A stretch of DNA of 63,253 bases, the filler included, from Intoshia linei (lineage: Eukaryota > Animalia > Orthonectida): assembly GCA_001642005.1 (NCBI GenBank). It is 3 parts of 3 records of this genome, joined end to end, with 100 filler letters (N's around TTAATTAATTAA, not from the genome) between each part and the next. Parts side by side here need not be neighbours in the genome. Positions count along the whole stretch, not along the records: positions 15,587 to 39,593 come from LWCA01000541.1; 2 more parts are not named here. One strand, written 5' to 3'. Numbering within the stretch: position 1 is the stretch's first letter; each line of letters starts with the position of its first letter. The position numbers and the translations under genes are program-made. The notes beneath the pieces were generated by a model. The model was not told the origin of the DNA, searched no databases, and saw only the letters and a list, made by a program, of their open reading frames with translations. Shown here one piece after another: positions 1-63,253 of the stretch.

Positions 1-1547
1 ATAAATTTTGATCTACAAATATAATTGTTATTAACAAAATGATAGTGTTGTTATAATTATTGGACGGAGTGTATACTTATAATAAGTAGAAATTTTGTAT
101 TATACATATTTAAATTCTAAAACTTTTACATTTTCATGTTTAATTTTATATTTAAACAATTTTAAATTTTATTTTCTTAATAAATTTCTCAGTCTTTTTT
201 TCTTTCTCAAGTTTATCCGACCATCTCATTACATTTTCAACATAACAAAATATTCTATCTTAATTACATTGGTGTTTAAAATGGAAAGTATGAAATATTC
301 AATGAAGCAAACATTATAAGTTTTGAATCAGTTGACATTCGGTGAAGATGTATGTAAGATAAAAACATATTTACAAAAAAGAATGATTTCAAACGGTCTT
401 AATGATATTATGAATCCTGTAGGACATATGGATTCCATATTATGGAACCATCTTTACGTTGTGATTTACAACTCTGCAACTCCACTTCCTGTTCAGTAGA
501 AATATCAGTATCAATGTTAAAATGTATTTTAATGTTGAAACATATTTTTTGTTACATATAAATAAATTATCAACTAATTTGAATTAGAAAATTTTGATAA
601 TTCTTGTGGTTTAAATCTAATGTATTTGATATTGATCAATTTTATTTTGGCATTATCCTTTATTTGATGAATAATTTTTATCTAAATTTTTTGTTTTCAA
701 ACGCATTGTAAATATAAATCAACGATAACATTTTATAGATACTCCAAATTAAATGCATGAGCTCGTTTTCAAATATGAATGTTTTTTAACAATTTTACAT
801 AAATTAAAATATCAAAAACAGTTTTAGCACGATTATGTCATAAAGCTAATACACTCACCTATATATTTTATCATTAAAATAAGCATGATATATTTTATTA
901 TTTTTCTACTTGTTTTATCATTTCAAAATTGCTCTTTTTAGTCTACTCTAGTTATGATATTAAAGAATTTTTTTTAATACAAAATTTGGAATAAGCTCCC
1001 TATTTTACCAAAATTGCTTCTCCCTCTCCAAAGAGGGGTCTCGTACGGTAGATTCGCACTGTCTGCGAGTCTTATTTATCTTTATCTCTGTTCCGGAAAA
1101 AATGACTTGAATAGGTGTTTTTAAAATTTCTGGGATAGTGCGTTTTTAAATGAATTAAATGGTTACATATTTTTAGGATCTTTAAATTTATATCAGGAAT
1201 CTTGATTCAGGATTAAGAGTGACATATTTATTTTACAAGTTAGTAGAAGATTAAAAATAAATGACGGATTAAAGATATTGGAAATCGACAAGTTCAATCT
1301 ACTCAGATACAAATAAGTCGGACAAATAGCAAAACTAATTACAGTGGATAATTAAATAAAATTCGATATTGTCATTATAACGACAAAAGTAATTTAAACT
1401 TATCCATTATCCAATTTTTTGAATCCATGAAGAATCCGTATATTGAATTAACAATTATGAATGGAAAAATGCTTACTATTTGATGTGTAATTTTTAAAAT
1501 TATATATGAATTTGACAATTGTCAAATTGTATTCAATGGTGCAAATA

Positions 1548-2621
1548 CAGTGGTTTCTGTACAATATGAATGTTAAGGAACCAAATATTTAGAATATTCA
1601 TAATAGAGTTGGTTGTACAATATGAATTAGGATAAAAATGTAATAAATATATAAGTATTTATTTTTGCAATGGAAAATAGTTTGTAATTTTTCCATGTTT
1701 ATATTTTTAAAACAGCGCGGAGACTTAGATTTTCCTATTATTACTGGTTTTAATTTTTCTCCTGTCATACCACATGCCAAAAGAAGTGTCAATCTATCTT
1801 ATGAAAATTTTCCACTTGCTCTATCTTTTGTAGAGCAGATGTAAGTTCTGGAAGCAGTTTGTTAAAAGAATAATCCAATTTCATCACAATTAAATATTTC
1901 ATCATTTCTATATTATTCTTATATTATTTCAGAAAATAATTGTTTTCATTCTATTTTAAACTCGCTTACTAATTTTGATTCTCCTACAATTTTTTTTGAT
2001 TTAATGGAATTTCTGGTTAAAAAAGAATTTAACCAACGAGTAGAGGTTGTAAAATCTTTCAAATTCAAAAGACTGGCAATTTCTAGCGCCTTTTCTTTCA
2101 ATATATTGCCACTATATTTAATGTCCGATGACGTTGAAACCAGATACAACACTGATTCAATTTTCATAGATTTCCTTAGTCAAGGTTGTCTCTTCTGATT
2201 CAAATTTAAATTATTCCAATTAAGGATTTCTTGACGATTTTTTAACAATTTATTTACCAAACCAACTGAAATTGAGTGTTTGGTGGCTAAATATTTTTAA
2301 GACCGATTTGAATCTTCGTCAAACAGTTTTATTTTCAATCAATTTTATTTTATCATTTATCGACAAATCTTGTCTTTTTCTCTTCAAATTTAAATTCATA
2401 TTGAATGGTTACTTTTCTGAAATTTGTAAGTCACGTGATAGAAAATGAATACAAATTTATGTTTATTTACACAAATTCAAATTCACAGTTCATATTGAAT
2501 GAAATTCACATTAAAAATTTTTTCTCATAATAAATACTATATAAATCTGACTTATATTTGCATGAAATTTATATAAGCGGAATTCATATTATACAGTATT
2601 CATATGGAACAGAAACAACTA
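1548..2621 (-). mobile_element. Degenerate, internally deleted pogo/Tigger DNA transposon
   Basis: Imperfect ~24-bp TIRs (TA|CAGTGGTTTCTGTACAATATGAAT; reverse complement of right end TA|TAGTTGTTTCTGTTCCATATGAAT) with TA flanks. Broken transposase: CENP-B-type HTH (ILKEKALEIA..FTTSTRWLNSF), FNCDEIGLFF, TLLLACGMTGEKLKPVIIGKSKSPRCFK; stops and frameshifts. Confidence 0.9.
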
Positions 2622-3029
2622 TACTTAAAAACTTGCCATTTAAATAATTGATTGACAAATCGTTAATTTACTGTATAATTGTAAAGTTAAATAAATGTTT
2701 ATGAAATCCATATCCGAGTAACAATGTTTCACATTACAATAAATTTTACTGTAATGAGCTGCATGAAATTATGAATAAACAAAATATAAGCTATACTTCT
2801 CATTGTTATTGTATAATTTATTCTCCATGCACTTGTGTTATTTTGAAATTTAATGAAATGAAAAGTTTCAAGGTCGATTAATTCTTTCATAAGTAATTAA
2901 ATTTACACAATTTAAAATGGTATCATTCCTATTTAAAATTGCAGTAAACCGCATAGTTTCAAATTGAATTATTTGGTAGGTTGTTTCAATATTTATTTTA
3001 TTTGCTGTTTAGATTTTTCATAAATTGCC

Positions 3030-6000
3030 ATGAATCAAGATAAACTTTATGATCCAAAGTTCAATCCGTTCATGCCGGAATTATGTCCTAATGAAAGTAA
3101 TTTTTATCAATTTAACATCGTGTAATATTGTAACCAATTTATATTTGGATAAATTAAAAATTGTCACCTCATGTAGAGTAAATGTACCCTCAAGTTGAGG
3201 GTTGAGGCTCAACTCAAAGTATATCGTTTATATAAATGCATTAATGTAATTGAATTTAATTGTGTTATTTTTGTTGGTATATTGAAAGTTTAATATAATC
3301 CTTAATTATATAATATGCTATGCAATATTTGTTTATAAAAAAACATATACTCTGATACGGATTTTAAAATCATAAATATTATCATAAATTTAAATTTAAA
3401 AAATTATATCTTCAGAGCCAAAACCCCAAATGACCCTTTTTTTTAATAAAAACAGCCCTATAATTTAAAAAAATTTACAGGTGGTACAGTTGTATCCTGT
3501 TAACACACACAAAAGATTTCAATCTGAATAAGTGACGCCTTCACAGTCAAAAAAGCATTTTAGTATTCATATATTTTTTTTCCGAAATATTTTATTAAAA
3601 CAAAAAATGTGAAATAATTAACGGTCCGAAAATTAAAAAAAAAGACTATTCTGATAGAGCTTATTGTGTAAATACAAAATTTCAACCTCAGAAATCTACA
3701 CATTCTCGGTGAAGAATAATTTTTAATATATTATCAACCAATATTTTTCAAATATTTCGATTAAAATAAAAATTGAAAATGTAAATATTGATCCTACAAT
3801 TTCAAAAAAAATGTGCATTGAACGTTTACACATTTCCAAATAAAGAAATATAGATGAAAATCTATTTAATTCATTCGTTCGGAATTTTTTTCATTGCTAC
3901 GCAATTTTTCATTCTCATTTTTAAAACATTTTGTTTAAAATTAAAATTACAACAACGAATTACTGAAAGTAATACAACTTTGTTAATATCATTTTTATAT
4001 TTATTACAATTCTTTGCAATATTGGTAAAATTCACCTGAAATATGTTTATAAAGTACTGATTCCATTAATTATTGATACATAATTGGTAGAATGTATTAC
4101 ACTGTAATTTTCGAAAATCACTAAATTGTATGTTTTTTGACACACCCACTGAAAAGTCTTGCCATCACAGTACTATAATAAAGATTTTCAGTAAGAACCC
4201 AACAAATATACAGTTTGACTATTTTGTTATTTGCTTGGCGCCAAATTTTTAATTGTTTCCAAGTGCCCACCAATGAAAAAAATTATGAGTAACACTGAGA
4301 TAAACTATCCATATTTTTCAAAAAGTGATCAGTTTAATCGGAAAGTACTATATATCCTTGGTATGATATTGTTATCCTGTTTAAATTGATGCAATTATGA
4401 TTATAATACAATAATTATTGAATAATTTGACATTACTGTAAAAAATATTCATAAAAAATTTAGTGTTTATATTCATGTATAATGAACTTTAAGTATATCT
4501 AATGATTTATGTTTGTTTTATTTGGCAATCAGCAATATGAAACTACATATAAATTAAATCATTTTTTAATTATCAAGCTATTTAAAAATAAAAGAAATTT
4601 TTTAAAATGCATAACAATGACGACTTTATAGGTATCCAATGTATTTTTATATTTTTAAATAACCGCATTGTGCAACTGCTCAAATACATGTACATGTAGT
4701 ATAATATTTCTATAAAATATCGGACTTGAAATGAAATTTCTGGTTTTATTTACTTCGCATTTTATTAGAATATAATTTATTTATGATTTTATATATTCCA
4801 TATACTTTATAATAAAACAATTAATGTACAAAGATGTTTTTAAGCATTGACATTGTAGAAATTCAGATCAGAATTATTCCATTATGTAAATAATAAGCTA
4901 ATTTTTGATTTTGATTTTGTGCATTTTCAATTATTATTATTGCTATAACAGCGGTTTTCAACAACACCCAGTTGGTGTCCCTAAACTAAAAAAAAATTAC
5001 ATTTAAAATGCATAATTAAACCTCTACTTCACCAAAAAATGGATATTTGAAAAATTGTGAATTATTAAAATGACAGAATAGAGACGTATACATATATTTA
5101 ATTTTCAATTATAAAGTACCAGAGAGTCGCTGTCAGAGACTATTAAATAGATACATCTAAAAAGTACATAAAGTAAGGAATTAAGCAAATTGTAATACAT
5201 TACTGTAATAATAATATAAATTATACGTTCATTTTTATTTTATTAAGTATTTTGGTAATTTTCAAAATATAATCAGTTCTTTGATATATATAGTTAACAT
5301 AATTATATAAAATTAATTAATTGTGAAATGTTTGTTGGTGCAATTTAAAAATTATTTAATTTGTTAGTAGATTTAATATTTCATTTTTATTCATGTATTA
5401 GTATGAAAATTCAACACAATATGGTTATTTTTCTAATTATTTTGACCGCTTTTAAGGTTAAATATTTTAGCAAAATATTGTATGATATAAGTTATTGATT
5501 TAACCTTTCAAATATAATATTTTATACATTTTTTGATAATGTAGTTAAGGAAATATAGCCGTGTCAACACAGACCCGACTGAAATTGATAGAAATTGACA
5601 TAACTCGAAAAATGTATGTGATTGGAAAAAACAAGTTATACCAGGTTAATCAGCGTATTAAACTTTTACCCTACATATATTTCTTATGTTAAATAAGAAA
5701 ACCTTGCATAGTAGTGATATTATTGTAGGAAAAAATAGGGTTGCATAAAATTGTACACTTAGATAGGCTGACCATATTTTTGTCGTACTAAAAGTAGTAC
5801 TTTTATTGCTTAGAAACAAAATATGTTTTTGATTAATTTTTGATTAGAAAAATGAACATTTAAGTTAAAGTTCAATTTATAAGTTTATTTAGTTTTGAAA
5901 AGTACGTCGAAAGTACGACTTTGGAACAGTGCCAAAACTCGTACTTCTAATCGCACTAACTTAGATGTATATTTATATATTTTTTTTAAGAATACCAATT

Positions 6001-9000
6001 GATTGTTTATAATGCAGGGGTTCCCACTATTTCTTCATCGTGGCTAAGACATTTTTTTGTAAATTACCTGACCGAGAAAAAAACATAATTAAAATAAATA
6101 CTACAAATCTAACATAAATACATTGTATAGTCCTAACTTATATAATATGCTACGCGATTTTTGTTTGTGTGTGTGTGTTAAGCTTTATTTAAATAACTGC
6201 CCGTCTTAGAATTTTTTAAAGATCACATTTCAATTACAGTTTTTTTCGGGACGTATATTAATATGAATTTTCACATCTTACGGGTCAAAAACGCCAGTTT
6301 TCCCTCTTTTTGAAAATCAAACTAGTTGGAGAATTTAAAAAAATTATATCTTCAGGGCCAAAACCCCACATTACCCTTCTTTTTTTAATGAAAACAGCTC
6401 TAGAATTTCAAAAAATTTACAGGTTTTACAGTTGTAGTAGAAGTGAATAGTAACGACTAACAACGCACATTATTATTATATTAACATATTCAGAAGGGAC
6501 AGATTAAGCGGACCACATTTTGGAAAGGTCCTCTCTTTTAATAACGGGTCCATGTTGTTTTTAAGTTTTTTATAGGAGTAATCATATACAGTCTGACCCA
6601 GTGGGGTCATGAGAAATTACACTTTTATTGGAATTATGAAAACTTTAGATTAATTGAATCTTTATTTTGTACAATACTGACTTGACTGTTATGTATTTCG
6701 CACAAACAGCAGCTATTTTTGCCGTGGACTATTTAATTTTATCTATTTTTGAATTGATTTTAAGTTATCAAGGTTGTGATTTATGATAATGCTCATGATT
6801 AAAAAAATATCAGAATGTTATATTGAAGGGTTTCCCACACTTGTTTCACCACGGTAATTTACTATACAATTCCTCACGGACCACTAAAACGACCCTTTTT
6901 AAAATACATGTAAATTTCGAAAAAGTGCCTAAATTAGACATATTTGAAGGTCATTAGAAAACTAAATAAATTAGATATGTGGAGTTTTTATACGTATTTT
7001 GTGGGTTTGGCCGTCAAAATATACGTTTTTGTTGAAGTTAAAATTTACTATAATATTCGTGATTTAAAAATCTGTATCAGAATGTCTGATTTTTAAAATT
7101 TTAATATTTATTTAATTTTTTAAAAAAGGCTAATTTTGGGTTTATTCCGTGAAGGCGCCAATTTAAGAATTTGTTTTTCAAAATGCTGGGACACAGTTTT
7201 CTAATAAAGGGTGACATACAGACACATTCTTAACAACAATGACCTTATATAAGTGAGGATATCGATGATTAATTTGGAAATTTTACATAGTTTTGCATTC
7301 TATAAATGCTGGGGTTCAAATAATAATTAAATTTCTGATTTACATTGCAAAGTCTGCGACGTAACGAAATGCTAAATAAAACTTAATAGCTTAATTTTAA
7401 TTCAATGTTACCTTGTATTTTATCCTTTATATGCTTACTTTTTATTATTATTTATACGTATGCTTAGGAATAAGAAAAGAAAAAAAGCGAATTCATATTG
7501 GAAATGATATTGAATCAATGTTTTCTAAAAAATACGCAAAAGTTTCAGAATCAATAAAATGGCCACACATAAAAATTCCGAATTTTCAAAACTCTGAATC
7601 AAGTTCAAGTGAACGTACCATAAATGTATCATTATCTAACGAAACTAGTAAATCAAATTATGAACCTAATGTTCCGGTAAAATATAATAATTATTTGAGA
7701 TATTTAACTGGTTATTATGACAAAATTAAAGACAATTTTCGAGTCCAGGAAAATCATAATCATACTTCCAAAACCAACGCCAGTGGTGTAGATTTAAAAA
7801 ATGGTGTATCAAATTTTTATCAAAATTTTATAAATTTGGTGAAAAATTACCAAAAAGTATATAAAGAACCAGAAAAAACGTACACTTGTCAAATTCCTAA
7901 TAGTTTAAAAGATTATAAGAAACCTAACGGTACGGTTTGTACTGAAAATTCCGAGTACCTAAAAGAATCCTCTAATCTTTCTTTACATTCATATCCCGTC
8001 ATAGATAATATTAACATTCCAGTTGATTTAAGTATTAAAAAATCAAATGATAAATCCAGCATGAATTTGCAAGTTGTCAACTTTATATCCAAATCTGTAA
8101 AAGATAATGTTCAAATAAGCGATGATGAAGCTTTTAGTAGATTGTATTATGAAAAATGTCAATTGCCATTTAAATACGGATGGCGAAGGTTTATTGTCAG
8201 TATAAACCCAGATAATACTATTTCTAGACCAAACAATCAGTATATTTGCTACATTTCTCAAAAAAAGAAAATTTACAAGTGTATGGATGAATTAAAAAAT
8301 TTGTTTAATTCTTGTAATTCTGTTGAACGTCAAAGTCTTACTCTAGAAAATTTTTCATATGATTTAAAATTTTTTATAAACGGTACTTCATACGCTACGG
8401 AGCATGACATTAATTCTATTAATATTGTTAATGGTGGTTTCGCTCATATGTTAAGCAAGGAAAATGAATATATTGGTAAAAATTCTGATAAAACGGATAG
8501 ACAGACAGTTTGTGGTTTAGAGTTGAATCTTTCTCACATTGTAGATAAAAAGATTCAAATTAAAATTGGTTCTTTGGATGATATTTCTATTATAAATTTT
8601 AGTAAGCAATTGCCACAATATTCTATTTTTAACGAAAATTTCGATTTTACTTCAAATTTGATTCAAATTTACGAGTATCTTTGTGTTTTTGAAATGGAAT
8701 CAATGTCTATATTTTTAAAAAAATATAATATAAATACTTTTGATAAATTCATGTCAATTTTATTTCGTGATTTTGGCGTGGAATCGAATAATAATATTGA
8801 AACAAAAAATGAAAATTTTAAAATTAAATCACATTATTTACAAATACACCCCAAAAATGATGGATATGACGACAATGAATCTACATTATTACAAAGTCAT
8901 TCTGTTTGTATAACGGCTATGGCCCATTTCTGTGTTGCATTTATTCAAGATATCTTTAAAATGGATGAAAACTTTGTTAATTTTAAATGTTGTACTACAC

Positions 9001-12000
9001 CTTTCGTTAAAAATATAAGCCATCTTAATATTACAACTGTTTCAGAGTTTTTCAGATTATTACTAAAATCCCTAAAATGTAAAGATTTTGACTGCAATGG
9101 CTCTATTCAAAACGTTCAATCTCTTTTGGAAGAAATCCCTTTCATGTCTATTCATCCACATTTAAAAGCAGAAATATTTGTTAATATTATTAATGAAATT
9201 TTAACGTATAGTTATACTTCCAATACTATTGAATCATCTATAAACATTGTAAATAAACTTAAAAGGGAGAGCATTGGAGTGGAATGTGAAATTAAAATTT
9301 TACAGAGCAAAATTTTCAAATTGCAGGAAAAGAATTTAACTTCACTGGACAATAACAATAAAGAATCTTGTAGTAATGGTTCTGATTTTATCTGTAGAGA
9401 TTTAAATCTTATTCAAAATGTAATTTTTATAAAAGATTTTTCCAATGTGGTGACCAGAGCCGAAACTAACATGCTCGAATATAAGAATTATTAAAATTTT
9501 AAGTCAAATATTTAAATTTAATGCACAAATTTGTTATATTGAAAAATATTCGTTTTTAATGTGCTTAATTTAAGAAAATTTCGTCAAGGATACTAAAGTA
9601 CGGTAGGCGGCTCACGATAAAGTGGGGTCGATTTAGCAAAATTTTTCCTCAAATAAAATTAACCAAATGTTATTATTTATATACAGGGGTGGCCAAAAGT
9701 CGCTTTACAAAAGGTTCCAACAAAGAAGTATGGACTTATCATACCAGTTGAACGTATCACTCCCCATACACAAATTCCTGGAGAGAGATTGTTGGATTCA
9801 TAGATTAGATGAGGGTTTTCAGTAGAATAGTACACAGCATTATGTAAATTAACGTCCTTGTTATTATTAACCTTTTGTAAAGCGACTTATGGCCACCCCT
9901 GTATGAGCAATTCCATGTAAAAACAAAAAATTTTTATAAAATTAATAACCTGACCCTTTTTGATTTTGACGATATATACATTAAAAAAATCAAGCCATTT
10001 TTCAGTAATATTTAATTTAATTTTCTAATATTCTATAATTTGATGGAATTTTATTTGAACCCCAATAAATAAGGAATATTTTATTCAAACGTTTGGATTT
10101 TTGCAATTAAAAAACTGAAATATTTTTTTTGACAATGTAATTGACTGAGATTTATCTTAGAAATTTAGCTATCACAAATTGTATAAAATTCTTTGTTTGT
10201 CTGTGTGTCATCGTTTATTTTACAGATAACTGTCAATAACTAAAAATTCTAGAATTATAGCAAACTAGATCCCAAGTCAGATTTTTCTGGAGGAGAAATT
10301 AAGATAAATGTCAATCTCAGAAACTTACCTCTTCCCAGTCAAAAACGGCAATATCCTTTTTTATATCCTAGAATTCCTTAGTATACATATTTATGTACAT
10401 GTGTATATTATACATGTAGTTATTTTGATGCTAGTGTTTACTTTCAGCTGTTTAAGGTTATTTGATCCGAAACTGAAAAATAGGTCTTAAAAAAATTTTT
10501 TTTAAAAACATTGCATTCTGGATTTTAAATTTTAAGTATTAATTTAAATTTGCATTAAATACGACTGTAATATTTCTGTCTACATTTTTGTACAAAATTA
10601 CTCTAAACTCTTATTGCCCACTTTCTGAAATAAACCTTTAAATCAGGTTTCTTCCCCTTTTTTAAATTTGCACTCTGTAAAAAATAAAAACTGATACCTT
10701 CAAATTCAATGTAAAAGTTGTATGTTATTGACATTTTTAAAAACCACCCTGTATCAAACATAATCAATAAATGGTAATTGTATTTGATAAGATTTAAATT
10801 CACTTATTTGATCGACAAAGTAAAAAATTAATTATATTTCAAATTTAAAATATAATTAATTTTTTTACAAAATAATTTTTCTAGCACCCTTAGGAGTGCT
10901 ATCACACAGTTAAAAAAACTTTGCTCTAAAGCTTGGTAGAATAAATAATAGCTTAATAATAACGCCCTAACCAATAATGACAATCTCATTTGAAATATCT
11001 ATAATATTTTTAGACTAAAATTTGCGACATGGACAAAGACAAATCATATAGATTACAAATGGAATTGTTTATGAATAAGCAAATGAGCCTAAAAAAAAAG
11101 ATAAAAAGATCCCAATTAAATTTTAGAACATTAGTATTGGGTACAGACAGATTTTGTCGAAGTTATCTAATATTCTACTCATTAGACGGATTATTTGTGC
11201 AAGATGTAAAAAATTTAATTTTGAAAAATTGTCCATTAAAATGTACTAAAAAGAAATGGTGCAAAATTTCTACAATTGAATCCCTCATTGATTTAATCAA
11301 ATCATTAAATTTTTATGGAAAATCAGAATACAGCTTAATGAAAAATTTTATCAAAAATTTGGATTTATTAATAGATAAATTAAAATTTGATGATGACGAT
11401 TTAATTGAAATGAAAAATGAAATTATAAAAAGTGAAAACAAAAAAAATGTAAATTTAGAAAATATGGTAAAATCAAAAATTGTGTCAAGTTTTATATCAA
11501 AAGTTTATAAGGATTGTCTTTATAATGCCCATACTTTAAAAAACGAAGAATTGTGTCGACTTTTAGAATGTCATTTGTCTAATGTAAAATTTGAAATTAA
11601 AGAAAATGATACAGTCAATGAAAATGAAGAATTTCTTTGTATAAAAAAGTTTCCTTTTTATATTAATAGTGACTTTTACTATAAATTACATTTTGTCCAA
11701 ACCAATGAAAAACTGGAAGAATTTTATCATAAACTTGTACAGTTCTCTATTATTACAGAGGTAGGAACGTTGTTTTGTTCAAATTAACACAACAGTAAAC
11801 TCTCGAAAAGTAACCACCTTTTTGGAGCAATTAGTCACTTTTCCACCATAGTTAAAATTACAATATCACTATAGTTAAGTCATTATGGTCACTTTTGGGA
11901 GGTGGTCAGTGGTTATCTATACGAAGTCTTTTCGTACGTCTACTGTATTTGTGTTATCTACTTCATATGCAGTTGTTGGAAAATATTGAAATGCTAACAA

Positions 12001-13070
12001 CTTTCAAATGTTATCACACGCATAGTGTTAATCCGATTTTCTATAATATACTTTTAGAGCATTGAAATGAATAAATGTGAATTAGTCAATATATCAAATC
12101 GTGGGAATAGTGAAGAATGGCTTAAAAACAAACTTTTACTTATTTTTAACAAAATTAATTATCGGTTTATTTCAAAATCTTTTAACAGGTAAACTTAAAT
12201 ATTTAATACTGTATATTTAACGTATGGCTTTGAAAAAATATTGTAAATGACAAACTTTTCAGAGTCTGTTATTTTGAACATTGAAATTGATAATTTCTAT
12301 TTAGATATTCCAAAAAATCTACGAATGCTTCAACCACTTCATGTGGCTCTTTGTGGCAAGATTCAGTCAACAAATCCACCTCCATGTCTCAATTGGTTTT
12401 AGCTTTATTAGTTATAGAATCACATATTGAGTGGCAAGTGTCAATTATACAAATGATTTGCCAGTTGTGTGGAAAAAGTGGAGGTAAAAATGATTTAATC
12501 ACCTGTAATTTATGCAATCACGGGTATCATAAATTTTGTTTCAAAACTGTTCCAGAAAATACAAAAGGGGAATGGATTTGTTATACCTGTCAAAGTCAAA
12601 TTCCAAAATGCCGCAAGTGTATGCGTTGTGGAGGTAGTAAGAAAAAAATGGCAAAATGTAAATCGTGTCAAAACAAGATTCATTACAATTGCGCAATCTC
12701 TGAAAAACCTACAAAAAATTGGTTTTGTGGGGGATGTTTATATAATACCAATTTTAATGAATTGTTTAAAACTATACTCAACAAATTAAAAAAGAATAAA
12801 AATTCATGGCCTTTTCTAAATCCTGTAGATACTATCAAATTTCCATCGTATTTAAAGATAATTACGAAACCTATTGATTTTAGACAAATTGATTGTAATA
12901 TTACCCAAAAAAAGTACCTCACTCCTGTTCAATTCAAAAATGATATTTATCTTGTTTTTGATAATTGTGGAAAATTTCATAAAGATGATTCAAGCATTTA
13001 TTCATCATGCATTACTCTTCGAAAATTATTTAATACACTATGGAACCAGCATATGCACCACGTATCTTAA
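3030..13070 (+). CDS. BAZ2B: BAZ2/Toutatis-family ISWI accessory subunit (MBD/TAM-DDT-WHIM1/2/3-PHD-PHD-bromodomain). Exons 3030-3096 (tentative), 7468-9419, 11014-11760, 12058-12188, 12305-13070
   Basis: MBD-like LPFKYGWRR..ICYIS..LTLENFSY; DDT-like LIQIYEYLCVF; WHIM1 IPFMSIHPHLKAEIFVNIINEIL; LGTDRFCRSY; WCKISTIESLIDLIKSL; two C4HC3 PHD fingers; bromodomain SWPFLNPVD..YLKIITKPIDF. All junctions are GT-AG and phase-compatible (1,0,0,2). The first exon is inferred only from ATG plus a phase-1 donor. Confidence 0.9.
3299..3905 (+). mobile_element. Non-autonomous Helitron family copy (5' part)
   Basis: Starts A|TCCTTAATTATATAATATGCT; internal sequence closely matches copies at 43062, 46784, 53059 and 58593. 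Confidence 0.75.
6131..6436 (+). mobile_element. Non-autonomous Helitron family copy (5' part)
   Basis: TCCTAACTTATATAATATGCTACGCGATTTTTGTTTG(TG)n start shared with other copies. Confidence 0.75.
9684..9901. mobile_element. Tc1/mariner-type MITE in a BAZ2 intron
   Basis: Near-perfect ~31-bp TIR CAGGGGTGGCCA(A/T)AAGTCGCTTTACAAAAGG flanked by TA on both sides. Confidence 0.9.
11793..11945. mobile_element. pogo/Tigger-like MITE in a BAZ2 intron
   Basis: CAGTAAAC...GTCTACTG|TA termini with internal inverted motifs (ACCACC/GGTGGT). Confidence 0.55.
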
Positions 13071-13819
13071 GATTTCCTTCTAATTTGTGCATATTTAATT
13101 ATTCTGTGTAAATTTAGTTGTACTTAAATTAAAATGTTTTTATTTTAATTTGTAAATCCATTTGTATTATATTAGAACAATAGTTCATGGACCCCTTACC
13201 TTCCAAAACATATGTCTAGTGCCGTGAGATTCAAATAAAATATGAAAAAATTTTTATCAACTTTTTTTTATTTCAATATTTATCTGAATGCCTATACGAT
13301 CGCTACATTGTTATGTCGAAAACCCCACATTTATTCCACCATTAATAAAATTTACAGTTCCTAGGGTGTTAATAAAAAATACCCATTCAAAAAACGACTT
13401 TTATCGTCTTTTTTTTGAAAAATCCATTTAATCAAACCACAATATAAAAAATCCAATTTTAATAGCCTTTAAGGAAAAAACGATTTTACCAAATTTTTAA
13501 TTTTTTTATATTTCCTTTGGGGTCCAAGGAAATAAATATTTTGAAATTTGGGTCCGTACTCTATTTGAATCGGGAACCACTGTGTTAGAACAACGTTCAT
13601 CGATTTTACTAATTTTTCATTATTATTATATTTATAATTTTGTACGTTTTTATGAATATTTTATGGGATTTTTAAAAAATGTTAGAAAAAATCACTCCCT
13701 TGAAAACTTTTTCTTCGAAATCTTTAAAAATAATACAAAAAATATTCCTTTAAAAGCCCTACAAAATGTTTACTGTCATTAAAGAAACCACAAAAATATT
13801 ATAATTAATTAAATGTTAA

Positions 13820-14327
13820 CCTTTATCCTGCCAATGGAATATTTTTTAAGGTACAATATAAAGTACATTATTGTCTTTACAATACATTTAATCAAATTAA
13901 TCGAACACCCATCGTATCGTCTATGACCTCTAAATTGGTTCGTGTTTCAGAGAGTCAAGAAAATTTATAGATTTTCAGTCCCATTTTCAATTTGAAATTT
14001 TTCAACAACACTGGCTCGGTCACATATTATTTATTATACTTTAATAGTAAAATAAACAAAATTACTGAATCAAGGTAAGTACAATAAGCTAATAAAAATC
14101 AATGTTCCCAAAATAGAGGCTTCCTAGTAATTTTGATTATTGTTATATTTTAATTTTGAATTATTATTTATTAAATTATTTTAATTAAAAACTATTACCT
14201 AAATAAAGTCACGCGTGTAACCCCATTTTCAGAGGTAGTCCTAGCACAGTAATTTTTTGAATATATCTTACTTATATATAAATCAATAGTACTTGCAACC
14301 ACGGCAACTATTAACGGCAGGATAAAA
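13820..14327. mobile_element. piggyBac-like MITE
   Basis: TTAA|CCTTTATCCTGCC ... GGCAGGATAAAA|TTAA: short TIRs with TTAA on both flanks. Confidence 0.65.
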
Positions 14328-14672
14328 TTAATCAGCCTTAATAGTAAATATATTTTTAAATATTCACACTATGAAGGATAATAAATTTTATAATTATCTC
14401 AAACAAAATTTTGACCCGAGCAAGAAATATAGTAAAAGCTTTTCTATTTTATTATCTTTTATACATTAAAAAGTAATTAATTAAAAAACTGCGAATATTT
14501 TTACGACACTTTTCGAGTAGTTAAAATAAACTAAGTAAAAGAATGGCGAAGCAAAGTTTATTATTGATGAGTCCATATCAGCTTCGTAAATTCTAATATA
14601 TACATTGGATTAAATAAAAACAATATTTTATACAAATCATTAAAACAGTGAAAATATAAATAGTAAACATGT

Positions 14673-15486
14673 CTATTTAATTTCATGAATTTCAAAATCC
14701 TCTATCGAAATATTGGGTACATCAGAATCTTCCAGAAGAATATCCGTAACATCATCGATGGAATCCTAAAACCAAGGTTTAAATCAAATTAACAATAAAT
14801 AAAAACTAAATAAACAAGGACCCTAAATTTTTTAACAAATGATGCGTAGTGTCATATGGACCTAGCCACCTCTCCAAGGCTTTTGAGTGATATTTTGAAT
14901 TCAACAAATAAAATAAATATGATATTCAAGAATATATTCTTTTAGTGCTCAATTTGGAAAAATGATGACCTCATCTTATAACAATTTGTATAGACCCACT
15001 TGAAGAAAGGTCTCGGGTACAGTAGATTTGACAATGTAAATAAATACCCTTTCAGTCCTTTCCGTTTTAACTTCAATGGACACGTTTTCAATGGGACTGG
15101 GATTATTTGAATTAGCAAATTTAATTTTATCAAATGGCATATTGAAATGTACAGCAAGTTGTTTATAGTCTTTGGCAACTAAACTATTTTTCGATTTGTA
15201 TGTAATTCCCTTAAATCTGACACCACTTTGAGCCCACTAAAATAAAAATCAATTTAAATTTGTTAAAAATAAAATACCTTTTTTGCCATATTCTGAGTTT
15301 TAAAAGATATTCGCAATTTATCACTGACAATTGAGCATTTCTCAATTTCAGGAAAACCCTAAAAATAGATTTTAAAAATAAAATAACTTTTAAATTTACA
15401 TTGAAATAAATGATGGCATCATCGAAATTTTCTTGAGGGAAGTCTATAACTTCAATAATCTTTGTACGATTATCTACCACAAGATT
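14673..15486 (-). CDS. RBM26: RBM26/RBM27 (swm-like) RNA-binding protein, 3' exons only (15486-15400, 15358-15278, 15236-15048, 14765-14673); truncated by contig end
   Basis: Spliced translation VVDNRTKIIEVIDFPQENFDDAIIYFN|GFPEIEKCSIVSDKLRISFKTQNMAKK|WAQSGVRFKG matches the C-terminal RRM of RBM26/27 (VVDHRPRALEI..PHFAQYGEIE..ITFKTRAEAE..GARFKG) followed by an acidic tail; phase-0 introns, two of them 41 nt. Confidence 0.75.
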
Positions 15487-15586
15487 NNNNNNNNNNNNNN
15501 NNNNNNNNNNNNNNNNNNNNNNNNNNNNNNTTAATTAATTAANNNNNNNNNNNNNNNNNNNNNNNNNNNNNNNNNNNNNNNNNNNN
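15487..15586. other. Artificial contig spacer (N44-TTAATTAATTAA-N44)
   Basis: Exactly 100 nt with a six-frame stop linker; identical to the spacer at 39594-39693. Confidence 0.97.
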
Positions 15587-16245
15587 TCAGAGATATGCTT
15601 CATAGAAGGGACAATGAATTCTGTAAAATACACAAAAGTGCTACAAGACTATTTATTAAATTGCAGGGATTATTTTGATGTGTTTCAACAAGACAATGCA
15701 TCAGTACACGTATCTAAATATACAAAAGAGTGGTTATTAAATAAAGGAATACATTTATTAAAATGGCCTGCTTATAGCCCTGACCTCAATTAAATCGAAA
15801 ATTTATGGGAAATTCTTTGAAGGGATATATACTTACACAATAAACAATATTCATCATTAAAATATCTCAAATTATCCATTATAGCAGCATATGGCAATAT
15901 TAAACAAAATGTAATTAAAAATCTCATTAATTCGATGCCAAGTCGAATTTTTCACGTTATTAAAAAAACGGATATTGTACTAGTTGAAGTTATTAAAACA
16001 TATATTCATTTCATTATCATTAATATTAAGTTATTTTAACTAAATTGTTCTCGACTTTTTTCCAATAGAAATTTGAAGATTTTCTTTAAATTTGATTAAT
16101 TAAGCATAAGTTTTAATTAAATTTTTTTATCTTATTAAATCGAGCAATACTTGTGATTATAATATTATTTCGAAATGGCAAATTTCAATTATTTTAAGGT
16201 TTTAAAATACTTTCTGTAAATGTCCCAAACTTTTTTCTATTAGTG
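15587..16245 (+). mobile_element. Tc1 (DD34E) transposon, 3' half, pseudogenised
   Basis: FQQDNASVH..WPAYSPDLN*IENLW with 34 residues between D and E; in-frame stops; terminal ..AAACTTTTTTCTATTAGTG|TA. Confidence 0.9.
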
Positions 16246-16511
16246 TAGTTAAAAATTTATGAGTAAAAGGTTAATAAGTAATGTATTTATTTTACAAACA
16301 GCTGGGTGTTTTTTGAATCATAAATTGTAATTGTTTTATGACAATTTTATGTTTACGCAATACGTAATGTATTTTATGCTGTTGAAGACATCATAAATGG
16401 TAACATCAAAAAAGGTAATTTTCACGTTAAAAAACCAGATTACCATTTTTTTTTTATTTCGAAACTATTTTATTAAAACAAAAAATTTAAAATAATTAAT
16501 AGTTCTACAAT

Positions 16512-17130
16512 CAGAGCCGTTTTAAAAAATGGGCAATATGGGCTGTAGCCCAGGGTCACTCATTAAAAAAGGCAACCAAATTAATAAAAGTACTTTACCT
16601 TTATATTTTAAAAAAAAGCCCCAATTTATTAAAAAATACCCCAATTTCTTTCAATGATGACTGCAAATTGCAAATGTGAAAGAACTTTTTCTAGACTAAA
16701 AATAGTTAAGAATGAACTTCGAAATTGCTTAGCTCAACCTCGTTTGAATGCGCTCTCATTAATGTCATATTATAATCAGTTTTGATAATATCATATCTAA
16801 TTTTTCTCAGAAAAAAGTGAGAAAACAACATTTCTGAAAAATTGTCAAGAATTTTTTGTGATTGCATAGTGCATATTTTCAACAAAGTAAACTTTGTTCA
16901 TTAATTAAGTAAGTTTTTGTTAAAAAAATAAAAGTTACTAGAAACCTACATAATATCTTTTAATGCTTTTATTAATGCTCAAAGAAATAAGACTCTAAGT
17001 CTTCAACCAACAGTATGGCCTGTCTTCTAAAAAGGGGCCCTAAAATTTTTTAATCGTTTCGCTCCAAACTTTAAAGGGCCTTCGGCCCTTTGCTTAGCCC
17101 AGAGCCACGAAGTGGCTTAAGACGGCTCTG
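16512..17130 (+). mobile_element. Non-autonomous hAT element nested in a Helitron-family copy
   Basis: TIR CAGAGCCGT(T/C)TTAA; near 8-bp TSD TCTACAAT/CTTACAAT; hAT dimerisation remnant CERTFSRLKIVKNELRNCLAQPRLNALSLM; Helitron-family sequence resumes on both sides (about 16390-16511 and 17131-17390). Confidence 0.88.
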
Positions 17131-18322
17131 CTTACAATTGAAAAAAAGATTATTCTGATAGAGCTTATTCAATTTGATATAAATAGAAAATTTCAACCCC
17201 AGAAGTCTATGCATTCCCGGTGAAAAATAATTTTTAATATATTATCAACCAATATTTTTCAAATGTTAAATTAAAAGTAAAATAATCATACAATTTCAAA
17301 AAAAAGTGCATTGAACTTCTACACATTTCCAATAAATAAATATGGGTGAAAATCTATATAACTGATTCCTTCCGATTTTTCATATTAAAATGTTTCATGT
17401 ATATTCAAACACAGTATTAGTTATGGCCTATAATATTTTTTTTATTCTAGGACAATTAGTTATTATTATTTCTCACATAAAATTTTACCAATCTTTTAAA
17501 AAATAAAGAAAATAAGTACAGAACTGAATTACAATAAAAATACCTCATCTAAACAAATTTCAACTAGAAACTGATATTTTGATTGTGTTTTTGTTAGAAT
17601 ACAATTGGGAGGTAAATCCAGTTCATTCAAATCTATATAATTATGAGAATAATAAACAGAAGCGATATGATCGTTAAAACAGATCCGAACATAACGTACC
17701 AAGACACTCTTATGGGCCTCGAAAAAAATTTTGTAAAATGTGCTTATTTAAAAATATATTCTAGATTCCATTAATATTAATAGAACAGTGTATCCCAAAT
17801 AGTGCACCGCGGCGCATTCATGCGCCGAAAGCTGAATCTGATTTTTTTTTTTTGACAATCTATAATTTAAAATTATAAAAATATTTTATAATAAGATATA
17901 ATAACAATACTAAGTATAAGTCTTATTGAGCCTCTTTATAAAATATCATGCAACTCAAATCGGTATAAAGTTTTTATATATTCCAAAATATATTAGTTAT
18001 TATAATTTCAGTTGGTCAAAATTATTAAAAATTAATTACCCAAATTTATTCTCAAAATAGCGGGACTAATTTCATTGGTACGAATTTCGTATTCTTCGTG
18101 TTCAATTTTTTTATCCTGTTCAATAAAATTGTACATTCAAATTAAAGTTCATTTAAAATTAAGTTACTGAGAAATTCTCAGTGAGAATGACAAATGTTAA
18201 GTTTTAAAGTATTTTTCTAACAATTTTTTGAGATTCGTGAAATATAACATTATACAATGAAGCATTTATCAAACAATATATTCTGTCTCAATTAAAATAT
18301 TTATTAACACAATATATGATTT

Positions 18323-19937
18323 TCAAAGCAATATATTATCGGATATTTTAGATTGGAGAGAATTATTTTTTAAAACAAGCCGATTATTTTCAATTTTTAG
18401 GGTATTTATCTCTTGATGTAATTTTTTTATATGCATTGTTACATTACTTTTTATTTTTTCTAGACAAAAATAAAAATGATTAAAATAAAGCATACCTATA
18501 ACAGATTCAATAGTTGTATAAACGTTTTCGTTGAATATCTTGGATAAGTCAATTTCTTGATGAAAATTTGGATTATGAAAACTGTTAGTTATATTATTAT
18601 CATTATTAGAAAAAGGGTCAACCGATAAATATTTACAATCCTCTTGAGTAGAAATTGAATTATCTGTGGTTGGTTGGAGTTTAACTGGATCCGTTTCAAT
18701 TTTAACTTGAACAATGTCAATGGAACCTTTCGGTTCAATCTGTGAACCTAATTTATTCAATTCAGAGATTAGTGAAAGTGGAGGTTCTTGGGAGGTAGAT
18801 TGTACTTTTTTATTTGAATTATCTGATTCATTACAAGTTAAAGAGGTGTTACTATTAACTTGCTTTACTTTTTTAAGAATTTCAAAGTTCTTGTGTTTGT
18901 CGCCACTTTCAATTTGATCAATTGTACTGTTAATTAGTTTCAATGATGTTAAAACTGATAATGAGTTGAGTTTATTGTCCACGGTTAGGTTATTGTTATG
19001 CTTGGATTCATTCTTTATAGAATCATCTTTTTTCAACATGGATGCAGGATAATCAGAAACAGATTGTTCACTACGTTTCAATAAAAAAGCCTTAGTTTTA
19101 ATCGGACTTAATATTTTAGCAATTTTAATGTTTCTGTGTTTATCAACACTTTGAATTTCGTCAATTGTATTATTAATTAATTTTAAAGGTGTTAAAACTG
19201 ATAGTTGTTCCAGCTCATTTTTCATAATTATTTTACTGCCATGTTTGAAGTCTTTTTTATCTCTATAATCCTCTTTTTTTAAAATCTTACAATGTTTCAA
19301 CTTAAAGGGGTTAGCTGGTGATCTAAAAAATTATAATTAATCTAAAACTTAAAAGTATACGTAACGTAAGGTTCAAATTCATTAAGAGTCGTGACACATT
19401 TATCTCTGTGGTGATATCTAATATGATACGCCATGCTAGTAGCTTTAATAGCTTTGTTACAATATTGACAGGTTATAAGATTAATTTCTTTACCACAAAA
19501 TTTAACATGAGTATTTTTAAAATATTGTGGTTGCACAAAAACTTTATCGCAATTTTTACATTTGAGTCGTTTTGCAATTTTATAAACTCTATCACTGTCA
19601 ATTTCAACAAATGTATCGTTCAGCTAAATTTAAAAGTCGAAATACAATGTAGTAAAATTGATGTAAATTAAAATTTAATTATTATTAACAATATAAACCT
19701 TTTCCATATAATGGTCCACAGCCCAATGTTCAATTTCATTTCCTTGTATTTTTTTATGGCAAAGTTTGCATGTGAAAATTTTTACATCTATATTTTTATA
19801 GTCTCTTTTAATAATCTCATTTTACCTTGTTGATTAATAAATTTTTCAAGTTTTTTAGATTTTGACAATGTAAAATGACTCGACACATCGTTATGCCAAT
19901 TTTTTAGTCTTTTTTTTGATCGTTTCATTGAAATCAT
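18323..19937 (-). CDS. Zinc-finger protein with C-terminal TSC22 box/leucine zipper (~475 aa). Exons 19937-19826, 19787-19699, 19623-19361, 19322-18496, 18459-18323
   Basis: Five phase-compatible exons with GT-AG introns of 38, 75, 38 and 36 nt. Fingers: CKLC..EHWAVDH, CKNC..THVKFC, CQYC..YHIRYHH. C-terminus IESVI|EKIKSNVTMHIKKLHQEINTLKIENNRLVLKNNSLQSK aligns without gaps to the TSC box of the neighbouring gene. Confidence 0.8.
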
Positions 19938-20497
19938 TATATTTTTAACTTTATTATTTTATAACAAAATTTTTTATTGATTTCTACACAACTTACATGG
20001 AGATTTAAAAATATACACAATTTTCACTATAAAAAAAATTTACTACGCAACGTGTGTTTATAAAATATTTTTCCTTTTACAATATATACTTTTATCTAGG
20101 TTATTTACAAATTAAGTTAATACTTAACACTTAGTACCAATTTAATAAATACTTAAAAATACCAAGTATGTATAAATAATTAACGGAATCAGCACTTTAT
20201 AAACATTTCATGTGAATTTTACTAAAATTGCAAAGGATTGTAATAAATATAAAAATGATAATAATAAAGTTGTATTAATTTTAGTAATTCGTTGTTGTAA
20301 TTTTACTTTAAATTTTAAACAAAATCTTTTGAAAATGAAAATTTGAGATTAAAAAATTTCGTAGCAATAAAAATGATATAGAATCTTCTAGAATGATAAC
20401 ACAGAGACAGACAAAAAGTTATATATATAAGTTAAGGATAAATTATATGTAAAAATAATAAAACAGATAATATAAACATATAATTATAAATTATGTA

Positions 20498-23173
20498 CTA
20501 TCTTTTATCATGATCATCTATATTTTTTCGAAAATGCATATTTTTAAGATTATTAAGAGTGTCACTATCAGCCCTGGATTTGAGAAAATGGTTTTCAATT
20601 GACATTTGTTTATTATCCATTTGTAAATTGTTAATTTGATCTTTTAAACCCTTAACTTCATTAGCAATATTGTTTTTAATAATTTCTAAATTAAAATTAA
20701 TGAAAAATGTAGTAAAAACATACGCATAGTTGACTCAATAGAACTGAAATACTTTTGGGTGAAAATGGGATTATAATTTTCACTTTCGTTGAGTTTTTCA
20801 TTAATTACAGAAATATTTGGAATTTTAATATTTTTGATGGGATCAGGAATATTAGTTGATTCATCCCTTTTATTCTTTAAATCTTTTTTTATTGTAAAAT
20901 TTTGGAAAATTAAATTATTTACATCGAGTATCTTGGAACCAAAATCATAAGAATCTGGATCGGAAGGTTTAATAATTTTTTCTTCAATTTGTACAAATAT
21001 TTTATCAAATTCGGTTTTTGAAGTAGGAGAAATAATACCGTCATTTTTACATTTGGCATTTGGTTGTAAAGTTTTGATATTGGGTACTGTAGCATAGTTT
21101 GGATTTTTATATTTTTTTTCCTTTTCTGGAATTTGACTAACGCTTTCAGTTCTTTGACATTTTGTAGCTGGAGCAGCAAATTTCATTTCATTTTTGTACT
21201 TTGTAGTATCGTCTTTTTTTAAAATTTTATCTCTAGAATCTTTTTTGGTGAGATCTGGGTGTTGATTTATTTTTTCTCGTAAATGTGCATGAGTTTTTTC
21301 TTTCTTTGGTTCTTTCCTAGCTTCTTTATGAAATTCTTCCTTTTTATCTTTTTTACAGATTTGAGCTTCATTGGTTTCTTTAACAATTTTTTCCTTTTTC
21401 GAAGCATTTATTGCATTTTCCAAATCTTTGTGTACGGTTTTTACTTTTTTTAAAACTGTAATCTGGCCATCTTTTTCTCTCGTTTTTTCTTTTCTTATAA
21501 ATGATTGTATTTCAATTTCCTTAGGTGCAGTTTTATTCACTTCACCTTTAAAATTGTCATTTTCTTTCATCAATTTATCCTTTTTTAAACATGGTTGGTT
21601 ATCAGATTCTTTAAGTAATCTTTCCTTTTTGATTGTTACATTTTCACAGATGTCTTTGAAATATTTTTCTTTTTTTGTTGCATTTAAAAATCCTGCATCA
21701 CAGTCCTTTTTAAGTTTAACGTTTTTTTTGATAATTTGAATTTCAGAATCCTTACTAGCTTGTTTTTCGTTTTTAAGAGATACACAAATGTGGGCATCAA
21801 CGTCTTTAGGTTTGTCAATTTTGTTTGCATTAGAAACAAAAGATTCAGCAGATTCTTTTCGTATAATTTTAGATTTTTTCGTAATATTTAGTTGATTTTC
21901 AATTTGTTCCTTAAGAATTTTATCCTTTTTAAGTGGTAAACTAATTTGAGAATCAATACAATCTTTTTTCAAATTTTTTTTATTGATTGAAACTTGATCA
22001 ATTTTTTCCTTTTTTGGAATAAATTTTTTAACATCTGGTAAATCATTGATAGTTAATTTATCCATTTTTACGGATATGCATTTTTGAATTTCACCTTCTT
22101 TTTTTTCCTTTTTAATACAAGCTGGATTTTCCGTGATTTTTATCCTTTCTTTATCTAGTTTAAAAGAATTTTTATCTTTTTTCCCAGCGATACATACATT
22201 TTTTGTGGAATTAATTTCAGTTTTAGGAATATCAATTTTTGATCCACATTTAAAACAATCCTCTTTGGGAACTTTGTCCTTTTTAAATGTAGAACTAATA
22301 TCGTTTTGAGCATCAAACTCCTTTTTAAATTTGACTTCAGTTTTATTTTTGGTGGATAAATCCAAAAGAGTTTCTTTATGATCAATATGCATTGTTGAGT
22401 GTGCTTTAACAGTATTGATTAAAGAAGAATTAAATTTCATTGAATTTGCATAATCAACGCTAATATTTCCTGTATATAATGCATTTTTTTGTTTTTTAAT
22501 GTCTGTATTATTATTGTGAGCTTTAACCACATTTGAATCATCATAATTTCTAGAATTTAATTCATTTGTTTGACTAGAAATGGACATAATTGAAACAAAA
22601 TTGGGATTTGAAATTCCATGAGTAACATTTTGATTAGTCATATTATTAATAAATTTTTGAGAGTTATCATTAGATATTTTTCGTACAAATGTATTTACTT
22701 CAGCTGCATTGACATTTTTTTGTTTGTCTTTAACTTTATCGTTAAAATTTCTAGAAACGTCATCTCCTATATTTCCAAAACAAAAATTAAATTCTTGAGT
22801 AGGGCTATAATCCAAACAATTCCAATTTCCCCGAGTAAATTGTTTAGATTTAGTTTTAACCTTAAACCGACCTTTCTCCTTGACATCCTCATAAATAGGC
22901 ATGTCATTTGGAGATATTGGAACCATTCGAATTCGTTCATTCATCAACTGTCTTATAAAACAAATTACAGCTCCATTCAATGGATCCTTCTTAACTTTTA
23001 CAGTTTGATTTTCTTGGCTTGGAAATCTGAAACAATAATCAATAATTGCATTTAAAATAATACTTTTCGTTCAATTTATTCTTTTGTATATTCATGTTCA
23101 AATTTTCATTTTCTAAATTGCCTGAAATTGGAATAGTGTTAAATGCGTCTTCATGACTGTCAGAAATCGACAT
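20498..23173 (-). CDS. TSC22D: TSC22-domain family protein, long (bunched/TSC22D-like) form, ~866 aa. Exons 23173-23064, 23026-20724, 20685-20498
   Basis: N-terminal motif GRFKVKTKSKQFTRGNWNCLDY (compare SRFRVVK..FKKGRWTCTEFY); spliced C-terminus IESTM|QIIKNNIANEVKGLKDQINNLQMDNKQMSIENHFLKSRADSDTL is a TSC box plus leucine zipper; introns 37 and 38 nt. Confidence 0.88.
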
Positions 23174-25112
23174 ACGTTTTATAAAGTCAATATAAAGAAT
23201 ATAGGATTAGTGTAGATTGGAAATTTCCAGTAGTTATATTTTCACCCAGAGTAAATAAAATGAAGCATTCAATTTGGTTCAAAGCTACTTTATATAGTAA
23301 CAGCTTATTTAAAGTTTCAATCATAACTTTTAATCAAATGGGAGCAATATTTAGTTTTAAAATATTTTACAAATAAAATTAATAAAATTCTTGCTATATT
23401 TTTGCATTATTATTTTTAAACATAATTACTATGACTATCTTGCTGTAATTAAAATTATAGCAACAATAATAAAGTCATTGTTATACCCAATTTATTCAAA
23501 ATTACGTCAAAAATATTTTTAAATTAAAATATAGTCATTTCTGGATAATTAATAATTATACCATGAAATGATTTAAATTGATCTAATTTAACTTACGCGT
23601 TTGTCAATTAATATTAATAAAAAATGAAAATTACCAAAATTCATTCAAATATTTAAAATAAGTTACAATTAAAATTCTAGCTTCTTTGAGATTTGTTAAA
23701 ATTAATACGCTCCACAATATTAAAATTTTCTCAACTTGTTAATAAAATATGCATGAAATAATTTAATTAATGTGAAATAATAATGTGCGTTATTTTACGT
23801 TCAATTTGATTGGCTACAGATATAAATGTTGATTACAACTAAGTTACATATTTGGCGCAAGTCTGTAAGGCAGATAATAAATAAAAAGAATTGATTTTTT
23901 CATTTTAATGCATACACACATGTTTATCATCTATTGAGAAAATTATTAGCGTTAATTTACGCTGACACCGTGGAAGACATTGTCAGGTATATTTTTTTTA
24001 ATACAGAGTAGTGCACTGATATAAACACTATTGTGCATCTATATAAATACTAGTGTGCATTCATATACGGACCATTTTAACTTTTGATTGTATATACACT
24101 GCATTATATCTCTCATTATATTATAACTCGGAATGGATTCGATATCTGTTAACGTATCTGTTAGCGTTAATGTATATATAAAGACAATTTTATATTACAG
24201 TCACGCTCCGTGGGTCCTTTACTTGTATAAAAATGAATGTCTCCGTGTCTATGTAAATTTATTAAAACCATTTATTGAAAAAATTGACAGTCGCAAAATT
24301 AAAAAAACTCAATTTCTAATACAATTTTTCACAGAGCGTGTTTTTATCTATTTTTCAGTTTCACAATTTGAGTCTGTCATGGTCAAAAACATAATTACTC
24401 CTTTTGTTTAAAAAAATCAGACTATAATTTAATAAAACATATATTATGGGACGCGTTTTAAACTCATTAACATTGTCGTTAATCTCAGCCTGAAAAACGC
24501 ATACCTTCTTGTCAATACCCCAAATGACCCTTTGTTTTAAAAATGAAACATGTCCTAAATTTTTTTTAAACGTAAATTCTGAGATAGTTTTTAAAATCAT
24601 AAACATAATAATAAATGGAAACTTCAAAAAAATAATTTTCACGATCAAAATCCACATTACCATTCTTTTTTAAAATCAAAATAGCCCTAGAATGGCATGT
24701 TTTTAACTATTAGATATACGAACTCAGACTGAAATTACTATATATACAAACATGTATCTTACAGTATTATTTCATGTTAAATATCAAAGTAAAATTGTAT
24801 TTGTTTAGGAAAATTTCCAAGTTTCTCAATAATAATTCGAAATACATTAAAAATTATTGATAGCAAAAAAATAAATATACAATAAATTTATCAAGTGTCT
24901 GTCCTTTTTATTAATTAATAATTATTAAATGGTATAAAATACATCATTAAAATAATATTTCAATGACCTTTTTATAAAAGAATATTGAAAAGGGATACAA
25001 TAAAAATAAAAAAATATTTGGAACAACTATAATTTATATTTACATAATTATATAATTACACACTATGTATTAGGGTTGCCCTAATTTAAAATTTTTTTAA
25101 TTTTTTATAGAC

Positions 25113-25325
25113 CAGTGGTTTTCAACCTTTTTGTGTTCGCGACCCATTATAAACATAAAAAATTTTCTATATACTCCAAACATATCTTATCAATTCACAT
25201 AAATGAAAATATTAAAAAAGCATATTCAGTTTTATTTATATTTTATACTGTGTTCAAATTCTCACAACCCCCTGATAAATTTCGCGACCCCTCTAGCGGT
25301 CTGGACCCCCAGTTGAAAATTACTG
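25113..25325. mobile_element. hAT (Charlie-like) MITE
   Basis: TIR CAGTGGTTTTCAAC / GTTGAAAATTACTG; 8-bp TSD TTATAGAC/CTATAGAC; a partial second copy lies on the minus strand at about 60870-60927. Confidence 0.88.
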
Positions 25326-26123
25326 CTATAGACCATTAGCCTACCTACATGTACATTGTACGTATGAATGAAATATTTATAATTATTGATTGTTCTTAAG
25401 AAAATATTACTAACAAATTTTAACTTTTAGAGTATTTTCCGCCCTTGAGCACTAATATAACATTAGTGTAATCGTAAAATTTATCACAGGTGTGTACATT
25501 AATGGAACAAAAAAAAGTTTCAATTGGCCCTCCAGAAATATTTACTATGAAAAATATGTCCACCCACTATGTGTATTATAAAGGTCAATATAATAATAAA
25601 ATAAACTCATGTATAATAAAAAACCGTCGCAATTCCTCTATTCTTAAATTCTTTTATATACAATGAATGTCGATAAAATTTATCTTGTATTATTTATTTG
25701 ACGTAAATAAAATACCTTCAGTACTTGTTAAAAAATTAATAAAAACTATAATTTTAAGTTTACTGCGTTTTCAACAAGTTTGTTTGTTTCTCAATGGATA
25801 AATGGCAAATTAACGCGACACAACAAATTAAAAATATTAAACTAAAATATACATCTGCCAGAAAAATAAATTCCAATAAGTATATTTAACCTAAAAATGC
25901 TACTATCACTATTATCAATCATTTAAAAAAATGGTTCCAAACTTATTACACGTGGACTCGTCATATCATATTACCTTTTAAATTAAAGTGAATTATTCCA
26001 GGTTAAATTTATTTTGTTAACATTTGTGTAAAAATTTTTTTAAAGTTGCTATGCCATTCATTTAATTTATTATACAGGTCATCAGAACGTGTGTATAATA
26101 TTAAAAATAAAGTAAATACAGTC

Positions 26124-26312
26124 CAATCCTAAAAATTGTGATAAATAGCATAAATTCCAGAAAAAATAAAATTAAGAAACCTATTTTGTCATTTTCAATG
26201 TGATGACATATATTCAGTATCAATTTAATAAATAAATCCTAAAAATTGTCATAAATAGCATAAATTCCAGAAAAAATAAAATTATAAACCTATTTTGTCA
26301 TTTTTAATGTGA
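26124..26312. repeat. Local tandem duplication (~110-bp period) of a dispersed repeat
   Basis: AATCCTAAAAATTGT..ATAAATAGCATAAATTCCAGAAAAAATAAAATTA..AAACCTATTTTGTCATTTT occurs twice; related sequence near 20160-20370, 26320-26500, 40820-40920 and 41860-41960. Confidence 0.8.
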
Positions 26313-26638
26313 TTAAAAATACCAATTATATATCAACAATTAACGGAATCAGCACTTAAAAACATATTTGAGATGAATTTTACCAATATTGCAAACCATT
26401 ATAGTAAATATAAAAATAATAATAACAAATTTGTATTACAAAGTAATTCGTTGTTGTAGTTTTAATTTAAATTTTAAAATGAGAATCAAAAATTGCGTAG
26501 CAATGAAAAAAACCCGAAAAAATCAATTATATAGATTTCCGCCCTGTAACGATTGGCAGATAAGAACTCTGATAAGTTCATCTTAAATAAAAAGATGTCC
26601 AAATTTCGATTTGAACCTAGCCACGCAGGATACAATTT

Positions 26639-27604
26639 GGTCTTGTTTAATTTAAGCTCACTCAATATAAACTTTTATTCACAATTTCAAGCACAGTCAT
26701 TTAAAAATTAAATTTTATATTAAAGTAAATTTGTATAATTCAATTTTTTGTAATTATTTCAAATATAATTTTTAGAAAATATTTATTAGTTAATTTCAGG
26801 TATAGAAATAAATATTTTCATTACTTAATCATTAAAAGTTTTAATTAAAATATATCTTTTATAGGTACACTATATTAAGTATTAGATTATTTACATTAAT
26901 TTGTAAATTTGTTTCGTCTTTTTATTGAAGCCCATGACGATTCAATATTATTCGTGTGGTAACTAGTTTCAGGGTCCACAAAATATTGTGAGTGTTTACC
27001 ACGCCATGGTCGAAACCATATAATGGAATTCTCGTATAGAATCTCCAGCCATCAATTTGAACCTCACTGCCAGGCCCCAATCCTTTCTGGATAATTATTG
27101 AGATAAAAATATCTCTCATAAAGTTTTTCCAATCAACACATATTGTAGATGACATCTTCAACTCCATATTTAGGATTTTAAATGAAGCAACATTGAACGC
27201 CCAATAATAAATAAACTTTAGAATTTATGGAATGGATATATGGCTTTGCACAAAAAAAGTACCTAATCGTATGGACATTTCCTTTGAGCATGGTTTACGA
27301 CAGCGCCACCTGTATCCATCAGTATTTTTTTTTTGTTAAAGTTCATTATTCCTCCACAGTCTATGCAACTTTGTGTTGATTAAATTAAATTCTTAAAAAA
27401 GTTGATTGTTCTCTATATCCCTTAAAATTTTCGTAGAGTATCGTAATTAATATCGTTTAAATCATGCGCCATAATGATAATGAATATTTAATTGTTAACA
27501 TGCATTTACAATCATTACGTAAAGTTAAATGTAATTTTCAAATGACTGTGCTTGAAATTATGAATAAAAAGTTTATATTGAGTGGGCTTAAATTAAACAA
27601 GACA
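26639..27604 (-). mobile_element. Merlin (IS1016-related) DNA transposon, degenerate and internally deleted
   Basis: ~60-bp TIRs starting GGTCTTGTTTAATTTAAGC; degenerate 8-bp TSD TACAATTT/AACAATTA; remnants DGYRWRCRKPCSKEMSIR, VDWKNFMRDI, GPGSEVQID, DGWRFY..HGVVN, FVDPETSYHTNNIESSW. Confidence 0.88.
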
Positions 27605-28107
27605 AACAATTATATGGCTATAACCACTCTTCTAGTTAGACATCACAAGTGAGTTATAGCAAAAGTATATATTTGAATCTCGATTAGTATGATAGCGATA
27701 TATCACTACACGCCCATATTTATATTGTACTTTTTAATTTTAATCCAACATTATACAATAATATTCACTCCATATGTACCGAGGAATATTCAGGAAAATG
27801 ATAGATTAATTTGAAATTTTTCATCATTGTATAGTACACAAGATTTATTTACATTACATTACGTTAACTTAAAAAAGGGTAATTTGGGTTTGGTCGTAAA
27901 TGCGCCAATTTTCAAATAATGTATCTTAAATTCTGCGTCAGAATAAACTGACTTGGCATTTTTGTTTTTGAAATTTCTGAGACTGTTTTCTAAATAAATG
28001 GCTACAGACAGACACACTCACATACATATTAGTAACTTTTAGCAAATTATAATTGATGATGATTTTACGGTACGCATCCAAATTAAATACAAATTTTTGA
28101 AGGTCCA

Positions 28108-29118
28108 TAATGATTGTAATTTCCGGGGAAATGACAAAGTCAAGAACCAGAAAATTAAAAATTAAATTTCCCAGGAAAAATAAAAAATTTTTATTGATAT
28201 ATAATATAGAAGAATTAAAATTTTAGAGACTTTAATTAATTTTAGAAACAAAAAAAAATTCAATTAATGAAATAACACGAATCTAGATTGAAATTTACAA
28301 ATTTAATATGAAAAAAATTTATTTATTTTAGATTGTTGAAAAAGTGTTTCAAAACTCACATAATATTGATAGATTCGTCTTTTAAACGCGTTCTACATTT
28401 TGTAACGAAATTAGAAGCAGTAGAGAAATTTATTTTATTTTGTATTGACGTAGGTTGAACATAGGTCATAAGGGTTTCCTTTAATTTTAATAATTTTGAT
28501 AATAGTGTTCCAGTTCGTAATAACTCATAATATTTTTCAAAATAATATTGGAAAAAGAGGATAATTCCCTTAAGCGTTAGTAATTTGTGGTTGGAATAAG
28601 AGGTTTTTAAAAAAAGTATTGGAAAAATCATATTTTTCCATTAAGGGCTGAAAAATTAGATTTTTTATTTAATGTTTGATAAAGTGGATTTGTAATTAGT
28701 TTAGTTAATTTAGTTTTAATTTTTAGAATCATAAGCATTATCATAAATGGCAACCTCAAAAAAGTTTATTTTCACGATCAAAACCACAGATTACCAATCC
28801 ATTTTAAACTTGATTTATTTATTTTCTGTACTATGATAAACTGGGTATTTAAGATAGATTTATGATAAACAATTAACGTGATTACCGAACCAACTTTAAA
28901 ATTGGATTTTTGAAAAGAATATTGGTGTAAGTCAATTTTTCCATGAGGGCTTGAAATGGTATTTTTGATTAAATTTTATTAGTGGTAGGATTTTTGAAAT
29001 GGTAAATTTTAAATATTAATATAATCATATTTTCATAGTAATAACAAACATAAATCAAATACAGGCATGTCTCAATTTTTTTTCGGGAAATCCCGGGAAT
29101 TTTCCCCGGCAATCACTA
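28108..29118 (-). mobile_element. Non-autonomous hAT element with transposase C-terminal remnant
   Basis: TIR TA(A/G)TGATTG with subterminal CCCGGG/CCGGGGAAA motifs; 8-bp TSD AAGGTCCA/AAGGTTCA; PTSIQNKINFSTASNFVTKCRTRLKDESI resembles the hAT dimerisation domain. Confidence 0.85.
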
Positions 29119-29189
29119 AAGGTTCAACGTTAAAAATTTTACAATACCTATCATAAATGGTTAATTGGAATAATTTAATAATTGAAAAA

Positions 29190-30140
29190 TTAACATTTAA
29201 ACAAAAAAAATTTGAAAATTTGTAAATAAAATTTAAAATGTTTAGATTTTGCAAATTTTGAATTAAAAATAACGGAATGATAATGTTGAAAACCAACTTT
29301 TTCAATTTGATTTAAATACAAGAAACATAAATTTTTTCTAGGCATTATAGTATTTTCAAAATGATTCATTTGTGATACATTGACAAAAGCATTTTCCATG
29401 TTTGAAATCTTATCAAAATTTAAATGCGTTTTGGCTTCACGTATACTTTTTTCAAACATTTTATTCAAAGCAGTAAAATTTGATTCCATGTCTGGACCAC
29501 TCACTTTATTTCTGTACATTTTGTCAATTTTAAATACAGAAAGTTTGTTCTAAATTTTGTTTATGTTGCGTCACAGTAAATGTAAATTAACCTTGATTAA
29601 AAAATCTTTAGGAAAATAACTCCATGAAAAATTGCGCAACATAAAAGGTACTGAACGCATTAAATTGACAAACATTAATGATATTGACAAATTTCGGACA
29701 AGTTTTTCTAATTTAGGATCTAACTTCATTTTTGGGTGGGACTTTAATAATAACATTAGCAAAGGAAAATGCCTCGATATTGCGTCACTTTTTATGTCGT
29801 CAAATGTGTTATAATTTTGATTCAATCCATTTTTCTAAAAATTTATCCTTTTTATAAATTAATTACAAATAAACCCTTGACAAAATTAAATCATTCAAAA
29901 ATTTTGCTTTTTCTTTTTTATTATCCAACTAATGAAAAATTTTAGTAAAAAATTTATAATTTAAAATTTAAATTACCGTCCATAATTGACGAGCAATCGG
30001 AGTATTTATCAATTTATTCTAGAGGTTATAATCAATTTCATTTTAATTACATTTAGTACATTTAAAATGTCATTTATTGTACATTCCCAAAATTTTAATT
30101 TTCCTTCAATTATTGGTAAATTATTTTGTTTGTTACAAAT
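29190..30140 (-). CDS. Spliced gene of unknown family; both ends uncertain
   Basis: At least five exons joined by short phase-0 GT-AG introns give a continuous frame: ICNKQNNLPIIEGKLKFWECTINDILNVLN|NKLINTPIARQLWT|LDNKKEKAKFLNDLILSR|KNGLNQNY..KDFLIK|NKLSVFKIDKMYRNK..; no motif recognised. Confidence 0.6.
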
Positions 30141-31623
30141 CTAAATTTAAATTAAACGTTTGTATTTAATAAAATATCTATAAAAACTTAAATTGACGTC
30201 AATTTTCCATGTTTTATTACATGGGTATTTTAACTAATTTTCGTGAAAGGCAGTTAACTAACAAATGTAAATTATAAAAGGGAGTATTTTAGGTTACTAT
30301 ATCATTTTTCTATTTAAAGTCTAATGCAGGTGTTCTCAAACTCATGTGTTCTACTGTCCCTTTTTAGTAATATATTTTTTAACGGCCTTTAAAAAAATTT
30401 TTCACTACATAAACTACGTATTATTTACAGTTACTGTTAATTAAATATTTATATGTTAATAAATTTAGGAATTTGAAATATCTACCAGATACTGATTATC
30501 ATGAATAATATAATTAATATATAAACATTACATTCGATATTTCAACATTAAATGCATTGATTATGATAGATTCTTTAAAAAATGTAGGGTCAAGCAAAAA
30601 ACATAATATAAAATTTTGGTAGTCGTGATTTCTAAAAACAATATATGTTAAGTTAAAAATATATCTCTGTTTGTTCCAGTTTATTTAAGAAAGTAAGAGG
30701 AGTCGACTTTTAAAAATTCCATATTTTTATTACAGTTTTTCGAGAGTAATGTTTTATCGCAAATTTCATTTTCAGAAATTAAGTACTTCAAGATCAAAAA
30801 CAGCAATTTTCCTTTTTTTTATATTCAAATTCAAACAATCTTAGAATTATAAAAAATACACAATCGTATCAAGATTTTAAAACCATCAACATTATGATAC
30901 TTTTAAATTTCAAAATTTTATATCTTCACGGCCAAAACCACAAATTACTCTTTTTTATAAAATTTAAAATTTTTCTAGTCTTAGAATTCTATAGAACATA
31001 AATTCTGAGATAATTTTTAGAATCATAAGCATTATCATAAATGGCAACCTCAAAAAAGTTTATTTTCACGATCAAAACCACAGATTACCAATCCATTTTA
31101 AACTTGATTTATTTATTTTCTGTAATATGATAAACAATTAACGTGATTACCGGACCAACTGTGAACAATATTTGAAATCCCTTAAATAATTATTTTTAGA
31201 ATACATTGAGTAGTGTTAAATCAGTTTAGATGGTAACTAATCTAAGGACGAAAAAATAAAAAGATTTGGAAAGTTATTCAATATATGAAAAGATAGTTCA
31301 ATCCAAATATACAGTATATCTTGAGTGGGGTAAAAGATGACAAATTGTAACTAATACAGAACATTAACGGGTAAACGCAATCATGAGTAATTTAGTTAAA
31401 TCTTGAATTAAGATTCTCAATCGACTAAAAAGTTTTTAAATTTAATTTACAATGCAATAAAGTAAGAATAATTTTTTGCAAATACAATTGTACAATTTAA
31501 TCCAACGCTGGTTTTTCCCATGTGTTGAGACAACTAAAACGTTGACGAATATTTTATCAACAACGCTATTACTCATAGCAATTAAAAAATAAACATTTAA
31601 TTTATATTGATTTAAAAATCAAA

Positions 31624-31971
31624 ATGGGAGACAGATATAACGTTCACAATCAATTGGAGCATTTACAAGCAAAGTATATCGGTAAATAATAAGCAAAGTA
31701 ATGTAAACAAAATTTAGGAACCGGTCACGCTGATTTGATAACATGGGTATAGTGATTTGATTTTTTTATTTCGTAAATATAATGTACATTTTTATAGGAA
31801 TGGTTAACAAATCAACACAGAGACAGTATTTCCTCATACATTGGAAAATACGATATTCACAATTCTCTGGCAATTGTTGAAAATGAAACAAAAGAACGAG
31901 TGCGAATGAACTTGATAAAAAGAATGGTTCAACCTTGTGGCCCACCGCCAACTCGAGTAGAATTTGATTAG
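31624..31971 (+). CDS. SF3B5: Splicing factor 3B subunit 5 (86 aa). Exons 31624-31681, 31718-31746, 31798-31971
   Basis: MGDRYNVHNQLEHLQAKYIG|TGHADLITW|EWLTNQHRDSISSYIG..AIVENETKERVRMNLIKRMVQPCGPPP, a clear SF3B5/Ysf3 signature; not in the ORF track. Confidence 0.97.
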
Positions 31972-32005
31972 TGTATAATTTATTAAAATTTTAGATTTGT
32001 ACAAA

Positions 32006-33824
32006 TTATACAGTTTTAATTACAGCTTCATTATTTAACATTTTGAATTTTTTAACTAGAATGGCTTCATTCATTCTACTGTAAATAATTTTTTCTGTGA
32101 GAATTCCAGTTTCAGATGAATAGGCTGAAGCTTGCCATCCAATTACCAATTTTGACAATTCTCGTCCTGAAAAGGTTTTTGTCTTTTCGGCTACAATTTT
32201 ACACACGTTACCAAAATCGAAATTATCAATTTTTAACCGGTTTTTCATTTTTAAAATTGACTTTTTTTTAATACTGGGAGTAAGGATGTATTTATCAAAA
32301 TACATTCGAATAATTCGTTCTCTTTCAATTACTCCCGGTAGAGTAAATTTTATCATTTCGTCAATGCGGTCATTAATGGCCCAATCAAATTGTTCTGGTT
32401 CATTTGAGGCAAAACATAACATGATTTTTGAAGATTGTTCGCCGGTCCGGTATAAAAATGCGTTGAGGGAAGCTCTTAAATCCTCAGATATACTTCCTTG
32501 AGATCTTTTTCTAAAAAATGCATCAGCTTCATCGACAAAGAGGAGCAAACCTTTCCGACTCGTTTGAGCCCAATCAAACAGTTTGTGAATTGCGGTTACT
32601 CCTTCTCGTCCCATTGGAGCTACATCGCCACCCGTAATTATAGCGTAATCCATTCCAGAGTGGGTTGATAGTTTTTTAGCAAAAAGGGTTTTTCCTACAC
32701 CTGGTGGACCATAAAATAAAATGTTACGATACCAACCACGGTTCAATTGTGTGTTTCTGGTTGAAATAGCAATGTCTCGCAGTCGTTCTTCTATTTTTGG
32801 TGATATAATTACGCCGGATAATGGATCAATATCTTTACTTATTAATTTTTGAAAGCTTTTTAGAGGTGATTTTACCAAATCAACAATGCTAATTCTACTA
32901 GTTTGTCTAATTAAGGAGGGTTTTCCTATTCGGTTTTCGATTTTTCTAGCAATTACGCTTGTTCCGTGTTTGGCAGAATATATACCCAGTGCCATTAATG
33001 AAATACCTAGCGCAGTTGCGCTTAATTTGTCCCAATCTCTAATTAATGCATTGGCTCCGGCTCCTAGAATTAAAATATTAATGTATACCATATATTTGAA
33101 GTAAAAATTTACCAATCATTCCTCCGGCCGTTGTAATTGAATCCAAAATTGTTTTTCTTTTTTCTACTGCCTTTAACCTTATAGTCTCCATGGTAATGTC
33201 TTTATTTTCTCTTTCAATTTGTCCACGACCTCTAACTTCAGCCTCAATTCTTTTTAAATCATTTTTAAGTCGTAATTCAGCTTCATGTTCTATACTTTGT
33301 CTTCTTATAGATTCTTGTTTTTTAACAGATTCCTCTTGACGCCTCAAATTTTCCTCATTCATTCTCTTTTGTTGTGATAATTGATCATCATATCGTTTTC
33401 TAGATAATCTGTCTTGATAGTCTAGTCTAACCTGTTTTTGTTTCGTTTCTTCGCCAAAAGATTTACGACGTTCTTCCTCTGCAATACGTGATGAATCAAT
33501 TTTGTATTTTTCAAATTGTAGTTGATAATCTGCTGCTTTAGCTTCAAGTTCTTTCTAGTGACAAAATGTAGAGTATAAAACAAAATATATAATTACCTGT
33601 TTAGTTTTTTCTTGTGCTTTAATTAATTCAAAAGCTTTATTGGCGTGAGGGGATTTTTCAAGTTCTTTGGCTGATTTTGCAGCTCTTTCCAGGGCATCGC
33701 TGTCAAATTTAAATCTAGTTGAATCGTAATTGTTAGATTTTTGGTTAGATTCAACTGTCTGCCCTTCACCTTTCGGATTTGAGCCCATTATATTATCCCT
33801 TGACGATCCAAACAACCAAGACAT
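32006..33824 (-). CDS. ATAD3: ATPase family AAA domain-containing protein 3 (~575 aa). Exons 33824-33597, 33554-33113, 33063-32006
   Basis: MSWLFG start, [11 protein letters not shown], coiled coil, Walker A GPPGVGKT, Walker [19 protein letters not shown]; introns 42 and 49 nt. Confidence 0.97.
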
Positions 33825-35458
33825 TACACGTGAGATTTTATTTTAATTTGAAATATTATTTATTAGAAAATATAACTTTATTTTATGTTTATAATTTACA
33901 AATTGTAAAATTATATTTGTAATAATAATTGTGAATCTACATTAGAATGTTGCCTGCAAAGTTAGAAACTTTCAATTGTATATAATTTTTATAAACATCG
34001 AATGGAATTTATATATAAATAAATTTTTCTTGCAGCCCCACCAATTATTTTATGTACGAGCCGCCATTGATTATGAACATATTTTTAACCAAAAGAGTTA
34101 GGGTACCTTAATATTTTTTGGCGAGGTAGGTTTGTAATATTTTTTTAACTAAATTTTTATAGTGGAATTTTGAGATTTTTTTTGACCAAACCGTAAAGGG
34201 GAGGGTTTTATAATTAATTTTTAATGATTGTTATAAATAATTTGAAAATTCTTCTTTTAGGGTTTGGTAAAAAAAATTTTCAAAAAAACTGTCCTTAGGG
34301 TTTATGTCAAAAAATAATCTAAACATTTTTTTTCAAGGGTCTTGAATATAGGTATTGCTTAAAAGAAATCTTAAAATTCCCTTTCTTTTGAGTTTGGTAA
34401 TAATTTTTAAATATTTTGAAAATTCTGTTTTGCAGTGTAAGGTAAAAAATATGTTCAGAATGTATAATTTTTATCTTTTAAAAATTGAGACTTAGTTACC
34501 TTTTCTTTCTAGTTTGAAGACGAATTATCTCGAAATTAACACTAAAAGTTTTATAAAAATAGTTTAAAAAACATATGTGTAAAAAAGATACGCACAATAT
34601 TTATTAAAGTAATTTTTTATGAATTTAAATTTTTGTTGCCTAATAGTGATTTAGTTATATATAGCCGTTGATAATTATAATTAATCATGAGCGGTGATCA
34701 CTTATCACTGCTTAAAATCTCTGCAGTTCAGGATCTGAACTTGACTTTAAATTTGACACACCAAAAAGATATGATTTGTTTAAAATGATCAATGTTACAA
34801 AAATTCCGTCGTAACTACCGTTGTTCGGTCTCAAATAGGGTAGATTTTGCTCTAATTTTCAGTACCGCAATTATGGCGCTGTTTATATATAAAACAATTC
34901 AATAACACTGTCACATAACTTTCCTAATAACTAAATTAAAAATTGATACCAATAAAGCAATCTACAAAATAGGCAATGATTTATATGTTTTGTACACAAA
35001 TACAATTGAAAATTTAAAATGCATGTTGTCATTTACATTAAAAATAGTGTTTAATGCATTGTTCAATCTTGTTAATAATTTCTTCGTGCTTTCTTACAAT
35101 AAAAACTAAAAATTTGATTGTTAAAAAAACTCTTTCAATAATTGACATAATAGAATTCCAGCAGGGCGAATTTAATAACGTTGAATATAATCACCTGAAA
35201 TGTGACGATAAATTGTTTAAAACTATTATTAAATGTTAAAGAAAAACAATACATTACTGCTACTAAAACTGACAATGAAAATTACAATAATGTAGGAAAA
35301 TTTTAATGTTTTAAATTTTATATTGGATTGTTACAATTGAAGAGTTACATGGATCTAGGAATCTTTGTTGACAAAATATTGAATTTCAAAATACTCTATT
35401 CAATTTTACAAATTAATTATGAATTACATATAGTCAGATACTATATATATATAACTGA

Positions 35459-38303
35459 ATGGACACACCAGCTAGCCCGTTTGGTTATACATCTGATTTA
35501 ATGGTTTTTGGAATGCAGGGTGAATTTGCAAATGCCAATATTAAAGAAAAGTTGGGCCGTATAGGTAAAATTGAAATTAAATTTAAGATATTTTCATCAA
35601 AGGTACTTAAATGTTTGTTCCAAAAATAAATTGATATTTTGTATTGGGAACTGTATTTACGTTTTTTGATGTATATTTGTTTAGCTAAAATTTCTCATTC
35701 TTATGGGTGGCCATTTGAATGTTGTGATCCAAATATACCCTTAGCACCTTCCTCTTCTCCAATTCCACCTGAAATAATTCAAGTTCAACCGCAAACGTCT
35801 AATTTGTGGAAATATAAATTGTATTGATTTTAATTTCTTTTTATATATTTTCTGATAGGACAAGATGCCAAAGTGCTTACGATTCTAAACAATCAAATTT
35901 TGAAGAGTAATATTTTTACAATGTATTAAACCATTGTAATTTGCACCGGTAGCTAAACATTTTTTAGCATCTCACAAGTTTACAAAAATTTTCAGTTGGC
36001 TATCCAAAGCTTTTTCACAAAATAATTTCTTAATCATTAATTTCAGATACGTAAAATACAGAATTCCCAAAACACCAAAACCAAAATCAGCGCGAAATGT
36101 AAAACCTACGTTGATAAATATGAACAAACGTGTTAGAATTAATTGTGCCAGCACACATGTACCAGTTCGTTTGATTGAAAATGGAAAAATAGAACATCAT
36201 TCAGAATACATAGAATCTAAAAAAAAAAATAGTAATTAATAATTTTTTTTGGTAGTACTAATCAAAATATTTATATATTTTTACAATATACAGATTATGC
36301 AGATCTAAAAAACTCGCAAAAATATACTGAAAAGTTGAGTGAAATTGTTAATTTTTTTTATAGAATGTACTTGACATTATGTGATATTATTTGTAATTAA
36401 AAGAAAAAAATTTGAAGCAATTAAAATTAAAATAATTGAATATATAGATTTATTAGTTAATGTTATTGTGCCAAAATATTAGGCAAATGCAATGAATCAG
36501 ATCGTTAAAATGTAGTTCTAATGTTTAATGTTACCATGGACTTGTAACAACTTAATAAGTCTACCATCGACCGAATCGGTCAAATTCTTGACACGTTCTG
36601 ACATAATAGATTTAGACACCTCTTCAATCGCATTTCAAAGTAGATCAAGGGAGTTATACTGAGTCCCAGCAGAATATAATTTTCTAAGTGTTTAATATAA
36701 ATAATTATTAAGGTAATTTCAATGTTACATTTTCATCATGCTTTAGTAATTTTCTATAGGGTTTAAATCTGGGCTGTTAGGGCACCAATCAATCAATTTT
36801 CCTCTACTAATGCCATTTTCTGAGAGAAATGATAGCGTATACGGCGATGCATGTGAAGGTGCATTGTCATGCATAAATATGCAATTATTTTTAAAATTTT
36901 CGTTTTTCGAATTGAACCAAGAATGTAGTGTTAAATCATAAATTCTGTTAACTAAATATGAAAATTTAAAAATATCATAATAATAACTATTACAACTTCG
37001 AATTTATTTTCATGCCACTGGGAACTCTAATTGGCCCTAATAGCTTATTGCCGATTATGCCTGCCCAAAACATTGCAACACCACCACCTTGTTGACGACG
37101 CATTACTGATGGTACTTTAGTGCTATTTAGTAACTAACCTTTTGACCAGTCATCTGGGTCATCAAGAGTTGCATGACATTCATCTGTAAATATTACGGAT
37201 TGGAAATTAGTCTTTAAATTGGTTATATTCATTTCATCCTTTTTTCTTTGTGAATAGGCTTCAAAATCGGTCTTCTAAGAGCTTTTTTAACAGATGCAAC
37301 AGATGTTAAAACCCTACATGGACTGTTTCTAGGCACATCTCCCATGTTGCAAGTTGAAAATAATCTTAAACTCGTCGCAAGTGGTGTCACAAGCACTTCT
37401 TTCTTAAGAATTCATAATTGTTTAGGTGAAAGTATCTTATTTCGACCACTATTTGACCTATTATTCTTTTTAGACGGATCTTCTAACCATTTTTTAATAG
37501 TGCGATGATCACGTTCGAGACATCATGATATTTATAGAGTACTTTTTCCTCTTGCCATTAAACCAACTATTTGGTACTTTTCTTCAATATTTAAGTCGTT
37601 TTTCTTTTCCATTTAAGATTTGCATAATATTTTGGCATAGTGTGTAATGTGAAAATAAAAAATTTTTTATCAGACCAATAAATTCAGAATAAATTTTAAA
37701 ATGTAATTTATTACATTACTTTTTGTGGTTCAAAATAAAATTTTTAAAGTCTATTCTTTAATCCATCTTTAAAAGGTACACTACATTTTTTATAAGTAAT
37801 AAGGGGTCCTGGTGAACAAAACTTTAATAAACATCTTATTTACATTGGCCCCTCGAAAAATAAAATTGCATAATTTTAAAGGCTTAAAAAACCTCTATGT
37901 AAAATTTTATTCAAGTTAAATCAGCTTGTATCACCCAAAGAGCGCTGTAACGATTTTACTTAGCCATATGCATCTCATGTGAATAAATATTACTGGTTTT
38001 TAAAAAGTAATAATATATAATTTAAAAAAATAATGGCTAGAACCTGTATGTAAACGCAAATAATTTATTATATAGCGGATCATTTTATTCACTTTAATTA
38101 ATAAATTAGCAAGTAGAAACGAAAAAAAATTTCACCTATCACTGATAAAAATCGCACTACCTGAAACAACCAAGAATTATCGAAAACTTTCCGTTTATAC
38201 TCCTACTACATATAGAAAAAACCAAACAACGAGCAAAATAAACAGTGGTCAAATGCATTTTGTTTTACTACCCGAGATAATGAAAAAAATAAGAATTGAA
38301 TAA
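35459..38303 (+). CDS. Spliced gene of unknown family. Exons 35459-35564, 35685-35820, 35859-35906, further exons about 35996-36340, probable last exon 38110-38303
   Basis: Phase-compatible GT-AG junctions give MDTPASPFGYTSDLMVFGMQGEF..LGRI|AKISHSYGWPFECCDPNIPLAP..WKYKL|TRCQSAYDSKQSNF..; an open 194-nt exon follows an AG at 38108-38109. Linkage of the last exon is inferred. Confidence 0.55.
36464..37642 (-). mobile_element. Tc1-superfamily DD37E (TRT-like) transposon, near full length, pseudogenised
   Basis: ATG at 37612: MEKKNDLNIEEKYQIV..ERDHRTIKK, FTDECHATLD.PD.W, RRQQGGGG, FWAGII, IFMHDNAPSHA..SPDLNPIE with 37 residues between D and E; inverted repeats (CAC/TAT)TRTGCCAAAATATTA(G/T)GCAAAT; multiple stops. 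Confidence 0.88.
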
Positions 38304-38307
38304 ATGT

Positions 38308-38887
38308 TTATATAAAAAATTTTTTTCTGTTTACATTGGAATCTAGAAGTAAACCAATTTCTTCCAGTGTAGGTAAATTTATTACATTTCCATAAGTCGC
38401 AGTGGTTATTTTACTAGAAAGCATTCTCGAAATTACACGATTAACATCATCTGGTGTTATTTTTTCTAATTTTTAGTTTAATATTATATACATTAAAATT
38501 ATACCAATCATATCATAAACTGTGTTTGGGTTATATATGGTATTATTATTTAAAATCTGTCTGGAAATATCCTCATAGACTACAGGTCTATTTTCAGAGT
38601 TCATCATAAGAGCAGACTGTAATTGTTTTTTAGATCGGTGTAATTCAATCTGTAAGTGAACAAATAAAACTTTATAAAAATTAAACAAACCCCACTACTT
38701 ATACCGATCTTCAAATTTGCAAGTTCAGTGCAAATAACATTGGCTAAATTATTAAGCTAAAATTGTAATATAAAATTATGATATTCAAAAATTAACCATT
38801 TCAGGGTGTGCCGATGCATAAATCATAAATAGGCCACTATCGAAATACGAGTGATTCGATGCACTTGCGTGGTATATCCAATGATTT
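38308..38887 (-). CDS. PMPCA: Mitochondrial-processing peptidase alpha subunit, last four exons (38887-38797, 38756-38691, 38649-38505, 38465-38308); 5' part not in this contig
   Basis: [87 protein letters not shown] matches the alpha-MPP C-terminus. Confidence 0.92.
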
Positions 38888-39593
38888 CTAAATAATTTTA
38901 TATTACTAGATACTACTTAAAAAGTTATACTTATACATGTACTAAAACTATACTCCTTTAATCTTCAAAATTATAACATCTAACTCCTTTAACTTAACAT
39001 AACACTGTTCAACAAAATTTCGACAAACTGACCGAAACTTTTGTTATATGTAAGTGAACCAGTATACATCTATTTTTAAAAAAAAATTATTAATTTCAAG
39101 ATCGACATTGGATTTAATTAAGGGTTAAAGTTTTTTTTAAAGAGGTACACTCCACCGTGAGCTCTATTTACAATTAATATTGTATATTACAAATGGTAAA
39201 ATTAACAGATAGACATACACGTCTACACATGTATAAAAAAATTGTCATTAATTATTTAATTACCCTAATTAATTAATTCTAATTTTAAGGCAACATCAAA
39301 AAACAATATGAAACAAAAATTTTCTGGATGTACTATTTACATTTATTAAAATTGATGTACATTACACGTAAAATCAACTTTTTCTGGTTACCTCTAGACG
39401 AATCTTGTTCAATATCCAGGATGTAAGTGATAGACATAAATTTCAATAATTAAGATGTAAGAAGGTATCAATTAAAAAAAGTAATAATTAGATAAATTTA
39501 AAATTTTTTTTTATTGAACACCATCAAACAAAATCACATTCATATTTAATGATCTACATCTTCCAAAACGTCTTTCATATAACATCATAGTTT

Positions 39594-39693
39594 NNNNNNN
39601 NNNNNNNNNNNNNNNNNNNNNNNNNNNNNNNNNNNNNTTAATTAATTAANNNNNNNNNNNNNNNNNNNNNNNNNNNNNNNNNNNNNNNNNNNN
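39594..39693. other. Artificial contig spacer (N44-TTAATTAATTAA-N44)
   Basis: Same 100-nt six-frame stop linker as at 15487. Confidence 0.97.
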
Positions 39694-40068
39694 ATTGAAC
39701 GTCTACACATTTCCAATAAAGAAATATAGGTGAAAATCTATATAATTAATTCTTTTGCAATTTTTAAAGATTATAGAATTTTTATGATTGGACGGTTTTT
39801 ACTTGATTTTTAATATTATATACACACTGGTCTAATAAATTAAAAAAATAAAATAATTATTGTTTATAAAATTCTATACGCAAATGTTAACAAAACAAAA
39901 TTAAGATGGAATAATTCACTTTAAAGTAAAAAAAGTAATGCGATAAGACAGTTTCACCTGAAACAAGTTTGGGAACCACTCCCTTGAAGGATTGATTTTT
40001 AGTATAATTAAAAAGTTGGCCGACGGAGCTAAGTGCTGTTTGTACTAAATACATAACAATCCAGCTAG
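39694..40068 (+). mobile_element. Helitron family copy, 3' end
   Basis: Ends GGAGCTAAGTGCTGTTTGTACTAAATACATAACAATCCAGCTAG|T, homologous to 3' ends at 43868, 54850 and 62964. Confidence 0.7.
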
Positions 40069-41289
40069 TATACTGTACTATACGTTATATTTAATAAATT
40101 TACATCAAAAATATAAAATAAAACAATTTAATGTATTGTAATTAAAGTAAATATTTATTTAAACTTGAAATTATTTTAATTAAATTTAATTGAATTGATA
40201 ACATTAATAATATTTTATGTTATTAATACATCTCAAATTTAATAAACATGTGTTCTATTAAATAACTAGCTTGAGTGTTATATACTTGAGGGTTCGATTT
40301 ATGACAATACTCATAATTTTAAAAATTATCCCAGAATTTATTCTTACTTATATAACACTAGACAACAAAATGAATTTTTTTCGAGGATCTGTATGAGACC
40401 CATACAAATAAGAAGCTGAAATTTTCATGATCAACATGATACTTCTCTTTTTAATGTTACAGTTCGCTATTAAAAGATGATTGACAACATCATAGCAACT
40501 AAGCTATATTAATTCATTTTAGTTTCTTAATTTGTAATTTAATTATAGTATATTATGAGATATTTAAATTTTTTTGGAATATATATAAAATTGATAGCGG
40601 ATAATTACATTAACACATTGAAATTAAAAAAAAACAAATATTAAATAAATTACAGGTATACAAAAATTTAACTAACGACAGGCACTTTAACAGGATTAAC
40701 ATTTGCGTAAAGAATTTTAAAAACAATTGTTTTTTACTTTTTTTTAATTTATTAGACAGAGCATGTGTGTATAATATTTAAAATAAAGTATAAACAGTTC
40801 AATCATAAAAATTTTCATTTCCAGCAAAAATAAAATTATAAAAACCTATTTTGTCATTTTCAATGTGATGAATCATCACATCACTGATGATATATATTTA
40901 GTACCAATTTAATAAATTTGTATTAGACTTATTGAGACGTCTCATTTTTTGTAACCTATGTCCACCAATTCTTTGATTTTTTCTTCGAAATTACATAATT
41001 GATATTTTTTTTATTAACAAAAAGATTACATATAAGACATAATTTCATCTTGTTATTACTTATTAAGACTTAGAAAATAGACGAATTAAGTAGTAGCGGA
41101 AAACTTTTACATAACAATTAACAATTGATTAACAGTTAATAATTAACGCTCATTGAATTTATTTACAATCATTTAATGTTCAAATTAATTTTGTATTTTC
41201 AACTTTTTTAAGGTATAAAAATTATGTATTTTAATTTATAAATTATCATATATCTTTTAATTATTTTCTAAGAATGTTTAAAAAAGACA

Positions 41290-41835
41290 ATGAAATAACA
41301 ATTACGTAGCATTTGATTTTAGCTTCGTAATCATGCAGATGAAACCGAAAAACCTCAGTGAATTTACTTTTTGGCGTTTTATGCAATGATAGCATTAATA
41401 TAAACCTCCTACATAATAATAAGAATATAAAACACTCAAATCTCACTGGCAGTATTGAAGTTAGCGCTCGAAAAAGAATTAAATGGAACAGTTGACAATT
41501 TATCATTTCTTCTCAATGTAACAAAATTGTAGACTCTACAATTTTTTTTACAATGTAGAAATGTAATATCATGTTGCTTACCAGTTTTCTAAACAAAAAA
41601 AGCATTATACCATCGGAAACGTTGATTAAACTCTGTACTCTTAACATCGCAGAACTTCCACTTGGCCAAAAATAAGAAGGGGCATTTAAATCAATTCCTT
41701 TGTAAAAGGATTAAAAATTTAGCAGAAGTTATCAAACTTCAAGTTATGGATGAACTTTGAAAAAGCCTAGTAAAATTTAGTTTACAATTGGACGAATCTA
41801 CTGATGTGTTTGTAAGATATGTAGTGAATGATAAT
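41290..41835 (+). mobile_element. Degenerate hAT (Charlie/Buster-type) transposase N-terminal fragment
   Basis: Frameshifted remnants DETEKPQ, YHVAYQFSKQKKHYTIG, KRIKNLAEVIKLQVMDEL, KFSLQLDESTDV..FVRYV. Confidence 0.75.
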
Positions 41836-42015
41836 GTATAAAAAATATTAATTTTATATTCATATTTAACGGAAGCAGCATTTTAAAAACATATTTCGGA
41901 TGAATTTTACCAACATGGCAAAGCATTGTAATCAATACAAAAATGATAATAACAAAGTTGTACTTTCTATTTGGTGTTAATTTAAATAATTTATTTCATA
42001 TTAGTAAAATGACGG

Positions 42016-45000
42016 TCAATATTGTGAGTAATAACCAGAGCTTTGAATGGTAGCTACTGATTTTTCAAATTCGCTTTTATTTTTTCTAATCAAATGAAAT
42101 TTTACATCTTTTATATCTGCTAGCCGAGGTTCTCTCTAAATTTGAAAATGTAATCATTCATCTAAGACTATTGAAATATAATATTACCTTATTGAATTCA
42201 AAAACAAATTTGTATTCATTAGTTTTATTTTTTTGTTTAACATTGATTAATAATGTATGACGATTAAAATTGTCTCCGTGTTTTAAAATTTGTGATTCAT
42301 ATAACCGAGTACCATCGAATAATAATTTTAAATCAATTTTCTAGTTTTTAATTGAGCATATTACATATTTATTAATTCCAATAGTTTTTTCAACCACTCA
42401 AATGCACAGTGGGTATGTTTGCAATTAGTAATTATAAACTAACATTCAGAACATATATGACATCAAAATACAGGCATTATACGAAAAGTGGTTGCAAAAC
42501 TTTATATTACCATTTCTTCGAGTATTGGGTTCAAATTAAGAGTATTATTAATGTACAACAGTTCCAACGTGTTATCCTTAGATATTAAAAATTCTTGACT
42601 GTACCATGTTTGATAATCGTTCACAGTAAATTGTTTTTGAAATATCTAATAATATATAATAAATTAAACACCATAATGGTCAATTCTGTATATCAATATA
42701 ATATACATGTATTTAATATATATGCATTATACAGACTTTTTTTTTATTAACTTTTTTAAGAGTGAAATGTAATTTATGGCTAGACAGTTTAATAAATAAG
42801 AAATATTACTCTGAGTAAATCGACAATATTTGGAATTACAAACAATTTTAAATATTTTGATTGTTCCAAATTTTGACCATTTTTTTCATTTTTAATGACT
42901 ACCAATCTCATTTCTTTCACTATAGTTTTAACTTTGCTTAAATTGTCCGTGCAAACAAAATAGTAGCCACAAGATAGCTTTTTTAATTGAATTATTATTT
43001 TGCTTTTTTTTAATTCACATTTCGTATTCTTGATTAACTAAATTATATTAATATCATGTAATCCTTACTTATATAATATGCTACGCAATATTTGTTTATG
43101 TGTGGGTTCTATTTTATTTCAATAACTACCAGTCTTCAAATTTTATAAAGTCCACATTTTAATTACAATATTTCCGGGGGTTATAGCAAAATAAATTTCA
43201 ACCTTCCAAACTCACATCTTACGGGATCAAAAACCCCAATTGTCCTGGTTTTTGAAAATCAAACAAATTGGAGTATTTAAAAAATATATACGCTGATACG
43301 AATTTTAAAATCATAGACATTATCATAAATTTAAAATTAAAAAAATTATATCTTCAGGGCCAAAACCACAAATTACCCTTTTTATTATGAAAACAGCCCT
43401 AGAATTTAAAAATATTTATAGGTGGTAGAGTTTTATCCTGTTAACACACACACAAAAAATTTCAATCCAAATAAGTAACGACTTCACGGTCAAAAAAGCA
43501 TTTAGTATTCATATATTTTTTTTCTGAAATATTTTATTAAAACAAAAAATGTAAAATAATTAACGGTCCGAAAATTAAAAAAATAAAAGATTATTCTGAT
43601 TAGCTTATTCCAGTTAATATAAATACAAAAGTTTAACCTGAGAAATCTACGCATTCCCGATGAAAAATAATTTTTAATATATTATGAACCAATTTTTCCA
43701 AATCAAATGAAAAAAGTTTGGGAACATCCTTTTTAAATGATTGATAATAGTGAATAGAAGGATTTTTAAGTTAGATTTTCAACGTGAATTTAATTTTTTG
43801 GTATAATAAAAATGTGCCCTCGGCAGACTTAGGTAGTGATTGTACGTAGTACATAACAGTCAACCTAGTCTATTATAATATTATTATTATTGGTAGATAT
43901 TGTATTAAATACCTGGTAGACTGAATTTCTAGATTTTGTACAGCATGTTGTATATAAATATAAATTATTTACATTTTTTGCATTATGAGGCAAAAATAGT
44001 GTGAATTCACCAATTACGTTTTGGTTTTCTTGTTTAAAATTAACATAGATTGTTGGAGTAATTATCAGTTTTGTATCTAAATAGTTATAAATTACACATA
44101 ATCCATTACTTACACTGCGCGAAACTTGAGTACGGAAAAAAAGTTTTTTTAGATTACACGAAATAAAATAGATTAAGTCAAAATAAATTTAGAGAAAAAC
44201 ATGAATTAATGAAGTATTAAGACAATACAATAATAATATGTTAATGTATGTAATGTTAAATGTTTTTCAAAGAGTAGTGAACTCTACGCCTAACAAAATG
44301 TTTGAACTAGCAAAATCCAATAAGGAAAAATATCATATTAAAAATTTTTAAGATTACATACCAGATTTATAAATTTTAATGAACCACTTTGTTGGCTTTA
44401 ACCAGCCAGTTAAATTTTAGTTTGTAAAATTAAATAATTATATACTTATTAACTGTTTTTATTTTTGTTACTATTCAAGTGACGCACACTGTATATAAAA
44501 TGGAATGTCTGCGTGTGTGTGTTACCGTATGTTTAAAAAATTAACGGTCGTAGACTTTAACAAAACCCATTTTCTAATACGGTTTTTCACGGGGGTGTTG
44601 ATAACTATGTTTCATTTTTCTAATTAAAGTAATTCATAATCAATTTATAATAAAACATAAATTCTGGTAAGCATTTTAAATTATTAACATTGTCGTAAAT
44701 TTCAGCCTCAGAAACGCAATCCTTCATAGTCAAAACCTTAAATGGCCCTTTTTTTAAATGAAAAAAGTCCTAAAATTTTATACAACATAAATTCTGGGAT
44801 AGTTTTTTAAATCATATGCATTATTACAAAAGAAACTATCAAAAAGGTGCCTTTTCATGATCAAACCCCCAGATTACCCTTTTTTTAAAAAATGAAAATA
44901 GTCATAGCATTTAAAAAAAAATTACAGTATCTATAGCATCAATCTTGAAAATTGTATTAGAAATTGTATTTTTGTTAATTCTAGTGCTGTTCATTTTTAA

Positions 45001-48000
45001 TTAAACGGTAACACACAGACGTTTCATTTTGTCAATATAACTCAAGTAGAGGTTAATGAAATGTATTGAAACATATAATAATAAATAACTTTCCAAGTTT
45101 GATGTATTTATTGGATCAAATGAAATTTCCATTTTAATTAAATTTTCATAATTAATATTTTTCTTGTGTTTGGCGTATATTTTTATAGATTCTAAGAAAA
45201 TTCATTTTAATATTTTTGATATTTATTATAAAATTACCATTTATATTTCGTTTACAGAGTTGAAAAGATTTTAGCAAATTTCTTTCGATTATATCATAAT
45301 TTGAGAAATTATCTATAAATCAAAATAATACAAGAAATAATCATATCGAAGGGTAGGTTGTAAAAAAAGTGTTATAAGGGTAAGTTTCATGTGTGCTCTT
45401 TCCCAGTTAATTCACTTTTACTCTTTCTAAATCTTTGAAATTTTGCATAGAAATACATTTTTATATTTTAATTTCTCTTTTAAAAATAATCCTATTTATA
45501 TATAGATGAAATTAAAATGGGTGATCAGTAAAGGAATTAAAAAGATGTAAAATTTTTTATTGTGCCCATTTTTTATTTTCGGTGACGTCTAACATGGTGG
45601 GTTCTTCTTTGTTCTAATGTATTAGAAAATAAGTACATTTCATTTGAATTTATTTAAAAGTAATTTTAATTACATATTAAAAATTTACCACGAAATTTTT
45701 CTTACCATTATTATTAAATAATATTTGAAAATGATGATAATAATTACATCAATAAAAATAAATGTATTAAAATTACCATAATTATTAATTGTAGAATAAG
45801 TGTTTTTATTGGTTATTTTATCGGTTTCATTCTCGTAAACACCTGTATCAACGAGAAAATTATTGACATTACTAAATGAATTTGTATAATCACAAGAATT
45901 TTCAATTTTGGTAATCAAGTCAAATTTCCATCCGGGTGATTGATTCATATTTAAAATGTAATCTTTATCCTGATTCATCAATTGGAATTGAGATTTTAGT
46001 GGATCGCTATTCCAATTATCTGATATGTATTTAGCTAAATTATTAATATATTAATTGTATGTATTTTAAATTATAATAAATACAAATATTATAATATATA
46101 TTAATATATACATAATTGGTACAGTTAAAATGTAAAAAGTAAAAATATTTTGACGGTCCGGTTAAATGTTATGACTAAACTAATATTTAAAATTGTGGTA
46201 TTAAAATTTAAATAATGACCAAATCACTATTTATAATTTATGCAAAACAAATATGTTATTTTTAATGTATTTTATAAATATTCTCGCTACAATTAAAAAA
46301 TTATACAAATCGGCGTTTGGAAAAAGCTGAAATTAAAGAAAGTGTAAATCAAAATTAAGCCCATATATTATTTTTATAACATTATTATCTATACTTTATA
46401 CTATAAAGTTTATATAATACAGATTAAAATAAAATTTTCATATTTTATTCGTACGTATTATTATAATTACGTTGAGTTTTGTAAAAGAGGTTTCTTTTAG
46501 CTAAGTTTAAAAATAATTATATATTATGTATTGTATACGTGATTTAAAAAATTGAAAAATTTTTTTCTTGTTCTTGCACCTCTTAATGCAAAATAGAGCA
46601 ATCAACAGTACAATGATGACAACCACGGTCAACAGTATAAACAATATTATGAAGGCATCATTAGAAGGTATATTAAAGTATCCATCTAATAAATTTATAA
46701 ATTAAAACATCATATCCAAAATACTAGTCAATGAATTGTTCAATTTTATTATGGATAGATCTAAAATAAATGTAAATAGGTAATCTTTACTTATATAATA
46801 TGCTTTGCTATATTTATGTGTCTATATTGGACCTGTCTATAAATTTTATAAAGTCCACATTTCATTACATGTTTTTCCGGGTGTAAGTAAAATAAATGTC
46901 AATCTCCCAAACTCACATCTTACGGGTCAAAAAGCCCAATTATACTTTTTTTGAAATTCAAACGAGTTCAAGAATTTAAAAAAATATATTCTTTGATACA
47001 GCTTTTAAAATTATAAATATTATCATAAGTTTAAATTTAAAAAAAATATATTTTCAAGGCCAAAACCCAAATTACCCTTTTTTTTAATGAAAACAGCCCT
47101 AGAATTTAAAAATATTTACAGGTGGTACAGTTGTATCCTGTTAACACACACAATAAATTTCAATCTGAATAAGTGACGCCTTCACGGTCAAAAAAGCAAT
47201 TTACTATTCAGTTTATTTTTATTGATACGCAAAATACAAAAAATGTGTATTAATTAATGTATATAAAATTTAAATTTCATAATATCTGCAAACGCTTAAT
47301 GGGACTAGATAGGAAAAGACTTGAATCTCCGAAATAATAAAAATATTTAACAAATCATAACTATTTAGCAATAATTATATTGAATGTACCTGCATTGTGT
47401 GGGCATGGGCAGTCATCATCAAATTCTACACTTTTACCATTGCAATATAGCCCACGAAGTGATTCAACAGGTATGGTACATTTTCTTAATCTAAATCTAT
47501 TGCAATTTGAGTTACATTCGCTCCAATTTGACCATTTTGTCCATCCTTGATTGACTATAAAATAAATAAGCAAATAAAAATTTTGAATTATAATATGCTA
47601 CGCGATTTTTGTTTGTGTGTGTGCCTGTGTGTGTGTTCCACTTTATTGAAATAACTACCAGTCTTAGAATTTTATAAAGTCCACATTTCAATTACAGTTG
47701 TTTCCGGGACGTATAATAAAATAAATTTCAACCTCCCAAACTGACGTCTTACTTGCCCCAAGGGTTTTATGATTATGTAAAAATCAAAACACCGTAGGTG
47801 TTTAACAATAATTATGATAATGTATGCACTTACAAGTGATTGACATGTAAATTTTAATGAAATGTTTAAACCTTCCAAATAAATCAATCTAAAAATTATC
47901 AAATCAATACAATTTAATTTGAGCATAAATTAATGATAATGATTGAAACAATAAAAATAATACTTTAAACAAACAGTTAAAAAGTAAAAATGAGTCATGA

Positions 48001-51000
48001 GAAAAATCTATAAAAACAAACGTTAAAATTTGTTAATCGAAAATCTTATTAAGTCGATATCAAATATTACATTATTGTTATGGGTCAATTTTACTACATT
48101 AGGATTTAATAAAATTTGTAAAATTGTCGTCTTTTAGTTTTTGACAAAACCGTATACAAAGTGACACAAATTCAATTTTGGTACTTAATTCATAAGAAAA
48201 CAATATTAAATGTGGAAAACATTTAAATTTACATTTATATCAATCAACGCAGATAGATAGACGCTTCTTTACATGTAATGCATTCATTTTAATAAATATG
48301 CGTGCAATATCCAGCTATGATTACGTTGGTTTGATAGTATAAATAATCATTTCATAATTACATTTTTTAGCATGTGTAAACAGATTAAATATCTAAATAA
48401 ATTTTCTAACATTACCTTTACATTGATTTCTACACTTTTTTTCTTCTCTTGAATGGCCACTACAAAATGTTTTATCTAGGGACACTTGACAATATCTTTC
48501 TCTATATTGCAACCCTTCACCACATATTTTACTACATGGAGACCAAGATGTCCATTCACTCCATTTGTTTTCTTCTAAATAGAGTATAAAATATTTTTTC
48601 AATTTTAGGAAAATTTCAAAATAAGTATTTTGGGGGAGTGACAGTAATATGCAAAATTTAGATAATAAAACTGAGGATACTGCATTATTCTTGAAAAATA
48701 TATTAAGAATTTGTGCTTTTTAAAATTTTGCGCCCTATTTTTTTCATTTTGAATAAGTAGGGTAATTTGGATTTTTTATTGTGAATATGCAAATTTCTGA
48801 GAGTGAAATTTATCTGAATCTCTGTACCGGAAAAACTTGCCTTGGAATTAACCTTTATTAAACTTTCGGTCTGTTAGTTTTCGAAATAAATGGTTATACA
48901 GAAAAACGCATACATTTTCAGCAACATTTACATTATACAAGTAAGGATAATATTGATAACTTGTCTGAAAAATTAATCTTAAATTTACTCATTCCGTTAT
49001 ACATGTACTATACTTAAACATAAAAGTTTAAATATATAATTTTAAATTTTGTATAACCCTCATAGTCAATATTAATGAATTTACGTTAAATTCTCATATA
49101 ATTTACACACGATGACATGCGGCGACACAGTGTCGATTAAAATATTGACCGTGGTAAATATACACTCTACAAATTAGTTAGATAAAAGATTTCTGTCATA
49201 CATCACATTTTTTATACAATAGTGGTTGATTTCAAAGTCAGTATAGAATTAAGGCGCCAAGTTTATTAATAACTATAAAATTTTGATATTACTTTGTAAT
49301 AATTCATATTATATATATATTAATTTTTTTACATTTAACACTTTTAATTCATTATTTCATAATGACACAGAGACAATGAAATTAATTTAAGATATTTAAA
49401 ACATGTTTAAAAGATATTAAATTGATTTACTTGATATAATTGAATTGTGTGAATAGGAGATAAGAAAATTGAAAAGTTAGTAATGCATAAAATTAATAAT
49501 TTTACTTATTCGACAGATAAATTTTAATACAGAGTTTACTCATTTAATTTTAAGTTTGATTAATTTTTTTTAATACCTGATAATGAAACAATAGCAGGTT
49601 TACTATATCTTCTGGCAGCTATATTTTCAGCCACACATGTGTATTTTCCCACATTTTCTTTTATAAAATTTTGGATAATTAAATTATTGTCCTTAGAAAC
49701 TGCCACATTATCAAAAGTATGATATTTTATGGGTTCATCAGCAAGGTACCATGTAATCTAAAATATTTAGATTACAATTTAGTTAATAGGATGCGAAAAT
49801 TTTTACACGAGACAATTTTTAAATAAATTAATTACATTTGCTTTGGGGTTGGCTTGAGGACCTATACATTTTAGTTCTAAAAAGCTGTTCAATTTTAATT
49901 GGGTATTTAATGGATCGAGTGAAAATCTTTTCTTGATGTCTAATAGATAATATTAGCTAAGATTATAATATACATAAAATACTAATACAAAGAGCATATA
50001 GAGGGCTAAGAGTCATACGACGGACCCGACGTCATAGGGTTTTTAATGGGTTCTAATATTTTAAATTTGTAAGAGAAGTGAGAAAAATTTTTCGTATGGT
50101 GGTGATATTTTTTAATGTACATTTGTACAATGTACATAGTCCTACCTTATTCATCTGATCCAGCCCCACTGTTAGCTCTTCATAGATCCGTTAATACATA
50201 ATGTATGATTTAATTTAAAAATAATTTTACATGCAATGTGAATCAATCCTTTTTTAGTTTCAGCTGTAAGAGGTAGCCCAGATTCAGCAACTTTGTTGTA
50301 AGCAAAACATTTGCACCAGTACCCGTTTTCTCCAAAGTAATCTTCCACGTCTTCTTTATTGATCGAAATTCTCGTTTCAATATATTTATAATTATTGATT
50401 GGATCGTGTAGTTCCTTTTGAGAATGTAGACTTGTGTTTATCCATCTTTCTGCACACTTGAATCTACGTGTTTTTATTATTCTTTAATAATTCGTCAAAA
50501 TATTAAAATTGATTAACATATGTTAAAACAGTTTAAAATAAGCTTACAATATTTGCATAGCATGATAAGCCCTGCATATGAGTTCTACTGGTTTTCTCTT
50601 TACAATATAATATGTTGGCAAGGGTTCTGTAATGAATTTTGGTTTATATGCAGCAATATTGGTTAATTTAGATTCACTAATTAATTTTGTAGTTTCTTTC
50701 AGGTTCGTTTGTGTAAATGCATCTAAAAAAGTAAAAAAAAACATTCAATAAGTAATTAAACTAGGAGTGGGAAATCCATTTCATATATAAGGGCATAATT
50801 TTAATAATTTGAAATAGATAACGTGAACCCTGAGGTTAAAACACGTATATGGCTATATTAATTATTGGTGGAATATTTAGTTATCATAAAGTGTCTTAGA
50901 ATTTAAAATTGAACTTAAATTTATAATTTCATGTCAATTTTTACTAAAATATTCAGAGGATGATACGTTTAAATTGAAATTGGAATTTACTAAAATGACA

Positions 51001-54000
51001 TTGAAAATTACCAAATTGAAATTATAGATTAATTTCAAAAATAATGGATGACATACTTTAAATGAAGACCACATGTTTTTTATTTTTGAACCAAGCCATT
51101 TAAATTAAATTTTAGAAAATTTTTTGTCTCAAACATGTAAAAATTATATCAATAAAATAAAATTTCAACATTAGATTCTACGATTAAATAATAAAAAATG
51201 TGTAGTCTTTTTTAGGTTTACGTCGCTTTATATATCAATTTATAAGCGAAGATTAAACTGGAAATTTGTTGTTATTTTTGAGTAATACGTAATAATCGAA
51301 TGTAATGGTAATCGTTACATCATTCAAATCTTATATGTAAAGAATAGTGACTCATTATCCATAATGTGAAAATAAATATGTATTAGGTCAGGATCCCTAA
51401 CTTTTTTCAGGCGGATCTTTTTATAATCATTGGACCATTTTTATAAAATAAATGAATTTTTTATAAATTTGGACCTTATCTTATTAAACCCTTATTTTTT
51501 GGATTAGTTTTATTTGTATTTTAATAAAAATGAAAAAAATCCATTTTCTATAAAATTGGTCATGAACTTCAAAATTAGCATGTTTTTTTAAGTCATTTTA
51601 TAGATATTTAAAAATTTTTAAAAAATGAAAAACAATATTTTTCAGAATTTAAAAAAAAATTCTATTTTAAAGCCCTATTTTTCAGTGACTGCTTCAAATA
51701 ATAGTAAAATTTTTCTATAAAAAAATTTCAAGTGGAGATTAAAAAGGTTAGGATACTTAATAAAGATATAAAAAATATATCATTAGTCAAAATGTTTAAA
51801 AATATCAAAAAGAAAACATAAATAAATTGAAATTTTCAATCTCTTTACAAAAAAGTTTTCATAAAATCATTAATTCATCAAATTCCATTTTTAACCATTT
51901 ATTAACATATTTCTACACTGTGAAGAATTTTAAATTATTTCTTTAAATAATATAAAGAGAAATGTAACATTACATGAAGGCAATTAGTAGGGGTTCTATA
52001 AATAGTAATTCTAAAAATGAAATATATTCAAAATATTATTTCGATTTATTAATATTTTTATATCGTCAATAAATTTATGCCTATTTATTAGTTTATTTGC
52101 AGAAATTTAATATTTTTTTATTATTTTTAAAAAAAAGATGTTTATAACTATTTTTTACAAAATGTCTTTGGATTGGTATTAAAAGTGTGTTAAAGTTGAC
52201 ACATTATGGTCCGAGTAGGCAGCACCGAACCTACACTGTTTCATGCCACCAGAATCAAAAATAAACTTTTAGAAAATTTGAAAACGATGGATAATGTCAT
52301 ATAGAATAAAGCTACCTCTCCAGGTTATGGACCGTCTTGGACAAGATACTCTAAATTTGACACAGAATGATTATAATATTCAAAAATACAATTTTTTAGT
52401 ATTGATTTTAGAAAAATGAGGCCGTATTTCGAAAATTTCTCAAAAATTTCTTCGATCCCAACATTGGGTAGACAGTATTGGGTAAGATATGTTCGGCTTG
52501 GGTATATGCTAGGTGTATTTACAATTTTATTTTTTCTAGGATTTATGTTATGTATGACGATTTTTTAAGGCTGTAACTATAATTGTTCCGTTTTAACTTT
52601 TATTAAAATTATACATTCAATGTCTATAATAAATTAAAAAAAAATATGTTTCAAGGTGATCATCTTTGATGTAAGCTAATATGAATGTAATCTTTAGTAA
52701 TGTATTACAATGTCAATATCCTTACATTTCAAGATAATGTTATCTAAATTAATATGTTTCTAAATAAAGTGTCAGTGAGTCCATTAAGCTCTATTTAAAT
52801 TTTTTTTGAAATTTGAAACTACATGTGGGGCTAATAATAAAGCTTTATATAAATAAGAATCAATACTTAAATTTTACTGCTTCACTGCAGAGATAAAAAT
52901 CTCGCATGTCAATTTTAAAGTTTTTTTACATTTGTAGCACTTGAAAAATAATGCAATTAATTTGAAAGTTTCAATATGTATAAAAATTGGAAGTATGAAA
53001 ATGTAGCAATATAAAATGTATTTAACGATGTATCAATGCATTCAAAATTTTATTTAAATCCTTACTTATATAATATGCTTTGTTTGTGTGAGTGTGTGTG
53101 TTCCACTTTATTGAAATAATTACCAGTCTTAGAATTTTATAAAGTCCACATCGTTTATTTCAATAACTACCAGTCTTAGAATTTTATAAAGTCCACATTT
53201 CAATTACAGTTTTTTCCGGGACATATAATAAGATAAATTTAAACCTTCAAATGATTAAATTGATATAAATACAAAATTTCAACCCCAGAAATCGACGCAT
53301 TCCCGGTGAAAAATAATTTTTAATATATTATGAATTAATATTTTTCAAATATTTCGATTAAAATAAAAATTGAAAATGTAAATATTTATTTTAAAATTTC
53401 AAAAAAAATGTGCATTGAACGTCTACACATTTCTAATAAAGAAATATGAGTGAAAATCTATATAATTCATTCCTTCGGAATTTTATAGGTAGAATACTTT
53501 TTGCTTTTTCAATAATTTTTTCTAATATTTGACTATAGAATATGAGAATTAGGACAATTTTGTAGCGCATGAATTTATAATTTTTAATTCTATAACATTT
53601 CAGTGTTAAAAAAATATAAATTAAATTTACCCCAATAAAATATGTAGCATGTAACATATGAGGTGTAAAGTTATAATTAATCATTTTTTTTACAATAATT
53701 AACTGAATATTAGCATGGCATGTTAAAATCATTAATGATTAAATGATTGTAAATTACTATTAAATTTTAATACGATTAAAGTCATTATGTAAAACATTAA
53801 TCGATTTTATCATTAATAACTAGTGTTAGTAAAATACACTATATTTATTACAGTAAATATTGGATTATACAAATCATATTTTTATTGAAATCAAACACAT
53901 TCTAACATATAAAAGTCATTTAGTTAAAAATGTATATCTATTTATTTTTCTGTCTGTTTGTTTCATTTTATTTAACAAAGTAAGAAGTATAGAATTTCTA

Positions 54001-56411
54001 TAATACCTATTTTCAATACTCAATAACAAAAACCTCAAATATTCTTTTTTTATAAATCAAAAAGTCTTAGAATTATAAAAATACACAATCTGATAAAGAT
54101 TTTAAAATCATCAACATGATGCTAGAGCACTTTAGTGTTCATTTTTTTATTTCGAAACTATTTTATTAAAACCAACAATTTGAAATCATTAACGGTCCAA
54201 CTACTAAAAAAAAGATTATTCTGATACAGCTTATTCTAGTTGATATAGATAAAAATTTTGAACCCCAGAAATCTAAGCATTCCCGGTAAAAATTACATTT
54301 AATTTATTATCAACCAATAATATTTCATTCAATTTTTTTATGAACAAATTGGGAAATTAATAATTTAAATTTAAATATTCATTCCAATTTACAAAAAAGT
54401 GGTAATTGACCATATCAATCTCATATATTAATTCCTTTAGTTGTTTAAGCATTAATACTAAATTTCTTATTATTAAAATTTTAAACGTTTAAGATCAACT
54501 GAAATATAACTTTGTTATTATCATTTTAAATTTGTATTTAAATGTTGATAACAACCCTTCACCCAAAAAATGTTTTAAAATGGGCTGAATCCTTTAATTA
54601 TCAATAAAAAGTATTTCTTACTAATTAAAAGAGGATACTGAATATATTTTACCACATTATGATGTCAAAAGAAATCAGTATATGCTATAGATATTCAAAA
54701 ATTGTATTTTTTCTGAGTTTATGTTATTTATGACGATTTTTTAGGGTTGTAACGATAATGAGTATATAAAATATTCATTTTCTACAATCAAAGGTTAATC
54801 CATGGCAGAGCTAGCTACTGTTGGTACGAACTACACAATATTCAAGCTAGTTTTTATTTTTTCATTCTTTATTTATTATATAAGCTAATTTTTTCATTTA
54901 TAAGTTATAATTGCATTAAAAATAAAAATGAATGAATAATTATTCATTATATTAAAATACCTATTAAAAATGAAATCAAAATGATAATCAAAATCAAAAT
55001 CATAATCATAATTTCAACGTAATTATAATTGTAATGCTTTTAATTATTTTATACTTTTTTCTAATTAACAAGTATATTAATTAACAAAATTTTAACAAAA
55101 CAATTTAGTTCAATACCGCGATGTATTTGACAGTTTTAGATTATTATATATTTATTTTTAAAGATATCAAATACCTTTAATCCTCACATATATAAATTAA
55201 TTTAGTTTAAAATGTATGTCTGTCTATATATTTATTTATTTGTTACCATTTATTTAAAAAAAGTAATACGCGTAGATTTTTAAGAATACACGTTTCTAAT
55301 ACAGTTTTTCGAGGGTAATGTTTTATCACAAATTTCATTTTCAGAAAATGAGCCATTCAAGGTACAAACCCCAGTGATTCTTTTTTTAAAAATTCAAAAG
55401 AGTCCTAGAATTATAAAAAATAAAATTTTATTTTTGAGTAATTCAAACGTCCTTAATCCTTTCGCTGTCTGATGCAATTTTATGTACTATCACCACACGT
55501 CTGAAATTTATGTTTTAATTTAAACTTGTATTATTTTTAAATTACCTATGTGAAAATATATGAAAATAAAAGAATAAAGTTTTTCAAAATTATTTTGTGT
55601 ATATCATAGAATACACAGACGTGTGAAGTGAAATTGTTGTGTATAGTATAGAATACACAGACAGTGAAAGAATTAAAACCCAAAATTTTTAAAAATTAAA
55701 AGCTGCCAATGTTTTGTGATTATAAATGAATACTGTTTAACTGTAAAATAACTAAATAGTAGTGATTGGTTTAATACATATAAATTATAATTATACGTAA
55801 CTAATGTAACTTTTATCTTCCATAAATAATCTTTCTACTGTATTATAAATAAAATGCGCTATGAAAATTGAATAAAAGAATTAAAACTACCGAATTAATA
55901 ACGAATGATTAATGAGCTTTGATTAACTCCTATTAGTATGATTTACGAGTCAATGGAGTAATGTATAAAGCCATAAATAAAAATTGAGTAAATCTATTAA
56001 AGTACATTAAAAAAGCATTGAAATTAATTCAAATAAATGTTAATTAACCGATAGAATCATGATGAATAATATTGAACAATATTCACCGATCGGACATAAA
56101 TTAAATCAATTTTTAAGAAGTATACATAGCACTAGATAAATTTCTATTATAATTAACTTAATCAATAAAATGAATCACTTTTTGTCTGTAGTAAATGAAT
56201 CTGACGCATTGTTTTTGAATTAAATTGAGTAGATTGACTCTTAAACATTAAAATATATTATTAAAATACCTAATTTTTTTATGAAATTTTCATTTTGTGT
56301 TGTATAAATATGGTCATCTTGTATGTTGATGAGGGTAGGGTTTGTATTTAAATTAACGGTAAAATCCAATAGACCAATGAAGAGAATTTTAAACAATATT
56401 GTTGTAAACAT
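42016..56411 (-). CDS. UNC5: Netrin receptor UNC5, highly divergent (signal peptide, Ig, Ig, TSP1, TSP1, TM, ZU5-like, UPA-like; no death domain found)
   Basis: Exons 56411-56270 (signal-like), 50722-50548, 50463-50231 (EDVEDYFGENGYWCKCFA), 49939-49836, 49757-49577 (GKYTCVAENIAARR), 48574-48416 and 47554-47390 (TSP1 WSxW), about 46686-46539 (TM), ZU5-like about 44077-43974 (TKLIITPTI..FTLFLPHNA), UPA-like about 42990-42188, last exon 42135-42016. Cytoplasmic exon structure between 44400 and 45750 is not fully resolved. Confidence 0.88.
43062..43868 (+). mobile_element. Complete non-autonomous Helitron (807 bp) in a UNC5 intron
   Basis: A|TC 5' end, CTAG|T 3' end, no TSD, subterminal hairpin TGTAC-GTA-GTACA shortly before CTAG. 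Confidence 0.85.
46784..47215 (+). mobile_element. Helitron family copy (5' part) in a UNC5 intron
   Basis: A|TCTTTACTTATATAATATGCT start; colinear with the 43062 copy. Another fragment at 47588-47752. Confidence 0.75.
53059..53490 (+). mobile_element. Helitron family copy with an internal ~45-bp tandem duplication and a deletion
   Basis: A|TCCTTACTTATATAATATGCT start; TACCAGTCTTAGAATTTTATAAAGTCCACAT occurs twice. Confidence 0.75.
55457..55672. mobile_element. piggyBac-like MITE
   Basis: TTAA|TCCTTTCGCTGTCTG ... CAGACAGTGAAAGAA|TTAA; subterminal direct repeat ATAGAATACACAGAC. Confidence 0.7.
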
Positions 56412-58230
56412 TAATTAGCAGATATATTGCCAACAATTGAAATTAAACTATTAAAATGATTCATTATAATGAAATTGTAAATTACATGTATTCTACACAT
56501 CCGATTAGTTGTAAAAGAAATTCAAGTAATTATTAAAAAAGGCGGAGACTCAATTTTAGCCAAGCGTATATATTTACTACACGCGTAGGCTAGTCAATTT
56601 TATTTTCCCATTCGATTTACTATGCAGTTGTAGATTTGATAAGGCAGCTCTATTGTTAGTTTGGCTCCATAATTATTCCTATCAATTTACCCATTGTCAT
56701 TTTCTTAGTTGTGTAATTATGAGATGTACAATAATAGGGCATGGATCTATTTATTTCCGCAATTTAACCGTGAAGCACAGTATGTTATTGTTGTTGGTTT
56801 ATTACCCATAGGTGAATGCAATGTATTCAATTTTTTACTAAATGTATGCAATTATTGATAATACACTTTCTTACTGATAAAAATTACTCATACATTATTG
56901 ACTTTGTCATTAAATATAGCAAATTAAAATTAAATTAAAATGCATAAATTACAATTGAAATGGAATTGTTCTATTATTATTATAAACGATTAAAAATATT
57001 CTACAAATAGTTTTAATGGCAAAATGAAATTACAAGATTAATTGATTGTAACAGTACTCATATAAAAAGCATATCAATAGTAATTTTAATGTGTCATATT
57101 CGTTGAATTGTCATTATATATCTTGATTTTAGATGCATTAATTCGTTATTCTGCCTAGTTGTGGGGGAATTGATTTGATTTTAATATAAATTAATGTCTC
57201 CACTTTTATACGATTTAAAATAATAATAAGTTATTAATGTATAAACGTATTTATATTAAATTAAACGTAATATTATTAAATACTTTCTAAAACTGAAAAA
57301 TAAGCTGTCAATTTTCTAATTTAAAATTTACTTTCTTTTCTAAGCCGGTATACACTGACTATGAAATTCATGGGAAATTCAGTTATATCAATAAATGATT
57401 ACATACAGACACATTTTGATTAACCATTTACTTCATATAAGTAAGGATAAATAAAAATACAAAAAATAAATATGTGGAGGAAATGTGGTATCATTTCTAA
57501 AATTAAAAGTTATAAATATAAATTAAATTTTTATATTACATGTATTATAATTGTATATTAGATTTTTCAAATTTTTGACATTTAATTATGGGCACAAGCT
57601 TAATATACACATTAATATATATTATTTAATGAGTATTAATGATTAAACACTTAACAGCTGCCGAAACATTTTATGATTTAGTGGAGTCTATATAATTATG
57701 TTTTGTCATCAAAATTTAAATTAAATTTTAATTATAAATGAACTCTTGTAAAAATATATAAAGGTAGTTTTCGAGAAAAATTGATTTATTTTCATAAAAA
57801 CTAGTTATATCTATCGCTCCACAATATTAATTCCATTACTTACATTTTATATTATTTTTTTAATTGAGAACGTAAAAAACTTTTCCAAATATTATACTAG
57901 GATTGAATTAGAATTAATTATATCTTAATGGTTAGCAAAAAATTTAATATAAACTGATCGGCCCATAGTGAAACAAGTTTGGAACATCTGTTTTAACGTT
58001 TGGTAAAATGAAAAGTAACATTTTTGGGAACAGTGACATGTTTGTACAGTATACGTTTTAATTTAATTTTTTGAGCAGTAAAAATAAATATATATAACGA
58101 GGTTGACCGTTATGTACTACTATTACTATAAATTTTTTTAAATTCTAGGGCTGTTTTCATTAAAAAAAAAAAGGGTAATTTGGGGTTTTGATACTGAAGA
58201 TATATTTTTTAAATAAATATAATATAATAC

Positions 58231-58372
58231 CATAAACGACTAAATCAGGACAACGCAACGCAAAATTGTCAAAAATTTGAACATCATATTCAATAATATT
58301 GGCATGATCCATCCGGATGGTGTTAAAGTAACACAATAAAATACTGATTGTTAGACAGAAAACCTTTGACAT
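58231..58372 (-). CDS. Candidate signal-peptide exon (possible alternative first exon of UNC5)
   Basis: MSKVFCLTISILLCYFNTIRMDHANIIEYDVQIFDNFALRCPDLVVY then a phase-1 G|GTATTA donor; 142 nt. Confidence 0.45.
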
Positions 58373-58592
58373 TATTTATATTTTAAACTAAAATGAATAT
58401 CTAATAAGATTTGAATATAAATAAACATGTAAGTATATACAGCTTCAAACATACAAAATATTTAATATAAATATGTATATATTAATTATATATATTATAA
58501 GTATAAACAGGTGTAGTATTGAAGACTATGATTGTAATTGTAAAACGTGTTGTTAAAGTATTTTGACTAAAAAATTTAATATAAAAATGAAA

Positions 58593-59460
58593 TCCTAATT
58601 TATATAAAAAGTTACGCGATTTTTGTTTGTGTGTGTTCCACTTTATTGAAATAACTACCAATCTTAGAATTTTTTAAAGACAACATTTCAATTACATTTT
58701 TTTCCGGGACGTTTAATAAGATAAATTCCAACCTCCCAATTTCACATCTTACGGGTCAAAAATATATACGCTGATGCGGATTTTAAAATCATAAAAATTA
58801 TTATAAACATTATCATAAATTTAAATTTAAAAAAATTATATCTTCAGGGTCAAAACCAAAATTACTTTTCTTTTTTAATGAAAACAGCCCTAGAATTTCA
58901 AAAAATTTACAGGTGGTGCAGTTATATCATGTTAACACACATAAAAAATTTCAATCCGAGTAAGTGATAATTCACGGTCAAAATTTTAGTATTTATATAA
59001 TTTTTTTTCGAAATATTTTATTAACACAAAAAATGTGAAATAATTAACAGTTCAAAAATTAAAAAAAAAAGGGGATTATAACTAAAACTAATATAGACTC
59101 AATTAGTGCGACGACATACGTATTTTTGAATTTTGAAAAAAAACATGTAGTATTATCTCTATAATGCGCCAGTCATATTACTAAATTTATGATAATATTT
59201 ATGATTTTAAACTCCGTACCAGAGTATTTATTTTTTTAAATTCTCGAATTTGATTTGAAACTTGATTTTCAAAAAAAGGACAATTAGGGTTTTTACCCGT
59301 AAGATGTTACTTTAGGAAATTGAAATTTATTTTGCTAACATCCCCACAAAAAAACTGTTATTGAAATGAGGACCTTATAAAATTCTAAGACTGGTAGTTA
59401 TTAAAGTAAACGGTAACATACACACATAAACAAATATTGCGTAGCATATATAAGTAAGGA
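58593..59460. mobile_element. Two Helitron-family copies in inverted orientation (58593-~59080 plus; ~59180-59460 minus)
   Basis: 5' termini A|TCCTAATTTATATAA (plus) and A|TCCTTACTTATATATGCTACGC (minus). Confidence 0.75.
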
Positions 59461-59487
59461 TAGTAAAATTGTAGTACAAACTTTGTA

Positions 59488-59643
59488 CAGTAAGCTTTGT
59501 CGATAAAAACAGCTTTCAATATTTCCATTGTTTAGTAAATTTTCTGTACTAATGTACTAACATTTTCATTATGCCCTAAACTAATTTTCGGCTCTATCTA
59601 TTAGAAACAACTAAAAAACTGTTCTTATAGACAGAGTTTACTG
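59488..59643. mobile_element. pogo/Tigger-like MITE
   Basis: TA|CAGTAAGCTTTGTCGATAA ... TTATAGACAGAGTTTACTG|TA. Confidence 0.8.
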
Positions 59644-60071
59644 TACCTATAAAATACATCAAGCTATTTGAAAGTATTAATATATGAAATGAAATTTTTG
59701 TAGATATTTAATTAACGCTAATTACTTCAACAAACAACCTTTTTACAAATATAAATTTTCTTATACATTTTTTCAGGTCACTGTCGAAATTGTGGCATCA
59801 TAAAAAATAAATTTAAATCAAATATGTCTGAGTGAAAGAGTGTTAAATCAAAATTAATTAATTAAAAAACATGTAAATAATCAATTTAAAATGTATAGGT
59901 TAATTGTAATTTAATTAATATGGTATTATTTGGAATGTTTAGGACATTTCTATCTTTTTTTAAAAATGCCTAATATATGGTACTTTTATTTTAAAACTTC
60001 AAGTTTTTTAGGTTGCTGTTGATGATACTGCTCATGATTGTAAATGCTATCACAGACTGTATGTTGTATAC

Positions 60072-60259
60072 CAAGGGTTCCCACACTTTTTTCACGGTAA
60101 ATCGGTAATAAATAATAAAATTTATCGCGGACCATTAAATCGAAATGATTCGGCAACATCAAAAATTAATTGATAAAAAACGTAATAAATTGACTTGTAA
60201 TTAGTAAAAATTTTTCACGTATCAGTACTGGTCGGCGGACTGGCATTTGAGAAACGCTA
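60072..60259. mobile_element. hAT (Charlie-like) MITE
   Basis: CAAGGGTTCCCACA ... TTTGAGAAACGCTA termini with 8-bp TSD TTGTATAC/TTGTATAT; related 5' ends near 6015 and 6826. Confidence 0.7.
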
Positions 60260-62744
60260 TTGTATATAATTATATATATCACTTTTTCATTTTTAAAATA
60301 GATTTATTTTGGGTTTTGACGACGAAGATGTAAGGTTCTGATGTTGCGATTTACGATAATGTTAATTGTTTTAAAACCTGTTCAATAATGAATGTTTTGT
60401 AAAATTTCTATTTCTATTTCCAATTCCTGTGGTTTGTTATAAATTTTTTAGAAGAATTTATTTGATCATCAAGGGGACTAAGGTATGGAAAATTTTTTAA
60501 TCGAAATAAATAGCATTATACCTAACTTATATGGTTACCGTTGTATGTCTACAACAGGGTTTCTCGACCTTTTCGAAGCTATACATCCTTCTTTACTAAT
60601 TTTTTCAGAAATAATTACTGATGATTAAATAATGATGCATTTTAGCACTTATAGATTTTTTCGATTCTTCTACAATTTTATATACTCAATTTTAATATTT
60701 ACATTATTTAAAAAAATATATATAAAATTTTTTGTGGCCCCTCCTTGATTTTTGGTGGCCCATAGGGGCCACATGTCTCCCGTTAGTAAACCCTGGTCTA
60801 CAGTAGACCAAAATTATAGTTAGTCTCAAAAATGTTGAATTAGAGCAGTTTTTTGCAACCAGCGGTAAATTTAAAAATTTTTTATGTTTATAAGGGGTCG
60901 CGAACACAATAAGGTTGAAAACCACTGAACTAGAGACTCTATTAGAGAGAAAATACGATATTTGGCACACCACCAAATTTAATGTAAAGTTTTAATAAAC
61001 TTGATTATCTACAGATTTATTACAATTTTGGAAACTTTATATCGCAACAAATTGAATGTATACAGCAGGAGGGCAACCAGTGGCCCACAGAATAATTTTG
61101 TTGGCCCTTTGAGTAAATATATAAATTATTTATTTTTAAATTTTCATCTTTTAAACAGTGGTTTAAACATTTTCTACTACATTGGCTCATTCTTATCATT
61201 TTAATACTGAATAATTTTGTTATTAACGACGTTTGTAAAAATAACACCAATTTAAAAGTGATTTGATTTGGAATAATTGAATTTTTAGTTGGTAAAATTA
61301 AAAATTTTGATACAATTAATGCATTTAATAACGGTTAAAAATAAAAATCTCAAAATTTCCGTACTGGGCAGAGCTAGCTACTGTTTTTAAATGTTTATAA
61401 ATTAATATTCTCTAAAATAGACTATCATACAAAAACCTTACAGTTTATAAGTTTTTACTAATCAACTAAAAAAGTAACATTTTCGATTATCTTAGATAAA
61501 CTGACAACCACCAACATTTAAATTAACAATATACCTAACAAGAATATGAATAATGGATTGAATAGTCATGTTTTTAAATAATTAATCATAACATGTATTA
61601 CTTTAGTTTGCATATCTACAATGTAGATTCTACATGTAATGTTTTTTAAATTATGGATATTAGAAATTAAAATTAAAAAAAAAAAAGAAATTGAAATTAT
61701 TTATTTTGTTTAAATTTAAAAAATGCATCCGTCCCATTTCTGATGTACACTACAATCAACTAATTAATTAAATTTGATGTAATTTAATAAACAATATTGA
61801 TTAAATTAAAAAATAATATTTATCAATATGTCAATATGTCAATAACGGTGGTCCACATACATGTTTATTAATAATACCTAATCAATATAATTAACCAACG
61901 GCATTTATTGATATTTAAATTTTATTAAATTAATAAAAGTATTTATAGATTATATAAAAAGTAATGTGAATAGCATTATTTATTAGAAAATATTAAAATA
62001 ATCCTTCAACTAAACGCATCCTTTTATTTTAGGAATTATTGTTTATTATGAATATTCATTTTTTAATTTAATTTGGATAATCGCATTAAATTAAAGATTA
62101 AAGTATTGTATAAAATATGATAAAAAATAATATATAATTATAAGTAAAATTTTGCATCATATTTACATAATTCTTAAATTATATAAATCAAACCTGACAG
62201 GAAACAAAATATCAAATGTAATTTAATTATCATGCAAATGTCAATCATTGTGACAGTTATTTATTTAAATTGATTTAAATGCGAGCCTGACGCATTAAAC
62301 TGACTCGGAGTGACGCAACAAATTTAAGATAAACTGTTTAAATGGATGGCATAAAATTTAAATGTACTAGTCTATCAATGTACAATTTGTAAGATTAATT
62401 TGATATTCACAGTTGCCTCATTTATATAATGGCATTGACTTATGACTCTAAAACTCAATAAAGCATTATAATTCTTGTTAATATTGAATTAAGTCATTTT
62501 AGATATTAAATTAACATGGACAATAAAAACCATTAACTACATTTTGACATTTCAATCAAAGAATTATTTTGATACGTCAATTTTAAATACACATCAAATT
62601 AATTCAAACAATTATTCTGTTTATGTTCAGTTTTATCAACATTTAAAAGCAAATCCAGCGAATTACTAAAAGTAACACAACTTTGTTATTATTATTTTTA
62701 TATTTATTACAATATTTTGCAATATTGGTAAAATTCACCTGAAA

Positions 62745-63253
62745 TCCTTACTTATATAATATGCTACGCAATTTTTGTTTGTGTGTGTGTTCCACTTTAT
62801 TCAAATAACTACCCATCTTAGAATTTTATAAAGTCCACATTTCAATTACAGTTTTTTCCGAGTGTTAGCAAAATAAATTTTAACCTCCCAAACTCACATC
62901 TTACGGGTCAAAAAGACCAATTGTCCTTAGTGCTCTTAATCTACAATATAGATTATATATTGACTAGCTTGGCAGTTTTGTACTACGTACAAACAGCACC
63001 TAGCTCTGCCGAGAGCACTTTTTTATTATACCAAAAAAATAAATTCACGTTGAAAATCTAACTTAAAAATCCACTATTCACTATTATCCATAAACAAGTG
63101 GTTCCCAAACTTGTTTCAGGTGGAACCATCATATGACATTACTATTGAAAATCTAACTTAAAAATCCTACTATTCACTATTATCAATTCTTTAAAGGATA
63201 AATTTGTTTCAGGTGGAACCGTCATATCACATTATTTTTTACTTTAAAGTGAA
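62745..63253. mobile_element. Helitron 5' part (62745-~62930, plus) followed by a Helitron 3' part (62964 to window end, minus)
   Basis: A|TCCTTACTTATATAATATGCTACGC; minus strand reads GGCAGAGCTAGGTGCTGTTTGTAC-GTA-GTACAAAACTGCCAAGCTAG|T. Confidence 0.8.

What the first reader, a model, noticed from the sequence alone, without database searches (positions are those of the whole stretch)
18323..23173. Tandem TSC22 pair in which one copy carries zinc fingers: candidate new zinc-finger/TSC-box regulator
Seen: two adjacent minus-strand genes end in ~50-aa segments that align without gaps (IFTQKYFSSIESTM|QIIKNNIANEVKGLKDQINNLQMDNKQMSIENHFLKSR vs IFNENVYTTIESVI|EKIKSNVTMHIKKLHQEINTLKIENNRLVLKNNSLQSK), each interrupted by a phase-1 intron at the same codon (38 and 36 nt). 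Both appear ~4 aa shorter than the canonical TSC box, pointing to a lineage-specific duplication. The downstream copy lacks the RFxV/GRW motif and has three zinc-finger-like motifs instead. Known: TSC22/bunched proteins dimerise through the zipper and have no classical DNA-binding domain. Inference: exon shuffling made a chimera that could heterodimerise with the parent and tether it to nucleic acid, or act as a dominant negative. I do not know this architecture from other animals.
Basis: partly seen in the sequence, partly recalled or inferred. Interest (0 to 1): 0.85.

Follow-up and report, generated by a model that had tools for sequence, protein, structure and literature searches.

The report
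Zinc-finger gene with borrowed TSC22 zipper
In the parasite Intoshia linei, an expressed gene joins three zinc fingers, copied from a finger-only gene family, to a dimerising tail that was most likely duplicated from the TSC22/bunched gene next door; this is a lineage-specific chimera, not a widespread new regulator class.

Summary
The piece is Intoshia linei contig C2254.

- **Gene A** (23173-20498, minus strand, 866 aa) is the genome's only Pfam-recognisable TSC22/bunched gene. It is a long-isoform type with an RFKV motif.
- **Gene B** (19937-18323, minus strand, 475 aa) is hypothetical protein A3Q56_04301. It has three C2H2-like fingers and a C-terminal box plus zipper.
- **Alignment.** The tail of B aligns to A without gaps over 58 aa (31% identity, E 2e-7). 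A phase-1 intron sits at the identical column in both genes.
- **Transcript.** Spliced contigs in three public runs join all five exons of B, so fingers and zipper lie on one transcript.
- **Finger paralogue (new).** The finger module has a stand-alone paralogue on contig C2716 (49% identity, all zinc ligands kept, one shared intron). This supports a chimera.
- **Caveat.** No family-level test sees B's tail as TSC22. Pfam, the ESM atlas and PDB searches return only generic coiled coils. Descent from A rests on the in-register alignment, the intron, the adjacency and the absence of a third copy.
- **Heterodimerisation** with A has only weak in-silico support.
- **Range.** No relatives of B were found outside this species.

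Verdict: a real, lineage-restricted chimeric gene of moderate interest. Its function is untested.

The parts
23064..23173 (-). Gene A exon 1 (ATG at 23173; residues 1-36 plus 2 nt)
   Evidence: the translation matches P0002 residues 1-36.
20724..23026 (-). Gene A exon 2: RFKV motif (22858-22869), NWNC motif (22816-22827), long lysine-rich low-complexity region, and the 14-aa pre-intron box IFTQKYFSSIESTM (20725-20766)
   Evidence: matches P0002 residues 38-804, with the motifs found by pattern. PMC12266122 names RFRV and RWTC as the conserved motifs of TSC22D1/2/4.
20498..20685 (-). Gene A exon 3: TSC22 leucine zipper and stop codon
   Evidence: Pfam TSC22 PF01166 at 38.5 bits (cut-off 30); 31.4 bits on full-length P0002; the best PDB chain is 1DIP, a TSC22-family zipper (E 0.1).
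20133..20373 (-). Copy of a dispersed repeat of about 240 bp between A and B. It holds the 5'UTR exon of gene B (at least 20163-20206) and its GT donor at 20162/20161.
   Evidence: 1524 first-look candidates, 40 scored at 87-91% identity; joint 19948|20163; the donor region is conserved among four aligned copies.
19826..19937 (-). Gene B exon 1 (ATG at 19937; basic KRSKKRLK N-terminus). The transcript's exon extends 5' to 19948 as UTR.
19699..19787 (-). Gene B exon 2: finger 1 (C-x2-C-x10-H-x4-H)
   Evidence: 64% identical to the paralogue on C2716, with all four ligands conserved; spliced joints on both sides.
19361..19623 (-). Gene B exon 3: finger 2 (C-x2-C-x13-H-x3-C) and finger 3 (C-x2-C-x11-H-x3-H)
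   Evidence: 47% identity to the C2716 paralogue, all ligands invariant; aligns to classical tandem C2H2 pairs (ZNF568 E 2e-5, ZNF64, ZNF217). Pfam zf-C2H2 and CEP104_ZnF score below their cut-offs.
18496..19322 (-). Gene B exon 4: low-complexity linker with an internal duplication of about 50 aa (19082-19231 and 18839-18988), ending in the pre-intron box IFNENVYTTIESVI (18497-18538)
   Evidence: local alignment score 119 between the two repeat copies; no other copy in the genome; no homologue outside I. linei.
18323..18459 (-). Gene B exon 5: leucine zipper homologous to that of gene A, and stop codon
   Evidence: 31% identity, ungapped; reciprocal and only non-self hit in the genome; joint 18459|18496 in three runs.

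Best explanation
Gene B (Intoshia linei A3Q56_04301) is a lineage-restricted chimeric gene.

Its 5' half encodes a basic, NLS-like N-terminus and three C2H2-type zinc fingers. These belong to a small Intoshia finger family that also exists as a stand-alone gene on contig C2716.

Its 3' end is a 14-aa box, a phase-1 intron and a 44-aa leucine zipper. This cassette is a diverged duplicate of the same cassette in the adjacent gene A, which is the genome's single TSC22D/bunched orthologue of the long, RFxV-bearing type.

Shown: the gene structure, the single spliced mRNA, the paralogy of the fingers, and the in-register similarity and shared intron of the tails.

Inferred: the zipper makes B a dimer, either a homodimer or a heterodimer with A. 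B lacks the RFxV/RWxC motifs through which long TSC22D proteins engage NRBP/WNK CCT domains. A heterodimer would therefore either titrate A, as short Bun and GILZ isoforms are proposed to do, or bring finger-mediated binding (probably to nucleic acid) to it.

In other animals alternative promoters put different N-termini on one shared TSC-box exon. Here a duplicated cassette does the same job in a separate gene.
For: - Structure and identity.
- Single transcript. The X1 contig of 1522 nt, the X3 contig of 1262 nt and the X2 contig of 1213 nt have zero mismatches and joints at exactly 18459|18496, 19322|19361, 19623|19699 and 19787|19826, all with GT..AG ends on the minus strand.
- Gene A is TSC22: (the only hit over the cut-off in the genome). 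RFKV motif: with PMC12266122.
- Tail homology.
- Finger paralogue with a shared phase-0 intron after HY(M/V)EK and all 12 zinc ligands conserved.
- Fingers resemble classical tandem C2H2. ESM-feature neighbours are C2H2/zf-met clusters.
- Precedent for isoforms with different N-termini on one TSC-box/zipper, and for dominant-negative short isoforms: PMC2253523.
- Heterodimer: complex prediction gave weak support, score 0.54 against a best control of 0.00. The mark was reached by 51 of 78 solved complexes and 2 of 108 mismatched pairs. At 0.60 or under it was reached by only 5 of those 78 and by all 4 mismatches that passed. The runs agree in at least 69% of contacts and the partner's pLDDT is at least 75.
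Against: - B's tail is not recognised as TSC22 by Pfam, by ESM features or by PDB sequence search. Adding B to A's profile weakens the hit to 1DIP.
- The zipper-only cross-hit is 18-19 bits (E 0.1-0.2 genome-wide). That is only slightly above what other coiled coils in the genome reach with the A+B profile (16.7 and 14.5 bits).
- Both tails are N/K/I-rich in a 25% GC genome.
- No orthologue of B is known, so there is no evidence of purifying selection on the chimera as a whole.
- The fingers have non-canonical spacing, miss every Pfam cut-off and gave a low-confidence AF2 model (pLDDT 54.8).
- The controls of the complex test were not coiled coils, so the pass may only show that two zippers pair.
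- Expression of A was not shown by the laid contigs.
Confidence: 0.7

Rival explanations
1. B's tail is an unrelated generic leucine zipper. The likeness to A is convergence of heptad pattern and AT-driven N/K/I composition, and the shared intron position is coincidence. B would then simply be a zinc-finger/coiled-coil orphan next to the TSC22 gene.
For: No family-level method sees TSC22 in B. The A+B profile prefers RasGRP1 and designed coiled coils to 1DIP. Genome-wide E-values of the cross-hit are only 0.1-0.2.
Against: Heptad-preserving shuffles reach the observed score in about 1 of 10,000. Heptad slides score 0-11 against 72. The non-zipper 14-aa box before the intron is also similar (z 4.4; 0 of 20,000 shuffles). 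The introns have the same column and the same phase, the genes share a strand and lie 2.2 kb apart, and there is no third copy in 41.6 Mb.
Confidence: 0.15
2. The chimera is real, but the fingers are protein- or ubiquitin-binding modules of the CEP104/TRAFD1/XAF1 (UBZ-like, C2HC) kind and not nucleic-acid binders. B would then be a dimeric adaptor, not a transcription-factor-like protein.
For: Both paralogues independently give their best Pfam hit to CEP104_ZnF over the same profile region (E 0.0011 and 0.00035; 19.6 and 21.2 bits). Finger 2 is C2HC. One ESM structure row names CEP104/TRAFD1/XAF1/UBZ.
Against: Both hits are below the 27.4-bit cut-off. The profile of fingers 2-3 aligns better to classical DNA-binding tandem C2H2 pairs, with a near-canonical inter-finger spacing of 30 against 28 residues. 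ESM-feature neighbours are C2H2/zf-met clusters. The N-terminus is basic and NLS-like (sequence).
Confidence: 0.2
3. B is not a partial-cassette shuffle. It is what remains of a whole-gene tandem duplicate of A, or of an ancestral bun-like locus with alternative 5' exons that was resolved into two genes. In that case its upstream part was later replaced by a captured finger gene.
For: In Drosophila and mammals several N-termini share one TSC-box/zipper exon (PMC2253523). The A-B similarity starts 14 aa before the intron, so more than the last exon was copied. The finger family exists independently.
Against: There is no detectable similarity between A and B upstream of the box (next-best segments have E 0.46 or worse). 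With 31% identity and no outgroup, the order of events cannot be read.
Confidence: 0.3

Closest known systems
TSC22D/bunched family (Pfam PF01166): long isoforms TSC22D1.1, TSC22D2, TSC22D4 and BunA
   Same: Gene A has the zipper over the Pfam cut-off, an RFKV motif where long isoforms carry RFRV, a W-x-C motif 14 residues later, a long disordered middle and a C-terminal box plus zipper.
   Different: A's TSC box appears about 4 residues shorter. Its second motif is NWNC, not RWTC. A phmmer scan of 1.8 billion representatives with its tail recovered only itself and two repeat-driven hits, so it is very diverged.
Short TSC22 isoforms without RFxV motifs (TSC22D3/GILZ, BunB/BunC)
   Same: Like them, gene B carries a TSC-type box plus zipper behind an unrelated N-terminus and lacks the NRBP/WNK-binding motifs. 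[quoted passage not shown] TSC22D3 is proposed to act through heterodimers (PMC12266122).
   Different: B is a separate gene with its own duplicated and diverged cassette, not an alternative-promoter isoform. Its N-terminus has three zinc fingers. Its tail fails the Pfam TSC22 model.
Classical tandem C2H2 zinc-finger proteins (for example ZNF568, ZNF64, ZNF217, CTCF)
   Same: Fingers 2-3 align as a tandem pair with a short linker. The ligand pattern is CxxC...H...H/C. The low-confidence AF2 model shows beta-beta-alpha elements.
   Different: The spacings are x10, x13 and x11, where the classical finger has x12. Finger 2 ends in Cys. No Pfam C2H2 model reaches its cut-off. There are only three fingers, and the first is separated from the other two.
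bZIP and other 'DNA-binding module plus zipper' factors
   Same: The logic is the same: a nucleic-acid-binding module dimerised by a leucine zipper.
   Different: There is no basic region next to the zipper. The fingers lie about 280 residues upstream, so the geometry is not bZIP-like. The resemblance is functional only.

Membership tests
TSC22/dip/bun (PF01166), gene A | Score over Pfam's gathering cut-off (30 bits) | tested here: met
   38.5 bits on the last exon alone, 31.4 bits on full-length P0002, and the only over-cut-off hit in the genome.
TSC22/dip/bun (PF01166), gene A | Long-isoform N-terminal motifs RFRV and RWTC (PMC12266122) | tested here: inconclusive
   RFKV at residue 90 fits motif A. 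NWNC at residue 104 keeps the W and C but not the R of motif B.
TSC22/dip/bun (PF01166), gene B | Score over Pfam's gathering cut-off | tested here: not met
   TSC22 is not listed at E<=10 for the last exon or for full-length P0001. The best hits are DivIC, CCDC92, ZapB and bZIP_1, all below their cut-offs.
TSC22/dip/bun (PF01166), gene B | Closer to family members than to generic coiled coils | tested here: not met
   A PDB search with B alone gives RasGRP1 and CEP135. With the A+B profile, 1DIP drops from rank 1 to rank 6. The ESM atlas gives no TSC22 cluster.
TSC22/dip/bun (PF01166), gene B | Homology of box plus zipper to a bona fide member, with shared gene structure | tested here: met
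   58-aa ungapped alignment to gene A, E 2e-7. Same intron column and phase. Shuffle tests. Reciprocal and only non-self hit in the genome.
TSC22/dip/bun (PF01166), gene B | Homo- or heterodimerisation through the zipper | tested here: inconclusive
   Complex prediction gave weak support: 0.54 against a best control of 0.00, with the tool's stated counts. There is no experiment.
Classical C2H2 zinc finger (PF00096), gene B | Cys2-His2 ligand set, conserved | tested here: met
   Three CxxC...H...H/C sets, all 12 ligands invariant between B and the C2716 paralogue.
Classical C2H2 zinc finger (PF00096), gene B | Score over Pfam's gathering cut-off (25.2 bits) | tested here: not met
   16.6 bits on exon 3 and 7.7 bits on P0001.
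Classical C2H2 zinc finger (PF00096), gene B | Beta-beta-alpha fold | tested here: inconclusive
   The AF2 model of exon 3 has strand-strand-helix at both fingers but a mean pLDDT of 54.8. No fold search was made on so weak a model.
CEP104/TRAFD1/XAF1-type ZnF (PF21039) | Score over Pfam's gathering cut-off (27.4 bits) | tested here: not met
   19.6 bits for B exon 3 and 21.2 bits for the C2716 paralogue.

The most novel reading that the evidence does not exclude
B is a functional heterodimer partner of the long TSC22D/BunA orthologue. It gives that scaffold, which has no DNA-binding domain and is linked to WNK/NRBP, a zinc-finger arm that reads nucleic acid. This would be a natural experiment, in a drastically reduced animal, in which the TSC22 zipper was recruited as the dimerisation module of a new transcription-factor type.
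Probability: 0.15. Interest if true: 0.65.

Novelty: new variant of a known kind. Interest (0 to 1): 0.42.

Why it matters
TSC22D proteins have long been called transcription factors without a clear DNA-binding domain. Recent work places them in WNK/NRBP osmosensing complexes. A natural fusion of their dimerisation cassette to zinc fingers, sitting beside the parent gene, is a clean example of gene birth by cassette duplication plus domain capture in a fast-evolving, gene-poor parasite. It also offers a testable partner for the parent protein. Its reach is limited, because it is known from one species, the tail is too diverged for family models, and no function has been measured.

Tried and rejected
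- **phmmer scan.** A's last exon against 1.84 billion representatives found only P0002 itself and two repeat-driven hits. It therefore gave no set of TSC22 relatives for a profile-profile test or an architecture census.
- **Word-indexed homologue searches.** Searches with B exon 4, with B's finger region and with the C2716 finger exon found only P0001 or nothing. These blanks are limited by query length and by word matching.
- **ESM atlas.** The finger region returns only generic C2H2/zf-met leads. The tail has no family.
- **AF2 model.** The model of fingers 2-3 from a two-row alignment has pLDDT 54.8, too weak for a fold search, so none was run.
- **Third TSC22-like candidate.** C3211 (18.6 bits) is a generic bZIP-like zipper exon on inspection and was rejected.
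- **Intergenic repeat.** Rfam finds no RNA family in it. An idea that it is a spliced-leader gene was set aside. The copies are only 87-91% alike. The part after the donor is about 30 nt. One contig reads through a copy unspliced.
- **Joined models.** No self-joined spliced model was sent to any tool. Exons were searched by reference. Full-length searches used the database proteins P0001 and P0002, which the tools returned. In scripts the exon translations were only matched as strings against those proteins.
Full report
**Source and models.** The piece (window 15587-39593) is contig C2254 of a 41.6-Mb, 3520-contig genome. It has about 25% GC and introns of 36-75 nt. A database hit identifies the organism as the orthonectid Intoshia linei. 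Gene B's product is NCBI hypothetical protein A3Q56_04301 (P0001, 475 aa). Gene A's product is P0002 (866 aa). I located splice sites by reading the minus strand. Every exon translation then sits at the expected position in P0001 or P0002.
- Gene A exons: 23173-23064, 23026-20724, 20685-20498.
- Gene B exons: 19937-19826, 19787-19699, 19623-19361, 19322-18496, 18459-18323.

Exons were searched by reference. Full-length searches used P0001 and P0002 as the tools returned them.

**The observation.** BLASTP of the two proteins gives one significant segment. A 791-848 aligns to B 417-474, 58 aa without gaps, with 31% identity, 67% positives and E 2e-7. The last intron of each gene (38 nt in A, 36 nt in B) is phase 1 and falls at the same column of this alignment, 14 residues into it.

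Because the intron fixes the register, I scored the two flanks ungapped.
- The pre-intron box scores 30 (z 4.4; 0 of 20,000 composition shuffles reach it).
- The zipper scores 72 (z 6.2).
- Shuffles that keep each residue in its heptad position still give z 4.2 (about 1 in 10,000).
- Sliding by 7 or 14 residues gives 0-11.

So the likeness is more than heptad periodicity or composition.

**Transcript.** Three public runs hold this stretch. They are not on record as RNA, but their contigs are spliced. One 1522-nt contig (X1) joins all five exons of B with zero mismatches, at exactly the predicted junctions. It adds a 5'UTR intron (19948|20163). Contigs of 1262 nt (X3) and of 1213 nt plus 150 nt (X2) agree. 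The genome holds no intron-less copy of any B exon, so these contigs come from RNA. Gene A is hardly covered by the laid contigs. The tool warns that such holes prove nothing, and the runs hold 74-78% of the stretch's words, more than B alone accounts for.

**What gene A is.**
- Its last exon alone scores 38.5 bits on Pfam TSC22 (cut-off 30). The full protein scores 31.4 bits.
- It is the only over-cut-off match in the genome.
- Its best PDB sequence match is 1DIP, a TSC22-family zipper.
- Its N-terminus has RFKV at residue 90 and NWNC at residue 104. These correspond to the RFRV and RWTC motifs through which TSC22D1/2/4 are reported to bind NRBP1/WNK CCT domains (PMC12266122).
- A borderline CCT-domain exon exists elsewhere in the genome (21.5 bits against a cut-off of 22.4).

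A is thus the long-type TSC22D/BunA orthologue, though very diverged.

**What gene B is.** No Pfam family reaches its cut-off on P0001.

Fingers:
- The N-terminus is basic (KRSKKRLK).
- Three Cys/His sets follow, with spacings x10/x4, x13/x3 (ending in Cys) and x11/x3.
- A genome search with the finger exon found a paralogue on contig C2716 (49% identity over 76 aa, E 9e-24). Its two exons encode the same three fingers, with all 12 ligands invariant and the same phase-0 intron after HY(M/V)EK. It ends shortly after finger 3, without a zipper. No third zipper copy exists in the genome.
- A profile of fingers 2-3 aligns to classical tandem C2H2 pairs in the PDB (ZNF568 E 2e-5, ZNF64, ZNF217, CTCF).
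- Both paralogues also give sub-threshold hits to CEP104_ZnF, which I keep as a rival reading.
- An AF2 model shows strand-strand-helix at both fingers but is low-confidence.

Linker: the middle 275 aa are low-complexity, unique to this gene, and contain an internal duplication of about 50 aa.

**Is B's tail TSC22?**

At family level, no.
- Pfam lists only generic coiled-coil families.
- The ESM atlas finds no TSC22 cluster.
- B alone finds RasGRP1 and CEP135 coiled coils in the PDB.
- Adding B to A's profile moves 1DIP from rank 1 to rank 6.

By descent, probably yes.
- The in-register alignment includes a non-zipper box.
- The intron position and phase are identical, and the genes lie on the same strand 2.2 kb apart.
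- Each tail is the other's only non-self hit in 41.6 Mb.

Those genome-wide E-values are only 0.1-0.2. Other coiled coils reach 14-17 bits with the A+B profile. The case therefore rests on the combination of evidence, and I put it at about 0.8. The ungapped alignment means that A and B share whatever length difference A has from the canonical box. That difference is about 4 residues if the Met before the intron is the canonical one, which I inferred and did not verify. From memory only, the canonical family has an intron at this same point. I did not verify that either.

**Mechanism.** In Drosophila and mammals, alternative promoters place different N-termini on one shared TSC-box/zipper exon. 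Short isoforms can antagonise the long one (PMC2253523). TSC22 domains mediate homo- and heterodimers (PMC12266122). In Intoshia the same outcome seems to have been reached by duplicating the cassette and attaching it to a finger gene. I infer that B dimerises through the zipper.

A test of A 780-866 with B 405-475 gave weak support: score 0.54, best of three controls 0.00.
- The mark was reached by 51 of 78 solved complexes and 2 of 108 mismatched pairs.
- At 0.60 or under it was reached by only 5 of those 78 and by all 4 mismatches that passed.
- The runs agree in at least 69% of contacts, and the partner's pLDDT is at least 75.

The controls were not coiled coils, so this says little beyond 'two zippers can pair'. 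Whether B titrates A away from NRBP/WNK-type partners, or tethers it through the fingers, is untested.

**Novelty.** No paper in the library links orthonectids with TSC22. No relative of B was found outside I. linei. These searches are limited by word matching and query length, and I could not run a domain-architecture census. I rate this a new variant of a known kind, of moderate interest. It is a clear, expressed chimera in a fast-evolving genome, with its function unmeasured.

Noticed in passing
window 20133-20373 (minus strand); other copies in L014, L015, L016: A dispersed repeat of about 240 bp, with 1524 first-look candidates in the genome and 40 scored at 87-91% identity. It lies between genes A and B and contains B's 5'UTR exon and its GT donor. 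The donor region is conserved in all four copies aligned. Upstream of 20206 the RNA contig's leader matches other copies better than the local one, which has a 2-nt deletion. The leader may therefore come from another copy, from an allele or from an assembly chimera. Several contigs per run carry the element.
   Followed up: partly
L010:1146-1387 and L010:1501-1845 (+), = G000:C2716 about 25933-26632: A stand-alone three-finger paralogue of gene B's N-terminal half, about 195 aa if it ends at the first stop. A possible AC|gt donor just before that stop would add 22 codons. The word-indexed protein search found no candidate for it at all, so it may be unannotated.
   Followed up: partly
window 20800-22700 (minus strand), gene A exon 2: About 600 aa of lysine-rich low complexity with a recurring [IL]KK[DE][KC] motif every 15-25 residues. 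Tandem Repeats Finder sees no DNA-level array.
   Followed up: no
window 18839-18988 and 19082-19231 (minus strand), gene B exon 4: An internal duplication of about 50 aa with the core LSVLT.LKLIN.TID.I.S.DKH.N (local alignment score 119). It matches no known family.
   Followed up: no
window 32006-33115 (minus strand): An open frame of 369 aa with ATAD3_N (E 7e-19) and AAA (E 1e-22) domains. It is an ATAD3-like mitochondrial AAA ATPase exon.
   Followed up: no
L020:1420-1614 (minus strand), = G000:C522:18289-18363: An exon with a CCT/OSR1_C-like motif (21.5 bits, cut-off 22.4). It suggests that a WNK/OSR1/NRBP-type partner for gene A's RFKV motif is present. No kinase exon was looked for.
   Followed up: partly
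window 18349-19948 against 20498-23173: In all three runs gene B sits in contigs of high word depth (321-963), while gene A is almost uncovered by the laid contigs. Yet the runs hold 74-78% of the words of the whole 5.1-kb stretch. Contigs for A may have been filtered out.
   Followed up: no
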